A stretch of DNA of 64,000 bases from Squalus acanthias (lineage: Eukaryota), in NCBI GenBank assembly GCA_030390025.1, contig CM059426.1:110112001-110176000 (forward strand). The letters run 5' to 3'. A program made the translations under genes and the position numbers. Below are positions 1 through 64,000 of the stretch, piece after piece; the first letter of the stretch is position 1; each line of letters opens with the position of its first letter. The notes beneath the pieces were generated by a model. That model saw nothing but the letters and a program-made list of their open reading frames with translations. It was not told the DNA's origin and ran no database searches.

Positions 1-660
1 AGTTATGTGGAGGCATATGGAAAAATTAGGTAGATATCTTAAGGAAAAACAGGTGAATTTTGATGGGGAAAAATGCAAGGAAATGCATATTGGAAGAGGA
101 GATATGAAATGTGCACATGATGGTGGATATTCATTAGCAAATGTGGCTGAGGATTTGTGAGTGATTGTTGTTTATTTATTAAAGGCATCTAAGCAACACA
201 AAGCTGTTATTAACCAGGCTGATTATTAATGAGATCTTGAAGGCATTTTATTTTAACTATACCCCTGATTGGTATAGTTTCAAATTTCAAATATTTTATG
301 CAGTTTTGAGGACTCCAACATCAGACGAGGGTTAATGCATCAGAGAGATTCAAAAGAAGAACAATGATGATCCCAGGATTCACAGAGCTTTGAAGCGAAG
401 ACTATAAAGGGATATGATCTAAGTCTTTAAAATAATGAAAGGGGTGGATAATATAGATGAAGTGGATTATTTTACTTAGACTGTGACTGCAGAAATAGAG
501 CACATGAATTTCACGTTAACAAATGAAAGTGGAAATTAGAAAAAAAAAATTCAGAGTGGTAGACATGTGATATTGACTCCCAAAAAAAGCAATGAATGCA
601 GTTAAGGCCTTTAAAATAACCAAATAAATATTTAAGAACAGAATTGAAGGTTATAAGGAT
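1..660 (+). mobile_element. Old, degraded CR1-clade LINE 3' fragment
   Basis: Decayed similarity to CR1 RT C-terminus (aaatgcaaggaaatgcatattggaaga ~ KCKEMHIGR; gatatgatctaagtctttaaaataatgaaaggg ~ DMI.VFKIMKG). No intact ORF. Confidence 0.5.
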
Positions 661-1201
661 ACTACTACTAAATTCCCGTCCGGCAGCTCAGCAGCGACGA
701 TGGGGCCAAATAAGGATAAATATGGTTGGTCAAATTTTCTTTGTAAAATAAATCTTGTGGTGCAGAGACCATGGATGAATCTGTGAAATGAAATTGGTCA
801 GAGTTGTGCAGGTCAGCTGCAGGGCAAGATTCATGTAGTGGAGTATCGCTTCATTAGCCCTGGGAGCTGGGGAGAACCTTGACAGAGTTGTATCTTCTTG
901 CAGGGTTGATCAGTGATTTCTTGCCTCTCTCAGGAGATGGAGTGGTTTGGGTTAGCTTAATTATGGGGAGAATAGCTCACTGTGCCAAAGGATCTTTTCT
1001 TGTTCCATACTTTGTGTGTGAATATATTGTTTTAATGTGAAATATCATCAAATCAACATAATATTGCCGTTTAAATATCTCTACTTTTACTTGAAACTGA
1101 AGTACATTTTAATCAAAAGAATGTGACTGGCCAAATAAGTTACCTTTAGCATTTCAAATTCAGGTTTGAGCATCTCAGCAGCATGCTTCAAAAAAAGAGG
1201 T

Positions 1202-1375
1202 GCCTGGAATTTCAGTGGGGGTTCTCCAGCGGGAGATCGGTGCACCCCCTGGACAAGTGGCATATAAAGTTAAAAATTACATTGTTTGTTTGTTTATGCT
1301 GTTGCTCCGGGAGTTCCACCAAAGCTCTGCAAAGTTACAGCAGGAGATCGGAAGAACCCCACAGAAATTCACGGC
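1202..1375. mobile_element. Small Harbinger-type MITE
   Basis: Imperfect terminal inverted repeat gcctggaatttcagtgggggttctcc / ggaagaaccccacagaaattcacggc; ends resemble the GGCC..GAATTT TIRs of other elements in this window. Confidence 0.5.
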
Positions 1376-2492
1376 TTGGCTATTGAATCTTTTGCCCTGA
1401 TTTAAGAGATGAATTTAATCAAAAAGCCATTTGCTCATTGCAAAGATTTTTTCTTTGGTTTGGAGTGGATTTGATTTGTGAGGCATTCAGAACAATAATA
1501 CTTTCATATAAAAGACATGAATCAGAAGAGGCTTTGAACAGAGTGTGAGGATACAGATAAGCAACTCCTCAGTGTGTAGCCAGACTGAATTTGAACTGCA
1601 CCTGTGATGCTCGGATTTTATTATCTAGCTCCCAGACATGGCAATGAATCCAGTCTACTGCAAAAATAATCGTGTCATAATATTTCTTGGTATACGACAC
1701 TGCGTGTCTTTTTCTAAATTTTTAAAGCTATTCATTTATTGGATTCGTAATTTGTACTTTTATTGCTTGAGGCAAATGAGAACAAAAGTCAGAGAGAGGA
1801 AAACATGAATAATTAATACAGGAGCTTATTAAGTACATTTTGATCTGTTATGGTTTCCAGTTGAAATTAGTTTAATGAAACATTCCCACATATTATCTTT
1901 TGAAGGAAGATATTCAGAACTGTTTTCATGACCTAATTAAGCAACTATTCCCATAACCATATCAATTAGTGTATGCTCCACAGAGGAAGTAATTATAAAG
2001 GAATACAATTAGTTGCCAGGATCTACTATTCCCATTTTACTGTAATGTATTAATTATATTTATCTGATTTAATATTTATGATTTAACTCAATTACTTTAC
2101 ATAGTTATTGAGTCAGTGCTGGAAAAAGTTTTCACACTCCCCTAAATTAATGTTTCCTCTGCAAAATACTGCTACTACAAATGTGTTTGAAATGTAACCA
2201 AACCTATGAATTTGATAAAGAAGCAACACTTCTGGTACAGATGCAGAGCTAGTCCTTAGGGTGAGGAAAATGTAAAGCAGATCTGAAAGGATAAGATGCA
2301 AGAGGAAACCACAGACAGGAAGAGAAAAAGAGGGAGAAAGTGAGAGAGTGAAATAACAAGATGGAGTGATAAACACACTGGCCCTGAAATTTCTGGGGTC
2401 AGGGAGGAAGCATGGGTAGTGCTTTTGTGTGAGATGATAGGAAGTTGGGAACAACCTGGATCTGATGGGTTTTCTGCCTATTTCTGGTGCTA

Positions 2493-2727
2493 TAGAACCA
2501 TAGAGGTTAACAGCACAGGAGGAGGCCATTTGGTCCACCTTAGGAACATAGGAACAGGAGTAGGCCATTTAGCCCCTTGAACCTGTTCCGCCATTCAATG
2601 AGATCATGGCTGATCTGCGACCTAACTCCATATACCCGCCTTTGCCCTATATCCCTTAATACCTTTGGTTAACAAAAATCTATCAATCTCAGATTTAAAA
2701 TTAACAATTGATCGAGCATCATTTGCC
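2493..2727 (-). mobile_element. CR1 LINE 3' tail(s); probably the 3' end of the CR1 that resumes at 5728
   Basis: Reverse complement of the CR1 3' UTR (aatggcctactcctgttcctatgttccta tail), as in the other copies in the window. Confidence 0.75.
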
Positions 2728-2829
2728 AAAGCAAAAGCAAAATACTGCGGATGCTGGAAATCTGAACTAAAAACAGAAAATGCTGGAAATACGCAGCAGG
2801 TCAGGCAGCATCTGTGGAGTGAGAAACAG

Positions 2830-2866
2830 AGTTAACGTTTCAGGTCGATGACCCTTCATCAGAACT
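2830..2866 (-). ncRNA. Minimal type I hammerhead ribozyme (PLE family A)
   Basis: Minus strand: AGTT-CTGATGA-A-GGGTC-ATC-GACCT-GAAA-CGT-T-AACT. Stem I AGTT/AACT, stem II, palindromic AACGTT in place of stem III. Confidence 0.8.
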
Positions 2867-3160
2867 GGAAAAAGCTGGAGATCGAACAGGTTTTTAAGCA
2901 AGTGCAGGGGCAGGGAAAGAGGGGAGGGGAGGAAAGAACAATCTCTCCTGCCTTCCATCTAGAGCCATCTTTTGTTTCTTAACTTGTCCCATTACCATCT
3001 CCTTTTGTCTTGCACCATCTCTTAATCTCTCCTGCCTTCCATCCTATCACAGACCTCCCCTTTGTTCTTTCCTCCCCTCCCCCCTTTCCCTGCCCCTGCA
3101 CTTGCTTAAAAACCTGTTGGAGAGCAAGATCAACCCTCCCCTTTAAGAACTGGCCAGCAC

Positions 3161-5062
3161 CATTGTGTCAATTTCTCTGCTCCCCTCACTCACTCCAACC
3201 TACCTCCCTCTGAACTTGCAGCACTCCATTCTCTCCGATCCAACCCTGACATTGTCATTAAACCTGCTGACAAGGGTGGCGCTGTTGTTGTTTGGCGAAC
3301 CGACCTCTACCTAGCGGAAGTTGAACGCCAACTCTCTGACACCTCCTCCTACCTCCACCTGGACCATGACCCCACTACCGAACATCAAGCCACCGTGTCC
3401 AAGACTGTCACTGACCTCATCTCCTCTGGAGATCTTCCCCCCACGGCCGCCAACCTCATAGTTCCCCAACCCCGCACAGCCCGCTTCTACCTCCTTCCCA
3501 AGATCCACAAACAGGACTGCCCCGGTAGACCCATCGTTTCAGCCTGTTCTTGCCCCACGGAACTTATCTCTTCCTATCTCGACTCTATTTTTTCTCCCCT
3601 TGTCCAGTCTCTTCCCACCGACATCCGCGACTCTTCCGATGCCCTCCGCCATTTTAACAGTTTCCAGTTTCCCGGCCACAACCGTCTCCTCTTCACTATG
3701 GACGTACAATCCCTCTACACCTCCATTCCCCACCAGGATGGCCTGAGGGCGCTCCGCTTCTTCCTTGAACAGAGGCCCAACCAGTCCCCATCCACCACCA
3801 CCCTCCTCCGCCTGGCTGAACTTGTTCTCACATTGAACAACTTCTCCTTTGACTCTACCCATTTCCTCCAAATTAAAGGTGTTGCTATGGGTACCCGCAT
3901 GGGTCCTAGCTATGCCTGCCTTTTCGTGGGATATGTGGAACACTCTTTGTTCCAGTCCTACTCGGGTCCCCTCCCTCACCTCTTTTTCCGGCACATTGAT
4001 GACTGTATCGGTGCCGTCTCCTGCTCTCGCCCTGAACTAGAACATTTCATTCACTATGCTTCCAATTTCCACCCTTCCCTCACCTTCACATGGTCCATCT
4101 CCGACTCTTCCCTTCCCTTCCTCGACTTCTCCATCTCCATCTCTGGGGATAGGTTATTGACTAACATTCACTACAAGCCCACCGACTCCCACAGCTACCT
4201 GGACTACACTTCCTCCCACCCCGCCTCCTGTAAGGACTCTATTCCATTCTCCCAGTTTCTCCGTCTCCGCCGCATCTGCTCTGATGATGCCACCTTCCAT
4301 ACCAGTGCTTCCGACATGTCTTCCTTTTTCCTCAACCGAGGATTCCCCTCTACCGTGGTCGACACGGCCCTCGACCGTGTCCGTTCTATCTCCCGCACAT
4401 CTGCCCTCACCCCTGCCCCTCCCTCCCGGAACCACGATAGGGTTCCCCTTGTCCTCACCTTTCACCCCACCAGCCTCCACATTCAACGGATCATCCTCTG
4501 CCATTTCCGCCACCTCCAGCGTGATCCCACCACCAAACACATCTTCCCCTCACCTCCCCTTTCAGCATTCCGTAGGGACCGCTCCCTCCGCGACACCCTA
4601 GTCCACTCCTCTACCACCCCCAGCACCCCTTCCCCTTCGCCCGGCACCTTCCCGTGCATGCGCAGGAGATGCAACACATGCCCTTATACCTCCCCTCTTC
4701 CCACTGTCCAGGGCCCCAAACACCCCTTCCAGGTGAAACAGCGATTTACTTGTACTTCCTGCAATTTAGTATACTGTATTCGCTGCTCACGATGTGGACT
4801 CCTCTACATTGGGGAGACCAAACGCAGATTGGGTGACCGCTTTGCGGAACACCTCCGTTCAGTCCGTAAGGGGGACCCCGAGCTCCCGGTGGCCTGTCAC
4901 TTTAATTCACCGCTTCACTCCCACTCTGACCTCACCGTCCTCGGCCTATTACACTGTTCCACGGAAGCTCAGCGTAAGCTCGAGGAACAGCACCTCATCT
5001 TTCGTTTAGGCACGCTACAGCCCTCTGGACTCAATATCGAGTTCAACAATTTTAGATCATAA
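3161..5062 (+). CDS. PLE polyprotein: reverse transcriptase + GIY-YIG endonuclease (open frame, no start codon, catalytic motif reads HIDD)
   Basis: The frame of ORF 3395-5062 stays open upstream and includes the PLE motif IKPADKGG; also PKIHK, GRPIVS, MDVQSLYT, QIKGVAMG, FRHIDD, Cys pairs and NLVYCI...LYIGETKRRLGDRFAEH (GIY-YIG). Confidence 0.9.
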   Translation, partial: HCVNFSAPLTHSNLPPSELAALHSLRSNPDIVIKPADKGGAVVVWRTDLYLAEVERQLSDTSSYLHLDHDPTTEHQATVSKTVTDLISSGDLPPTAANLIVPQPRTARFYLLPKIHKQDCPGRPIVSACSCPTELISSYLDSIFSPLVQSLPTDIRDSSDALRHFNSFQFPGHNRLLFTMDVQSLYTSIPHQDGLRALRFFLEQRPNQSPSTTTLLRLAELVLTLNNFSFDSTHFLQIKGVAMGTRMGPSYACLFVGYVEHSLFQSYSGPLPHLFFRHIDDCIGAVSCSRPELEHFIHYASNFHPSLTFTWSISDSSLPFLDFSISISGDRLLTNIHYKPTDSHSYLDYTSSHPASCKDSIPFSQFLRLRRICSDDATFHTSASDMSSFFLNRGFPSTVVDTALDRVRSISRTSALTPAPPSRNHDRVPLVLTFHPTSLHIQRIILCHFRHLQRDPTTKHIFPSPPLSAFRRDRSLRDTLVHSSTTPSTPSPSPGTFPCMRRRCNTCPYTSPLPTVQGPKHPFQVKQRFTCTSCNLVYCIRCSRCGLLYIGETKRRLGDRFAEHLRSVRKGDPELPVACHFNSPLHSHSDLTVLGLLHCSTEAQRKLEEQHLIFRLGTLQPSGLNIEFNNFRS

Positions 5063-5344
5063 CCTCAGCCCCAATCACATTTATATTTTATTTTATCCAC
5101 CCTTTTATTTGTCCCCCCCCCCCACCTTTTTTTTTCCCTCCTAGAAGCTGGCAGCTGTCCTTCATTCTGCCAGTGGATTTCACACTTCATTCAGCCTTAA
5201 TCTGTCACATTAACACCACCTCTAGCCTTGCATATCTCTTAATGTCTCTTAATGTCTCTTCATCTCCCCCTTTGTTCCTTTATCCCCTCCCCCTTTTCCC
5301 AGCTTTACCCTGGCCTTAAATCTATTTGATTTCCGGCTCTTCCC

Positions 5345-5381
5345 AGTTCTGATGAAAGGTCATCGACCTGAAACGTTAACT
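5345..5381 (+). ncRNA. Minimal type I hammerhead ribozyme (PLE family A)
   Basis: AGTT-CTGATGA-A-AGGTC-ATC-GACCT-GAAA-CGT-T-AACT; perfect stem II; lies in the 3' pLTR downstream of the ORF. Confidence 0.85.
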
Positions 5382-5529
5382 CTCTTTCTCTCTCCACGGA
5401 TGCTGCCTGGCCTGCTGAGTTTTTCCAGCGTTTTCTGTTGTTATTTCGGATTTCCAGCATCCGCAGTATTTTGCTATCGTACCATTGTGTCTGTGTTCCA
5501 TTACTGACTGACATCACATGAGCTTCGCC

Positions 5530-5727
5530 AGTGCTCTGAGGTAGCGCCTCGCTCCTCGGCCTTTGCGTCTTAAGACAGGTGTGAAGCGCCTGATTTAGCG
5601 CTCCAATCACCTCCAGGGGCGATAAAAGCCAAGTTTGCAGTCAGAGGCGATAATTAGCGCCAGGCGCTAATCTTTGCGCCCGGCCGATAAATTGCGCCCC
5701 AAATGGGGCGATACTGAATTTTTCCCC
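5530..5727. mobile_element. Harbinger-type MITE terminal fragment
   Basis: Ends in gaattttttccccc with multiple ggcgc/tagcgcc motifs; same family as 27851-28549. Confidence 0.55.
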
Positions 5728-7111
5728 CTTGGAGTCCAGGTATCATTCTGGTAAACCTACACTGCACTCCTTCCAAGGTCAATATATCCTTCCTAAGGTG
5801 TGGTGCCCAGAACTGCTCACAGTACTCCAGGTGTGGTCTAACCAGAGTTTTGTATAGCTGCAGCCTAACTTCTATCCCCTTGTATTCTGGTTCTCTGGAT
5901 ATAAAGGCTAGCATTCCATTAGCCTTTTGATTATTTTCTGTACCTGTTCATGACATTTTAATGATCTATGTACCTGGACCCCCAAGTCTCTTTGGACCTC
6001 CACTGTTTTTATCTTTTCACCATTTAGAAAGTACCCTGTTCTATCCTTTTTTGGTTCAAAGTAGATGACGTCACCTTTGCTTACATTGAAATACATTTGC
6101 CACAGTTTTGCCCATTCACTTAATCTATCGATATCCCTTTGTAATTTTATGCTTTCATCTACAATGCCACCTATCTTTGTGTCTTTGGCAAATTTAGATA
6201 TGTGGCTTTCTATGCCATCATCTAAATCATTAATAAATGCTGTGAATAGTTGGGGCCCCAACACAGATCCCTGCGGGACACCACCAGTCACATTCTGCCA
6301 ATTAGAGTACCTGCCCATTATTCCTACACTCCGTCTCCTGCCGCTCAGCCAATTTCCTAACCAGTTCAATAATTTGCCTTAAATTCCATGGGCTTCTACC
6401 TTAGTTAACAGTGTCTTATGAGGGACTATATCAAATGCCTTCTGGAAGTCCATATAAATAACATCCATAGACATTCCCCTGTCCACTACTTTAGTCACCT
6501 CTTCAAAAAATTCAATCAGGTTTGTCAGGTATGACCTGCCTTTCACAAATCCATGCTGGCTCTCTCTGATCAGCTGAAAATTTTCAAGGTGTTCAGTCAC
6601 CCTATCCTTAATTATAGACTCTAGTAATTTCCCGACAACAGATGTTTAGCTAACTGGTCTATAATTCCTTGGTTTCCCTCTCTCGCCATTCTTAAATAGC
6701 AGAGTGACATGCGCAATTTTCCAATCTAAAGGGACGGTTCCTGAATTGAGAGAACTTTGGAAGATTATAGTTAGGGCATCTGCAATGTGCTCACCCATTT
6801 CCTTTAAAAACTTGGGATGGAAACCATCTGGGCCTGGGGATTTGTCACTCTTTAGTGCCATTAATTTCTTCATTACTGTTATTTTGCTTACGTTAATTTT
6901 ATTGAGTCCCTGTCCCTGATTCAGAATTAGTTTCCTTGGGATTTGAGGCATGCTAGCCTCTTCCTCTACTGTCAGTACTGATGCAAAGTAATTATTCAAC
7001 ATGTCCGCCATTTCCTTATTATCATTGACAATATCACCGATATCAGTTTTCAATGGGCCAACATTGCTCCTGACCACCCTCTTTTTCCTAATATAATTGT
7101 AAAAATTCTTT
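5728..7111 (-). mobile_element. CR1 LINE ORF2 (RT part), frameshifted
   Basis: ORF pieces [59 protein letters not shown]. Confidence 0.92.
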
Positions 7112-7656
7112 GGCCGGAATTTTCATGTTGCAGAGTGTACGGGTTTGGGAGCGGGTCGGTGAAAAAGTGCTGAAACTGACAGCACGTCGGGAACCCGCTG
7201 TCACCCCGCCAACTTCCGCATTTAACTGGGGCGCGATTCAAAGCATGCCACAGACCTACTCGGGAGAGGCGGGCGACCTCATGGAGGTAGTTAACTGCTC
7301 GGTTAGAGACCCTTAACAGCCTTTTTAATAGAGGTTTCAAATTTAGCTGGTTGTGCACAGGATTCACAGACCTCGGGAAGCTCGCCTGTGAAGGGGAGGC
7401 GGAAGCTCAGTGGCCATTGTGTGAGTTCATTAAGTGACAGCTGGAAAAAGCACATAAATACACACACCTCACACCTGCTTCCTTGCCTAATGGAAAGGCT
7501 CTTGCTGACACCATTTTGCGATGAGATTTTGCTTTCAGGAGTTTCCAGGTGATTTCTGCAACCTTGGAAGCCACTCTCACCACAGTTCTAATCACTATCA
7601 CTACATTGGAGGATTATGCCTCTGATTGCCAATTACCTGCCATCTATCAGATCAGC

Positions 7657-8842
7657 ATGGGTGTCGCTTATGCTGTCTCATCTTGGACCTCTGATTCGGA
7701 CAAAGATGAGCCCCAGCACCAACAACACCAGCCAAATCAGCAGCAACCACACCAGCAGCCTTCTCCTCACAAACCTGATGCTCCACAGGAGAGAGAGGAT
7801 CAGCACAGGGGTGCACCACGCTGGAGGCGATACCCCCAACACAGGGTATACAGGCAGAGGATGAACTTCCTGGACATGACTGAACAGCAGTGCTTCTGGA
7901 GGCTCAGGCTATCGCGCCAGATCATCGCAGACATGGGTAGCTTGCTGGAAGAAGACCTGCTGCCCAGAGGACCTGGTGGACACGCCTTACCAGTGGCTGT
8001 CAAAGTCACCACCACCCTCAACTTCTTTGCCTCAGGCTCCTTCCAAGGATCTGCAGCAGATATTTGCAGGATCTTGCAGTCGACCGCCCACAAATGCATC
8101 ACCCAGGTGACCGATGTCATGTTTCACAAGTCAGCCACTTATGTACACTTTGCCACTGATGAAGCCAGTGTTACTGAGCGGGTGCTCAGCTTTGCAGCTC
8201 TGGCTGGCTTCCCACAGGTGCAGGGCATCATCGACTGCACACATGTGGCCATCAAGGCACCCCCAGATCACCCAGGAGTGTTTGTGAACCGCAAGAGCTT
8301 CCACTCCCTCAATGTGCAGCTCATCTACAACCATAAAAAGATTATCATGCATGTGTGCGCCAGATTCCCTGGCAGCTGTCATGCGCCAGCCGACCCTCCC
8401 TCAGCTCTTCACACCTTCAAACAGATTTACCATCTGGCTGCTTGGAGACAAGGGCTGTCCACTGAAGAAATGGCTGATGACACCCTTGAGGAGGCCAAGC
8501 AATGAGCCCGAGGAGTGATATAATGAAAGCTAAATATCCACCAGATGTGTCATCGAGCAAGCAATCGGCATGCTGAAGATGCACTTCAGATGCCTTGACC
8601 GATCTGGAGGAGGCCTTCAATACGCACCAGCCAGGGTCTCCAGAATCATCGTCGTTTGCTGCGCGTTGCACAACACAGCACAGCAACAAGGATTGGAGCT
8701 GCAGGAGGAGCAAGGCGCAGAGCACACAGCCTCTTTGGAGGAGGAGGAACCGGTGGAACACGAGGAAGAGGAGGAACCTGAGGTGGAAATGGCACCAGCA
8801 GCGGTGCACATTGCTGCCCCGGATGGCCTCATAATGGCCTGA
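7657..8842 (+). pseudogene. Harbinger DDE transposase (HARBI1-like), frameshifted with stops
   Basis: [39 protein letters not shown] (then deletion/frameshift), WLLGDKG.P...WLMTP, IEQAIGMLK..FRCLD, CCALHN. Confidence 0.9.
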
Positions 8843-9144
8843 TTTACTTTACTTGCACCAGTGCACCAATATTGCTCCCAGATGCTGTACTAACTCCCCC
8901 ACCCACAAACACCACAAAGCAGTCCTAAAATGACCAAACCATTCCTATCAACCAAAGACCCTTTGCTCAAGGTTAAGTAATGTCTCACCATTCACTCCAA
9001 GTGACAAGGCCACTTCCCAGGTAGCAGGCAAAAATGGACAAGACCGGAAAGTAGTGCAAAGAAATAAATTTATGTATGTCATAAATAGGATTGAAACTTA
9101 ACACTAACATTTTGGCAAACACCCATGTGCATACCCTTGTGCAT

Positions 9145-10972
9145 CTACGATTGTGTCTTTTTTCTTTTCCATGTGCTTCTACGAGGTGCAACCCTTGTGG
9201 CTTCAGCAGAGGTAGAGGCAGGATGCTCAATTCCCTGCTGTGACTGCTTTGACACTTTTGGCGGATGTCCTCTGGGTTTTGGAGCCTGTGAGGGCCCCGC
9301 CAAAGACTGCTCCTCCTGCAACTGTGCAGGGGCAGACTTGGCCATCAGGATCCAAGGAAGCCTGTAGGGCTCTGACTGAGGGGGAGGCAATGGGGGAGAA
9401 GTGGGAACACTTTGAGCAGAGCCCCCACTTCCATGTCTCCTTTCACCATCATCCCTCTCATGGGCCACCCGCACTTCCCTGCTAGCATGGAGCTGGAGAG
9501 CACCTTGCTGCACGTCAGTGGGGTGATGAACACCCTAGTCTATGTTGGTATCCCTCCTAGAGATGAGGTGAATGAGAGTCTGAAATCTGTTGTTCACAGC
9601 AAGCATGTTCTCATTCGACTGGCGCATTAGCTGCTCTATGCAGGTGGCCATCCTTTCCATGGAACAGCACATTGTTGCCATCGCCTGCGATATGGTGGTG
9701 CTCATGTTGGAGATGGACTCCTCCATTCTCTGGACAATCACACAGATCTGGGCTGGAAAAGCTGCCAGAGCTTCGTGCATTTGTTGCTGCTCTTCCAAAT
9801 TCAACTTCTTTGTCAACGGCCCCCGAGGTTCAGCATCTGCAGAGCTTGGAGCGTCCTGCGCCCTCCGGCGAGGACTTTCCACTGCTGTCCCTGTCTCCAT
9901 CATCTGCTCTTGCTCACTTGTGATATGTGAGACGCCAGGTGACAACACTACTCTATGTCTCACTGGACCCACCGAGGTGTGTGTATCTTCGCTGGTGCTG
10001 GGTGCGCATGGGTCTGGTGATGGTGGACCTTCAGAGAGTGGAGCATCCTCTGAGGAGTCGTCTTCCTCCTCCAGCTGGACAGGGGTGGGGACCCTCGATG
10101 GGCCCGTGGGAGAGTAAAGACTTGAATTAGACCTATCATGATGAGAATGTGTAATGTTACCATTATGCACATGATATTTCACTGGCTGCTGACATCAGTC
10201 ACCATGCGTGACTGTTGTATGCCATGTTGGATATTTAATTCTGTCACCAGGTTGCTGGGAGGTCCCACTCTCTCTGTCTCCCATCGCCATCAGCTCAGTC
10301 ACTCCTTATTTTGAGAGCTTCTTCCTCTGCAGGCGTCAAATATTGGAGGGCCACCTATGGTTCTCTCTCTTTCTCTCCTGTTCTGTGCTCTCTTCTCCTG
10401 CAAGGAGGGATAGAAGAGAACTTTGACTGAGGGAATGAGTGTAAGGGATGTATGGGCTACATCTGTAGAGAGTAACTATGAGCGAGTGGCCTGACATTGC
10501 CGAGTGGCCTCCTTTTGTGGTGTTACTTTGTAGGATTGCATTAGGATGAGGGTGAGTGTCAGTGGTGGATAGTCAGATAGGGATGTGAGTAGGTGCATAG
10601 ACAGTGAGGGATGGGTGCACCTGCAAGGTAGGTTGATTTGAGGAGTGACGTGCAGGAGTGGGCTTGGGAAGGCAGAGTGATGGGTTTGGGGTGACACGCA
10701 CAACTGGACGTAGTTGAATTTGGCATTGTACTCCCCTTTCCTGACCTCATGAGATCATTAAATCCCTTCCGGCATTGAATCCAGGAGCAGTTGACAACAT
10801 CCCTGCTGCTAACTTCTAGTGTGATCTCCAGCCATGCCCTCTTGGTTTCTCTGGCTGCTCTATTCCTGCCGCTGCCAGGGTCTAGTACCTCCCTGCGTGC
10901 TCTGACTCCCTGGACCAGGACTTCCAGGGAGGCATCTGAGAAACTGGGCACATTCTGTTGCTGTGACTCCAT
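9145..10972 (-). pseudogene. Harbinger Myb/SANT-like DNA-binding partner, spliced, decayed
   Basis: Exon 1 10972-10736 (FSDASLEVLV...AWLEI...WIQCRKGFNDL); exon 2 ~10397-10249 after a cttgcag acceptor (EKRAQNRRERERT.GGPP); low-complexity exon 3 from ~10103. Donor 1 reads GGGAGT and acceptor 3 reads ACGG (mutated). Confidence 0.82.
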
Positions 10973-11260
10973 ATTTGCTTGCACCCACACAAATCTCTGA
11001 TATAGACCCAGAGCCACCTCTCCCAACCACCTTTATGCCTCCTCCAACAACCTTCAACTGGGATGTGTGCAAGGCTCCTTTAAATATCTGAGCTGTAAAG
11101 GAGTCATTGGTGACATCATCAGACCCGCTCCATTTAATTGGCCGGGAAATCCGCATGACTGTTTCAATTGAGTTAAACGTGCAGCTCAAAACGTGCTTTT
11201 GAAAACCTTGGGATGGCAGCCCGCCACACCCGCCCCGATTCCAAGGTAAAGATTCTGGCC

Positions 11261-12580
11261 TTTGTGTTGATTTTGATTTCCCTTGCAAGTTTCTTTTCAT
11301 ACTCCCTTTTATAGCTCTTACTATCTGTTTTGTCACCCTTTGCTGTTCTTTGTATCTTTCCCATTCACCAGGACATGTGCTATTTTTTGTATGCTTTTTC
11401 TTTTAGTTTTATGCTGTCTCTTACCTCTTTAGTCATCCATGGCTATTTTTAATGGGCAAGTAGAGCTCTTGCCTCTCAGGGATATAAACTGGCTCTGCAT
11501 CACCTTGAATTCTTTTTTGAACATCTCCTACTGATTTTCTGTCATTTTACCCATTAACAGATTGGCCCAGTTTACTCTGGACAGTCTCTATATCATCCCG
11601 TTGAAGTCAGCCTTACCTAAATTTAGAATCTTAGTAGCTGTTTCGAGTTTCTCACTTTCAAACACTACGTTGAACTCGCTCATGTTATGATCGCTATTAG
11701 ATAAATGTTCACGCACCGTTAGGCTGTTCACTAAATCTGGCTCATTGCTCATTATTAAATGTAATATAGCTTGCCCCCTTGTTGGTTCTAGGACACATTG
11801 TTGTAGAAAACTACCCTGAACACACTCAAGAAATTCACTACCTTTCTGACAGGTGCTAGTTGGCTTATCCCAATCTACATGAAAGTTAAAAATCCCCCAT
11901 TAAAAACCACTCTGCCTTTACTACACACTTGCCTAATCTCTGCATTTATACAATCTAGCACTTCACAGCTGCTACCAGGGGGCCTATACACAACTCCCAC
12001 TACAGTCTTAAATCCTTTCCTATTTCTTAATTCTACCCATAAACTCACCATTGACTGCTTACCTCTTGTTATATCCTCTCTTATCATTGAAGTGATTTCA
12101 CCCTTAATCACTAAAGCTACTCCTCCCCCTCTGCTATTTTCCCTATCTTTCCTGTAGACCTTATAACCTGGTATATTTAGTTCCCAGTCCTGACCGTCTT
12201 GCAGCCATGTCTCAGTAATGGCTACCATGTCATACCCTCCAAGATTAATTTGCACTTGCAGTTCATTCAATTTGTTCCTTATACTCCATGTGTTTGTATA
12301 AAGATCGCTTATTTGGGCCACACATCCTGTCCTTCAGCTCTAATGTTTTACTCACTTGTTTCTTATTTCTCTCTCCTGGTTTAATCACTTTACATCTTTT
12401 TAGTTTTCCCTTTACCTGTAGTGCCTAAAGCACAATTTCTGATTGTTACTCTACTCTCTTCCCTTTTGTTTGTTTTTGAACTATTATTTGTACTACAATT
12501 TCCACCTGACCATTCACCCCCACCCCCACCCCCACCCCCACCCCCATTTACTATTTTAAAGTCCTTGTGACCACTCAATT
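11261..12580 (-). mobile_element. CR1 LINE ORF2 5' part (AP-endonuclease), continuation of 5728-7111
   Basis: ORF 11875-12321: YTNTWSIRNK, VAITETWL, IPGYKVYRKDR, GGGVAL, VVYRPP. Confidence 0.9.
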
Positions 12581-12599
12581 TATCCTTTCCTTTCCTTGT

Positions 12600-13680
12600 C
12601 AGTACTGGCTCTTTGCTAGAGCAATCTAAAAATAATCCTACTACCCAACTTTCTGCCCATAGCCTTGTATCTTCCTTTGCTTCAAATATTTATCCAATTT
12701 TCCCTTAAGGGATGCAATGGTCTCTGCATCAACCATTTCCTGTGGCAAAAAATTCTACACTCCAATAACCATCTGTGCACAATTTTTTCCTAACCTCTCT
12801 CCTCATTCCTAGTAATAATTTAAAATGATAAACCCCTTGTCACTGACGCCCCAACTAGACAAAGTAGTCCCTCTCCATTCACTCCATCAAAACCCTTCAC
12901 AGTTTTAAAAATCTCTATTAAATCTCCTCTTAGTCTTCTCTGTTAATAATCTCAGTATCCCATGTCTGTTCTCATAACTATAGTTTCTCATCCCTGGCAT
13001 TATCCTAGTGAATCTACCCTCTCTGTAGCTTTCGTGTCCTTCTTCAAATGGGGCAACCAAATTGTACACAGTACTCTAACTGTGGCCTAACCAACATTCT
13101 GTACACACTTATTATTACTTCTGTCCTCTTGTACTCTATGCCTCTATTTGTAAAGCCCTAAATGCTATTGGCTTTTAAGGGTTAATCTACCTACACTCAC
13201 ACTTTCAATGGAGTACATATTTGAATGCCTAAGTCTCTCTGTTCATCCACAGCCTTCAGTGTTTTCCCATTGATCATATACCCCCATTTCTTGTTTTTCC
13301 TCCCAAATATATTCCCTCACAATTATCCACATTTAATTGCACAAGTCCCCTGTCATTATCATCCTTAAATCTTTTACAATCCTCCTTGCTCTTTGGCAAA
13401 ACTCCTCATTTTGTGTCATCAGCCAATTTTGAGATTTTGTTCCTTTTATACTCAAGTCCAAATCATATGTACCCAGTACTAACCCCTGGGGTTCACCACT
13501 TCCAAACCTTCTCCAATCCAAGCAACGCCTGTTTACTCTAGCTCTTTGTTTCTTATTCATTAACCAACTTAATTATCTATGCTCTTGCATTTCTTCTTGT
13601 ACCATCCACCTGAATTGTCCTTACAAGTCTTTTGTGAAACATGTTCTCAAATGGTTCCTGAAAATCCAGATACAGATATA
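12600..13680 (-). mobile_element. Older CR1 LINE RT/3' fragment
   Basis: Degenerate GEPQGLVLG and gttaggccacagttagagtactgtgtacaatttggt (VRPQLEYCVQF) on the minus strand. Confidence 0.7.
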
Positions 13681-14854
13681 TGGATATAATGATAAAGCGA
13701 TAAATGGCTAAGAACATTCATTTATGCTGTTTCTCTGGGTGTTCTTATATAAATATAAGTTGTTGTTTTTCTGTCCAACTTCCGCCAATGTTATGACAGG
13801 AGATCGGGAGAGTCCCGTGGAAATGTAGGGCTCTTATGTTCTTCAGCTGGATCTCTATTTATACCAAGAACACAAAATATGTTGAAACTACTTCTCACCA
13901 TATTGTATCAATCTGGAAAATCCATACAGAATATCAGCTGCAAAGTTTCACACACTGCCTCTCCTGTTTTAGGAACTCTTCTTGAGAAAGTGTTATACCC
14001 TGGAGCTCTATGCAATGTAGACAGAACTTCAGAAACACTAGAGTGGACTATCATTCACTGAACTGTGGTTATGGGGAAATCTGTTGCCCACCAATGCCCT
14101 CAGTCTTTTTTGTGTTCCGTGCAGCCATCTGGTCAATTACATGAGACGTCTTTCATTATTGCAATTGTCTCTAGTTGCACCATTGCTGCATCATCAAATC
14201 TAAAAAGGAAGGGCAATTATCCTCTTTAGTAGGATTGGATCAATAAAATATTAATTTACATATTTGTTTTGAAAAGCATACCATATGAAAGTGTTCATAT
14301 ATATTGCAAAACATATCATTGTTGTGATAATGGGGCAGTGATTATTGGATTGTATTCTTTAATTAGTTCCAGCAACTAATTATCGTGTCATTAAACTTTG
14401 TTCTCTCATGTATAGGACAAGACCTAGATTAAAAACTCATTTACTTCATATAATCATTTAGTCAGTGCTGAAAAGGATATTAAATGTTAGTTGCTGTTTG
14501 TGCTACTGCTGCTGGCCCCAATTGATCTATTCAATTACATCTTCATGTTCTCTCCATTCCCTATGAACTGGTGAAGTCAAAGACATGAATGCCTGAAATT
14601 TCACTTATTTAAAAAAAAAACTACAGAAATAAATTGTCATTCTCATCGGCCTCGTGTTGCTGTTCTGCTGTGAAAGGCAGCATGGCTTGTTGTTTCTTTA
14701 ATATCATTTGATGCAGCAACATATTTTTGTAGAGTTTCACCTTCTGTACTTATTCTCAGGACAGTATCTCTCCTCTCCAAGCAAGGCATCACTCCCTCTC
14801 CATCTGATGACAGTTTATTTGTCACTGGGTATCTGACATGTATGAAAGCCTATC

Positions 14855-15000
14855 ATAGGAACAGGATTAGGTCATTCAGCCCCTCAAGTCTCTTTCCCCC
14901 ATTCTTTTAGATCATGGCTGATCTGTACCTCAACTCCATTTACTCGCCTTTGTTCCATATTCCATGTTATGTTTACTCAACCAAAATCTATCGAACTCTG
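14855..15000 (-). mobile_element. CR1 3' tail fragment
   Basis: cataggaacaggattaggtcattcagccc...agatcatggctgatctg matches the tail at 2541-2727. Confidence 0.65.
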
Positions 15001-16169
15001 TCATTCTGTGCACCACCCAGGTGACGCTTAATGCCCAAGCACTAAAGATATAAATCTACCCCTCGGTTCCTACTCCATATCCAGAGCAATGGATCTTCTT
15101 TCAAGATGAGTTTTATCCTCCTCCATTTGCCAGGTCACTGTGCTCCTCACCAGGCGTGTCATCACTTTCACTCAGATCTTTAGCACTTGGTAGAAAAGAA
15201 ACAGTATGCACAGATGTGCCACTGACTAATGTTTATTAATTTTCTCCTTTTGATTACTGTTTTAAATTTATCTGACACTCTTTAATCTTGTACCCCTTTT
15301 CTCATGAAAACAGCAGGGCATCCATAAAGGAAAAGTATGGATAGAATGCTCCAACACCTGACATTACGAGAATTTATGGAAGTCTAGATATTGAAAGCAA
15401 CCTCAGCCAGTCTATCAGGAATAGTAAATTGTGTCAGTTTTATGGAGCTGGCAGTGCCTGTAAGGCATAATATGATGAACCCTCCTATTTTATGTTTCTG
15501 TAATAGTTGTTACTAACATTATGACAACCTAATGACATCCTTTTTACGAATGTAATTTAATGTTTGGGCTGCAAAAATAGCTTCACGCAGGAATAATGCT
15601 ACCTTAACTATTTATCAACATGATTCAGAAATGTGTTTTGAATCTATGGATTTACATTTATTTTTAACAAAGGTAGATTACATTTTTAAATGATGTTTTG
15701 TATTCTAACTAAATTCAATATTCTTTCAATTTATACTGTTGCCTGCAAGGGAAAACATAATACACTTGAACCCAAATGACAAGTCACAAAAAACTAAGAT
15801 GACAAACAATTTATTAACAGATAATTGAATAGCAAAATGTTTACATTTTAGTTAGATAATGTTTGCTACAATTATTTTAATTTCTTAATGGTTTAACTTT
15901 CCCAGCAAAACTAAAAGCACAGTATGGTTCAGCATGTCTAGAAATGGGATAAGTGATGTAAGCCACTCACCTCCTGTTGCTTAACAGTCCCCATGGGTCC
16001 CCGGCTGTGGCCTCCGGCCGCAAGTGTTCCCTCCCTCCCTCCCGCTGGCCAGGATGCCAATTTGTCTGGCTGCTGGGTGGGAGGTGGCCCTAGCCTTGCC
16101 GGGTTTTCCCCACTCTACCACGTTCCCCCGCACCCTCTGTTAAAGAAAAAGCTAAGAGGGAGTTGGGCG

Positions 16170-16510
16170 TAGTTTCTTTGAGGTGATTGACAGAAATATT
16201 CAAAATTATGAAGGGAATTGGCAAAACTGATTCAGGCAAATTGTTCAGTGTGGTAAAGGGTTTAAATACCACGGAACGTGACTTATAAATCTGGAAGAAA
16301 GGAAGGCAGGTAGATTTTTTTTTGATCCAAAATGTAATAGATCTATGGAATAAGTTACCAGGAGGGGCTCATTGAAATGTAGATTCAAGAGCAATTAGTT
16401 ATCTTGTAGGAGCAAAGGTTGAGGGATATTCTGAGAAAATGGATAGATGGAATTAGGCTGTGATAAAGGGATAGGCTGATTTGGGTCTAATTGCCTTTTA
16501 ATGTTCCTAA
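16170..16510 (+). mobile_element. Old CR1 3' fragment
   Basis: gaggtgattgacagaaatattcaaaattatgaaggg...ctatggaataagttacca (LWNKLP), followed by a decayed tail. Confidence 0.55.
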
Positions 16511-17778
16511 AAATCATTGGCCCCAAAAGTGCACAGACAGTACACAGCAGTTATTCTGGGGCATGACCATTAGTGTCCTGCAGCTCTGAGCCTGTCAGAA
16601 GTTGAGGGGTCAGCAGCAATGCACTTCGTTGGCATGGGTCCAGCAATCATATTTCTGGTGCCTGATGTCCACATATGGCCTGAGATTTCGGTGACTATAC
16701 ATTCTGCCCTCCCCATCCAGCTCTCCCTCTACCTGCCATGATTCAAATAAAATTAACTACCTCTTCTTCAAGGCCACTTCCCTTACCTTGATCCTCCCAG
16801 TTGGGTCCACTTCTGCCCATCTAATGGCTGGTCTGTCTCATCTGACTTGATGTTACTGCTCTCTAGTTGTATGCTAGATCTCCACTGAGCCACGAAACAG
16901 GAAATACTAATGTAGCAAGTCTCTGCTTCCAGCTCCACCCCTTTGGCATCATTGACCTTGTAAGGGGCAGGCAGAGGTTCAGCCACGTTCAAGTAAACTT
17001 GCAAAGTAAGCAGAAACGCGGTGTAACGAAGTCCTTGCCCTTTCCCAGTGAGTTCTGCTGGACTTCCATCGGAGTTACGAGGAAATTCATGACCGTTAGG
17101 TTCTTTAATTTTGTAAAAATCTTTGACAATGGACATTATCATGAGCTGAACAATAAGCACATTGTATAAATATGTTTTTCACCTAGGGGACACTATTATT
17201 TCACTCATCGGGAATTTGATTGCTTCTTTCAGTATTTAGCATTAAAACTACCAGTAGCATTGGTGACCTTTTCAGAAATATCCTCACAACCCTTGTTCTG
17301 TATTCTGCACTCTAATTATTAGACTGAGGAACACACCTACAATATTTAAATCGAGTTGTTCCTTACTGTGAGGTAACCACAAATGTCAGAATAGGGCTGA
17401 TAAATGTTAATGAGCAGTATATAATAGCAGTATGTACAAATACCAAACAGTGTGAAATGTAGATCCAATTACTAAAATAAAGATAGGACAACATGAACAA
17501 AAAAACCAAATAAAATAAATATTGCGCTGGTAATAATGCATTGTTGCTTTTCATTAATCTATCCTACAGATAGACACGATGACCCGGATTTTGCTGTAAT
17601 AATAACAGCGAGGTTGTCCGCACTTGCCGTTATTACTGGGTAAATCTGACAGAAACTTCTGGCGTCCGCACATGTGCAGTTAAAGGCTGAAATCCAGAGG
17701 TTGCTGTCAGTGATACCTTGCTCCTCCACTGGGTGCGCTGTTTCAGTCCTCGCCGATAGACTCGGCTTTCAAATCACT

Positions 17779-18572
17779 GGCCGGAATTTTCCCATCAAAA
17801 AACGGGTGGGTTTGGAGCGTGGGGGGCAGTTAAATTGTTAAAAATGTGAATCCCGACCTGATCCCGCCTCCAACCCGCCCACTTCCGGTTATGCTAAAGG
17901 AGCACGGTGGGGGGAGCGGGCGACCAACCCACTCCCAGGGGGCGTTGCCTCAATTTAAATATTGTAATGAGGCTGGAAGCCCTCTATTCTCCCCTCTACT
18001 TTTGTTTTTAACTGCCTGTGGATGGGTTTCACACAATTAGTGAAACCCGGAAGTTAAACCGAGGCAGCGACTGCTGCATCCAGGAGGTAAGTGGCTTTAT
18101 ATCTACCTCCTGGATCCAGGGTCCCCACCTAACCCAGCCTCCGCGATCGGAGACCCCCTCACGAGGCCTCCGATTGCCGCCCCAGACCTCCTCCCCCCCG
18201 ATGTGGATGATGAGGCTGGCCACGATCCCCCCCCCCCCCGTCGTCCCGCCATGCGATCCCCAATTCCACCCCCCCACCCCCCCGCGATCCCTGCTTGCCT
18301 GCCAATCCCCGACCACCCCCCATTGCCTGGCAATTCCTGATCCCCTGCTGAGCCTGCAACCCGCCGCCGATCCTCTCTCCCCCCGCCAATTGCCCCCCCC
18401 TCCCCCCCCCCCCCAACCTATTGCAACTGAGGCCTACCCGCCCGCAGCCAGCCAGCCTCTCAAGCTGGCTGGCTGCGGGTGGGAAACCGAGGCCTCACAT
18501 TCAAATTAGGCCCTGCCGGTAAAGTCGGCAGGGACTGTGGAAAACCCGGCCTCCTCGAAGAAAATTCCGGCC
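17779..18572. mobile_element. Harbinger MITE with perfect 13-bp TIR
   Basis: GGCCGGAATTTTC ... GAAAATTCCGGCC, identical to the left TIR of the Harbinger at 7112; TSD not clean. Confidence 0.8.
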
Positions 18573-18861
18573 CCTGTAATGGCATCAACTTGTGGTACTT
18601 ACCCACTATTTCTGCTCTAAAAATGGCTGAAACAGTTAGGGCTGGTGCATTCAGGAGTAAGTCAGTTTTTAATGGCATAATAAGAGATAATTACGTTTCT
18701 GGCCCTGAAAAATTAATTTTACAAGTGTGGAGTCTCATTCCCTCAGAAGACTGTTTGTCTCTTTTATCTCTCTCCCATGATCCCATCTGTATTTCCCAAT
18801 TTTTATTTTGCTTTCTCTACATGGTTTAAGTCTAATTTATACTTCCTGGTTTGGACTCTCT

Positions 18862-19560
18862 GAGTTGGATTTTAAGCAGGAGGGTGGGTTGGGGACAGCA
18901 GTGCTCCAAGGAGGTTGGCAAACCTGGAAGGCTGGGTTTCCCGCAATCCCTGACGACTCTAATGGCAGGGCCTGATTTGCATGCGAGGCCTCGGTTTCCC
19001 ATCCACAGCTAGCCAGATTGAGAGGCTGACTGACTGCAGTTGGGTAGGCCTGCGGCACTAGGCTGCACAGAGGAAGGAGGGCGGAAGGGTTTGTGTGGGG
19101 GCTGGGCCGTTGAAAGGATTGGGGTGGGGGAAGAGAGGTTCGGGGCCGGATGATTGGGGTGGGTGAAGGGAAGATCGTGGCCAGCCACTGAAGGATCGGG
19201 GCTGGCCACTGGAGGATTGGTGGGTGGGAGAGAAGATCGTGGCCGGTCTCAGCATCATCAGTGGGGGGGAGTGGCCTGGCGGGGTGATCGGAGGCCTCGT
19301 GAGCCAGTGTCCGATCGTGGGGGGTGGGTTAAGTAGGAACCCTGGATTCAGGAGGTAGGTATAAAGGCACTTACTTCCTAGATCCAGCCGTCACCGTCTT
19401 GCTGTGACTTCCGGGTTTTACGAATTCTGTAAAACCTGTTCACACGCAGTTAAAAACAAAATGGTGGTTAAAAAAGAGGCTTCTAGCCTCAATATAATAT
19501 TTAAATTGACGTCCTGCCTCCGTTAAAACCCACCAGTTTTTTTAGGTTAAAATTCCCCCC
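18862..19560. mobile_element. Harbinger MITE related to 17779-18572, opposite orientation
   Basis: TIRs gagttggattttaa / ttaaaattcccccc; TSD TCT (18859-18861, 19561-19563); internal blocks are reverse complements of those in 17779-18572. Confidence 0.72.
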
Positions 19561-20304
19561 TCTGTGTCTCAATGAGGATTCTTCAATCGGATTGGTTGAA
19601 GAGTCTTGCTATTTCTTGCCCTTCTTACAGATGCCACACATCCCCTGTAGAGGGCGCTGCACTGGATCGGACTGACTGCAAGTCTCTGCTCAAAAGCCGG
19701 TCAAATCTTTGTGGGCAACGGTCAGCGAGGCGAATGGCAAGCGCCGTTCCTTCGCCATTGACCGCAAAATCTGGGCCGATATCACAGTTTGAAAAAATAT
19801 TTTCAGCAAGGCCTAGATTTTCCACTAAGCCTTTGTGGCAGGTAGTGATACAGGGTGGGAGTTCCACCTACCAACGATGGACCTGACCCAGGCTGATTTT
19901 CCTGAATCCAGGTTGTTTGACTAATTTTGTCCTTAGAGGCTGTTGCAATTTTTTTTAAAGTGCCTTTGCCCGTGTACTGAATTGCTCTGTGATCAATTGC
20001 ACAGATTTCACTTCCTTTACAATTTTAAATAGCCCTTCCACCGCCCATAGCAATGCTGGACATCAGGGCTAAAAAAGTGTCCCTTGCCTCCAGCATTGCT
20101 AGGGCGCAAATGACAGGAAATACATCATATGCCTACTCATATTTGGGTGGACATACTATATCACTGATATCACTTCTGGCAAGGTTGAGCAAGGACCAAG
20201 TGCAAAGTTTCAGCTCCCCAGTGTTACTACAGAGGTAAAATTAGGCTCAAATCTGTAATTCGGATGTGGTCAGCTTTATTGCAGAACTGCAATTGCCAAA
20301 GTAC

Positions 20305-23075
20305 ATAAGAACATAAGAACATAAGAAATAGGAGCTGGAGTAGGCCATTTGGCCCCTCGAGCCTGCTCCACCATTCAACAAGATCATGGCTGATCTTCTA
20401 CCTCAACTCCACCTTCCCGCACTATCCCCAAATTCCTTCATTCCCTTTGATCCCAAAAATGTATCGACCTCTGTCTTGAATATACCCAACGACTGAGCAT
20501 CCACAGCTCTCTGGGGTAGGGAATTCCAAAGATTCACAACCCTTTGAGTGAAGAAATTTCTCCTCATCTCAGTCCTAAATGGCCTATCCCTTATTCTGTG
20601 ACTGTAACCCCGTGTTCTAGATTCCCCAGCCAGGGGAAACATTTTCCCAGCATTAACCTGGTCAAGCCCCTTAAGAATTTTATATGTTTCAATTAGATTA
20701 CCTCTCATTCTTCTTAACTCTAAGGAATATAGGTCTCGTCTTCTCAATCTCTCCTCATAGGGCAGTCCCTTCATCCCAGGAACCAGTCTAGTGAACCTTT
20801 GTTGCACTCCCTCTAAGGCAAGTATGTCTTTCCTTAGGTAAGGAGACCAGAACTGTACACAGTTACACAGTACTCCAGGTGTGGCCTCACCAATGCCCTG
20901 TATAATTGTAGTAAGACTTCTTTACTCTTAACTCTAATCCCTTTGTAATAAAAGCTAACATACCATTTGCTTTCCTAATTGCTTGCTGTACCTTCATGTT
21001 AACTTTCTGTGATTCATGTACAAGGACATCCAGATCCCTCTGAGTGCAAATATTTCCCAGTCTCTCACCATTCAAAAAATATTCTGCTTTTTTTGTTTTT
21101 CCTACCGAAGTGGATAACTTCACACTTCCCCACATTGTATTCCATTTGCCATGTTCTTGCCCACTCAGTCAACCTGTCTATATCTCTCTGCAGCCTCTTT
21201 GCGTCCTTCTCACAGCTTACTTTCCCACCTAACTTTGTATCATCAGCAAACTTGGATACATTACACTCAGTCCCTTCATCTAAGTCATTAATATAGATTG
21301 TAAATAGCTGAGGCCCAAGCACTGATCCTTGCGGTTACAGCCTGCCAACCTGAAAAAGTCCTGTTTATTTCTACTCTCTGTTTTCTGTCCATTAAACAAT
21401 CTTCAATCCATGCTAATTTATTACCCTCAATAGCATGAGTCCTAATTTTGTGTAATAACCTCTTGTGTGGCACCTTATCGAATACTTTTTGAAAATCCAA
21501 ATATACTACATCCACTGATTCTCCCTTATCCATCCTACTGTTGCATCTTCAAAAAATTCTAACAGATTTGTCAAACACGATTTCCCTTTCATAAAAACAT
21601 GTTGACTCTACCTAATCATATTATGATTTTCTAAGTGCCCTGTTACCACGTCCCTAATAATAGATTTTGCCTACTACTGATGTCAGGCTAACTGGCCTAT
21701 AGTTCCCTGTTTTTTCTCTTCCTCCTTTCTTAAATAGTGGGGTTATGTTTGTTACCTTCCAATCCTGGGGGACTGTTCTAGAATCTAGGGAATTCTGGAA
21801 GATTAATACCATTGCATCCACTATCTCTGCAGCTACCTCTTTTAAAACCCTAGGATGCAGGTCGTTAGGTCCAGGGGATTTGTTCCACTTAGTCCCATTA
21901 AATTCTTCAGTACTTTGGGCTGGATTTTGTCAATGGGGACGTGATGGAGGCGGGACTCCCACTTTTTGGGTTGTAGTCCCGCCTCCATCGATTTGTGGCC
22001 AACCCACTGTATTTTCCCTTGATTGACCTTGTTAAGCCCGCCCAGCAGGCTTAGCAGGCTAATCAAGGGTCCCTTGGATACAGGTGACGTCAGCCATTGA
22101 AATTTTATCTGTCAAGAGCTGTTGACAGATGAAATTTCAGCGTTTGACAGCTCTGTGAAGCTGTCAAACACTGACAATATGATTTCTAACGTGAGTCCCT
22201 GTACTTAGACTCAGTTAGAAATCAATCCAGCACAGAAAGCAGAGACTACAGCTTTTGACAGCTCCGTGGCCATTCTGCTTTCTGTGCCGGTGAGCTGAGG
22301 GACTCCCGAGAACTGAAGGAAGGAAGCCTGCAGGACAAAGTTAAGGTAAGTACAAGTTCTTAAAACACTTTACACACACCAAACACACTTACCTCTGCAC
22401 TCATGCACCCATCACTCACCGGCACACCGGACATCTCGACCCCTCCAAGCCCTCCAGACCGACGGTCCGCCTCGCTAAATCGGCGCAGTTCGGACCTGTC
22501 GGGAAGCCCACACTTCAGGGCTAAAAATAGGAATTAGGCAAAAAACTGCCTGTTAACTACCTGTTTATTGGCACTAATCCCCTTCCCGCCTCGGGGAGGT
22601 GGGTCCCAGCACAGGTCGGGTACCCGCCTCCTGTGAAACTGGCATGGAGGCGGGTTGGGGGCGGGATGGGTTCGGGACCCCTGAATCTGCTATTTTCCCA
22701 CCCCACACACCTCCAAACCCGCCTCCACGGGCCAGTGAAAATTGAGCCCTATGTCTTTACTTTTACTGAGTTCTTTAAGTTCCTCATTCTCTCTAGACTC
22801 TTGGTTCCCCATTATTTCTGGAATGTTTTTTATGTCCTCTACTGTGAAGACAGATACAAAGTATTTGTTTAATGTCTCTGCCATTTCCTTATTGCCCATT
22901 ATAATTTCTCCTGTCTCTGCCTCTAATGGGCCCACGTTTACTTTCACTAATCTCTTCCTATTTACATACCTATAGAAACGTTTACAATCTGTTTTTATGT
23001 CTCTTGCTAATTTACTCTCTTTTTTTTCTCTTTCCTTATCAATTTCTTGGTCCTCCTTTGCTGAATTCTAAAATC
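20305..23075 (-). mobile_element. CR1 LINE, 5'-truncated, interrupted by a MITE
   Basis: (cataagaa)n tail at 20305; YLDFQKVFDKVPH, KFADDTKLGG, RRNFFTQRVVNLWNSLP. Confidence 0.92.
21917..22749. mobile_element. Harbinger-type MITE inserted in CR1
   Basis: TIRs gggctggatttt / aaaattgagccc; flanks TTT/TAT (imperfect 3-bp TSD); CR1 sequence continues on both sides. Confidence 0.75.
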
Positions 23076-23499
23076 CCCCCAATACTTTTCAAAACTTCAA
23101 GGATGTTTCTAAAGTTTTATACTATTGATGGTTATAAGATTCTATGTATTATTCATACCTTGCCTTGTGTTACTTCATAGATTACTTGGGAAAATCTTTA
23201 CATTCTCAGAAAAAATTGCACCAGCCTTGCATTACTTGGATTAATTACAGTGTTGCATGGGAGAGCAATTACATAACTCACTAAATAAGTTGTATGAAAC
23301 CTGTGACAGAGCTAAGTTAACTGCTTTTCTTAATGTTATCCTGAAATTGTCTTAACCATTTCACTTTAATATGCAATTACACTGGACGTACCACAAGTGA
23401 TATTTTCATAGGAGTACAATGAGTACTCTTGCTGATCTCTTCGTCCTAACCACGTAAAAAAAATGACAGTATGCTTTAATAGGAAAACAAATAAAATAT

Positions 23500-24260
23500 G
23501 GGCCTGTAATTTGTGGTCAGCGGCGAAGCAAAGGCGTTTGTCGCTGGCCCCGAAGTAAGCTTCCCACAAAGATCTCAAGATCTCTGTGGCGAGAAGTTCG
23601 GCTTTTCTGACGTTTAGTTGAGATCAGTGTAAGTTAATGGGGAATCCCTAACGTGAGCTGCTGTGACATCAGCAAGCTGTCTAAGCAGCCAATCAGAATG
23701 CAGAATTCTCACAGACCAGGAACCAGGAAGTGAATCAGCTGCATTTATTCTAACTTTAAAAAAAATGTTATAGAGAGCAAAACAAAGATCAGGGCTCTCA
23801 CATGGGGAAAAGGTAAACCTGAAATAAAGATGAACAATTTTTTTAAATTAAAGTTTCTTAAAAAATTTATTTTTTATGAAAATGATTAAATTTGACACTC
23901 TACAAAATTAAAATTAGTTTTTCTGGGCCCTAACATTTATTTAGCAGCCAATATGCTGTTAAAACCCCAGTTACACCGAATCCAAAAGGCGCTAACTTTT
24001 AATGGGGTATTTAACAGTGATATTACCATGGAAAAGCTGAAGTTTTCATCAGTTTCACTGATTTCCCTGATTAAACTGATTTTCGGCTTGGGGGGGGGGG
24101 GAGCGGGGCGAGTGGGGGCGCGGAGGAGATGGGTGTCCACGTGCAGCCAGTGTCGGAGTAGTGAATGACTGAGTGCAACTTCAGAAATTCTGCGTTGGTA
24201 TGCGCGTGCGCTAAATCCTGAAGTTGCGGTCAGTTTCAAAGGGGTAATAACAGCAAATGC
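23500..24260. mobile_element. Harbinger-type MITE, same family as 17581-19777, reversed, one end truncated
   Basis: Begins gggcctgtaatttg; the block gaagttgcggtcagtttc...gtaataacagcaa mirrors 17625-17660. Confidence 0.6.
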
Positions 24261-25207
24261 GTTAATGAGTTAGAGATGTTTGCTGTGTTGCCAGAGGCGT
24301 AGCTGCATGTAGTTGAGGCAGTAAAATTCGGTTACAGTTTATGTGATCAATTTTTCGAGGAGCTCGAAAACAATGGAACAATAGCTAGTGGTAAAATAAT
24401 TAAGGATTGTCGTTAGATTCCCAGACCAGTTGAAAGAGACAATTCTTCTAACATCACTGACGGATATGTGCTGTGTGGTTTGTTATTCGATCCCAACTAT
24501 CACAACAAAAACCATCAAGACTATCTGCAGTTCCAAAAAAGAAAAGCACAAGTCCGTATCATCTGCGTACTTGTGGTTTAGTCGAGACTCCTGCCTATTC
24601 ATGCACTTGGGCTTCAGATTTAGAAAGTCTGAATCTTTGACCATACAAAACCAAATTTTGAATTTATCTAAATGCTCACCCTGACCATGAACACAATTTC
24701 GGACCATTTCCAACAAAGTGACATTTTGAAACAGTACCTCTGCCATTCCAGGTGTTCCAATCATATCTGCTTTTAGATCTTCATTTGGATCAATGGGATA
24801 TTTTATTTTTTTGATAACCGCTCAGTTGCTGAATGCAATGTAACACTGGGGCACTTTCACACATTATCAATGGTGCTGACTGCTGGCCAAAAGTATGAGT
24901 TTACGCACTATATAACGAAAAGTAAAACTGTTTTAGCCAAGCAAGAACTAAAGGCTTAGGTTTCAAATAGGTTAAAAGAAGGTGCAACATTAACTGTAGC
25001 AACAGAATATTGAATTCCCAGACAGGGGATTTAGTTTCAATCACAACAATGACTGATGTTTTGTCTTGGCTATCCTCAATATGTGACTTTCTTGACCCAG
25101 AAACTAGGCAACATGTTTTTCAATGTTGAAGTACTTGCTCTAAGGTTGATAATGGAATGGTATTGATGAACTTCTTTGAGAACGCTACCTTTCTGGGTAT
25201 ACTGTAT

Positions 25208-26845
25208 ATAAGAACATAAAAAATAGGAGCAGGAGTAGTCCATTCGGCCCTTTGAGCCTGCTCCACCATTCAATAAGGTCATGGCTAATCTTATACCCCA
25301 ACTCCACCTATCCCCATATCCCTTGATTCCCTTAATATCAAAAAATCTATCGATCTTTATCTTGAATAGACTGAGCATCCACAGTCCTCTGGAGTAGAGA
25401 ATACAAAGATTCACAACCCTTTGAGTGAAGAAATTTCTCCTCATGTCAGTCCTAAATGGCTGACCCCTTATTCTGAGACTGTAACCCCGAGTTCTAGACT
25501 CCCCAGCCAGGGGAAACATCCTCCCTGCATCTACCCTGTCAAGCCCTGTAATAATTTTATATGTTTCAATAAGATCACCTCTCATTCTTCTAAATTCTAG
25601 GGAATATAGGCCTTGTCTCCTCAATCTCTCCTCATAGGACAATCCCCCCCCCATCCAGGATTCAGTCTGGTGAACCTTTGTTGCACTCCGTCTAAAGCAA
25701 GTATATCCTTCCGTAGGTAAGGAGACCAAAATTGTACACAGTACTCCAGGTGTGGTCTTACCAAGGCCCTATATAATTGCAGTAAGACTTATTTACTCTT
25801 ATACTCAAATCCCTTTGTAATAAAGGCTCACATACCATTTGCTTTCCTAATTGCTTGCTGTACCTGCATGTTAACTTTCAGTGATTTGTGTACAAGGACA
25901 CCAAGGTCCCTCTGAACACCAACATTTCCCAATCTCTCACCATTTAAAAAATATTCTGCTTTTCTATTTTTCCTACCAAAATGGATAACTTCACATTTCT
26001 CCACATTATATTCCATCTGCCATGTTCTTGCCCACTCACTTAGCCTGTCTATATCCTTTTGCAGCCTCTTTGCATCTTCCTCACAATTTACTTTCCCACC
26101 TAGCTTTATATCATCAGCAAACTTGGATACATTACACTCAGTCCCCTCATCTATGTCATTGATATAGATTGTAAGTAGCTGAGGCCCAAGCACTGATCCT
26201 TGTGGTACCACATTATTTACTGTCTGCCAACCTGAAAATGACCCGTTTATTCCGACTCTCTATTTTCTGTCCGTTAACTAATCCCATCAGCTCTAATTTT
26301 GTGCAATAACTTCTTGTGTGGCAATTTATCGAATGCTTTCTGACAAAAGAGTATACTACATCCACTGGTTCCCCCTTATTTACCCTGTTAGTTACAACCT
26401 CAAAAAACTCTATTAGACTTGTCAGACACAATTTCCCTTTCATAGATCCTTGTTGACTTTACCCGTTCATATTATGATTTTCTAAGTGTTCTGTTACCAC
26501 GTCCTGAATAATAGATTCTAGCATTTTCCCTACTACTGATGTCAGACTAGCTGGTTTATAATTCCCTGTTTTTTCTCTCTCTCCTTTCTTGAATAATGGG
26601 GTTACATTTGCTACCTTCCAATCCACGGAATTCTGGAAGATCAAAGCCACTATCCACTATCTCTGTAACCACCTCTTTTAAAACCCTAGGATATAGGCCA
26701 TCAGGTCCAGGGGATTTGTCGGCTTTTAGTCCCATTAATTTCTCCAGTGCTATTTATTTACTAATACTCATTTCTTTAAGTTCTTCATTCTCACTAGACC
26801 CTTGGATCCCCACTATTTCCGGAATTTTTTTGTGTCTTCTTCCGT
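25208..26845 (-). mobile_element. CR1 LINE, 5'-truncated
   Basis: VPQGSVLGP, KFADDIKLGG, NYKPASLTSVVGKMLE; 3' tail at 25208. Confidence 0.92.
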
Positions 26846-27850
26846 GTGTCTGGTCCTACCTCGCTGAGTGAATGAGGAAGCCGGGGATTGTTTCCATTAA
26901 AGCAAAGAAGGCTAGGAGGAAATTTTTATTGAGGTTTTTAGAATTTTGAGAGCCAAAATAAGGGAAATTTTTTTTTATTTTGGTTGGGCACTCAGTGACA
27001 AGGGGTCATCAATATATATTTGTCACTAAGGGGTTGAAATTCTGCTCCTGGTGCATCAGCTTCAGGCGGGGATCATGGCCTGGACCCCTCAAGATTTGGC
27101 CAAGTATATTTTTTTAAGTTTGTGCAGGGGCTGTGAGGACAGCTGTGGGGGGACCTGGAACCCCACTCCACCCCAGAGCAGGAGTCTTCTGCCGAACTGT
27201 CCAGCAGCTTCACCGGGGGAAGGGGCAAGAGTACCCGAGGTGTACCCCCAGTCCGTCTAAGAGAAATGTTCGTGTGAAAAGATGTGCTCAAATCACTAAG
27301 CTTATTGCAACAATTACATTTTCTTTTGTGCTATTGAACTTGATACATTTGTGAACCATTACAATTGCATTTGATTTCAACATACTGATTCCGAACGATT
27401 TGTATAGTTTAAATGATCATGCTTTCCTGAAATCGCTGTAACTTCTCAATCTCTATTGCTGACTTTATTTTGCAGTGCTGTATATTTCAAAAAAATGGAC
27501 ATCTGTAGAACTGGAAGTGCTAAGATATTTGACTTTTTTTGCTTTACAAAAGAAATGAATTTCATTTTCTCTTGAGGTACCCGGTAAAGGCAAGATTGAA
27601 GCTAAATTGAAAATTCAAATGGAATTAAAAAAAGACATCAGATTCCTCTGTGAATTCAAATGGATCTGGTAGTTGTTTTTCTGATAGTTTCGTATGAGTC
27701 ACCACTTGATGGTGTGGGACATTTCCTGAAACTGCAGGTGAATTAAACACAAGGGCCCTGCATCTCTTCGAGCTTGGGCAGACTGCTGGCATAAGAGGAG
27801 TGAGAGAGGACAGACGGGGCAGGAAATACAGTGGGACCCAGTAACACCAG

Positions 27851-28549
27851 GGGGGAAAACTTGAGTCGTGCCCCCTTTGGGGCGCTAACGTCGCCGGGTT
27901 TAGCGCTCCGGAAAAATTAGCGCCCCCGCGGCCGAAATTGAGTGGTAGCGCCCCAAGAGGGAAGCGGGGCGCTACTGGAAGGACCCCACCTCCCTCTTGG
28001 GGTGCTGCGAGGGAATATCGCGGCGCTACGTGCCATGGTATTGCAGGCCTTCCACCCCTTCTTAAAGGGGAGGGACCTTGTGGAGCACGACCCAGGGCCC
28101 AGCTGGGCCACCGGGGATCAGAGTGCCGGCAAAAGAGCCCGGCACTCATGGCGCGCAGCCGGCACTCCGTGGGGGGGCGGATCAGGAGGCCGGCGACAGG
28201 AGCGGAGGCAGGTGCTGGCAGGTGGCCAGCAACAAAAATGGCATCTCGGCACCTCACCTTTAAATAGCGCCGCCCTGGCTGCAGGTAGGCCCACCTGACC
28301 CCGTCGGACATAGCGTCCGGCGGTAAGTCAGGGGCGCTACCAAAGATCACGGCTGGGGCGCGAATGGGGTGCTGCGCACGGTGATGATGTCATCGCCGGC
28401 GGCGCAGTGCTGCGGGGCGCTAACGGTTACCGCCGCCGCGAACCTCCTGCTGAATTTTGCGGGAGGCGTTAGCAGCGCTACGTCTGGGCGCTAGTTGCTT
28501 TGTGCACCGTTAGCGCCCTAGAGGCGCAAAGCAACCGAATTTTCCCCCC
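27851..28549. mobile_element. GC/CpG-rich Harbinger-type MITE
   Basis: TIRs gggggaaaacttg / cgaattttcccccc with subterminal ggcgctaacg inverted repeat; TSD CAG (27848-27850, 28550-28552). Confidence 0.78.
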
Positions 28550-29504
28550 CAGGAATCTGTCCTGCACCAATTTACTCTGAGGGTGGGCGCAGGTAATAGT
28601 TGCATCCACCGTCTTACAGCACAATGTAAGAAAAAGAGGCAGGACCGGTCAGCTGGCATCAACCATGGGAATTCCCGCTGCTTTTGCCTCCTACTGGATG
28701 CCGGTAAGATAGCCATGTTCAGTACAGTGGAGCAGCAGATGTGGGGCCGACAGGAATGTTCCAGGATGACGTCATAGCCTGGAACACTCCGAAGCTGAAA
28801 TTTCAGTCCCAGTGAAATCGGAATTAAAGGGGCTGATTTCAACTTTCCACTGCAGCTGTACCTGGACCTGCCGGATCCTCTCGAAGCTGCTGGCTGGTGC
28901 TGCAATCTCCACTCCCCCACCTAGCAAGTGCCCGCAATGTGTGCACCAGCTGAAATGTATAAATTGCCTGACCAGAGAACTCTGGCAGGGCCAATCTCAC
29001 TGGTCGCTGGTGGTCTGCCAGCAGAAGAGTCGGGTCACAGATTTTTGGTTCCAAGTTTGTTACAGGCCAAATACTGTGCTGATTCTGTACTAACAGCTTA
29101 AGCTTATTTAACTTCAACATGGTCCATTTGAATGAATTCAAAGCTTTGGATTTGGAATTTAAAACTCTTCACAGTTTGTATAAATAAGACATTGATAAGA
29201 AGCCACTTTTTCCTTTTTTATTGAAAGAAATTATTAAAATGTTCATTTTTTCATCATAATTAACAATATTGCAAGAATGCACTGTTTTACATGTGTACTT
29301 CCTAACAATGTCTTTTCACTAGAAGTAACTTGGCAGCCAATCACAGTGGTCCTGCAATAATTTTTTTTAATGCTTCCCAACCAGCTAATAGCAGGGATGT
29401 CAGGCAGGTGAGATTGCACCTCTCAAGGGCAATTAGGGATGAGCAATAAATGCTGGCATTGCCAGCGATGCCCACATCCCGTGAACGAATAAAAACATTT
29501 TGAG

Positions 29505-30655
29505 ATAAGAACATAAGAAATAGGAGTAGGAGTAGCATGAGATCATGGCTGATCTTCTGCCTCAACTTCATTCACCGGCCCTATCACCATATCCCTTGAT
29601 GCCTTTACTAGTCAGAAATCTATCAACTTCTGTTTTGAATATACCCAATGACTGAACCTCCACAGCCCTCTGGGGTAGAGAATTCCAAAGATTCACCACC
29701 CTCTGTGTGAAGAAATGTCTTCTCATCTCAGTCCTGAATGGCCTACCCTTTATCCTGAAGCTGTGGCCCCTGGTTCTAGACACCCCAGCCAAGGGAAACA
29801 TTCTCCCAGCATCCACCCTATCAAACCCTGTAATAATTTTGTATGCTTCAATGAGATCCCCTCTCATTCATCTGAATTCAAGAGAATACAGGCCCAGTTT
29901 ATTCAATCTCTTCTCATATGACAGTCCCGCCATCCCAGGAATCAATCTCGTGAACCTTTGTTGCACTCCCTCAATGGCAAGTATATCCTTCCTTAGGTAA
30001 GGAGACCATAATTGTACACAGTACTCCAGGTGTGGTCTCACCAAGGCCCTATATAATTGGAGTAAGACTTCTTTACTCCTGTACTCAAATCCTCTTGTAA
30101 TGAAGGCAAGCATACCATTTGCCTTCCTAATGGCTTGCTGCACCTGCACATTCACTTTCAGTGACTCATGTACAAGGACACCCAGGTCCCTTTGAGCAAG
30201 AACATGGCCAATTTTTCACCATTTAGGAAATACTCTACCTTTCTGCTTTTTCTACCAAAGTGGATAACTTCACATTTATCCACATTATATTCCATCTGCC
30301 ATGTTCTTGCCCACTCACTGAGCCTGTCGAGATCCCCTTGAAGCTGCTTCACATCCTCTTCACAACTGACACTGCCACCTAGCTTTGTATCATCAGCAAA
30401 TTTGGAAATGTTACATTTAGTCCCCTCATCCAAATCATTGATATAGATTGTGAAAATCTGGGGCCCAAGCACCGATCCTTGCGGTACCCCACTAGTCACA
30501 GCCTGCCATCCTGAAAAAGACCCATTTATCCCTACTCTTTGTTTTCTGTCTGTTAACCAATTCTCAATCCATGCTAGTATATTACCCCCAATTCCATGTG
30601 CCCTAATTTTGTTCACCAACCTCTTGTGTGGGACCTTATCGAAGGCCTTCTGGAT
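29505..30655 (-). mobile_element. CR1 LINE RT/3' end
   Basis: [39 protein letters not shown]; tail at ~29505. A second-family CR1 tail (+) abuts at ~29415-29500. Confidence 0.92.
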
Positions 30656-30699
30656 TGGACTACCTGCACCCATAGTTACCCTCAAACCTAGATCTACAG

Positions 30700-31230
30700 G
30701 TAGAGACACACCTACTTGGCATATAGGTGTGCCTTGGCTCTCACAGACTGCGCTTCATTCAAGAGGCAGTGGCAGATTTGTGCTGTGTCTGGTAATTTCA
30801 GCCAACCTCCACCAGCGAAATGGTGCTGTCAAAGTCCTCTCAGCCCTGAACTTTTATGCCTCTGACTCTTCCGAGCTGCCACAGAGAACATCAGTAGTAT
30901 CCGTTCATTCGTTGTTTACAAAGAAGAGTTCAAGGTTGGCTCCTTTACCAAAACCAAAGCCAACCTCTTGAGCCCTGGCTCATGACCTCTAAGACAGCCA
31001 TGTACAGTAGCATATAAAAAGTCCATACCTGGAATGCTTCAGGTGCATACAGCCCCAGAAAGTCTCTTAAGATCATCACTGTGCGCTGTGTGCTGCACAA
31101 CTTTATTACCCAAAGGGCTTAACCATGGAGGAGAAAGGCATCCACAGCCAGGATCCAAGCAAGAATTGAATCCTGATGAACTAGCTTTGCAGGAAACTGT
31201 AGTCATTATTTTCTTTATGGCGAGGGATTA
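30700..31230 (+). pseudogene. Internally deleted Harbinger transposase remnant
   Basis: AVKVLSALNFYASDS (cf. [15 protein letters not shown] at ~8000); tggctcatgacc (WLMT); tgtgtgctgcacaac (CVLHN). Confidence 0.6.
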
Positions 31231-31600
31231 GGGACTGTGGAGGAGCAAAGGGATTTGGGTGTCCAGGCACACAAATCACTAAAAGCTAGTGCACAGATAC
31301 TAAAATAATGAAAAAGGCTAATGAAATGTTTGCCTTTATCTCAAGGGGGGCTGGAATACAAAGGGGAGAAAGTGATGCCTCAGATGTACAGCCTTGTTCA
31401 GACCCCACCTGGAGTACAGGGTTCAGTTTTGGGCGCCGCACCTCCAGGAAGAATATATTGGTTTTGGAAGGGGGTACATTGCAAATTCACCTGAATTATA
31501 ACGGTTAAACTTGGCTTTGTTCCCTTGAGTTTAGAAAGTTGAAGGGTGATCTAATTAAAGGATTTAAAATGGCAGTGATGCGATAGGGTAGATAGAGAGA
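31230..31600 (+). mobile_element. Degraded CR1 fragment
   Basis: KKANEMFAFISRG; agaccccacctggagtac (RPHLEY). Confidence 0.6.
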
Positions 31601-32485
31601 AGTTGGGGGTAATTTTGAATTTGTGCAATAGTGTAAAATGAGCGATATTGATCACCCACCTGATTCTCCTGCCATATGTTCTCCTGATTTTCATTTCCAC
31701 AATGGCCTTTGTTATAAGAAAATTGTTGCATTGCTGACAGTGTGGAGAATTCTATAACAAATTGGCATTGACATTTTCCTTCCTTTGTAGCATACTCTAT
31801 TCACAACTTTTAATAGTCTTTGGCCATGAAATACAGCCCCATAGCGCCAGCTGATCAGGCCGGTTTCAGTGAAAAACTGGTGGCCGCTTCGCGTCTGCCC
31901 ACTTCTGGCAGGTCCCACAACGGCCGCCATTTTGGGCAAGTCGGCAGTGCTGCCGTCGCCTGCATTTGCTAGAGAAATAGTAATGAGGCTGCCGCTCCAT
32001 TCAACGCCCTCTCCAAATCCCGAACAGCTGAACATGCGTTCAGCAGCAGGAAGGATCCCCACCAGCAGAATTTAAAGGGATCGACAACAACTTGCAGCTG
32101 ACTTGCTTTTTGATTTGTATTGGCTCTGTTTAAGTTTGTGCAACTGTTTGGAGCTTCCTACAGTTATTTAAAGTTGGTGAGGTGACAGAGAGTGGTGTTA
32201 CAAGTGGAGAATGCCTTGCTTCTGATTTAAAGGGTTCTCCTAATTATGGGGGCTTTCTTGCAGTCCCCCTCGCGCTCAAGTATGACAACATAAAGTAAAA
32301 GATGAAGGGAACACTGAAGATTCAGTCAAGAGTCCCAGTCCTTTCCTCAGTTCACCCTTCGGAACTGCTATAACTGCCTCTCCCAACATTTTCAACACTC
32401 CAATGCCCATAACACATCCCTTTAGACCATGCTTACAACTCCCACATTTTAGCTTTTCACTGACAATCTCATCAGTTCTGAAACA

Positions 32486-32757
32486 GCCCATTTAGGACTG
32501 AGATGAGGAGGAATTTCTTCACCCAGAGAGTGGTGAACCTGTGGAATTCTCTACCACACAAGGCAGTTGAGGCCAATTCATTAAATATATTCAAGAAGGA
32601 GTTAGATCTATTTCTTAAGGCTAAAGGGATCAAGGGATATGGGGAAAAAGCAGGAACAGGGTACTGAATTTGGATGATCAGCCATGATCTCATTAAATGG
32701 CGGAACAGGCTCGAGGGGCTGGATGGCCTACTCCTGCTCCTATCTTCTATGTTTCTT
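32486..32757 (+). mobile_element. CR1 3' end, same subfamily as 46060-48272
   Basis: Near-identical by eye to 47998-48270. Confidence 0.88.
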
Positions 32758-33236
32758 TTCCTACAGAAACTTTACGTGCTTCTGAGCAAGCTTTTCCCAT
32801 TGCTTTTATCTCTAACTATTTCTGCATCAATTTCTCGGTAATTGCTCCTTGTGCAGCTGAGGTGATGGAGTACTGTTTCTGGAGAGGGGAGACCCCTCCC
32901 TCCAGGACCACCTAAACCTTCATTCTTTTGGTGGCTAAGGAGTGAGGTGCCCATACTGCCACCAAGGATCCCAAATCCTGTCCCCAATCTGCAGCAGAGG
33001 GGGTGGGGGGGGGGGGGGTTCCTTTGGATCCACCGGCTTAACAGGATCAATCACGTTAGCCATTGACACCGTAACCAGCTCATTCCATGACTTCGTTCCC
33101 CACAGCGCAACACTATGCATGATGGGAATGGCCCCCGGGACACCACTGGCACCCTGAATGGTCATGACCGTTGATGGTGGAACAGAGGTATCCACAAATG
33201 TAAACGTGGATCCTGTGTCGATCAAAGATATTTCCC

Positions 33237-33361
33237 ATGATGTGGAGATGCCGGTGTTGGACTGGGGTGGACAAATGTGAGAAGTCGCACAACACCAGGT
33301 TATAGTCCAACAGCTTTATTTGAAATCACAAGCTTTCGGAGCGCTGCTCCTTCGTCAGGTG
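33237..33361 (-). mobile_element. Solo PLE pseudo-LTR/tail (family B), ~125 bp
   Basis: TSD aagatatttccc (33225-33236, 33362-33373); homologous to the tail of the PLE fragment at 38660-38751. Confidence 0.85.
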
Positions 33362-33362
33362 A
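33326..33362 (-). ncRNA. Minimal hammerhead ribozyme (PLE family B)
   Basis: TCAC-CTGACGA-A-GGAGC-AGC-GCTCC-GAAA-GCT-T-GTGA; perfect stems I and II; palindromic AAGCTT. Confidence 0.85.
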
Positions 33363-33470
33363 AGATATTTCCCGCTACCCTTTCACACATGCCTTGATGA
33401 GGAGACGGCCACCCCTATCCTGAAGTAAGGGTCCTAAGAGAACGACATGTGTGGTTGAGGCACGGCCTCC

Positions 33471-35189
33471 CTATTGCGATTCCGCCTCACTTGCAGAATC
33501 TCCCCCCAACCTGACCAACTGGATTGCGGTCTCATTCCTGTTTATGATTCTTGCTTCTTTTTCCAGATTATTCAACTTTTCTTTTAACTTCTCTACTTCT
33601 TCAGCCAATCTAGCCCTGCCCTCTATCAACTGGCAGGTCGGGACCCAGGCACCGCCTGGTCCTGCTCCCTTCATGCGACCCCTCCCGGGATTTATCCACT
33701 CAAGCCCTTCTGCCTTCCATCGCTGTAACCCGTCTCACTTCCATGACTGGGATATCTGCAGCTCTCTGATACAGGCTTTCCACCCTCACCATCCATTTAT
33801 CAAAACTCTCATCCCCGCCCCAGACATTTACTTCCAGCACTACTGAGGTGGGTAGAAGAGTCAAACTGATCTGAGTATTATCTCCATAATAACTGATGTC
33901 AATCCAATTTTTTCCGAAGCTTTTACACAACTGAAATATACATCCCCCCGCTTCCTTGGGTCTTTCCCTGGTAATAATGCAAGACGCTTTATCAACTGTG
34001 GCCCTGAGTGAGCACCGAAGGTCGCAACTATTATCCTACAGAGCAGGGACCTGGGGTTTGTTTCAAAAGCTGCCACCTTTCCTCGGTGATTCCCTAAAGC
34101 TCGTAGAATTGTATGAACCCTCTGTTTCTCCGATATGTCCCCCGACTGCCACCATCCCAGAATATTATACCACCATTGGGAAAACTTATTAAAATCCTGA
34201 AGCGGTACAGGTCCCACTTCACCAAGGATAGCTCTCATGTCCTGTAACGTTACCCCTCCTCATACCAGGAAACCTCCAAACCACTAAAGGTAGTGTTCCC
34301 TTCACAACCTCCATAGGGAGTGTAAGATTCATGATCATGCTCTCGCCTTGTCCGCCCGAACGTGCTCCCCTGACTCTCCACAGTATCGGAAGGTCGGGTG
34401 TAATGTTGCGGGGTGACAAGCATCTGAGGAACCAAGGAGGCATCAAACTGCTGATCCTCTGTACCTAACGTCGTCACTCGAACCACATGGGTTTGGGGCT
34501 CTGAAGTCGGAGAAGGCAAAGGGGGTGCAGAAGGGAACGGTTGCCATGGTCCCTGTCCTTTAATCCCCTTTTCAACTCTTGGACCTGGGGAATCCTCTGA
34601 ACACCACCAGGCTTCATCAATTTGTGTCTCTGCTGGGCAAGCTAATACTGCCACCTGCTGCCCTCCCATCCCCGTCTCAGGACGCGGGGTCGTAGGGGCC
34701 CCTCTAACTACTATGCCTGCCCGGGCCTCCGCCAATTTTGCATGCTGCCACTTAGAGATTCCTTTCTCTAGATCTTGATTCCTGTTCTGTTCATCCTCAC
34801 GATGCTGATCCAGTGTCAGAACAGTCCTGGCTGCTTCGAGCGCCTGGAATCACCAGTTTTCTACCTCTTTCCTGACCGCTTCTAACTGCTCTGTAAGTTC
34901 TGCTCGCTGCTGTATAAGTTCTGAGACTTCTCTATCTCTGGTCTCAGCCTCTTCTCCTAAATTCTGAATCCCCAGCATTAGACACTGTAACACTAATGCC
35001 TTTCTCTTTTTATCAAAATTTTAACCAAACACCCTAATCTTTTTTAACCGTCTCCACTAAGGACTGCCGTGTCTCTCTCCATCCTCCTGCCATTCTTTCT
35101 TGCCCTACCCCATAGGGCCGCCCTTTAGACTCAATCCATTTATTAAGAAATGACCAGACCTTGTCCGGAATGTTCCCTGATCCTCCCAT
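33471..35189 (-). pseudogene. gag: Retroviral gag-like gene (frameshifts and stops)
   Basis: gcaATGG start, MGGSGNIPDK; coiled-coil-like segment; PFPSAPPLP (PSAP at 34523-34534); helical capsid-like ORF 33861-34238; ends ...AESQ-TAG. Confidence 0.65.
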
Positions 35190-35346
35190 TGCTAACTGGC
35201 GATCCCTTTAGGTCACGACAATTAAGAGAATACTCACCCCCCTCGAACTGATGTGTGGGAAACACTTCCTCAAACCAACTCTGACTTTAACAAAAATTTG
35301 AAAAAATCACGTTGGACCAACTCATACTTAACGAGATTTGAAAAAA

Positions 35347-35364
35347 ATCATGTCGGGATCACCA
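35347..35364 (-). promoter_or_regulatory. Primer-binding site, tRNA-Trp type
   Basis: TGGTGATCCCGACATGAT vs tRNA-Trp PBS TGGTGACCCCGACGTGAT: 16/18, both differences are transitions. Confidence 0.85.
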
Positions 35365-35367
35365 AGA

Positions 35368-35988
35368 TGTTGGTCTGCTTTCTTGGTCCTTTTCGTCTCG
35401 TTACTTTAAACGCCAGATTACACACACACTCAGTTGTAGCAATGCAGGATTAGTCTTTATTGAAACCTCATACTTCACAAAACCAGTATGAAAGCTGAGA
35501 CATCAGACTATCCACAACCAGTATGAGCTCTGTTGAGACATCATACTTCACGATTCTAATATGAGCTGTTATACAGTGGATCACTCACTATCTTATACCA
35601 ATTTTACCTTTGATCACTACATTCCATTCATGCTACCAATAAATCATAGTACATCAAGGATACATACAGATGCCAACAGAATAACAACATGAACTGAACA
35701 AACAGGCACTTAACTCTTCTAATTATTGTATTGCCATGACCAGAAGTGACCTGATTGTCCTAATAAACTCTTCCCATCATTTTATCACCATAAACACAAG
35801 TGACCTGATTCCCAACCTGACAGGCATGCAGGTCAGCCTTCTGATCTGTGCAGATACATTTGCTTTAAACCCCTTACACAATTTACAAACCGTGCTCAGC
35901 AGAAAGCTGTTATAACTCATCATGCGCTGATCCCACAGACTGCCCAGAAAGGACAGCGAGGTACCCATAGTGAGGAATTTCGCTCCCA
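35368..35988 (-). repeat. 5' LTR (~620 bp)
   Basis: TG...CA ends (5' boundary less certain); TATAA at 35593-35597; AATAAA at 35456-35461; internal short direct repeats (catacttcac, accagtatga); PBS 3 nt downstream. Confidence 0.72.
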
Positions 35989-36648
35989 CTGTTGGGTCCA
36001 CAAGTGCTCTAATGGAGTTGCCCATCACTTCCATCCTGGAAATCATGAACTCCAAGCTCCGCGCAAAGCCCCTTGCAATGTTGGAGCCGGACTCCTCCAT
36101 GCTCCTTGACAATGATGAGAGGCTCTCTGGCAGGCTTGTCATTGCACCAAGCATTGCATGTCCATCACCCTTCTTCTGAAGGTTGCCCCATCGAGGTCAT
36201 CATCTGAGTCCAGTGCAGCACAACCCGTGTGCAAACTCACCCTCCAGGGAGCTGGCACCAGAGCTATACTTTCCCCCTGGCCTGGCTGCACCCCACTCGT
36301 ACCCGGTGACTCACCGCATGCAGATCCCGCCTCTATACTATCCTCTAAAATCTGCACAGTGCCATTCTCTGAGCTGGTGCCTGGGAGTGTCACATCGAGC
36401 GAAGGTGCCTCTTCTTCTCCTTCACTCTCCTCCTCTACAACTTCGGGGACAGGCTGGGCTGGTGGAACTTCTAGGGTATCTGAAAGGAGAAAGGCACAAG
36501 GGTCAGGTTGTGGTGAGGATAGTGGAGGAAAGCAAGATGTGCATGCTTACACCATCAGCAGCTTGTAATTGAGAAGAGATTGTGGGATGAGGGGGTAGTG
36601 GGATGTGAGAAGAAGGATTAAGTATGAGGATACCATCACCATCAGCAA
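35989..36648 (-). pseudogene. Remnant of a second Harbinger Myb-partner gene (3' exons); exon 2 continues at ~39335-39475
   Basis: LSSLSRSMEESGSNI parallels VQRMEESISNM at ~9720; cttgcag acceptor then ANGAHNRWEQQ at ~39470 parallels exon 2 of 9145-10972. Confidence 0.55.
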
Positions 36649-37873
36649 TGCTTTGTGTCTGTCTTCACGGAAGAAGACGCAAAAAACTTCCCGGAAATAG
36701 TGGAGAACCAAGGGTCTAGCGAGAATGAGGAACTAAAAGATATTAGTATTAGTAAAAAAGGAGTACTGGAGAAATTAATGGGATTGAAAGCTGATAAATC
36801 CCCTGGACCTGATGGCCTACATCCTAGGGTTTTGAAAGAGGTGGCTGTAGAGATAGTGGATGCATTGGTTGTCATTTTCAAAAATTCCATAGATTCTAGA
36901 ACGGTTCCCGCGGATTGGAAGGTAGCAAATGTAACCCCACTATTTAAGAAAGGAGGGAGAGAGAAAACGGGGAACTGCAGACCAGTTAGCCTGACATCAG
37001 TAGTAGGGAAAATGCTAGAATCTATTATTAAGGACGTGGTAACAGGGCACTTAGAAAATAATAATAGGATTGGACAGAGTCAACACCGATTTATGAAAGG
37101 GAAATCGTGTTTGACAAAACTGTTAGAGTTTTTTGAGGTTGTAACTAGCCGAATAGATAAGGGGGAACCAGTGGATGTGGTGTATTTGGATTTTCAGAAT
37201 GCATTCGATAAGAGGCTATTAAACAAAATTAGGGCTCATGGGATTGGGGTAATATACTAGCATGGATTGAGGATTGGTTAACGGACAGAAAACAGAGAGT
37301 AGGAATAAACGGGTCTTTTTCGAGTTGGCAGGCTGTAACTAGTGGGGTCCCACAAGGATCAGTGCTTGGGTCTCAGCTATTCACAATCTACATCGATGAT
37401 TTGGATGAGGGGACCAAATGTAATATATCCAATTTTGCTGTTGATACAAAGCTGGGTGGGAATGTAAGTTGTGAGGAGGATGCAAGGAGGCTTCAAGGGG
37501 ATATAGACAGGCTAAGTGAGTGGGCAAGAACATGGCAAATGGAATATAATGTGGAGAAATGTGAAGTTATCCACTTTGGTAGGAAAAATAGAAAAGCAGA
37601 GTATTTTTTAAATGGTGAGAGATTGGGAAATGTTGGTGTTCAGATGGACCTGAGTGTCCTTGTACAAGAATCACTGAAAGTTAACATGCAGGTACAGCAA
37701 ACAGTTAGGAAAGCAAATGGTATGTTGGCCTTTATTACAAGAGGATTTGAGTGTAAGAGTAAAGACGTCTTACTGCAATTATATATGATGCGGAGATGCC
37801 GGCGTTGGACTGGGGTGGAAAAAAATGAGAAGTCGCACAACACCAGGTTATAGTCCAACAGATTTATTTAAAA

Positions 37874-37911
37874 TTACAAGCTTTCGGAGCTGTCGCCCCT
37901 TCGTCAGGCAA
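37874..37911 (-). ncRNA. Minimal hammerhead ribozyme, left arm
   Basis: TTGC-CTGACGA-A-GGGGC-GACA-GCTCC-GAAA-GCT-T-GTAA on the minus strand. Confidence 0.8.
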
Positions 37912-38661
37912 AGTTACTGTGAGAGAATCTATCAGAATTCACAGAATATAAAAACCCAGAGAAAATGCATAGATTAAATCTTTCCCTACATCAAAGACAC
38001 ACTAAGAGCACAGCCAAGACAATGAGATGTGTCCCAGGGGGTCCAACGCGTCAGAACACCTGCTGGCTGCATATCCTCTCCATTTTTTGTGTTTGTTTCT
38101 TGTGTTTGTTTTTTTTTATAAACTGGAAAGACCGGCAACGATGTCAAGTCACGTTCTATAGCGTGACATGAACCCGATATCCCGATTGAGGCCGTCCTCA
38201 TGAGTGCGGAACTTGGCTATCAGTTTCTGCTCGATGATTTTGCGTTGTCGTGTATCACGAAGGCCGCCTTGGAGAACGCTAACCCGCGGGTTAGCGTTCT
38301 CCAAGGCGGCCTTCGTGATACACGACAACGCAAAATCATCGAGCAGAAACTGATAGCCAAGTTCCGCACTCATGAGGACGGCCTCAATCGGGATATCGGG
38401 TTCATGTCACGCTATAGAACGTGACTTGACATCGTTGCCGGTCTTTCCAGTTTATAAAAAAAAAAAAACACAAGAAACAAACACAAAAAATGGAGAGGAT
38501 ATGCAGCCAGCAGGTGTTCTGACGCGTTGGACCCCCTGGGACACATCTCATTGTCTTGGCTGTGCTCTTAGTGTGTCTTTGATGTAGGGAAAGATTTAAT
38601 CTATGCATTTTCTCTGGGTTTTTATATTCTGTGAATTCTGATAGATTCTCTCACAGTAACT

Positions 38662-38699
38662 TTGCCTGACGAAGGGGCGACAGCTCCGAAAGCTTGTAA
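38662..38699 (+). ncRNA. Minimal hammerhead ribozyme, right arm
   Basis: Mirror copy: ttgcCTGACGAaggggcgacagctccGAAAgcttgtaa. Confidence 0.8.
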
Positions 38700-39599
38700 T
38701 TTTAAATAAATCTGTTGGACTATAACCTGGTGTTGTGCGACTTCTCATTTTTGCAATTATATAGGGCCCTGGTGAGACCACACCTGGAGAATTGTGTACA
38801 GTTTTGGTCTCCTTACCTAAGGAAGGATATACTTGCCATAGAGGGAGTGCAACGAAGGTTCACCAGACTGGTTCCTGGGATGGGGGGATTGTCCTATGAG
38901 GAGAGATTGAGTAGACTAGGCCTGTATTCTCTAGAGTTTAGAAGAATGAGAGGTGATCTCATTGAAACATACAAAATTCTTACAGGGCTTGACAGGGTAG
39001 ATGCTGGGAGGATGTTTCCCCTGGCTGGGGAGTCACAGTCTCCGAATAAGGGGTTGGCCATTAGGACTGAGATGAGGAGAAATTTCTTCACTCAGAGGGT
39101 GGTGAATCTTTGTAATTCTCTACCCCAGAGGGCGGTGGAGGCTCAGTCATTGAGTATATTCAAGACAGAGATCGATAGATTTTTGAATATTCAGGAAATC
39201 AAGTGAAATGTAGATAGTTCAGGAAAGTGGAGATGATGGAGAAGATCAGCCACGATTTTATTGAATGGTGGAGCAGGCTCGAAGGGCCAAATGGCCTACT
39301 CCTGCTTCTATTTCTTATGTTCTTACGTTCTTAATGTTTGCAAATTTGCTGCTCACCGTGGACTCAGTGATGCCCCTCCAATTATCTCCAGAACTGTGTC
39401 TTCCAGCTCTGTGCGGTTGTGAAGTCGGGCTTCCTCTGCTGTTGCTCCCAGCGGTTATGAGCCCCGTTGGCCTGCAAGAGAAAGTGACTTGTGTCAGTGA
39501 GTGAGGTGCAATGTGTTTGGGTGATGTACCTGCCATGGTTGAATAGCTGGCAGTGTGTGCAAGGTATGAGATATGGATGTGAGTCTTCAAGCAGTGGTA

Positions 39600-41022
39600 A
39601 GTGCCAAAATTTGGAGAGCTGTCCCACAGACTAATCAAGCAACAGCCTGACATAGTCATACTCTTAGAATCATACCTTTCAGCCAATGTCCCAAACGCCT
39701 CCATCACCATCCCTAGATATGTCCTGTCCCACAGGCAGGACAGACCCACCAGAGATGGCAGCAGAGTGGTGTACAGTCAGAAAGGAGTGGCCCTAGGAGT
39801 ACTCAACATTGACTCCGGACCCTTTGAAGTCTCATGGCTTCAGGCCAAGCATGGGCAAGGAAACCTCCTGCTGGTTACCACCTACCGCCCTCCCTCAGCT
39901 GATGAATCAGTACTCCTCCATGTTGAACACCACTTGGAAGAAGCACTGAGGGTAGCAAGGGCACAGAATGTACTCTGGATGGGGAACTTCAATGTCCATC
40001 ACCAAGAGTGGCTCGGTGGCACCAATACTGACCGAGCTGACTGAATCCTGAAGAATATGTCTGCCAGACTGGGCCTGCGGCAGGTGGTGAGAGAACCAAC
40101 ACGAGGGAAAACTTACTTGACCTCGTCCTCACCAATCTATCTGTCGCAGATGCATCTGTCCATGACAGCATTGGTAGCAATGACCACCGCACAGTCCTTG
40201 TGGAGACGAAGTCCTGTCTTCACACTGAGGACACCCTCCATCGTATTGTGTGGCACCACCACCGTGCTAAATGAGATAGATTCAGAACAGATCTAGCAGC
40301 TCAAAACTGGGCACCCATGAGGCACTGTAGGCCATCAGCAGCAGCAGAATTGTATTCCACCACAATCTGTAACCTCATGGCCCGGCATATCCCTCATTCT
40401 ACCATTACCATCAAGCCAGGGGACCAACCCTGGTTTAATGAGGAGTGCAGAAGAACATGCCAGGAGCAGCACCAGGCGTACCTAAAAATGAGGTGCCAAC
40501 CTGGGGAAGCAGCAACACAGAACTACATGCATACTAAACAGCGGAAACAGCATGCTAGAGACAGGGCTAAGTGATCCCACAATCAACGGATCAGATCAAA
40601 GCTCTGCAGTCCTGCCACATCCAGTTGTGAATGGTGGTGGACAATTAAGCAACTAACAGGAGGAGGAGCCTCCATAAATATCCCCATCCTCAATGATGTC
40701 GGAGCTCAGCACGTGAGTGCAAAAGACAAAGCTGAAACGTTTGCAACCATCTTAAGCCAGAAGTGCAGAGTGGATGATTCATATCGGCCTCCTCGTGAGG
40801 TCCCCACCATCACAGAAGCCAGACTTCGGCCAATTCAATTAACTCTACGTGATATCAAGAAGCGGCTGACGCACTGGATACAGCAAAGGCTATGGACCCC
40901 GACAGCATTCCGGCTGTCGTGCTGAAGACTTGTGCTCCAGAACTAGCCGCACCTCTAGCCAAGCTGTTCCATATATAGCTACAACACTGGCCTCCACCCG
41001 ACAATGTGGAAAACTGCCCAGT
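39600..41022 (+). mobile_element. Second CR1-like LINE family: AP-endonuclease to early RT
   Basis: PDIVILLESYL, RQDRP, TTYRPPS, MGNFNVHH, SNDH-type motif, PWFNEECR. Confidence 0.82.
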
Positions 41023-41049
41023 TCTAGCCTTATGATGGAGGGAAAGTCA

Positions 41050-41890
41050 TTAATGAAACAGCTGAAGATGGTTGGGCCTAGAACACTGCCCTGAGGAACT
41101 CCTGCAACGATGTCCTGGGGCTAAGATGATTGACCTCCAACAGCCACAACCACAACCATCTTCCTTTGTGCCAGGTATGACTCCAGCCAGCCAGCTGTCC
41201 CACTGATTCCCATTGACTTCAATTTTACTAGGTCTGCTTGATACCACACTCGGTCAAATGCTGCCTTGATTTCAAGGGCAGTCACTCTCACCTCACCTCT
41301 GGAATTCAGCTCTTTTGTCCATGTTTGGAGCAAGGCTGTAATAAGGTTTGGAGCTGAGTGGTCTTGGCGGAACCCAAACTGAGCATCGGTGAGCAGGTTA
41401 TTGGTGAGTAAGTGCCACTTGACAGCACTGCCAACGACCCCTTCCATCACTTTGCTGATGATTGAGAGTAGACTGTGGGGCAGTAATTGGCCAGATTGGA
41501 ATTATCCTGCTTTTTGTGGACAGAGATACCTGGGCAGTTTTCCACATTGTCGGATAGATGCCAGTGTTGTAGCTGTTACTAGAACAGCTTGGCTAGAGGC
41601 GCAGCTAGTTCTGGAGCACAAGTCTTCAGCATGACAGACGGAATATTGTCGGGGCCCATAGCCTGTGCTGTATCCAGTGTGCTCAGCTGTTTCTTGATAT
41701 TACGTGGAGTGAATTGATTTGGCTGTGACTGGCTTCTGTGATGGTGGGGACCTCAGAAGGAGGCCGAAATGGATCATCCACTCGGCCCTTCTGGCTGAAG
41801 ATCGTTGCAAATGCTTCAGCCTTGTCTTTTGCACTCGTGTGCTGGGCTCCACCATCATTGAAGATGGGGATGTTCATGGAGCCTCCTCAA
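41050..41890 (-). mobile_element. Second CR1-like family, RT fragment in opposite orientation
   Basis: DAQFGFRQDHS, ALEIKAAFDRVW, gttcctcagggcagtgttctaggccc (VPQGSVLG). Confidence 0.82.
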
Positions 41891-42649
41891 TGAGGGAAAA
41901 CAAAAATTGTGGCCCCAGTAGGCAATTGATCACCTCTGAGATTGATTACCATTCCTCCCTTTGCTGTTTGGGGCCTTTACAAGCAGTTTTCAGGTTTGTG
42001 CCAGCCAAGAAGCAAGGAACCCCTTTAAATAGCAACAGTAGTGCAGATCTCAAGAGCTGTAGCTGCATGCTATTTCTCCCCCAATTGCCTGCCCCACACT
42101 GACAGGCCCAAGGGACCACTGCTGCTCACTGTGCCTAACTAACAGGGATGATCTTGTAAAATGCTGCGTGGTCAGCTCATTGCAACTTTAGCGAGCACAG
42201 AGTTTGCTGCTTCAGTGCTGAGACCAGCAAATTTACCTTCGTATGTCTAATTGTCATACTCCAGGATAAACCATTCAGGAAGCTTTCTTGTAGAATATTT
42301 CTTTTGTCATTACAGTTACCTGTTCCTGATACAGCATATTTCGCACAATTGGTGCCTTTTGAAATTTTCAAGCCCCAAACCATATTTATGGAATAAGTAG
42401 TATAGTGCAGTGGTGTACCATACTATTCCCCAATTTGTGGGTGTTGATTACATAACCTATGAGTTCCAGCATCATGCAGCAGTTCATTTTGCCGATAAGC
42501 CAGTGCTCATAGTCCTTTATCCCCAATTTATTATTTTCTGAGATAATAGCCAATAGGTAGATTTTCAGGAGCATTCAAACTATTTGCTGCAACAATTTTA
42601 ATCAGTCAAGCCAGATCCCTCCTCAATTCGCTGAAATTAGCCCTCCTCC

Positions 42650-44456
42650 TGTGAAGTATTTTTATTCTAGATGAAAAGGGTTGTCAGAGGAGCAGTAGGG
42701 CTGATTAGGGACCAAAAGAGAGAACTATTGGTGAAGGCAGAAGGCATGGCTGAGGTATTAAGTGAATACTTTGTAGTGTTTACCATGGCAGAGGACTTTG
42801 CCAAAGCTATGGTAAACAAGGAGGGTGCTGGGATACTGGATGAGATTAAAAATAGATAAAGAGGAGGGACTAGACAGGCTGGCGGTAATTAAAGTGGATA
42901 CGTCACCTGGGTCAGATGGGATGCATCTCAGGTTTCTGAGGGAAGTAAATATTGAAATTGTGGAGGTGCTGGCCACAATCTTCCAATCCTCCTTAGATAC
43001 AGGGGTGGTGCAAAAGGAATGGAGGATTGCAAATGTTACACCCTTGTTCAAAAAAGGGGAGCAGGATAAACCTGACAATTACAGGCCTGTCAGTTTAACA
43101 TCGGTGGTGGGGAAGCTTTTAGAAATAATAATCCGGGAGAAAATTAACAGCCACTTGGACAACCATGGACTAATGAACGAGAGTCTGCATGGATTTGTTA
43201 AGGGCAAATCATGTTTGACTAACTTGATTGAGTTTTTTGATGAGATATCAGAGAGGGTGGATGTGGGCAGTGCAGTTGATGTTGTGTATATGAACTTTCA
43301 GAAGGCGTTTGATAAAGTACCACATACTAGGATTGTTAGCAAAATTGAATCCCATGGGATAAAAGGGGTAGTAGCAACATAGATACAAAATTGGCTAACG
43401 GATAGAAAACAGAGAGTTGTGGTGAATGGCTGTTTTTCAGACTTGAGGGAGGTATACAGTGGCATTCCCCAAGGTTCAGTACTAGGACCACTGCTGTTTT
43501 TGATATACATTATGACTTGGACTTGGGGGTACAGGGCACAATTTCAAAATTTGCAGATGACATGAAACTTGGAAGTGTAGTAAACACTGAGGAAGATAGC
43601 AATAGACTTCAAGAAGACATAGACAGGCTGGTGGTATGGGCGGACACATGGCAGATGAAATTCAATGCAGAGAAGTGTGAGGTGATAGATTTTAGTAGGA
43701 AGTATGAGGAGCGACCTTACACACTAAATTGTACAATTTTAAAGGGGGTGCAAGAAGAGAGAGACCTGGGGTTGCTTGTGCACAAAGGTGGCAGGACAGG
43801 TTAACAAAGCAGTTCATAAAACATATGGGATCCTGAGCTTTATAAATAGAGGCATAGAGTACAAAAGCCAGGAAGTTATGCAAAACCTATATAAAACACT
43901 AGTTCGGCCACAGCTGGAGTATTGTGTCCAATTCTGGGCACCACACTTTAAGAAGGACGTGACGGCTTTGAAGAAGGTACAGAAGAAATTTACTAGAATG
44001 GTTTCAGGAATGAGGGAATACAGTTATGTGGATAGACTCGAAGTTGGGGTTGTTCTCCTTGGAGCAGCGAAGGCTAAGACGAGATTTGATGGCAGTGTTT
44101 AAAATCATCAAGAGTTTAGATAAAGTAAATAAAGAGAGACTGTTTCCAATGGCTGAAGGGCTGATAACCAGAGGCACAGATTTAAAGTGATTGGCAAAAG
44201 AACCAGAGACGACACGAGGAAAAACTTTTTTACACAACGAGTGGTTAGGATTTGTAATGCACTGCCTGATAGGGTGGTGGAAGCAGATTCAATAGTAGCC
44301 TTCAAAAGGGAATTGGATAAATACTTGAAGGAGAAAAAAATTGCAGGGGAAAGAGTGGGAGAGTGAGACTAACTGGATTGCACTTCGAAAGAACCGGTGC
44401 AGACTCGATGGGCCAAATGGCCTCCTTCTGTGCTGTACTATTCTATGATTCTATGA
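42650..44456 (+). mobile_element. CR1 LINE, 5'-truncated
   Basis: [37 protein letters not shown]; tail ttctatgattctatga. Confidence 0.92.
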
Positions 44457-45689
44457 GTTGTACTAACTGGAGAAAAGCTACAAATAGAAGTCAATTGTGT
44501 TTCAATCCAGACATATTCTCAAACACAAACAAACTGCTCTGCAAACCAGTCCACTGGCTGGATAATAATCACATACATGTGGGAAAGCTAATCTAATGCC
44601 AGCCACACAAGCCACTGCCTACGATCCACAGAAACAAATTTTGCTTTCAGGCATTATATGCTGAGCATTTTTATTGTGAGGTGAATGTAATTATATGCTG
44701 TTACACTCTTGATGTCCCTGCAAGTTATTAGATTGTGCTAAAGGGTAAATACATCTGAAAGCCATTTTATCAAGTAGATTGAAATAAATAATTTAGTACT
44801 GAATTGAGTTCTTTTTCAACATGGCTCTCTAGTTGATTTGCAGAGATCCTCAGGGTGGCCGTAGTAAATATATTTGAGAACATAGGCCCCGGGTTGTTCA
44901 GCTTTACACTAGCCAGGGGAGACCATTACACTCAGGGAGACTGATATAAGTTAAAAAGGCAAACAATGTCTGGGCTTTAGAAAGCAGCATATTATCATAT
45001 TTAATGTCAATCTTATACGAAGCATTGAGCCATAATGATTTGCTGTTGGGCCCTGGAAACAATGGGGGATGTGATTGTTTACACTATTATTCAGTTTCAT
45101 TGGGTTGTATTTTGCACTCAACGGTAAACAAACGGCCCCAGCTGTTCATTACATTTGCACATGCATATACCCACAGACTTTCTATGGGCATTTGGACTGG
45201 AACTTACTGTAATTAGAGAGCCAAAATGGCACGTCGCCCTCTACAGGGGATCTAGGACCTGTGCAAACAGGGCAAGCAACTGTGTATCTCCTTAACCAAT
45301 CAGATTGAAGCATGATTACTGAGCCACTCGGACACGTAACTTTAGTGCAAGTTTAGTGGAAATCCCTTTTACGTGTGTAAACGGAGTTTCCGCCAAAGTT
45401 ATGGTGGTGGAGCAGGAGAAGCCGTGAGGAAATGTTTGGCAGTTCAACCCTAAAACAAGGTCTAGTGTAATGTTATTTGACAGCCTTCTGAAGATGAGGA
45501 GGATCCTGTGAAGATGCAGGAGAGATCAGTAGCTGAGACTATTAGTAAAAGGGATCTTTCTTTGTTTTCCGGGTGTTCTGAGGATTTCACCTACATATCA
45601 GGGCAATTGAAAATACTCTTCAGGATGTAAGGAGTTAGGCTACCTTAAAAACTGAAGCTAAAAATATTTATGGTAAAAAAGGGCAAAAA

Positions 45690-46045
45690 TAACCCAATTA
45701 CTTAACATCCCACCAGTATCATCTCTTTTAAAGCAGTCCACTTGATCAGCACCTCATCCACTAACCTAAACATCCACATCCTCCACTAGGAGTGCACCAT
45801 TGCTGTAGGGTGTACTATCCACAGGATGCACTGCAGCAATTCAACAAGGTTTCTTAGTCAGCATCTCCCAAACCGGTGACCTCTACCACCTGGAAGGACA
45901 AGGGCAGCAGGTGCATGGGAACACCATTACCTCTAAGTAACACACCATCCTGACTTGGATATACAGCACCATTTTTTCATCGTCACTGGGTCAAAATCCC
46001 GGAACTCCCTATCTAACAACATTGTGGAAGTATCTTCACCACATG
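45690..46045 (+). mobile_element. 3' region of the second CR1-like family; its tail resumes at 48273-48360
   Basis: tactatccacaggatgcactgcagcaa...tcactgggtcaaaatcccggaactccct; tail caccttctcaagg...cccacatccc also at 29415 and 60185. Confidence 0.65.
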
Positions 46046-46059
46046 AAGTGCTAAGGTTC

Positions 46060-48272
46060 GAGAATTTAAATTAAGGACACTACAATGGTATGAGGCGCGA
46101 GTTGGCTAGGATGGATTGGGGAACGTTACTTAAAGGGTTGATGGTGGATAGGCAATGGCAAACATTTAAAGACTGCATGGATGAACTGCAGAATTTGTTC
46201 ATCCCTGTTTGGCATAAAAATAAAACAAAAAAGGTGACTCAACCGTGGCTAACAAGGGAAATTAGGGATAGCATAAGATCCAAGGAGAGGACATATAAAT
46301 TGGCCAGGAAAAGCAGCAAACCTGAGGATTGGGAGCAGTTTAGGATTCAGCAAAGGAGGACAAAGGGATTAATTCAGAGGGGGAAAATAGAGTATGAGAG
46401 TAAGCTTTCAGGGAACATAGAAACTGACTGTAAAAACTTCTATAGATATGTGAAGAGAAAAAGATTGGTGAAGTCAAGCGTAGGTCCCTTGCAGTCAGAA
46501 TCAGGGGAATTTATAATGGGGAACAAAGAAATGGCAGACCAATTAAATACATACTTTGGTTCTGTCTTCACAAAGGAGGACACAAATAACCTCCCAGAGA
46601 TGTCGGGGAACATAGGGTCTAATGAGAGGGAGGAACTGAATGAAATCAGTATTTGTAGGGAAATGGTGTTAGGGAAATTGACGGGAATGAAGGCCGATAA
46701 ATCCCCAGGGCCTGATAATCTACATCCTAGGGTACTTAAGGAAGTGGCCCTAGAAATAATAGATGCATTGCTGGTCATCTTCCAAAATTCTATATACTCT
46801 GGAACAGTTCCCATGGATTGGAGGGTAGCTAATGTAACCCCACTATTTAAAAAAGGTGGGAGAGAGAAAACGGGGATTTATAGCCTGACATCGGTAGTGG
46901 GGAAAATGCTAGAGTCCATTATAAAAGATGTAATAGCAGAGCACTTGGAAAGCAGTGACAGGATCGGACAAAGTCAACATGGATTTACAAAAGGTAAATC
47001 ATGCTTGACTAATCTACTGGAATTTTTTGAGGATGTAACTGGTAGAATAGATAAGGGAGAACCAGTGGATGTGGTGTATTTGGACTTTCAGAAGGCTTTC
47101 GATAAGGCCCCGCATAAGAGATTAGCATGCAAAGTTAAAGCACACGGGATTTGGGGGTAAGGTACTGTCTTGGATAGAAACTGGTTGGCAGACAGGAAGC
47201 AAAGAGTTGGAATAAACGGGTCTTTTTCCGAGTGGCAGGCAGTGACTAGTGGGGTACCGCAGGGATCGGTGCTAGGACCCCAGTTATTCACAATATATAT
47301 TAATGATCTAGACAAGGGAACTAGATGTAATATCTCCAAGTTTGCAGACGACACAAAGCTGGGTGGGCATGTGTGCTGTGAGGAGGATTCAGAGAAACTC
47401 CAGTATGATTTGGACAGGTTGGGTGATTGGGCAGATGCATGGCAGATGCAGCATAATGTGGATAAATGCGAGGTTATCCACTTCGGTGGCAAAAACAGGA
47501 AGGCAGATTATTATCTGAACGGCAATAGATTGGGAAAAGGGGAAGTGCAACGAGACCTGGGTGTCCTTGTGCACCAGTCGCTGAAGGTAAGCATGCAGGT
47601 GCAGCAGGCGGTTAAGAAGGCAAATGGTATGTTGGCCTTCATAGCGAGAGGATTCGAGTACAGGAGCAAGGATGTCTTGCTGCAGTTGTACAGGGCCTTG
47701 GTGAGACCACACCTTGAGTATTGTGTGCAGTTTTGGTCGCCTTATCTGAGGAAGGATGTTTTTGCCATGGAGAGAGTGCAGCGAAGATTCACCAGACTGA
47801 TACCTGGGATGGCAGGAATGACTTATGAAGAGAGATTGGGTCGATTGGGCTTGTTTTCACTAGAGTTTAGAAGAATGAGAGGGGATCTCATTGAAACTTA
47901 TAAAATTCTAACAGGACTAGACAGACTAGATGCAGGAAGGATGTTCCCGCTGGTGGGGAATCCAGAACCAGGGGTCACAGTCTAAGGATAAGGGGTAAGC
48001 CATTTAGGACTGAGATGAGGAGGAATTTCTTCACCCAGAAAGTGGTGAACCTGTGGAATTCTCTGCCACAGAAGACAGTTGAGTCCAATTCATTAAATAT
48101 ATTCAAGAAGGAGTTACATATATTTCTTAAGGCTAAGGGGATCAAGGGATATGGGGAGAAAGCAGGGACAGGGTACTGAATTTGGATGATCAGCCATGAT
48201 CGCATTGAATGGCGGAGCAGGCTCGAGGGGCCGAATGGCCTACTCCTGCTCCTATCTTCTATGTTTCTATGT
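46060..48272 (+). mobile_element. Relatively young CR1 LINE (long ORF2 pieces of 356 aa and 271 aa, frameshifted)
   Basis: ORFs 46090-47160 and 47170-47985 carry the RT motifs including KFADD; tail ttctatgtttctatgtt. Confidence 0.94.
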
Positions 48273-48440
48273 TGCTATCACCTTCTCAAGGACAACTAGG
48301 GATGCTCAGTAAATGCCGGCCTTATCAGTGACACCCACATCCCGAAAATGAATAAAAATAAGATGCTATCAATGTGTATTAAGAATATGGAGCCCATAAA
48401 GAGTCAGCGTGGATTTAAAAGTCAGGCCTCAGAAGTCTAC

Positions 48441-49090
48441 AACAACTTGTATTGATATAGCGCCTTTAACATAGTAAAACATCCCAAGGCACTTCACAGG
48501 AGTATTATAAGACAAAATTTGACACCGAGCCACATAAGGAGAAATTGGGCAGAATTACCAAAAGCTTAGCCAAAGTGATAGGTTTTAAGGATCGTCTTAA
48601 AGGAGGAAAGACAGGGAGAGAGCTTTAGGGAGGGAATTCCAGAGCTTAGGGCCTAGGCAGCCACCAATGGTTGAACAATAAAATCAGGGATGCTCAAGAG
48701 GCCAGAATTAGCGGAACGCAAATATCTTGGGAGATTGTGGGGCTGGAGGAGATTACAGAGATAGGGAGGGGATGAAGCCATGGAGGGATTTGTAAACAAG
48801 GATGAGAATTTTAAAATCGAGGTGTTGCTTAATCGGGAGCCATTGTAGGTCAGCAAGTACAGGGGTGATGGGTGAATGGGACTTGGTGCGAGTTAGGACA
48901 CAGGCAGCCAAAGTTTTGGATGACCTCAAGTTTACATAGGGTAGGACGTGGGAGGCCAGCCAGGAGTGCATTAGAATAGTTAAGTCTAGAGGTAACAAAG
49001 ACATGAATGAGGGTTTCAGCAGCAGATGAGCTGAGAGGGGCAGAGACGGGCGATGTTACGGAGATGGAAATAGGCGGTCTTCGTTATGGC
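48441..49090 (-). mobile_element. L2-clade LINE 3' fragment
   Basis: AACVLTRTKSHSPITPVLADLQWLPIKQHLDFKILILVYKSLHG is typical of the L2 C-terminus; related pieces at ~61700-61780 and 62050-62190. Confidence 0.8.
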
Positions 49091-50369
49091 TACTGGAATT
49101 GTTTGAGGAGGCAACTAAATTATTGGATGAGGGCCATCCCATTGTTGTAAACTATTTCAATTTTTAGAAGATATTTGATCAAATTCTGCATATTAAGATC
49201 TATTATTGAGGCTCATAAAATTAATAGCAAATTAGGTAGCCACTAGAGGGCACTGTTATCAATCTGAGGTCAGACCGCGATAAAATTTAGTGGGAATTCT
49301 GTAACACTTATCTCATTCCTTTTTTAATTGTAGTTAATTAAAATATGTAATTAATTCAAATTATTGATTACATATTAATAAATAATTTTGTTGTTTATCA
49401 TGGCCCAGAATTTGCGGGAGTGGGGCATCTTGCAACGTGCCCCATTTGTGTATTTATTTTCCTCACCCTTCAGCTCAAAACATTTTTGCGCCGTAAATTA
49501 CTGGATGTGCGAGCTGATAATGGCGATGTCAATGGGGCATCTGGGACCTTGGTGAACAATGCGACCAACAGTCTATCTCCTTAACCAATGCGATTTAAGG
49601 ACAGAGAAAGAAATAGAGGAATGATAGAGAATGAAATAAGGTGAATTAGAGTCAAATTAGATACAGAAAGAGAAATAAAGAGAGGGAAAGAAAGATTGGA
49701 TTAAGAGAGAGAGAGAAAAGAGACAGAAAGGCAAAGTAGGGAAAACATTTTAAAATTTTAAAAACCTCTAGGAACAATTTACTACCTGCAGGAATGAAGC
49801 TCCACAATGGCATTGCAGGAGCATAAATCTCGTCATTAAAAGGGTCCGTATGTCATTAAGAACCAGCCCTAACTTTCTGCGGTGAGTTTAATTTGTTTTA
49901 ACGGCAAATGCAGCAATTTCTTGAAGCTCTTGAAGAATTCTGAGTTAATATTTTTCAGTGACAATTGAAGTTGTAGTTCCATTACAAGTGTGAAGGATAT
50001 GAGGCTGTATGCAGCATGCTGTGAATTTATTATGAATCTAGCACTATCAACCAGCACAGGCATAAATTAAGATCTATTTGTTATTCACTCCATATTATAG
50101 CACACCTTGGGCATTAAAATATTTATGAGTGCTCAGTTACAGTGAGGAGCATAAATTGTTTTGCTCCCATGTTCAGTGTTACGTGCCAATTTTAATTGCA
50201 CTGCTACATATAATCAGAGTTCCTCAAGGCATATTTAAGCCAACATCAGAGGAAATTTGAACAATGAGCATGGAGCAAATGACTTTTATTATAATCTGTT
50301 GAGACTATTGAGGAACAAATATTCTAGACCCATGGGGCAACTTTTGTTGCACCACTGCTCCATTTTTCA

Positions 50370-52041
50370 TCAGCAGAGGGCATGGCTGAGGTACTAAATG
50401 AGTACTTTGCATCTTTCTTCACTAGAGAAGAGGATGCTGCCAAAGTAGCAGTAAAGGAGGAAATGTTGGATAGGATAAAAATAGATAAAGAGGAAGTACT
50501 TAAAAGGTTGGCTGTACTCAGTAAATTCAAAAAGTCACCCGGTCGGATGGGGTGCATCCTAGATTACCTAGATTATGTGTGGAAATTGCAGAGACTCTGG
50601 AGGATAGCATATGTTACACCCCTGTTCAAAAAAGGGGAGAAGGATAAACCCGGCAACTATAGGCCAGTTAGCCTAATGTACGTGGTGGGAAAACTTTTAG
50701 AGATAATAATCTGGGCAAAATTAATTGCCACTTAGTAGTATGGGCTAATTAATGAAAGTCAGCACGGATTTGTTAAAAGCAAATCGTATTTGACTAACTT
50801 GAGTTCTTTAATGAAGTAATGGAGAGGGTTGATGAGAGTAGTACAGTTGATGTGTATATGGACTTTCAAAAGGCATTTGACAAAGTACCCCATAATAGAC
50901 TTGTAAACAAAATTAAATGGGATTAAAGGGACAGTGGCAGCGTGGATACAAAATTGGCTAAGGGACAGAAAGCAGAGAGTAGTGGTGAACGGTTATTTTT
51001 CACACTGGAGGGAAGTATACAGTGCTGTTCCCCAGGGGTCGGTATAAGGACCACTGCTCTTTTTGATATACAGTATATTAATGATCTGAACTTGGGTGTA
51101 CAGGACATAATTTCAAAGTTTGCAGATGACATGGAACTCAGAAATGTAGTAACAAATGAGGAGGATAGTAACAGACTTGTGAAATGGGCAGACACATGGC
51201 AGATGAATTTAATATGCGGAGATGCCGGTGTTGGACTGGAGTGGACAAAATTGAGAGGTCGCACAACACCAGGTTATAGTCCAACAGTTTTATTTGAAAT
51301 CACAAGCTTTCGGAGCTTACTACTCCTTCGTCGGGTGAAGTAAAAAGATACAGAATCGCCAAAGCATATATAGATAGAGAACAATGCATGTGTACCTTAC
51401 AATTGCAGACAACTAAATTAAATCATCCTGACTATCTGCCGAGGTGTGATAAAGTTAATCAGGTCAGCCAGGAAGATGAATTTAATGCAGAGAAGTGTGA
51501 AGTTTGATACATTTTGGTAGGAAAAATGAGGAGAGGCAATATAAACTAAATATTAAACCTTTACTAAGCTTTGGTTAGGCCTCAGCTGGAGTATTGTGTC
51601 TAATTTTGGACAGCACATTTTAGGAAGGATTTCAAGGCCTTAGAGTGGGTGCAGAAGAGATTTACTGGAATGGTACCAGGGATGAGGGATTTCAGTGATG
51701 TGGAGAGACTGAAGAACCTGGTTCTCATTAGAGCAGAGAAGGTTAAGAGGAGATTTGATAGAGGTGTTCAAAATCATGAACAGTTTTGATAGAGTAAATA
51801 AGTGGCAGAAGGCTAGGTAATCAGAGGACACAGATTTGAGGTGATGGGCAAAAGAACTAGAGGTGACATGAGCTTCAATAATAACTTTCAAAAAGGAATT
51901 GGATAAATACTTGAAGTGAAACAAATTAAAGGGCTATGGGGAAAGGGCAGGGGAGGTGGGACTAATTAGATAGCCCAAAGAGCTGGAACAGGCACAATGG
52001 GCTGAATGGCCTCCTTCTGTGCTGTATGATTCTATGATTCT
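50370..52041 (+). mobile_element. Degraded CR1 LINE
   Basis: NYRPVSL, KFADD; tail tatgattctatgattcta; interrupted at 51214-51473. Confidence 0.88.
51214..51473 (-). mobile_element. PLE family B tail insertion (260 bp) with mutated HHR (51300-51338, core CCGACGA)
   Basis: TSD agatgaatttaat (51201-51213, 51474-51486); first ~125 bp homologous to 33237-33361. Confidence 0.85.
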
Positions 52042-52520
52042 ATAAATGGGATGAGTAACGAGATCAAAATTGCAAAAAAAAAAACTCCGGCCATCTTCCC
52101 ACCCATTGCCAATTTAGGTCAGGCCTCAAAATAAGTGGTTCGAGTTCCTGTTGTAAATAGGCAGGAGTGTCATTACTGTATGCAAACCGTGGTCCTAATA
52201 CATAGATAGGACCCAGATACCATTTGCATCAGTAAAGAGGCTGGCACAATGCGGAGCACAGCCAAAGCAACTTCCCTTAAAAGGATTGCTGGAATCCGCT
52301 CACAAAACAGTTGCTGGATGATTTGTGGAACAATTTCTGGGGCCAGGATGAGCATATTGCTTTTTCTGCTACTCCACAAGAGTGCTCCCGACCATTGCCT
52401 TACATGTTGCCTTCCTCCCTGATCAGCCTAGTCCTCCTCTTGAAGGGTCCTCTGCCGTTTCGACTCTGTAGATGAGCCACCAGGTTTTCCACGGCCCCCA
52501 TTCGGTGAGCTATCTAACAG

Positions 52521-52643
52521 AATAGCAAAATACTGCGGATGCTGGAAATCTGAAATAACAACAGAAAATGCTGAAAATGCTCAGCAGGCCAGGCAGCATC
52601 TGTGGAGAGAGAAACAGAGTTAACGTTTCCGGTCTGTTATTTC
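52521..52643 (-). mobile_element. PLE family A tail mini-insertion (3' half of the HHR only)
   Basis: Homologous to 2736-2846; TSD agcta(t/c)ctaacag (52508-52520, 52644-52656); ends with short inverted piece tgttatttcag. Confidence 0.78.
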
Positions 52644-53661
52644 AGCTACCTAACAGTGCTCGTTTGGATCTGGCAGCTTTGCTCTTTCATTGCAATGAGT
52701 TCTGACCCTGAAGCTGACGTTGAGCTTGCTCCGTCCACTGCCTGCCGGTTGTATTCTCCACATCAACATTGCTCCCTCATGTTGTTATGGTTTATTTTTC
52801 AAAATAAAGTATTGATGCCTTACTCTTGGTGTGCCCCATCCTCACGGAATGACTGGGAGTTTCCCGGAATTGGGTGTTCCTATCCCAAGCACTGCCTCCA
52901 GCAGCCCAAAAGATCAGCGATTTAAATTTCCCACCACAGTGCACCCACATGAAGAACAGACACTTATGTGAGGCACTGTAAATAATTGTACTGTAAATAA
53001 TTATTAATTGTTAGCCTGTCATCTGGAGTCAGAACAAGGTTAAACTGCATTAATTTTAAACAGAATCATTTTGCAGCCTGTTCCACGGAGCTGCTACTCA
53101 GCGCTGTCACCGTGACTGGTTGGAGGGGAGGGGCGATAGTCGGGAATCGTAGGAGCTCTGAAATTGGGGGGAGGCTCGTGAGTTGGGGTGAGGGGAGAGG
53201 GATTGGGGACTTGGAGAGAGGGATGGAGACTGTGGAATGGCGGCTGGTGGAGCGAGGGAGACAGGGATGGGGGATCGGGATGGGAGGTCAGGATGGGAGG
53301 TCGTGGAGACAAGGGAACTGGGGGGGTTGGGGGATTGGAGCTCAAGCGGGAGTGTGGGGGGAGAATGGGGTGGGGATCAGCATTTCCTGCAGAGCCAGGA
53401 GTAGCAGCAGCAGCAAGGTGGTGAGTGGGAGCGGCACTGAGGGAGGAGCAGCTGGTAAAGGGGTGAGTGAAACCCAGTGACCTTACTGTGGTTAAATAGT
53501 GAAAGATTGTTTTCATTGGTGGGCGAATGGGGAACTGGGGAAAGGAAACCAAGGATTCTCACTGGAAGAACTAAGGGAGAGAGGAGGAGGAAGGTTCTTG
53601 CACTGAGGGCCATTAGACTATGGGATCCTTCATGACAAGTGGCTATTGAGGTAGAGAGTAA

Positions 53662-53811
53662 AGCCTAAAATATTCTCGGGCGGTGGCGTGAAAGGGGCGG
53701 TATCGGATCGGCCACCCGTTATACGCAGCACCTAATATTCAGTTCCATTGACTGCAATATCGGATCTGATACCGCCCGTTTTGCACCACCGCCCGAGATG
53801 AATTTCTAGCC
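53662..53811. mobile_element. Small hairpin MITE inside a CR1 3' fragment
   Basis: ~35-bp inverted arms ctcgggcggtggcgtgaaaggggcggtatcggatc / gatctgataccgcccgttttgcaccaccgcccgag. Confidence 0.7.
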
Positions 53812-54282
53812 CTCTAACTTAATTTAAAAGGAAAGGGGATCAATATCTGAACAGGAGGAATATAAAAGGATCGGGGTGGGGTGGGGGGGGGGTGGAATGG
53901 GGTTACAGAAGAGCACCAGAGTACAGAACCAGCACCAGAGGCCGAATGGCTTCCTCCTGAGCCCAGGAGTGGTTTAGAAATGTTGGTGCTGAGCCGAGTT
54001 TAGGACGATGTCCCCTGTGAGAAGAGCCCCAAACACTGAGCCTGCTGCCCTTTGTGCAATTACTCGGTCTGGTTCAGGTCGGTCTGCACTGGCCGGTTTT
54101 GACATGTGAAGTCTAGGTACAGGTTACCTTTGACTGAGGCTCCCCATTCAGAGTTGTTACCTTCACACAGAACCAGAGTCCAAAGAGATAGGGAGAGAGA
54201 TGAGGCCTATTAAAAGTGGCATTAACTGGGGAGCCTGACCTTGTGCAGTAGAGGTGATTTCTGGCGATGGTTTCAGGGTAAA

Positions 54283-54472
54283 TATCAGTGGTTTATAGGA
54301 TTACTACTAGTTACAGGTAGGATAACAGGGTGTTACACCTATTACTACCAGTTACATATAGACTATCAGTGAGTTATTGTATTACTGTTGGTTATGAGGG
54401 AAATCTGAGTGTTACCAGTATTACTAATAGTTATCAGTGCAATTTCAGTGAGTTACCCTTAGTTACTGATGG
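54283..54472. repeat. Decayed ~40-bp tandem repeat, ~5 units
   Basis: Recurring tcagtgagtta...tattacta..agtta motif at ~40-bp period. Confidence 0.6.
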
Positions 54473-54802
54473 GATCTAATTACTGGTGGAATCAAAGTTC
54501 CTTCCACCTCTGATTTCTCCATTCTACATGGCTTCCCTACCCTCAGTTTCCCTTCTTCGCCTTGCCTGCTCACATGTGGACTCCTGGTTCTTGGAACATC
54601 TCGCACAACAGCTGCTAGTGCGAAACCACAAGCAAAGATATTGAACTACAAGGCACCCAACCTTTATAAGGTAAATGCAATAACATTTATAGAAGTCATG
54701 TGATTGGATGCCATGTGACCATGTCACGTGGGCAGATGACATGTGGTCAGAATATCAGGTGATTGAACCTCCAAACAGAGTTGGCAACCTACTTACGCTG
54801 CA

Positions 54803-55260
54803 TTGATGGAGTCCGTGTTCCACGTTTACATGGAATGTGAGAGGTTGCAGCCCCTCTTCCATTATTTGAAGGGGCTGTTCCTCGATTTTTGGCTGCACTT
54901 CAGTCCCACGCTCCTGATCTTTGGTCACCCGGTGCGGAGGGGAGCGGGCAGATCAAAGGACCTCCTCGTAGGACTGCACCTGGGCCTGGCCAAAGTGGCC
55001 ATTAACTGGTCCAGGCAGCGGGCGGTCGAGGGGGTCGTTCGGCCCGACTGCCTGCCTCTCTTCAGCGGCCACGTTTGCGCCCGGGTGGCCCTGGAGATGG
55101 AGTACGCGGTGTCCGCCGGCAGGCTCGAGGCCTTCCACGACCGGTTGGCGCCGCAGGGACTGGAGTGTATCATCATCCCCAGGAACCAAATTTTTATTTA
55201 ATTTATTAAGTTTCATTTAAAGTTGTAAGTTAAGTTACAGTTTATTTGTTTTTGTGTGCC
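54803..55260 (+). mobile_element. Tx1/L1-clade non-LTR retrotransposon 3' end
   Basis: ESVFHVYMECERLQPLF...LLIFG...LGLAKVAINWSR resembles the Tx1 ORF2 C-terminal zinc-binding region; AT-rich 3' UTR follows. Confidence 0.72.
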
Positions 55261-57449
55261 CCAAAAGAGTACACTGCATTGGTATTAGTTCTCAGCTGTT
55301 GCCATTGGCTTCAACGGTCAGCAGAGTTTTTCAGCAGGGGAAAGCCAGTGACTTGAGTGTTACCCTTTCATAATCAGTAATAAGTCAGTCAAACACTAAT
55401 AAATTGGCATAACCATAAACGTTGTAACCGGGGATACGCTGAAGCTCAGAACAGGGAAGATAATGGGGTAATTTAGATTTAATTATTTCACACATGGAGG
55501 TCGATTTTGACTTTTGAGATACCAACTGGCAGAGCGCGCCAGCTGATCGCTCATACCCGGGTGAAGAGGCGGCCACGATTTTGAAGCACCGGCTTCATTT
55601 ACATGGAGCCAGCGAGCTGTGAGGCATCAAATGGGCGTCCTGATGCAACTTGCTGGATTAAGGCTGGCCAGTATCGGCCCACCTCAGCTGTCATCTAGGT
55701 AAGTTTAGGGGGAAGTCATGATCGCAGAGCTGAGGTTCCTGGGGTGGCAGCAGCCCAGATTATTTTTGTAGGGCTCGGAGGAACACACCTGTTCCTCCAG
55801 GCCCCACAAAAATAATATTGAACATATCTTGGCTAGGCCTCTTTGACTCTATCACCCGTGGGAATGATCGGAGCCTTAAATGGCAATGGAGTCCTGGGAT
55901 CCTGAATTCCATATTGAAATGGAACTACCACCTAAAACAGGCACATGCTTTGGTTGCCCTGTGGTAGGCCCCTTTCAAAATGGTGGCGGCTGCATCGTCG
56001 GTGTTAATGGGGCGGTAAGGCTACTGACTCCATTTTATGGTCATTGCCACCCTGTTAATGCACGGCAAAACAAGTTAAAATCGGCCCCACAGGGTGATGA
56101 AGCTGAGGAACAGAATGCTCAGGCAGATAGCAGCGGCGAATACTGTCAGCAAATTGAAGAAAAACCTCGATACTTATCTTGACTGGATATTTTGTAGTGT
56201 TTTTTGAACTTTGGGACTAGCTAGTTGGCAATGGTCATTTTCTATTCCTATAATTGGTGGTGTTCAAAATTGAAAAGGCACACTGTTGGGGTAGAGTAGA
56301 GGGGACTTTACAACTGGTCATAATACACTTAACTTAGAAGTGCTTAATGCTGGCATTGGATACCCGAGAAGGGAAATATGTTCCATTCCCCAGCACTAAA
56401 GTTGATAGGAAATAAATGATTATCCTCATTTTGTGTACCATTAGGTAGCTCCAGTATTGGGCCACCTATACTGTATGGCTCTTCACATATTAGAGCCTGT
56501 GTTTGTGATATGCCATCTGCAGGTTACTCTGAAAGCTACAATCCCAGCTCAAGCCTGAGAACAGTGCTGCAGATACAGCTGTGCTGCAGTCTTATTTCAG
56601 TGAGTTTCTCTTCCAACGTGGGTTTCAGTGTAGTCTGGCCACAGTGTGGCGCCAAAGCTCATGCCATTTCAGGACATCTCAAACGCTTTGGTTTAAATAA
56701 GAGAAACCATTTTTAATAAGTAGTTTATGATGCGAATCAAAATATAATGAGGTAGGATTTTCATTTTACAGCTAATAAATTTTATTTCACTATTCATGCT
56801 TATGGCATTGTGTACATATAGGACTCTTGGGACTATCTCAAATAATCTTGCTTCTTCCAAAAGGCTGAATTTTAAAAAAACATTGAAAATAATGAGAACA
56901 TCATTCAGTGATTTTATACGAACCGATATTTCCCTGCAGTGAAATAAATCCTAATATCACTACTTTTCAAGTCACATGGTTCTGGAGCCAATCGTTTGTA
57001 ATGAACTGCCCACCAGCAAAACGAACTAAGTTAGGCTAGAATGTGGAACTTGCTAAGACAGGTAGTGGTTGAGGCAAATAGCTTAGATGCTTTCAAAAGT
57101 AAACCAGATGAGTACCTGAGAGAAAAGGGAACAGAAAGATATGCTGAAAGGCTGAGATAAGGTAGATGGAATGTGAGGAGACTCGTGTGCAGCATAAACA
57201 CCAGCACAGACTAGTTGGGCCGAATGGCCTGTTTCTGTGCTGTTAATTCCATGTAATTATATGTAACTATTTTTCTTTGTTTTCTTTTTATTAGAGGTGA
57301 TCTGATAGAAGGCTCAACATTATGAAGGGTTTTCATAAGGTAATTAGGGCATAATAATTTTCATTGGTCAACCAGAGGGCATAAATTTAAGGGCTTGGAG
57401 TTTCCGCTCGATTGCGCTGTTTTTTCGGCGCAATTCTCCCGATTGGAAG

Positions 57450-58003
57450 ATAAGAACATAAGAAATAGGAGCAGGAGTAGACCATACGGCCTCTCGAGCC
57501 TGCTCCGCCATTCAATAAGATCATGGCTGATCATCGATCTCAACTCCACTTTCCCGCCCAATCTCCATATCCCTTGATTCCCCTAGAGTCCAAAAATCTA
57601 TCTATCGCAGCCTTGAATATACTCAAAGACTCAGCATGCACAGCCCTCTGGAGCAGAGAATTCCAAAGATTCACAACCCTCTGAGTGAAGAAATTCCTCC
57701 TCATCTCAGTCTTAAATGGTCTACCCCTTATCCTGAGACTATTCTAGTTCTAGACACTCCAGCCAGGGGAAACAACCTCTCAGCATCTACCCTGTCAATC
57801 CCCTTCAGAATCCTGTTTGTTTCAATGAGATCACCTCTCATTCTTCTAAACTCCAGAGAGTACAGGCCCATTCTACACAATCTCTCATCATAGGACAGCC
57901 CTCTCATCCCAGGAATCAATCTAGTGAACCTTCGTTGTACCGCCTCCAAGGCAAGTATATCCTTCGTATGGCCTACTCCTGCTCTTATTTCTTATGTTCT
58001 TAT
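57450..58003 (-). mobile_element. CR1 3' fragment capped by an inverted copy of its own tail
   Basis: CR1 RT C-terminus (57728-57949); 39-bp inverted repeat 57450-57488 / 57965-58003. Confidence 0.88.
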
Positions 58004-58259
58004 TTCAAGGGGCAACACGTGACTTCTGCCAGGTTAGTCAATTAGTTGTTCACTATTGCATTAGGCAAGTAATAAATATGCTTGTCAGAGCAGCCCAGTT
58101 CATTACACTTGATGGAAGATCACGACAAATGAGTGAGTGGGCCATTAATTTTTATCGGGTAACTGATTTCTACAAATGCTTGCAGCAATAGATTACATTT
58201 ATGTGAGTCTCTAGTTTGAGGGTTCAGTGTCTCTGATTTTGTCTTCTCTTCAACAATTT

Positions 58260-58700
58260 CTACTATCAATCCACACCATTATGTGAACCAAAAAGGATTT
58301 CACTCCCTTAATGTCCAATTAGTGTGCAACTATAGGCCAGTATGCAGCCATGATTCATTTATGCTTTGACAGTCCAGTGTCCCTACACTCTTTTAGAATG
58401 AAGGGCAGGGTGCTGTCTGGCTTCTTGTGGACAAGGGGTATCCAACACTACCATGGCTTCTAATGTCATTGTGAAGGATCATTAGTAAAGCAGAGGAACA
58501 CTACAATAAGGCTCACATCCACACTCAAATCAAAATTGAACTGGCCATTGGCATGTGGAAGAGACAATTTAGGTGCCTAGATAGGTCCCGGGGGCTCCCT
58601 CAAGTATTCTCAGTGTTGTCTTGTGATTTGGGGTGGCCTGCTGTGTTCTCCACAATTTCACTCTTCAGATAGGCTTGGAAATTGAAATTCCTGAGGAGGA
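58260..58700 (+). pseudogene. Old Harbinger transposase remnant
   Basis: [36 protein letters not shown]...IELAIGMWKRQFRCLD, ACCVLHN. Confidence 0.8.
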
Positions 58701-59629
58701 GACTGAGTCAGAAGCTGAACCCCTGAGACAGAGGAAGTTGGACATGCAGAAGACACAGTAAGGTCACAGATAGCTTTTGGGTGAGAGCTGTGGGGAAAAA
58801 AAACTCATCAGAGAAATGTTCAGTGATGTCTCATCATATTATAGCTGTAAAACATCTGTAATAACCAGGAAGTTGCACATAACTTATATCTACTACCCTT
58901 CTGAGCAATCCATGCATCATCAGAAGTAATACTCCCAGGAGGGTCCCAAGTCCACAAAAATCTTTTTTCCAATTCAGTGTAACTTTATATTTCCATTTAA
59001 AAAAAATCATACATAGATTTCCAACAAATATATAAGGTTTCTGAGGAACTTTACAACTAAAAGCCACTGGACTTTGTGTGATAGTGTAAAATGGGTGATA
59101 ATGAGTCGGCAGTCCATTTTACATCTCTCCTGATTTTTATATCCATTGGCTTCAATGGGGACCTGGGACCTATCTAGGCACCTTGATTACAAAGTCAAAA
59201 AAACCCACTTAGTTTTACCACTGTGCACTCCCCTTGTGACATTTCTTGTTTTCATTCATCCGTTTCTAGCACTACTAAGTGCCGCCTGAGGGCTTGGTGT
59301 CTGAAATGTGGACAGCTGCTCTAGATAATGATGAGACTCTTGGTATGGAGGTGGCACTCCTCTCCGGGCCGCTGAGTCCTAAGGCCCTCAGGTGATACTT
59401 AGAAGAAGTACTAGATTGGACCCGCAGCAGACTGCTTCTCTCGGTTTCGAATTTCTACAACCTTGACCTGCTGACCTTCTTTCTCCTGTGAAGGCATCTG
59501 AGTGATTTGAACAGAGAGCTTTCTGGTGCTGCTGTGTTGAGGGTAGGCAGAATCTTCAGAGACCTCTCCTGCCCTCGCACTAGGCACAGGGTCAGGATAT
59601 TAATTGGCACTGATTTGCAGGAAAACAGA

Positions 59630-60260
59630 CTTTATGGAATTACTCAGGGCCACAACTTCAACGCATCCACCTTCAACTGCTTCATCAATGACCTTCCCTC
59701 TGTCATAAGAGCAAGAATGGGGCTGTTCCTTGACTATTCCACAGTGTCCAGCTTCATTCACAACTCCTCTGATAATGAAGTAGCCCATACCAGCCTACTG
59801 TAGAACCTGGACAACATCCAGGCTTGAGCTGACAAGTGCCAGGTGATGACCATTTCAAAGAAGTAAAGGCCTAACCATCTGCGCTGACCTTGAACAGCGC
59901 CACAATTGCCAGGTTCCCCAGCATCAATATCTTGGGAGTCACCATTGACCAGAAGCTGAACTGGACAAGCCACATCCACACTAGAGCAAGCCAAAGGCTG
60001 GGTACTCTGTGATGAGTGTCTCACTTCCTGACCCCTCAAGTCTCCACTATCTACAAGTCTCATTTCACAACTGTGATCGAATACTTACCTAACACTACCC
60101 TACCTAATGGCACCCTGCCTAACACCACCGTGGGAGCACCAGCTGCACAAGAACTGCAACAGTTCCAAGAGAAAGCCCACCACCACCTTCTCAGGAGCAA
60201 GTAAAGATGGGCAATAAATGTGGCCTTGCCCACATCCTAAGAACAAGTATTTAAAAAAAT
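59630..60260 (+). mobile_element. Degraded second-family CR1-like RT/3' end
   Basis: FNCFINDLPSVIR; ttgggagtcaccattgaccagaagctgaactgg; tail cccacatcc. Confidence 0.7.
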
Positions 60261-61792
60261 CTAATATCCCATAATCCCTGAGATTAAATATAATGAATAT
60301 CCTGTAAAACCTCTGAGATGGTGTCCTGGAGATTTCAGAATTTACTAGATATTCTCTGTTTTTAATTCATCCTCAGGATGTGGGCCTCGCTGGGAAGGTT
60401 GGCATTTATTGTCCATTCCTAGTTGCCCTGATTGACTTGCTATATAAATACAAGTTGTTGTTGTTGTTTTTGCTAGGCCACTTCAGAGGGCAGTTAAGAG
60501 CCAACCACGTTGGTTTGGAACTGGAGTCACATATAGGCCAGACCAGAGAAGGACAGCAGGTTTCCTTCGCTAAAGGACATTGGTGAACCAGTTGGGTTTT
60601 GAAGAAAGTCCGATAGCCATGTTCCACTCAGCAATATTAAAAAGAGCTGATTCGACTGACCTCATGATTTCTGGTGAGGTCAGCGTCTGGGCCATTGGAT
60701 GGGTGGAAGACCCACACTACCACACGTCCAGTGGTGGATGGCAGGTCTTGGAATAACAGAACCCCAAAGTCTTTGCTTTCTCCATGATGCCTGACAGATT
60801 TATCACCATTGATTGAATATCTGCTTTAAATTCACCAATTTGAGTTTATGACCTCTGGTCCTACTAGTCTGACTTATTTTAAAGTAACATTCTAGGTTTA
60901 CATTCCCTTTATGATTTAATATTTTATACACCTCAATGATTCCCCCTTTTCCCTTTATATTTGAATTCATTCTTGTTGCTCTTTCTGCCCCCATTCCAAT
61001 GTAGGTGCATCTTTTTTGTAGTATAGTGGTCTAAATTGAATTCCAACACTCTATTGTTTCAAAAGCGTTAAATAAAAATTCCCGGTCACCTTTAACCACT
61101 CACCTGAGGGCCGCTGCTGACATCGCAATGGCCCGATCTTCCATTCATCTTCACCGGCGAGCTGCCTGGGCACAACCATTAGGTGACCGCAGCTCACCGG
61201 CTCGATGAATGTAAGGCCCAAGGCTCAATATTGGGTGTGCCTCGGGCCTCACCATTCAGGCATGGGGATAGATCAGGGAAGGTGTGCTTGAATTTGTAGG
61301 CCTTTTTCCTCATATGCAAAGCATTGAGAGTTTCATATAAGTTTGTGGGAAAATGCATTATGTTAAATGAACTCCACTAACAGGCCTTGTTCTCTTCAAA
61401 GCCTATACTGTATTATGTGTTCTATTATATTTTGGCTGTAACTATTTGTAACACCAAAGTTCTGATTGGTTCCCTTGGAGGACAAGACCAGATTTCTGAT
61501 TGGTACCCTTGGAGGACAAGACACACCCAGCAGTTTGTCTGGAATGTGTAATTAGATCCTGCCTGCTGGAGTAATCAAGTACTTTGCAATGTGATCCATT
61601 CATTGTGACAGCCAGGCTCCAAAGCTCAACATTGCTAACACTATTGCTTTCAGAGAACAGGCAGGGCTCACTCTCCCGGGTTAGGAGTACTCATACTGCC
61701 AAGTTCAGATAGGAAGGGATAAAGCATTGGAGGGATTTTAACATGAGGATGAGAATGTTAACATCAAGATGTTGGTGGACAATGTTCCCCCT

Positions 61793-61980
61793 AATACAAA
61801 AGCAAAATACTGCAGATGCTGGAAATCTGAAATAAAAACAGAAAATGCTGGAAACACTCAGCAGGTCAGGCAGCATCTGTGGAGAGAGAAACAGAGTTAA
61901 TGTTTCAGTACGATGACCCTTCATCAGAATAGTTCCTGAGTACTGAGTATTTCCAGCACTTTCTGTTTTTATTTCAGATT
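61793..61980 (-). mobile_element. PLE family A mini element with inverted ends and degenerate HHR (61895-61930)
   Basis: Homologous to 2736-2866; last ~38 bp are the reverse complement of ~61823-61860. Confidence 0.8.
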
Positions 61981-62544
61981 TTTGTTTGGGTGCGTGGTCC
62001 CTTTAAATGGGCTGCGCGGGACTTCCAGACAGCTGCGCGGCCACGCAGCTTAGCGAGCACAGGGGTGGTGGGTGAATGGGACTAGCTGCGTGTTTGGATA
62101 CGTGCAACAGAGTTTTGGATGAACTCAAGTTCATTGAGGGTGGAAGATGGGAGGCTGGCAAGGAGAACATTGGAATAGTCGAGTCCGGCAAATAACTCAT
62201 AAATGTAATGTATTGTATGTTGTAGAACCAAGACAGAATACACTCTCAGTTTTTAAAATTAATTTATTTATTGCCCATCCCTAGTTACCCTTGAGAGGAT
62301 GGTAGTGAGCTGCCTTCTTGAACTGCTGTGGCCTGGGGCGGGGGGGGGGGGGGGGGGGGGAGGAGAGGGAGAATGTGTTGCATGTGTAAAGGGGGTGGGG
62401 GTGGAAGATTGTGATCCAGGCCTAACAGAGGGCAGGAGAACATGATCTATCTTCCCATCTGGAACCCGTTCTTGCTCTCATTCCCCCCCCCCCTCCCCCT
62501 TTAGACCTGGATCATGTTCTTCCCCCCTCCCCACTGTTCTCACT

Positions 62545-63060
62545 TTGCTCCTCCCCAACAAGTTCGTGACCTTCTCTCCCCGAGCTCCTGACCTTCTCCC
62601 CCTCTCCGAGATCCACTCTCTGAGCTCCTCTCCCCCTCCCGATCTCCTGTCTCTCTCCCTCCCTCCAATCTCCCCTCCCTCTCTCTCCCCTCCAATCTCT
62701 TCTCTCTCTCCCCCTTCGATCGCCTCTCTCTCCCCCCTCCAATCTCTTCTCTCTCTCCCCCTTCGATCGCCTCTCTCTCCCCCTCCGATTCCCTTTCTCT
62801 CTGCCCCCTCCGATCTCCTCTCCCCCTCGGATCTCCTCTCTCTCTCTCTCCCCCTCCAATCTCGCTCTCTCCCCACTCTCCGATCTCCTCGCTCTCTCCC
62901 CACCCGCCGATCTCCTCCCTCTCTCTCCTGTTCTGATCTCCTCTCTCTCTCTCCCCCTTTGATCTCCTCACTCTTTCTCCCCCCTCCGATCTCCTCTCTC
63001 TCTCTCTCTCCCCCCTTCGATCCTCTCTCCTCCCCCCACCCCCGCCAGCCACCAACCCGA
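62545..63060. repeat. CT-rich low-complexity tandem array (cgatctc(ct)nccccc) inside a probable MITE
   Basis: Many recurrences of gatctc/aatctc followed by pyrimidine runs; the overlapping ORFs are low-complexity artefacts. Confidence 0.75.
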
Positions 63061-63680
63061 TCCCCTGGCTTTCTCCGCACGGAGCCAAGGAAAGTGTGAC
63101 GGTGCAGGCTGCAGCTATTTGATCGAGTGCGCATGTCCGGTGCCAAATGGACGCGCATGCGGGGGGAGAGAGTCAAAAATGCGTTGCAAACAATCACTCT
63201 GTATATTTTCAAGGTACAAATTGGTAAAATATAACATAGTCAGGTGAGATACCACATAATTAGGGGTGTGGGGCAACATGGATATCAGCAACTTGCTAAG
63301 GTGCTGGACTCTGCCTTCACAGAAGCAAATATTTGCACTAAAATTTTATGACTGTTAATTACATTTTAAATACCATGACATCATAGAGAATTTTAACCTA
63401 ACCCGCCAAAAGTCGATGGAAAGTAAAATCGGGCAGGGTGTAAAACGAGTGGCAGATCCAACTCTGTCAGTTTCCCCGTGGGCTGACCATACTGCTCAGC
63501 CTTGACTAAATGTTTCATGATGAACTTGTTGTCCAGGTAACCATTTTGAGTGAGGATTTCAAAAGAGACGATTGTGTTCAAAAAACCTCATAGAATTTTT
63601 AGGGGATGTTTCCTACATTATGACAGTGAATACACTTCAAAAGTGCTTTGGGACATCCTGAGGTCGTGAAAGGTGATAAT

Positions 63681-64000
63681 GGGCCGGATATTCTGATCCC
63701 TACAGGTGGGTACGCGCTGTGTACCCACCCGTAGGGGCATCGGAAATGCCAGTTTCAGGCATGCACTGCGCATGCGCTGGAAACCGGCATTTCCGATCTG
63801 TCAAGAAAGCTCTTGACAGATCCTCCGGCTGCCCGGGAGAAGGGCCTCTGCGGGCAGATAGTTCCGCTTTTTGGAGACCCTCCGCCCGCAGAAAACCCTT
63901 ACAATTCTTGCGCCTGGTAAAAGTAGGCGTAAGGCCTGCTTTTACCAGGATAAGAGTTGAAAAAAAAGTTTTAAAAAAAAAATTCCACTGATTTATCATT
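63681..64000. mobile_element. Left end of a Harbinger-type MITE (runs off the window)
   Basis: Starts gggccggatattc, similar to the other TIRs; contains subterminal hairpins. Confidence 0.55.

What the first reader, a model, noticed from the sequence alone, without database searches (positions are those of the whole stretch)
37786..38763. Spacer-less ~932-bp palindrome built from a Penelope 3' end, with a hammerhead ribozyme in each arm
Seen: 466-bp arms meet with zero spacer at aacccg|cgggtt and differ at one visible position (in an A-run). Each arm holds the last ~45 codons of a PLE ORF, the 3' UTR and an intact minimal HHR. The unit is flanked by a 12-bp TSD (tgcaattatata), and the host CR1 frame resumes exactly. 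Known: PLEs often form tail-to-tail inverted insertions and carry minimal HHRs; long perfect palindromes are cruciform-prone and unstable. Inference: a very recent insertion in which the nascent cDNA snapped back on itself to prime second-strand synthesis. This would be a clean snapshot of PLE integration and a potential source of hairpin dsRNA/small RNAs against the family, or a fragile site.
Basis: partly seen in the sequence, partly recalled or inferred. Interest (0 to 1): 0.8.

Follow-up and report, generated by a model that had tools for sequence, protein, structure and literature searches.

The report
Mirror-image Penelope retrotransposon insertion in shark
Two copies of the tail end of a Penelope jumping gene were inserted back to back into an older shark retrotransposon, making a 932-base perfect mirror sequence; this back-to-back layout is already known for these elements, and only its exact symmetry is unusual.

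Summary
The palindrome is real in the sequence: arms 37821-38286 and 38287-38752, 465 of 466 bases complementary, no spacer, 12-bp target-site duplication (TSD), and the host CR1 frame resumes. Each arm is the last 45 codons, 3' UTR and minimal hammerhead of a shark Neptune-type Penelope-like element (PLE).

Corrections: the arms meet head-to-head (5'-truncated ends at the centre), not tail-to-tail. The left arm also carries a 35-bp PLE 'tail' (37786-37820) that the right arm lacks. Inverted copy + one-sided tail + TSD is the published PLE insertion form, and two more head-to-head units lie in this window.

Simple snap-back priming is not supported: relatives' peptides imply no self-complementary sequence at the fold point. 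Best model (about 0.5): both target nicks primed reverse transcription at two start sites 35 nt apart, both cDNAs ran off the same RNA 5' end, and they were joined end to end. 'Very recent' is only relative: up to millions of generations at the shark mutation rate. Hairpin RNA and fragility are untested. Known kind, unusually clean case; interest 0.3.

The parts
37774..37785 (+). Left copy of the 12-bp target-site duplication (AT-rich, contains ATT); its last A may also belong to the element's 3' end
37786..37820 (-). 35-bp PLE 'tail' (69% A+C), present on the left arm only; distal 3' end of the family
   Evidence: (same end in copies 33238-33367 and 51214-51341)
37821..38286 (-). Left arm: 5'-truncated PLE (ORF C-terminus, 3' UTR, hammerhead) reading leftwards from the centre
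37874..37911 (-). Minimal hammerhead of the left arm; predicted cut after 37878
38149..38286 (-). Last 45 codons and stop of the PLE ORF (GIY-YIG endonuclease C-terminus), left arm
38281..38292 (.). Zero-spacer head-to-head junction between 38286 and 38287; both arms start at the first base of the codon equal to R600 of P0002; GC-rich centre (0.8 over 10 bp, 0.44 over the whole palindrome)
38287..38424 (+). Last 45 codons and stop of the PLE ORF, right arm; 93% identical to P0002 residues 600-642
38287..38752 (+). Right arm: same 5' start, ends 35 nt short of the family's distal end (no tail); T38752 shared with the TSD
38662..38699 (+). Minimal hammerhead of the right arm; predicted cut after 38695, 57 nt before the arm end
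38752..38763 (+). Right copy of the target-site duplication
36628..39330 (+). Host CR1-like LINE fossil (RVT_1; frame break near 37233-37260), 79-90% identical to its closer siblings in the window, interrupted by the insert; boundaries approximate, the label CR1 is from my own knowledge

Best explanation
A genuine head-to-head insertion of a shark Neptune-type Penelope-like element (identity about 0.95 sure), most likely made by priming from both target nicks. Steps: (1) the PLE endonuclease nicks both strands of an AT-rich site 12 bp apart [TSD shown; nicking inferred]. (2) The top-strand 3' end primes reverse transcription at the distal start site and gives the arm with the tail; the bottom-strand 3' end primes at a site 35 nt further in and gives the tail-less arm [asymmetry shown; assignment to two start sites inferred from the Anolis PLE]. 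(3) Both cDNAs copy hammerhead-uncleaved RNA and stop at the same nucleotide, most simply the broken 5' end of one RNA copied twice with strand displacement [identical ends shown; cause inferred]. (4) The two cDNA 3' ends are joined without homology, either by an end-to-end template jump (one added C pairing with the other cDNA's terminal G gives exactly the observed centre) or by blunt end-joining [inferred]. (5) Fill-in leaves a zero-spacer palindrome between TSDs. The hammerheads are passengers: they lie on opposite strands, and in a read-through RNA all 38 of 38 hammerhead bases pair with the other arm.
For: Structure. Family: 16 of 21 candidates passed, named ones from Heptranchias, Mustelus and Scyliorhinus; P0002 has RVT_1, a CX4CX2C linker and a CCHH-type GIY-YIG. 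The other two family copies have TSDs of 12 and 13 bp. No homology at the fold point: 44 of 59 relatives cover the residue before it, all L/I/M/V and none P; 5 of 5 antisense-frame peptides that run past it read K-I; only CTT and GAT fit both readings. PMC11167929: a PLE protein cleaves and extends both strands, is predicted to be a dimer, starts RT at two adjacent internal sites that delimit the tail, prefers ATT, and uses hammerhead-uncleaved RNA. PMC8594491: R2 RT jumps end to end onto DNA or RNA 3' ends through a +1 overhang, +1C selects 3'-G, and jumps only at the 5' end of the engaged template. Helix pairing and read-through fold.
Against: No reads, second allele or genome were available. 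The two-start-site and both-strand data come from a Poseidon-clade PLE; template jumping was shown for R2, not for a PLE. The tail-less end is seen once in this family, so it is not shown to be a fixed site; the three other family ends in the window all carry the tail. The upstream codons come from different copies, and the source copy may have differed. Two relatives (P0020, P0048) have spacers of up to about 3 codons, the size of a hairpin loop, which fits snap-back as well. PMC3846280 prefers self-priming on an antisense template, and PMC8557442 attributes the tail to endonuclease resolution. L1 twin priming, the known two-nick model, gives adjacent non-overlapping segments rather than duplicated ones (PMC11702581).
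Confidence: 0.5

Rival explanations
1. Snap-back or U-turn self-priming (first reader; related to the self-priming idea of PMC3846280): one cDNA folded on itself, was extended back along itself, and was resolved near the tail, perhaps by the element's endonuclease.
For: It explains identical inner ends and near-identical arms in one step. P0020 and P0048 have loop-sized spacers. The Drosophila Penelope endonuclease needs the tail for recognition (as cited in PMC11167929).
Against: The family sequence past the fold point is not complementary to the arm. With a 4-nt loop, three correct untemplated bases are needed for even one closing pair (inference). A templated loop would survive as a spacer, and there is none.
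Confidence: 0.2
2. The insertion first had unequal arms and a spacer, like the other inverted units here, and the unpaired loop was later removed from a hairpin or cruciform, with the arms kept alike by conversion.
For: The other head-to-head PLE units in the window have spacers of about 120 and 80 bp. Long inverted repeats are nuclease targets (PMC8053094).
Against: It needs a deletion exact to the base on both sides with no microhomology. Perfect palindromes are the more breakage-prone state (PMC8053094). From my own knowledge, central rearrangements usually add asymmetry.
Confidence: 0.12
3. The insertion is real but the perfect centre or the arm identity is an artefact: a spacer lost in sequencing or assembly, or arms made alike by polishing.
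For: No reads could be inspected. Artificial palindromes in long reads are documented (10.1101/173872, search listing only).
Against: A fold-back read would mirror the flank as well. Here the flanks are unique and continue one CR1 frame, the TSD length matches the family, the tail is one-sided as in PLE biology, and the arms differ by a substitution. A wholly artefactual unit is very unlikely (under 0.03).
Confidence: 0.12
4. A palindromic source locus elsewhere was transcribed through and retrotransposed here as one unit.
For: PLE terminal repeats can move sequence lying between them (PMC3846280).
Against: The RNA would be a 466-bp duplex (926 of 932 nt paired), and its 5' end would have to fall exactly on the family's distal 3' end.
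Confidence: 0.05

Closest known systems
Head-to-head inverted EN+ PLE insertions (Pen2a_Av, Pen2_Av, Pen3a_Av of Adineta vaga, PMC3846280; general scheme in PMC8557442)
   Same: Inverted 5'-truncated copy abutting the 5' end, 30-40 bp tail on one side only (35 bp here), TSD (8-10 bp there, 12 bp here), palindromic junctions, hammerhead in the terminal repeat.
   Different: Here both copies are cut at the same nucleotide inside the ORF, so the whole insert except the tail is one 466-bp-arm palindrome. In the passages read, junction palindromes are 18-38 bp and the arms are unequal.
Anolis Poseidon PLE (PAc) in vitro, PMC11167929
   Same: Two 3' ends a tail-length apart, AC-rich tail, ATT in the target, hammerhead uncleaved in the copied RNA.
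   Different: Different clade (the shark family has the CX2-5CxxC linker of Neptune/Nematis). The parts read do not treat inverted insertions or how the 5' junction forms.
L1 twin priming (PMC11702581)
   Same: Both nicks prime cDNA, the TSD is kept, and the two cDNAs are joined in inverted orientation.
   Different: In L1 the second primer starts internally next to where the first cDNA ends, so segments do not overlap. Here both arms copy the same 466 nt.
Minimal hammerheads of metazoan PLEs (PMC4209133)
   Same: Core, bulged base before helix II, G10.1-C11.1 pair, palindromic 15.2-16.2, 4-bp helix I, no helix III; paired motifs on opposite strands 100-700 bp apart were already noted there.
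   Different: Helix II is 5 bp (7-8 bp in Schistosoma). Activity untested; those motifs need tandem dimers or protein help, which this locus cannot supply in cis.

Membership tests
EN+ Penelope-like element | Single ORF with RT and C-terminal GIY-YIG endonuclease | tested here: met
   Met through the closest full relative only: P0002 (93% over the 43 shared residues) has RVT_1, YIDD, DKG and VVY-C-C-YIG; P0006 hits Pfam GIY-YIG just under the cut-off. The insert itself holds only the last 45 codons, which hit no Pfam family.
EN+ Penelope-like element | [quoted passage not shown] | tested here: met
   35 bp on the left arm only
EN+ Penelope-like element | 5' truncation with tandem or inverted terminal copies, variable TSD, no poly(A) | tested here: met
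EN+ Penelope-like element | Hammerhead motif in the terminal repeat | tested here: met
   helix II kept across two families with different sequence
Neptune (or Nematis) clade | CX2-5CxxC linker between RT and EN | tested here: met
   P0002 residues 505-513; criterion from PMC8557442
Neptune clade | RT phylogeny with reference clades | not tested
Minimal hammerhead ribozyme | Self-cleavage activity | not testable with these tools
   Motif intact; Rfam gives no hammerhead match at gathering or E<=10
Non-LTR retrozyme | Head-to-tail tandem units each with a type I hammerhead, no coding sequence | tested here: not met
   Units are inverted and carry ORF sequence; definition from 10.64898/2026.07.22.740005
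L1-type twin-primed inversion | Inverted segments adjacent and non-overlapping on the template | tested here: not met
   Arms overlap completely
Snap-back (self-primed hairpin) product | Inverted microhomology and a retained loop at the fold point | tested here: not met
   Inferred from relatives' peptides, not from the source copy's DNA

The most novel reading that the evidence does not exclude
PLE head-to-head insertions arise when a PLE dimer primes from both target nicks at the two tail-defining start sites on one RNA, copies it twice to the same 5' end, and joins the cDNAs by a one-base template jump. Zero- and near-zero-spacer palindromes would then be a regular product in shark genomes, and sharks would tolerate hundreds-of-bp perfect, GC-centred palindromes for long times. 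This would link the 2024 in vitro results to the unexplained inverted structures and could be tested from assemblies alone.
Probability: 0.3. Interest if true: 0.6.

Novelty: new member of a known kind. Interest (0 to 1): 0.3.

Why it matters
How PLEs form their tandem and inverted ends is stated to be open (PMC8557442; PMC11167929 leaves the steps after first-strand synthesis unvalidated). This insertion has every junction readable against a known host sequence, so it constrains the models: two different 3' ends, one shared 5' end, no homology at the join. One locus cannot settle it, but it names the statistic that can: the distribution of inner-end offsets and of tail-less ends across a shark genome. 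If such palindromes are many and old, they also bear on how vertebrate germlines tolerate perfect palindromes. As a single locus it is an ordinary dead transposon fragment with no sign of function.

Tried and rejected
Rfam: 0 matches at gathering over the window; 7 weak miRNA/snoRNA matches below gathering at the locus, reflecting the hairpin, rejected. MFE folds of the hammerhead regions were no better than shuffles (z -0.69 to +0.60), so the motif call rests on the core and helix descriptor, not on folding energy. Search for family DNA in bacterial and archaeal genome contigs: 29 pattern matches, none confirmed; the extra scan was not used. No eukaryotic DNA collection was available and the viral and metagenome contigs were not searched, so the DNA of other family copies stayed unchecked. 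Antisense-region search among longer proteins: 0 of 5 candidates scored. Pfam on 74 of the 236 ORFs of 75 aa or more: 9 hit, all transposon domains; short exons would be missed, so a host intron is not excluded. A 2-bp GC overlap at the centre was considered and rejected, because it needs a G before the fold point and relatives imply T. No TSD of 7 bp or more was found for the 2736-5475 unit. Dating by arm identity was tried and is weak. P0022 (two sense stretches) and P0023 (12-stretch repeat protein) were fetched and not used. No supplementary files were read; those of PMC11167929 (Figs S1-S2) and of the bioRxiv preprint may bear on tail sites and inverted copies.

Full report
OBSERVATION. 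The repeat finder gives arms 37821-38286 and 38287-38752 with 0 nt between them. A base-by-base walk finds one mismatch in 466 (38108/38465, in an A-run); the next-best exact inverted repeat with a spacer under 30 nt in the window is 16 bp. The 12-mer TGCAATTATATA lies at 37774-37785 and 38752-38763. With the insert removed, the host LINE frame is open for about 240 codons and matches six uninterrupted sibling copies in the window.

WHAT IT IS. The 45-codon frame found 16 relatives among 21 candidates; the named ones are from sharks (Heptranchias, Mustelus, Scyliorhinus). The best full ORF, P0002, is 93% identical over 43 residues. It has RVT_1 and DKG, YIDD, a CX4CX2C linker and VVY-C-C-YIG. 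By the criteria in PMC8557442 (passages) this is a C-terminal-endonuclease PLE of Neptune/Nematis type; no tree was built. The arms read outwards, so the truncated 5' ends meet: head-to-head. The extra 35 bp continue the element's 3' end and recur in two more copies (33238-33367 and 51214-51341, 88-89% identical), which have TSDs of 12 and 13 bp. This is the PLE 'tail'.

Each arm has a minimal hammerhead. A core-plus-helix descriptor hits 5 times in the window, all in PLE ends, and never in 100 shuffles. Helix II is fully paired in 6 of 7 motif sites examined, across two families with different sequences. Rfam and folding energy do not detect the motif, as expected for one without helix III (PMC4209133, parts 1-2 of 4 read).

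HOW COMMON. PMC3846280 (passages and Discussion) describes inverted terminal copies with a one-sided 31-bp tail and 8-10 bp TSDs, palindromes at inverted junctions, and head-to-head as the most frequent arrangement. PMC8557442 and PMC8969392 (passages) give the same scheme. The window has two more head-to-head units of a second PLE family: arms 2882-2941/3062-3121 with a 120-bp spacer, and 61801-61929/61943-61981 with inner ends about 68 nt apart.

Among 59 related proteins, 5 join an antisense-frame piece to a sense piece, 5 are antisense only and 49 sense only. Only antisense matches to the three family copies in the window could be detected. Inner-end offsets are about 110 codons (P0008), about 500 nt (P0010), 1-4 codons plus about 15 unassigned residues (P0026), and at most about 3 codons (P0020, P0048); these are my readings. 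They come from unnamed contigs and may include library fold-backs. The three near-symmetric ones showed up through a query that itself spans the junction, so they show recurrence, not frequency.

MECHANISM. Snap-back needs the cDNA end to pair with itself around a loop; 4-6 bases stay unpaired even in perfect palindromes (PMC7999016 and PMC8053094, passages). Of the 59 relatives, 44 cover the residue before the fold point: L 28, I 8, M 6, V 2, never the P that the palindrome reads there. Five of five antisense peptides that pass the point read K-I, which with sense L and D fixes CTT and GAT. So the element's own sequence would not have paired with the arm, and nothing of it survives as a loop. 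The caveat is that the source copy itself was not seen.

The alternative uses PMC11167929 (parts 1-2 of 4 and passages): a lizard PLE protein nicks and extends both strands, starts at two adjacent internal sites that delimit the tail, prefers ATT, and copies hammerhead-uncleaved RNA. Here one arm ends with the tail and the other 35 nt inside, both run through the hammerhead cut site (57 and 92 nt from their ends), and the target contains ATT. Identical inner ends follow if both cDNAs ran off one RNA end. An end-to-end jump through one added C onto the other cDNA's 3'-G, as R2 RT does in vitro (PMC8594491, passages), yields the observed centre exactly; blunt end-joining would too. I put this at 0.5, snap-back 0.2, later loop loss 0.12, artefactual centre 0.12, copied palindromic source 0.05. 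It resembles L1 twin priming but fails its non-overlap feature (PMC11702581, passages).

AGE. The TSD is perfect, the arms keep 21 CpGs each (observed/expected 0.93 against 0.38 for the window and 0.25-0.38 for the host), and the host is 10-21% diverged from its closer siblings. The insert is therefore young relative to its host. At 7e-10 per base per generation (epaulette shark, PMC10587355, passages), 1/466 gives 1.5 million generations (95%: 0.04-8.5 million), or 0-5.7 million if the mismatch is an RT slip. Arm conversion or polishing would hide age. The arm difference (0.002) equals that species' nucleotide diversity, so a polymorphic insertion is plausible but not shown.

CONSEQUENCES. 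A read-through RNA would pair 926 of 932 nt and bury the hammerhead, 38 of 38 nt. It would be a strong dsRNA but needs an outside promoter: sense transcription from the arms points away from the centre (inference). Pfam found only transposon domains, in 9 of the 74 ORFs scanned out of 236. Perfect palindromes of this size are fragile in yeast (PMC8053094). The centre here is GC-rich, which from my own knowledge slows cruciform extrusion. None of this was tested.

NOVELTY. Searches listed no paper whose title, abstract start or read passages describe a fully symmetric zero-spacer PLE insert or a two-nick, one-RNA model. The library lacks most subscription papers, including the older PLE reviews cited by these papers, and no supplements were read. 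The preprint 10.64898/2026.07.22.740005 (part 1 of 5) concerns tandem retrozymes, which this is not. Verdict: a real, well-preserved member of a known insertion class, at the symmetric extreme, useful as a mechanistic constraint. Interest 0.3.

Noticed in passing
window 2736-5475: Second PLE family: 650-codon open frame 3110-5062 (34% to P0002; RVT_1 and GIY-YIG below cut-off; HIDD where P0002 has YIDD), with an inverted terminal copy at 2736-2941 and hammerheads at 2862(-) and 5349(+). The inverted copy is 97% like 3062-3121 but only 83% like the 3' UTR, so it is probably a composite of two subfamilies.
   Followed up: partly
window 61801-61985: Small decayed head-to-head unit of the second PLE family; the right piece stops about 22 nt short of the left piece's 3' end and the hammerhead helices are broken.
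   Followed up: partly
window 33237-33367 and 51214-51473: Solo 5'-truncated copies of the same family as the finding, both with tail and 12-13 bp TSDs. The second also sits in a CR1-like LINE, has a U-to-C change in the hammerhead core and a different upstream 3' UTR.
   Followed up: yes
window 52522-52634: Solo 3' end of the second PLE family, truncated inside the hammerhead.
   Followed up: no
window 37785-37790 and 33237-33242: The tail ends in CATCA(T); the antisense peptide of P0010 suggests an ATG or GTG begins there, so the distal end may fall on the next copy's start codon. Inference only.
   Followed up: no
window 7525-8505 and 10559-11032: DDE_Tnp_4 transposase and Myb/SANT frames facing each other: a Harbinger-type DNA transposon (label from my own knowledge).
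   Followed up: no
window 40663-41888 and 17950-19509: Other local inverted pairs: 360 bp at 87% with about 500 bp between them, and nested 278/123 bp at 80-84%.
   Followed up: no
P0001, P0014, P0015: Shark gene models (XRCC5 isoform X2, FAM204A isoform X2, FAM210B isoform X1) end in PLE endonuclease sequence, either exonisation or gene-model error.
   Followed up: no
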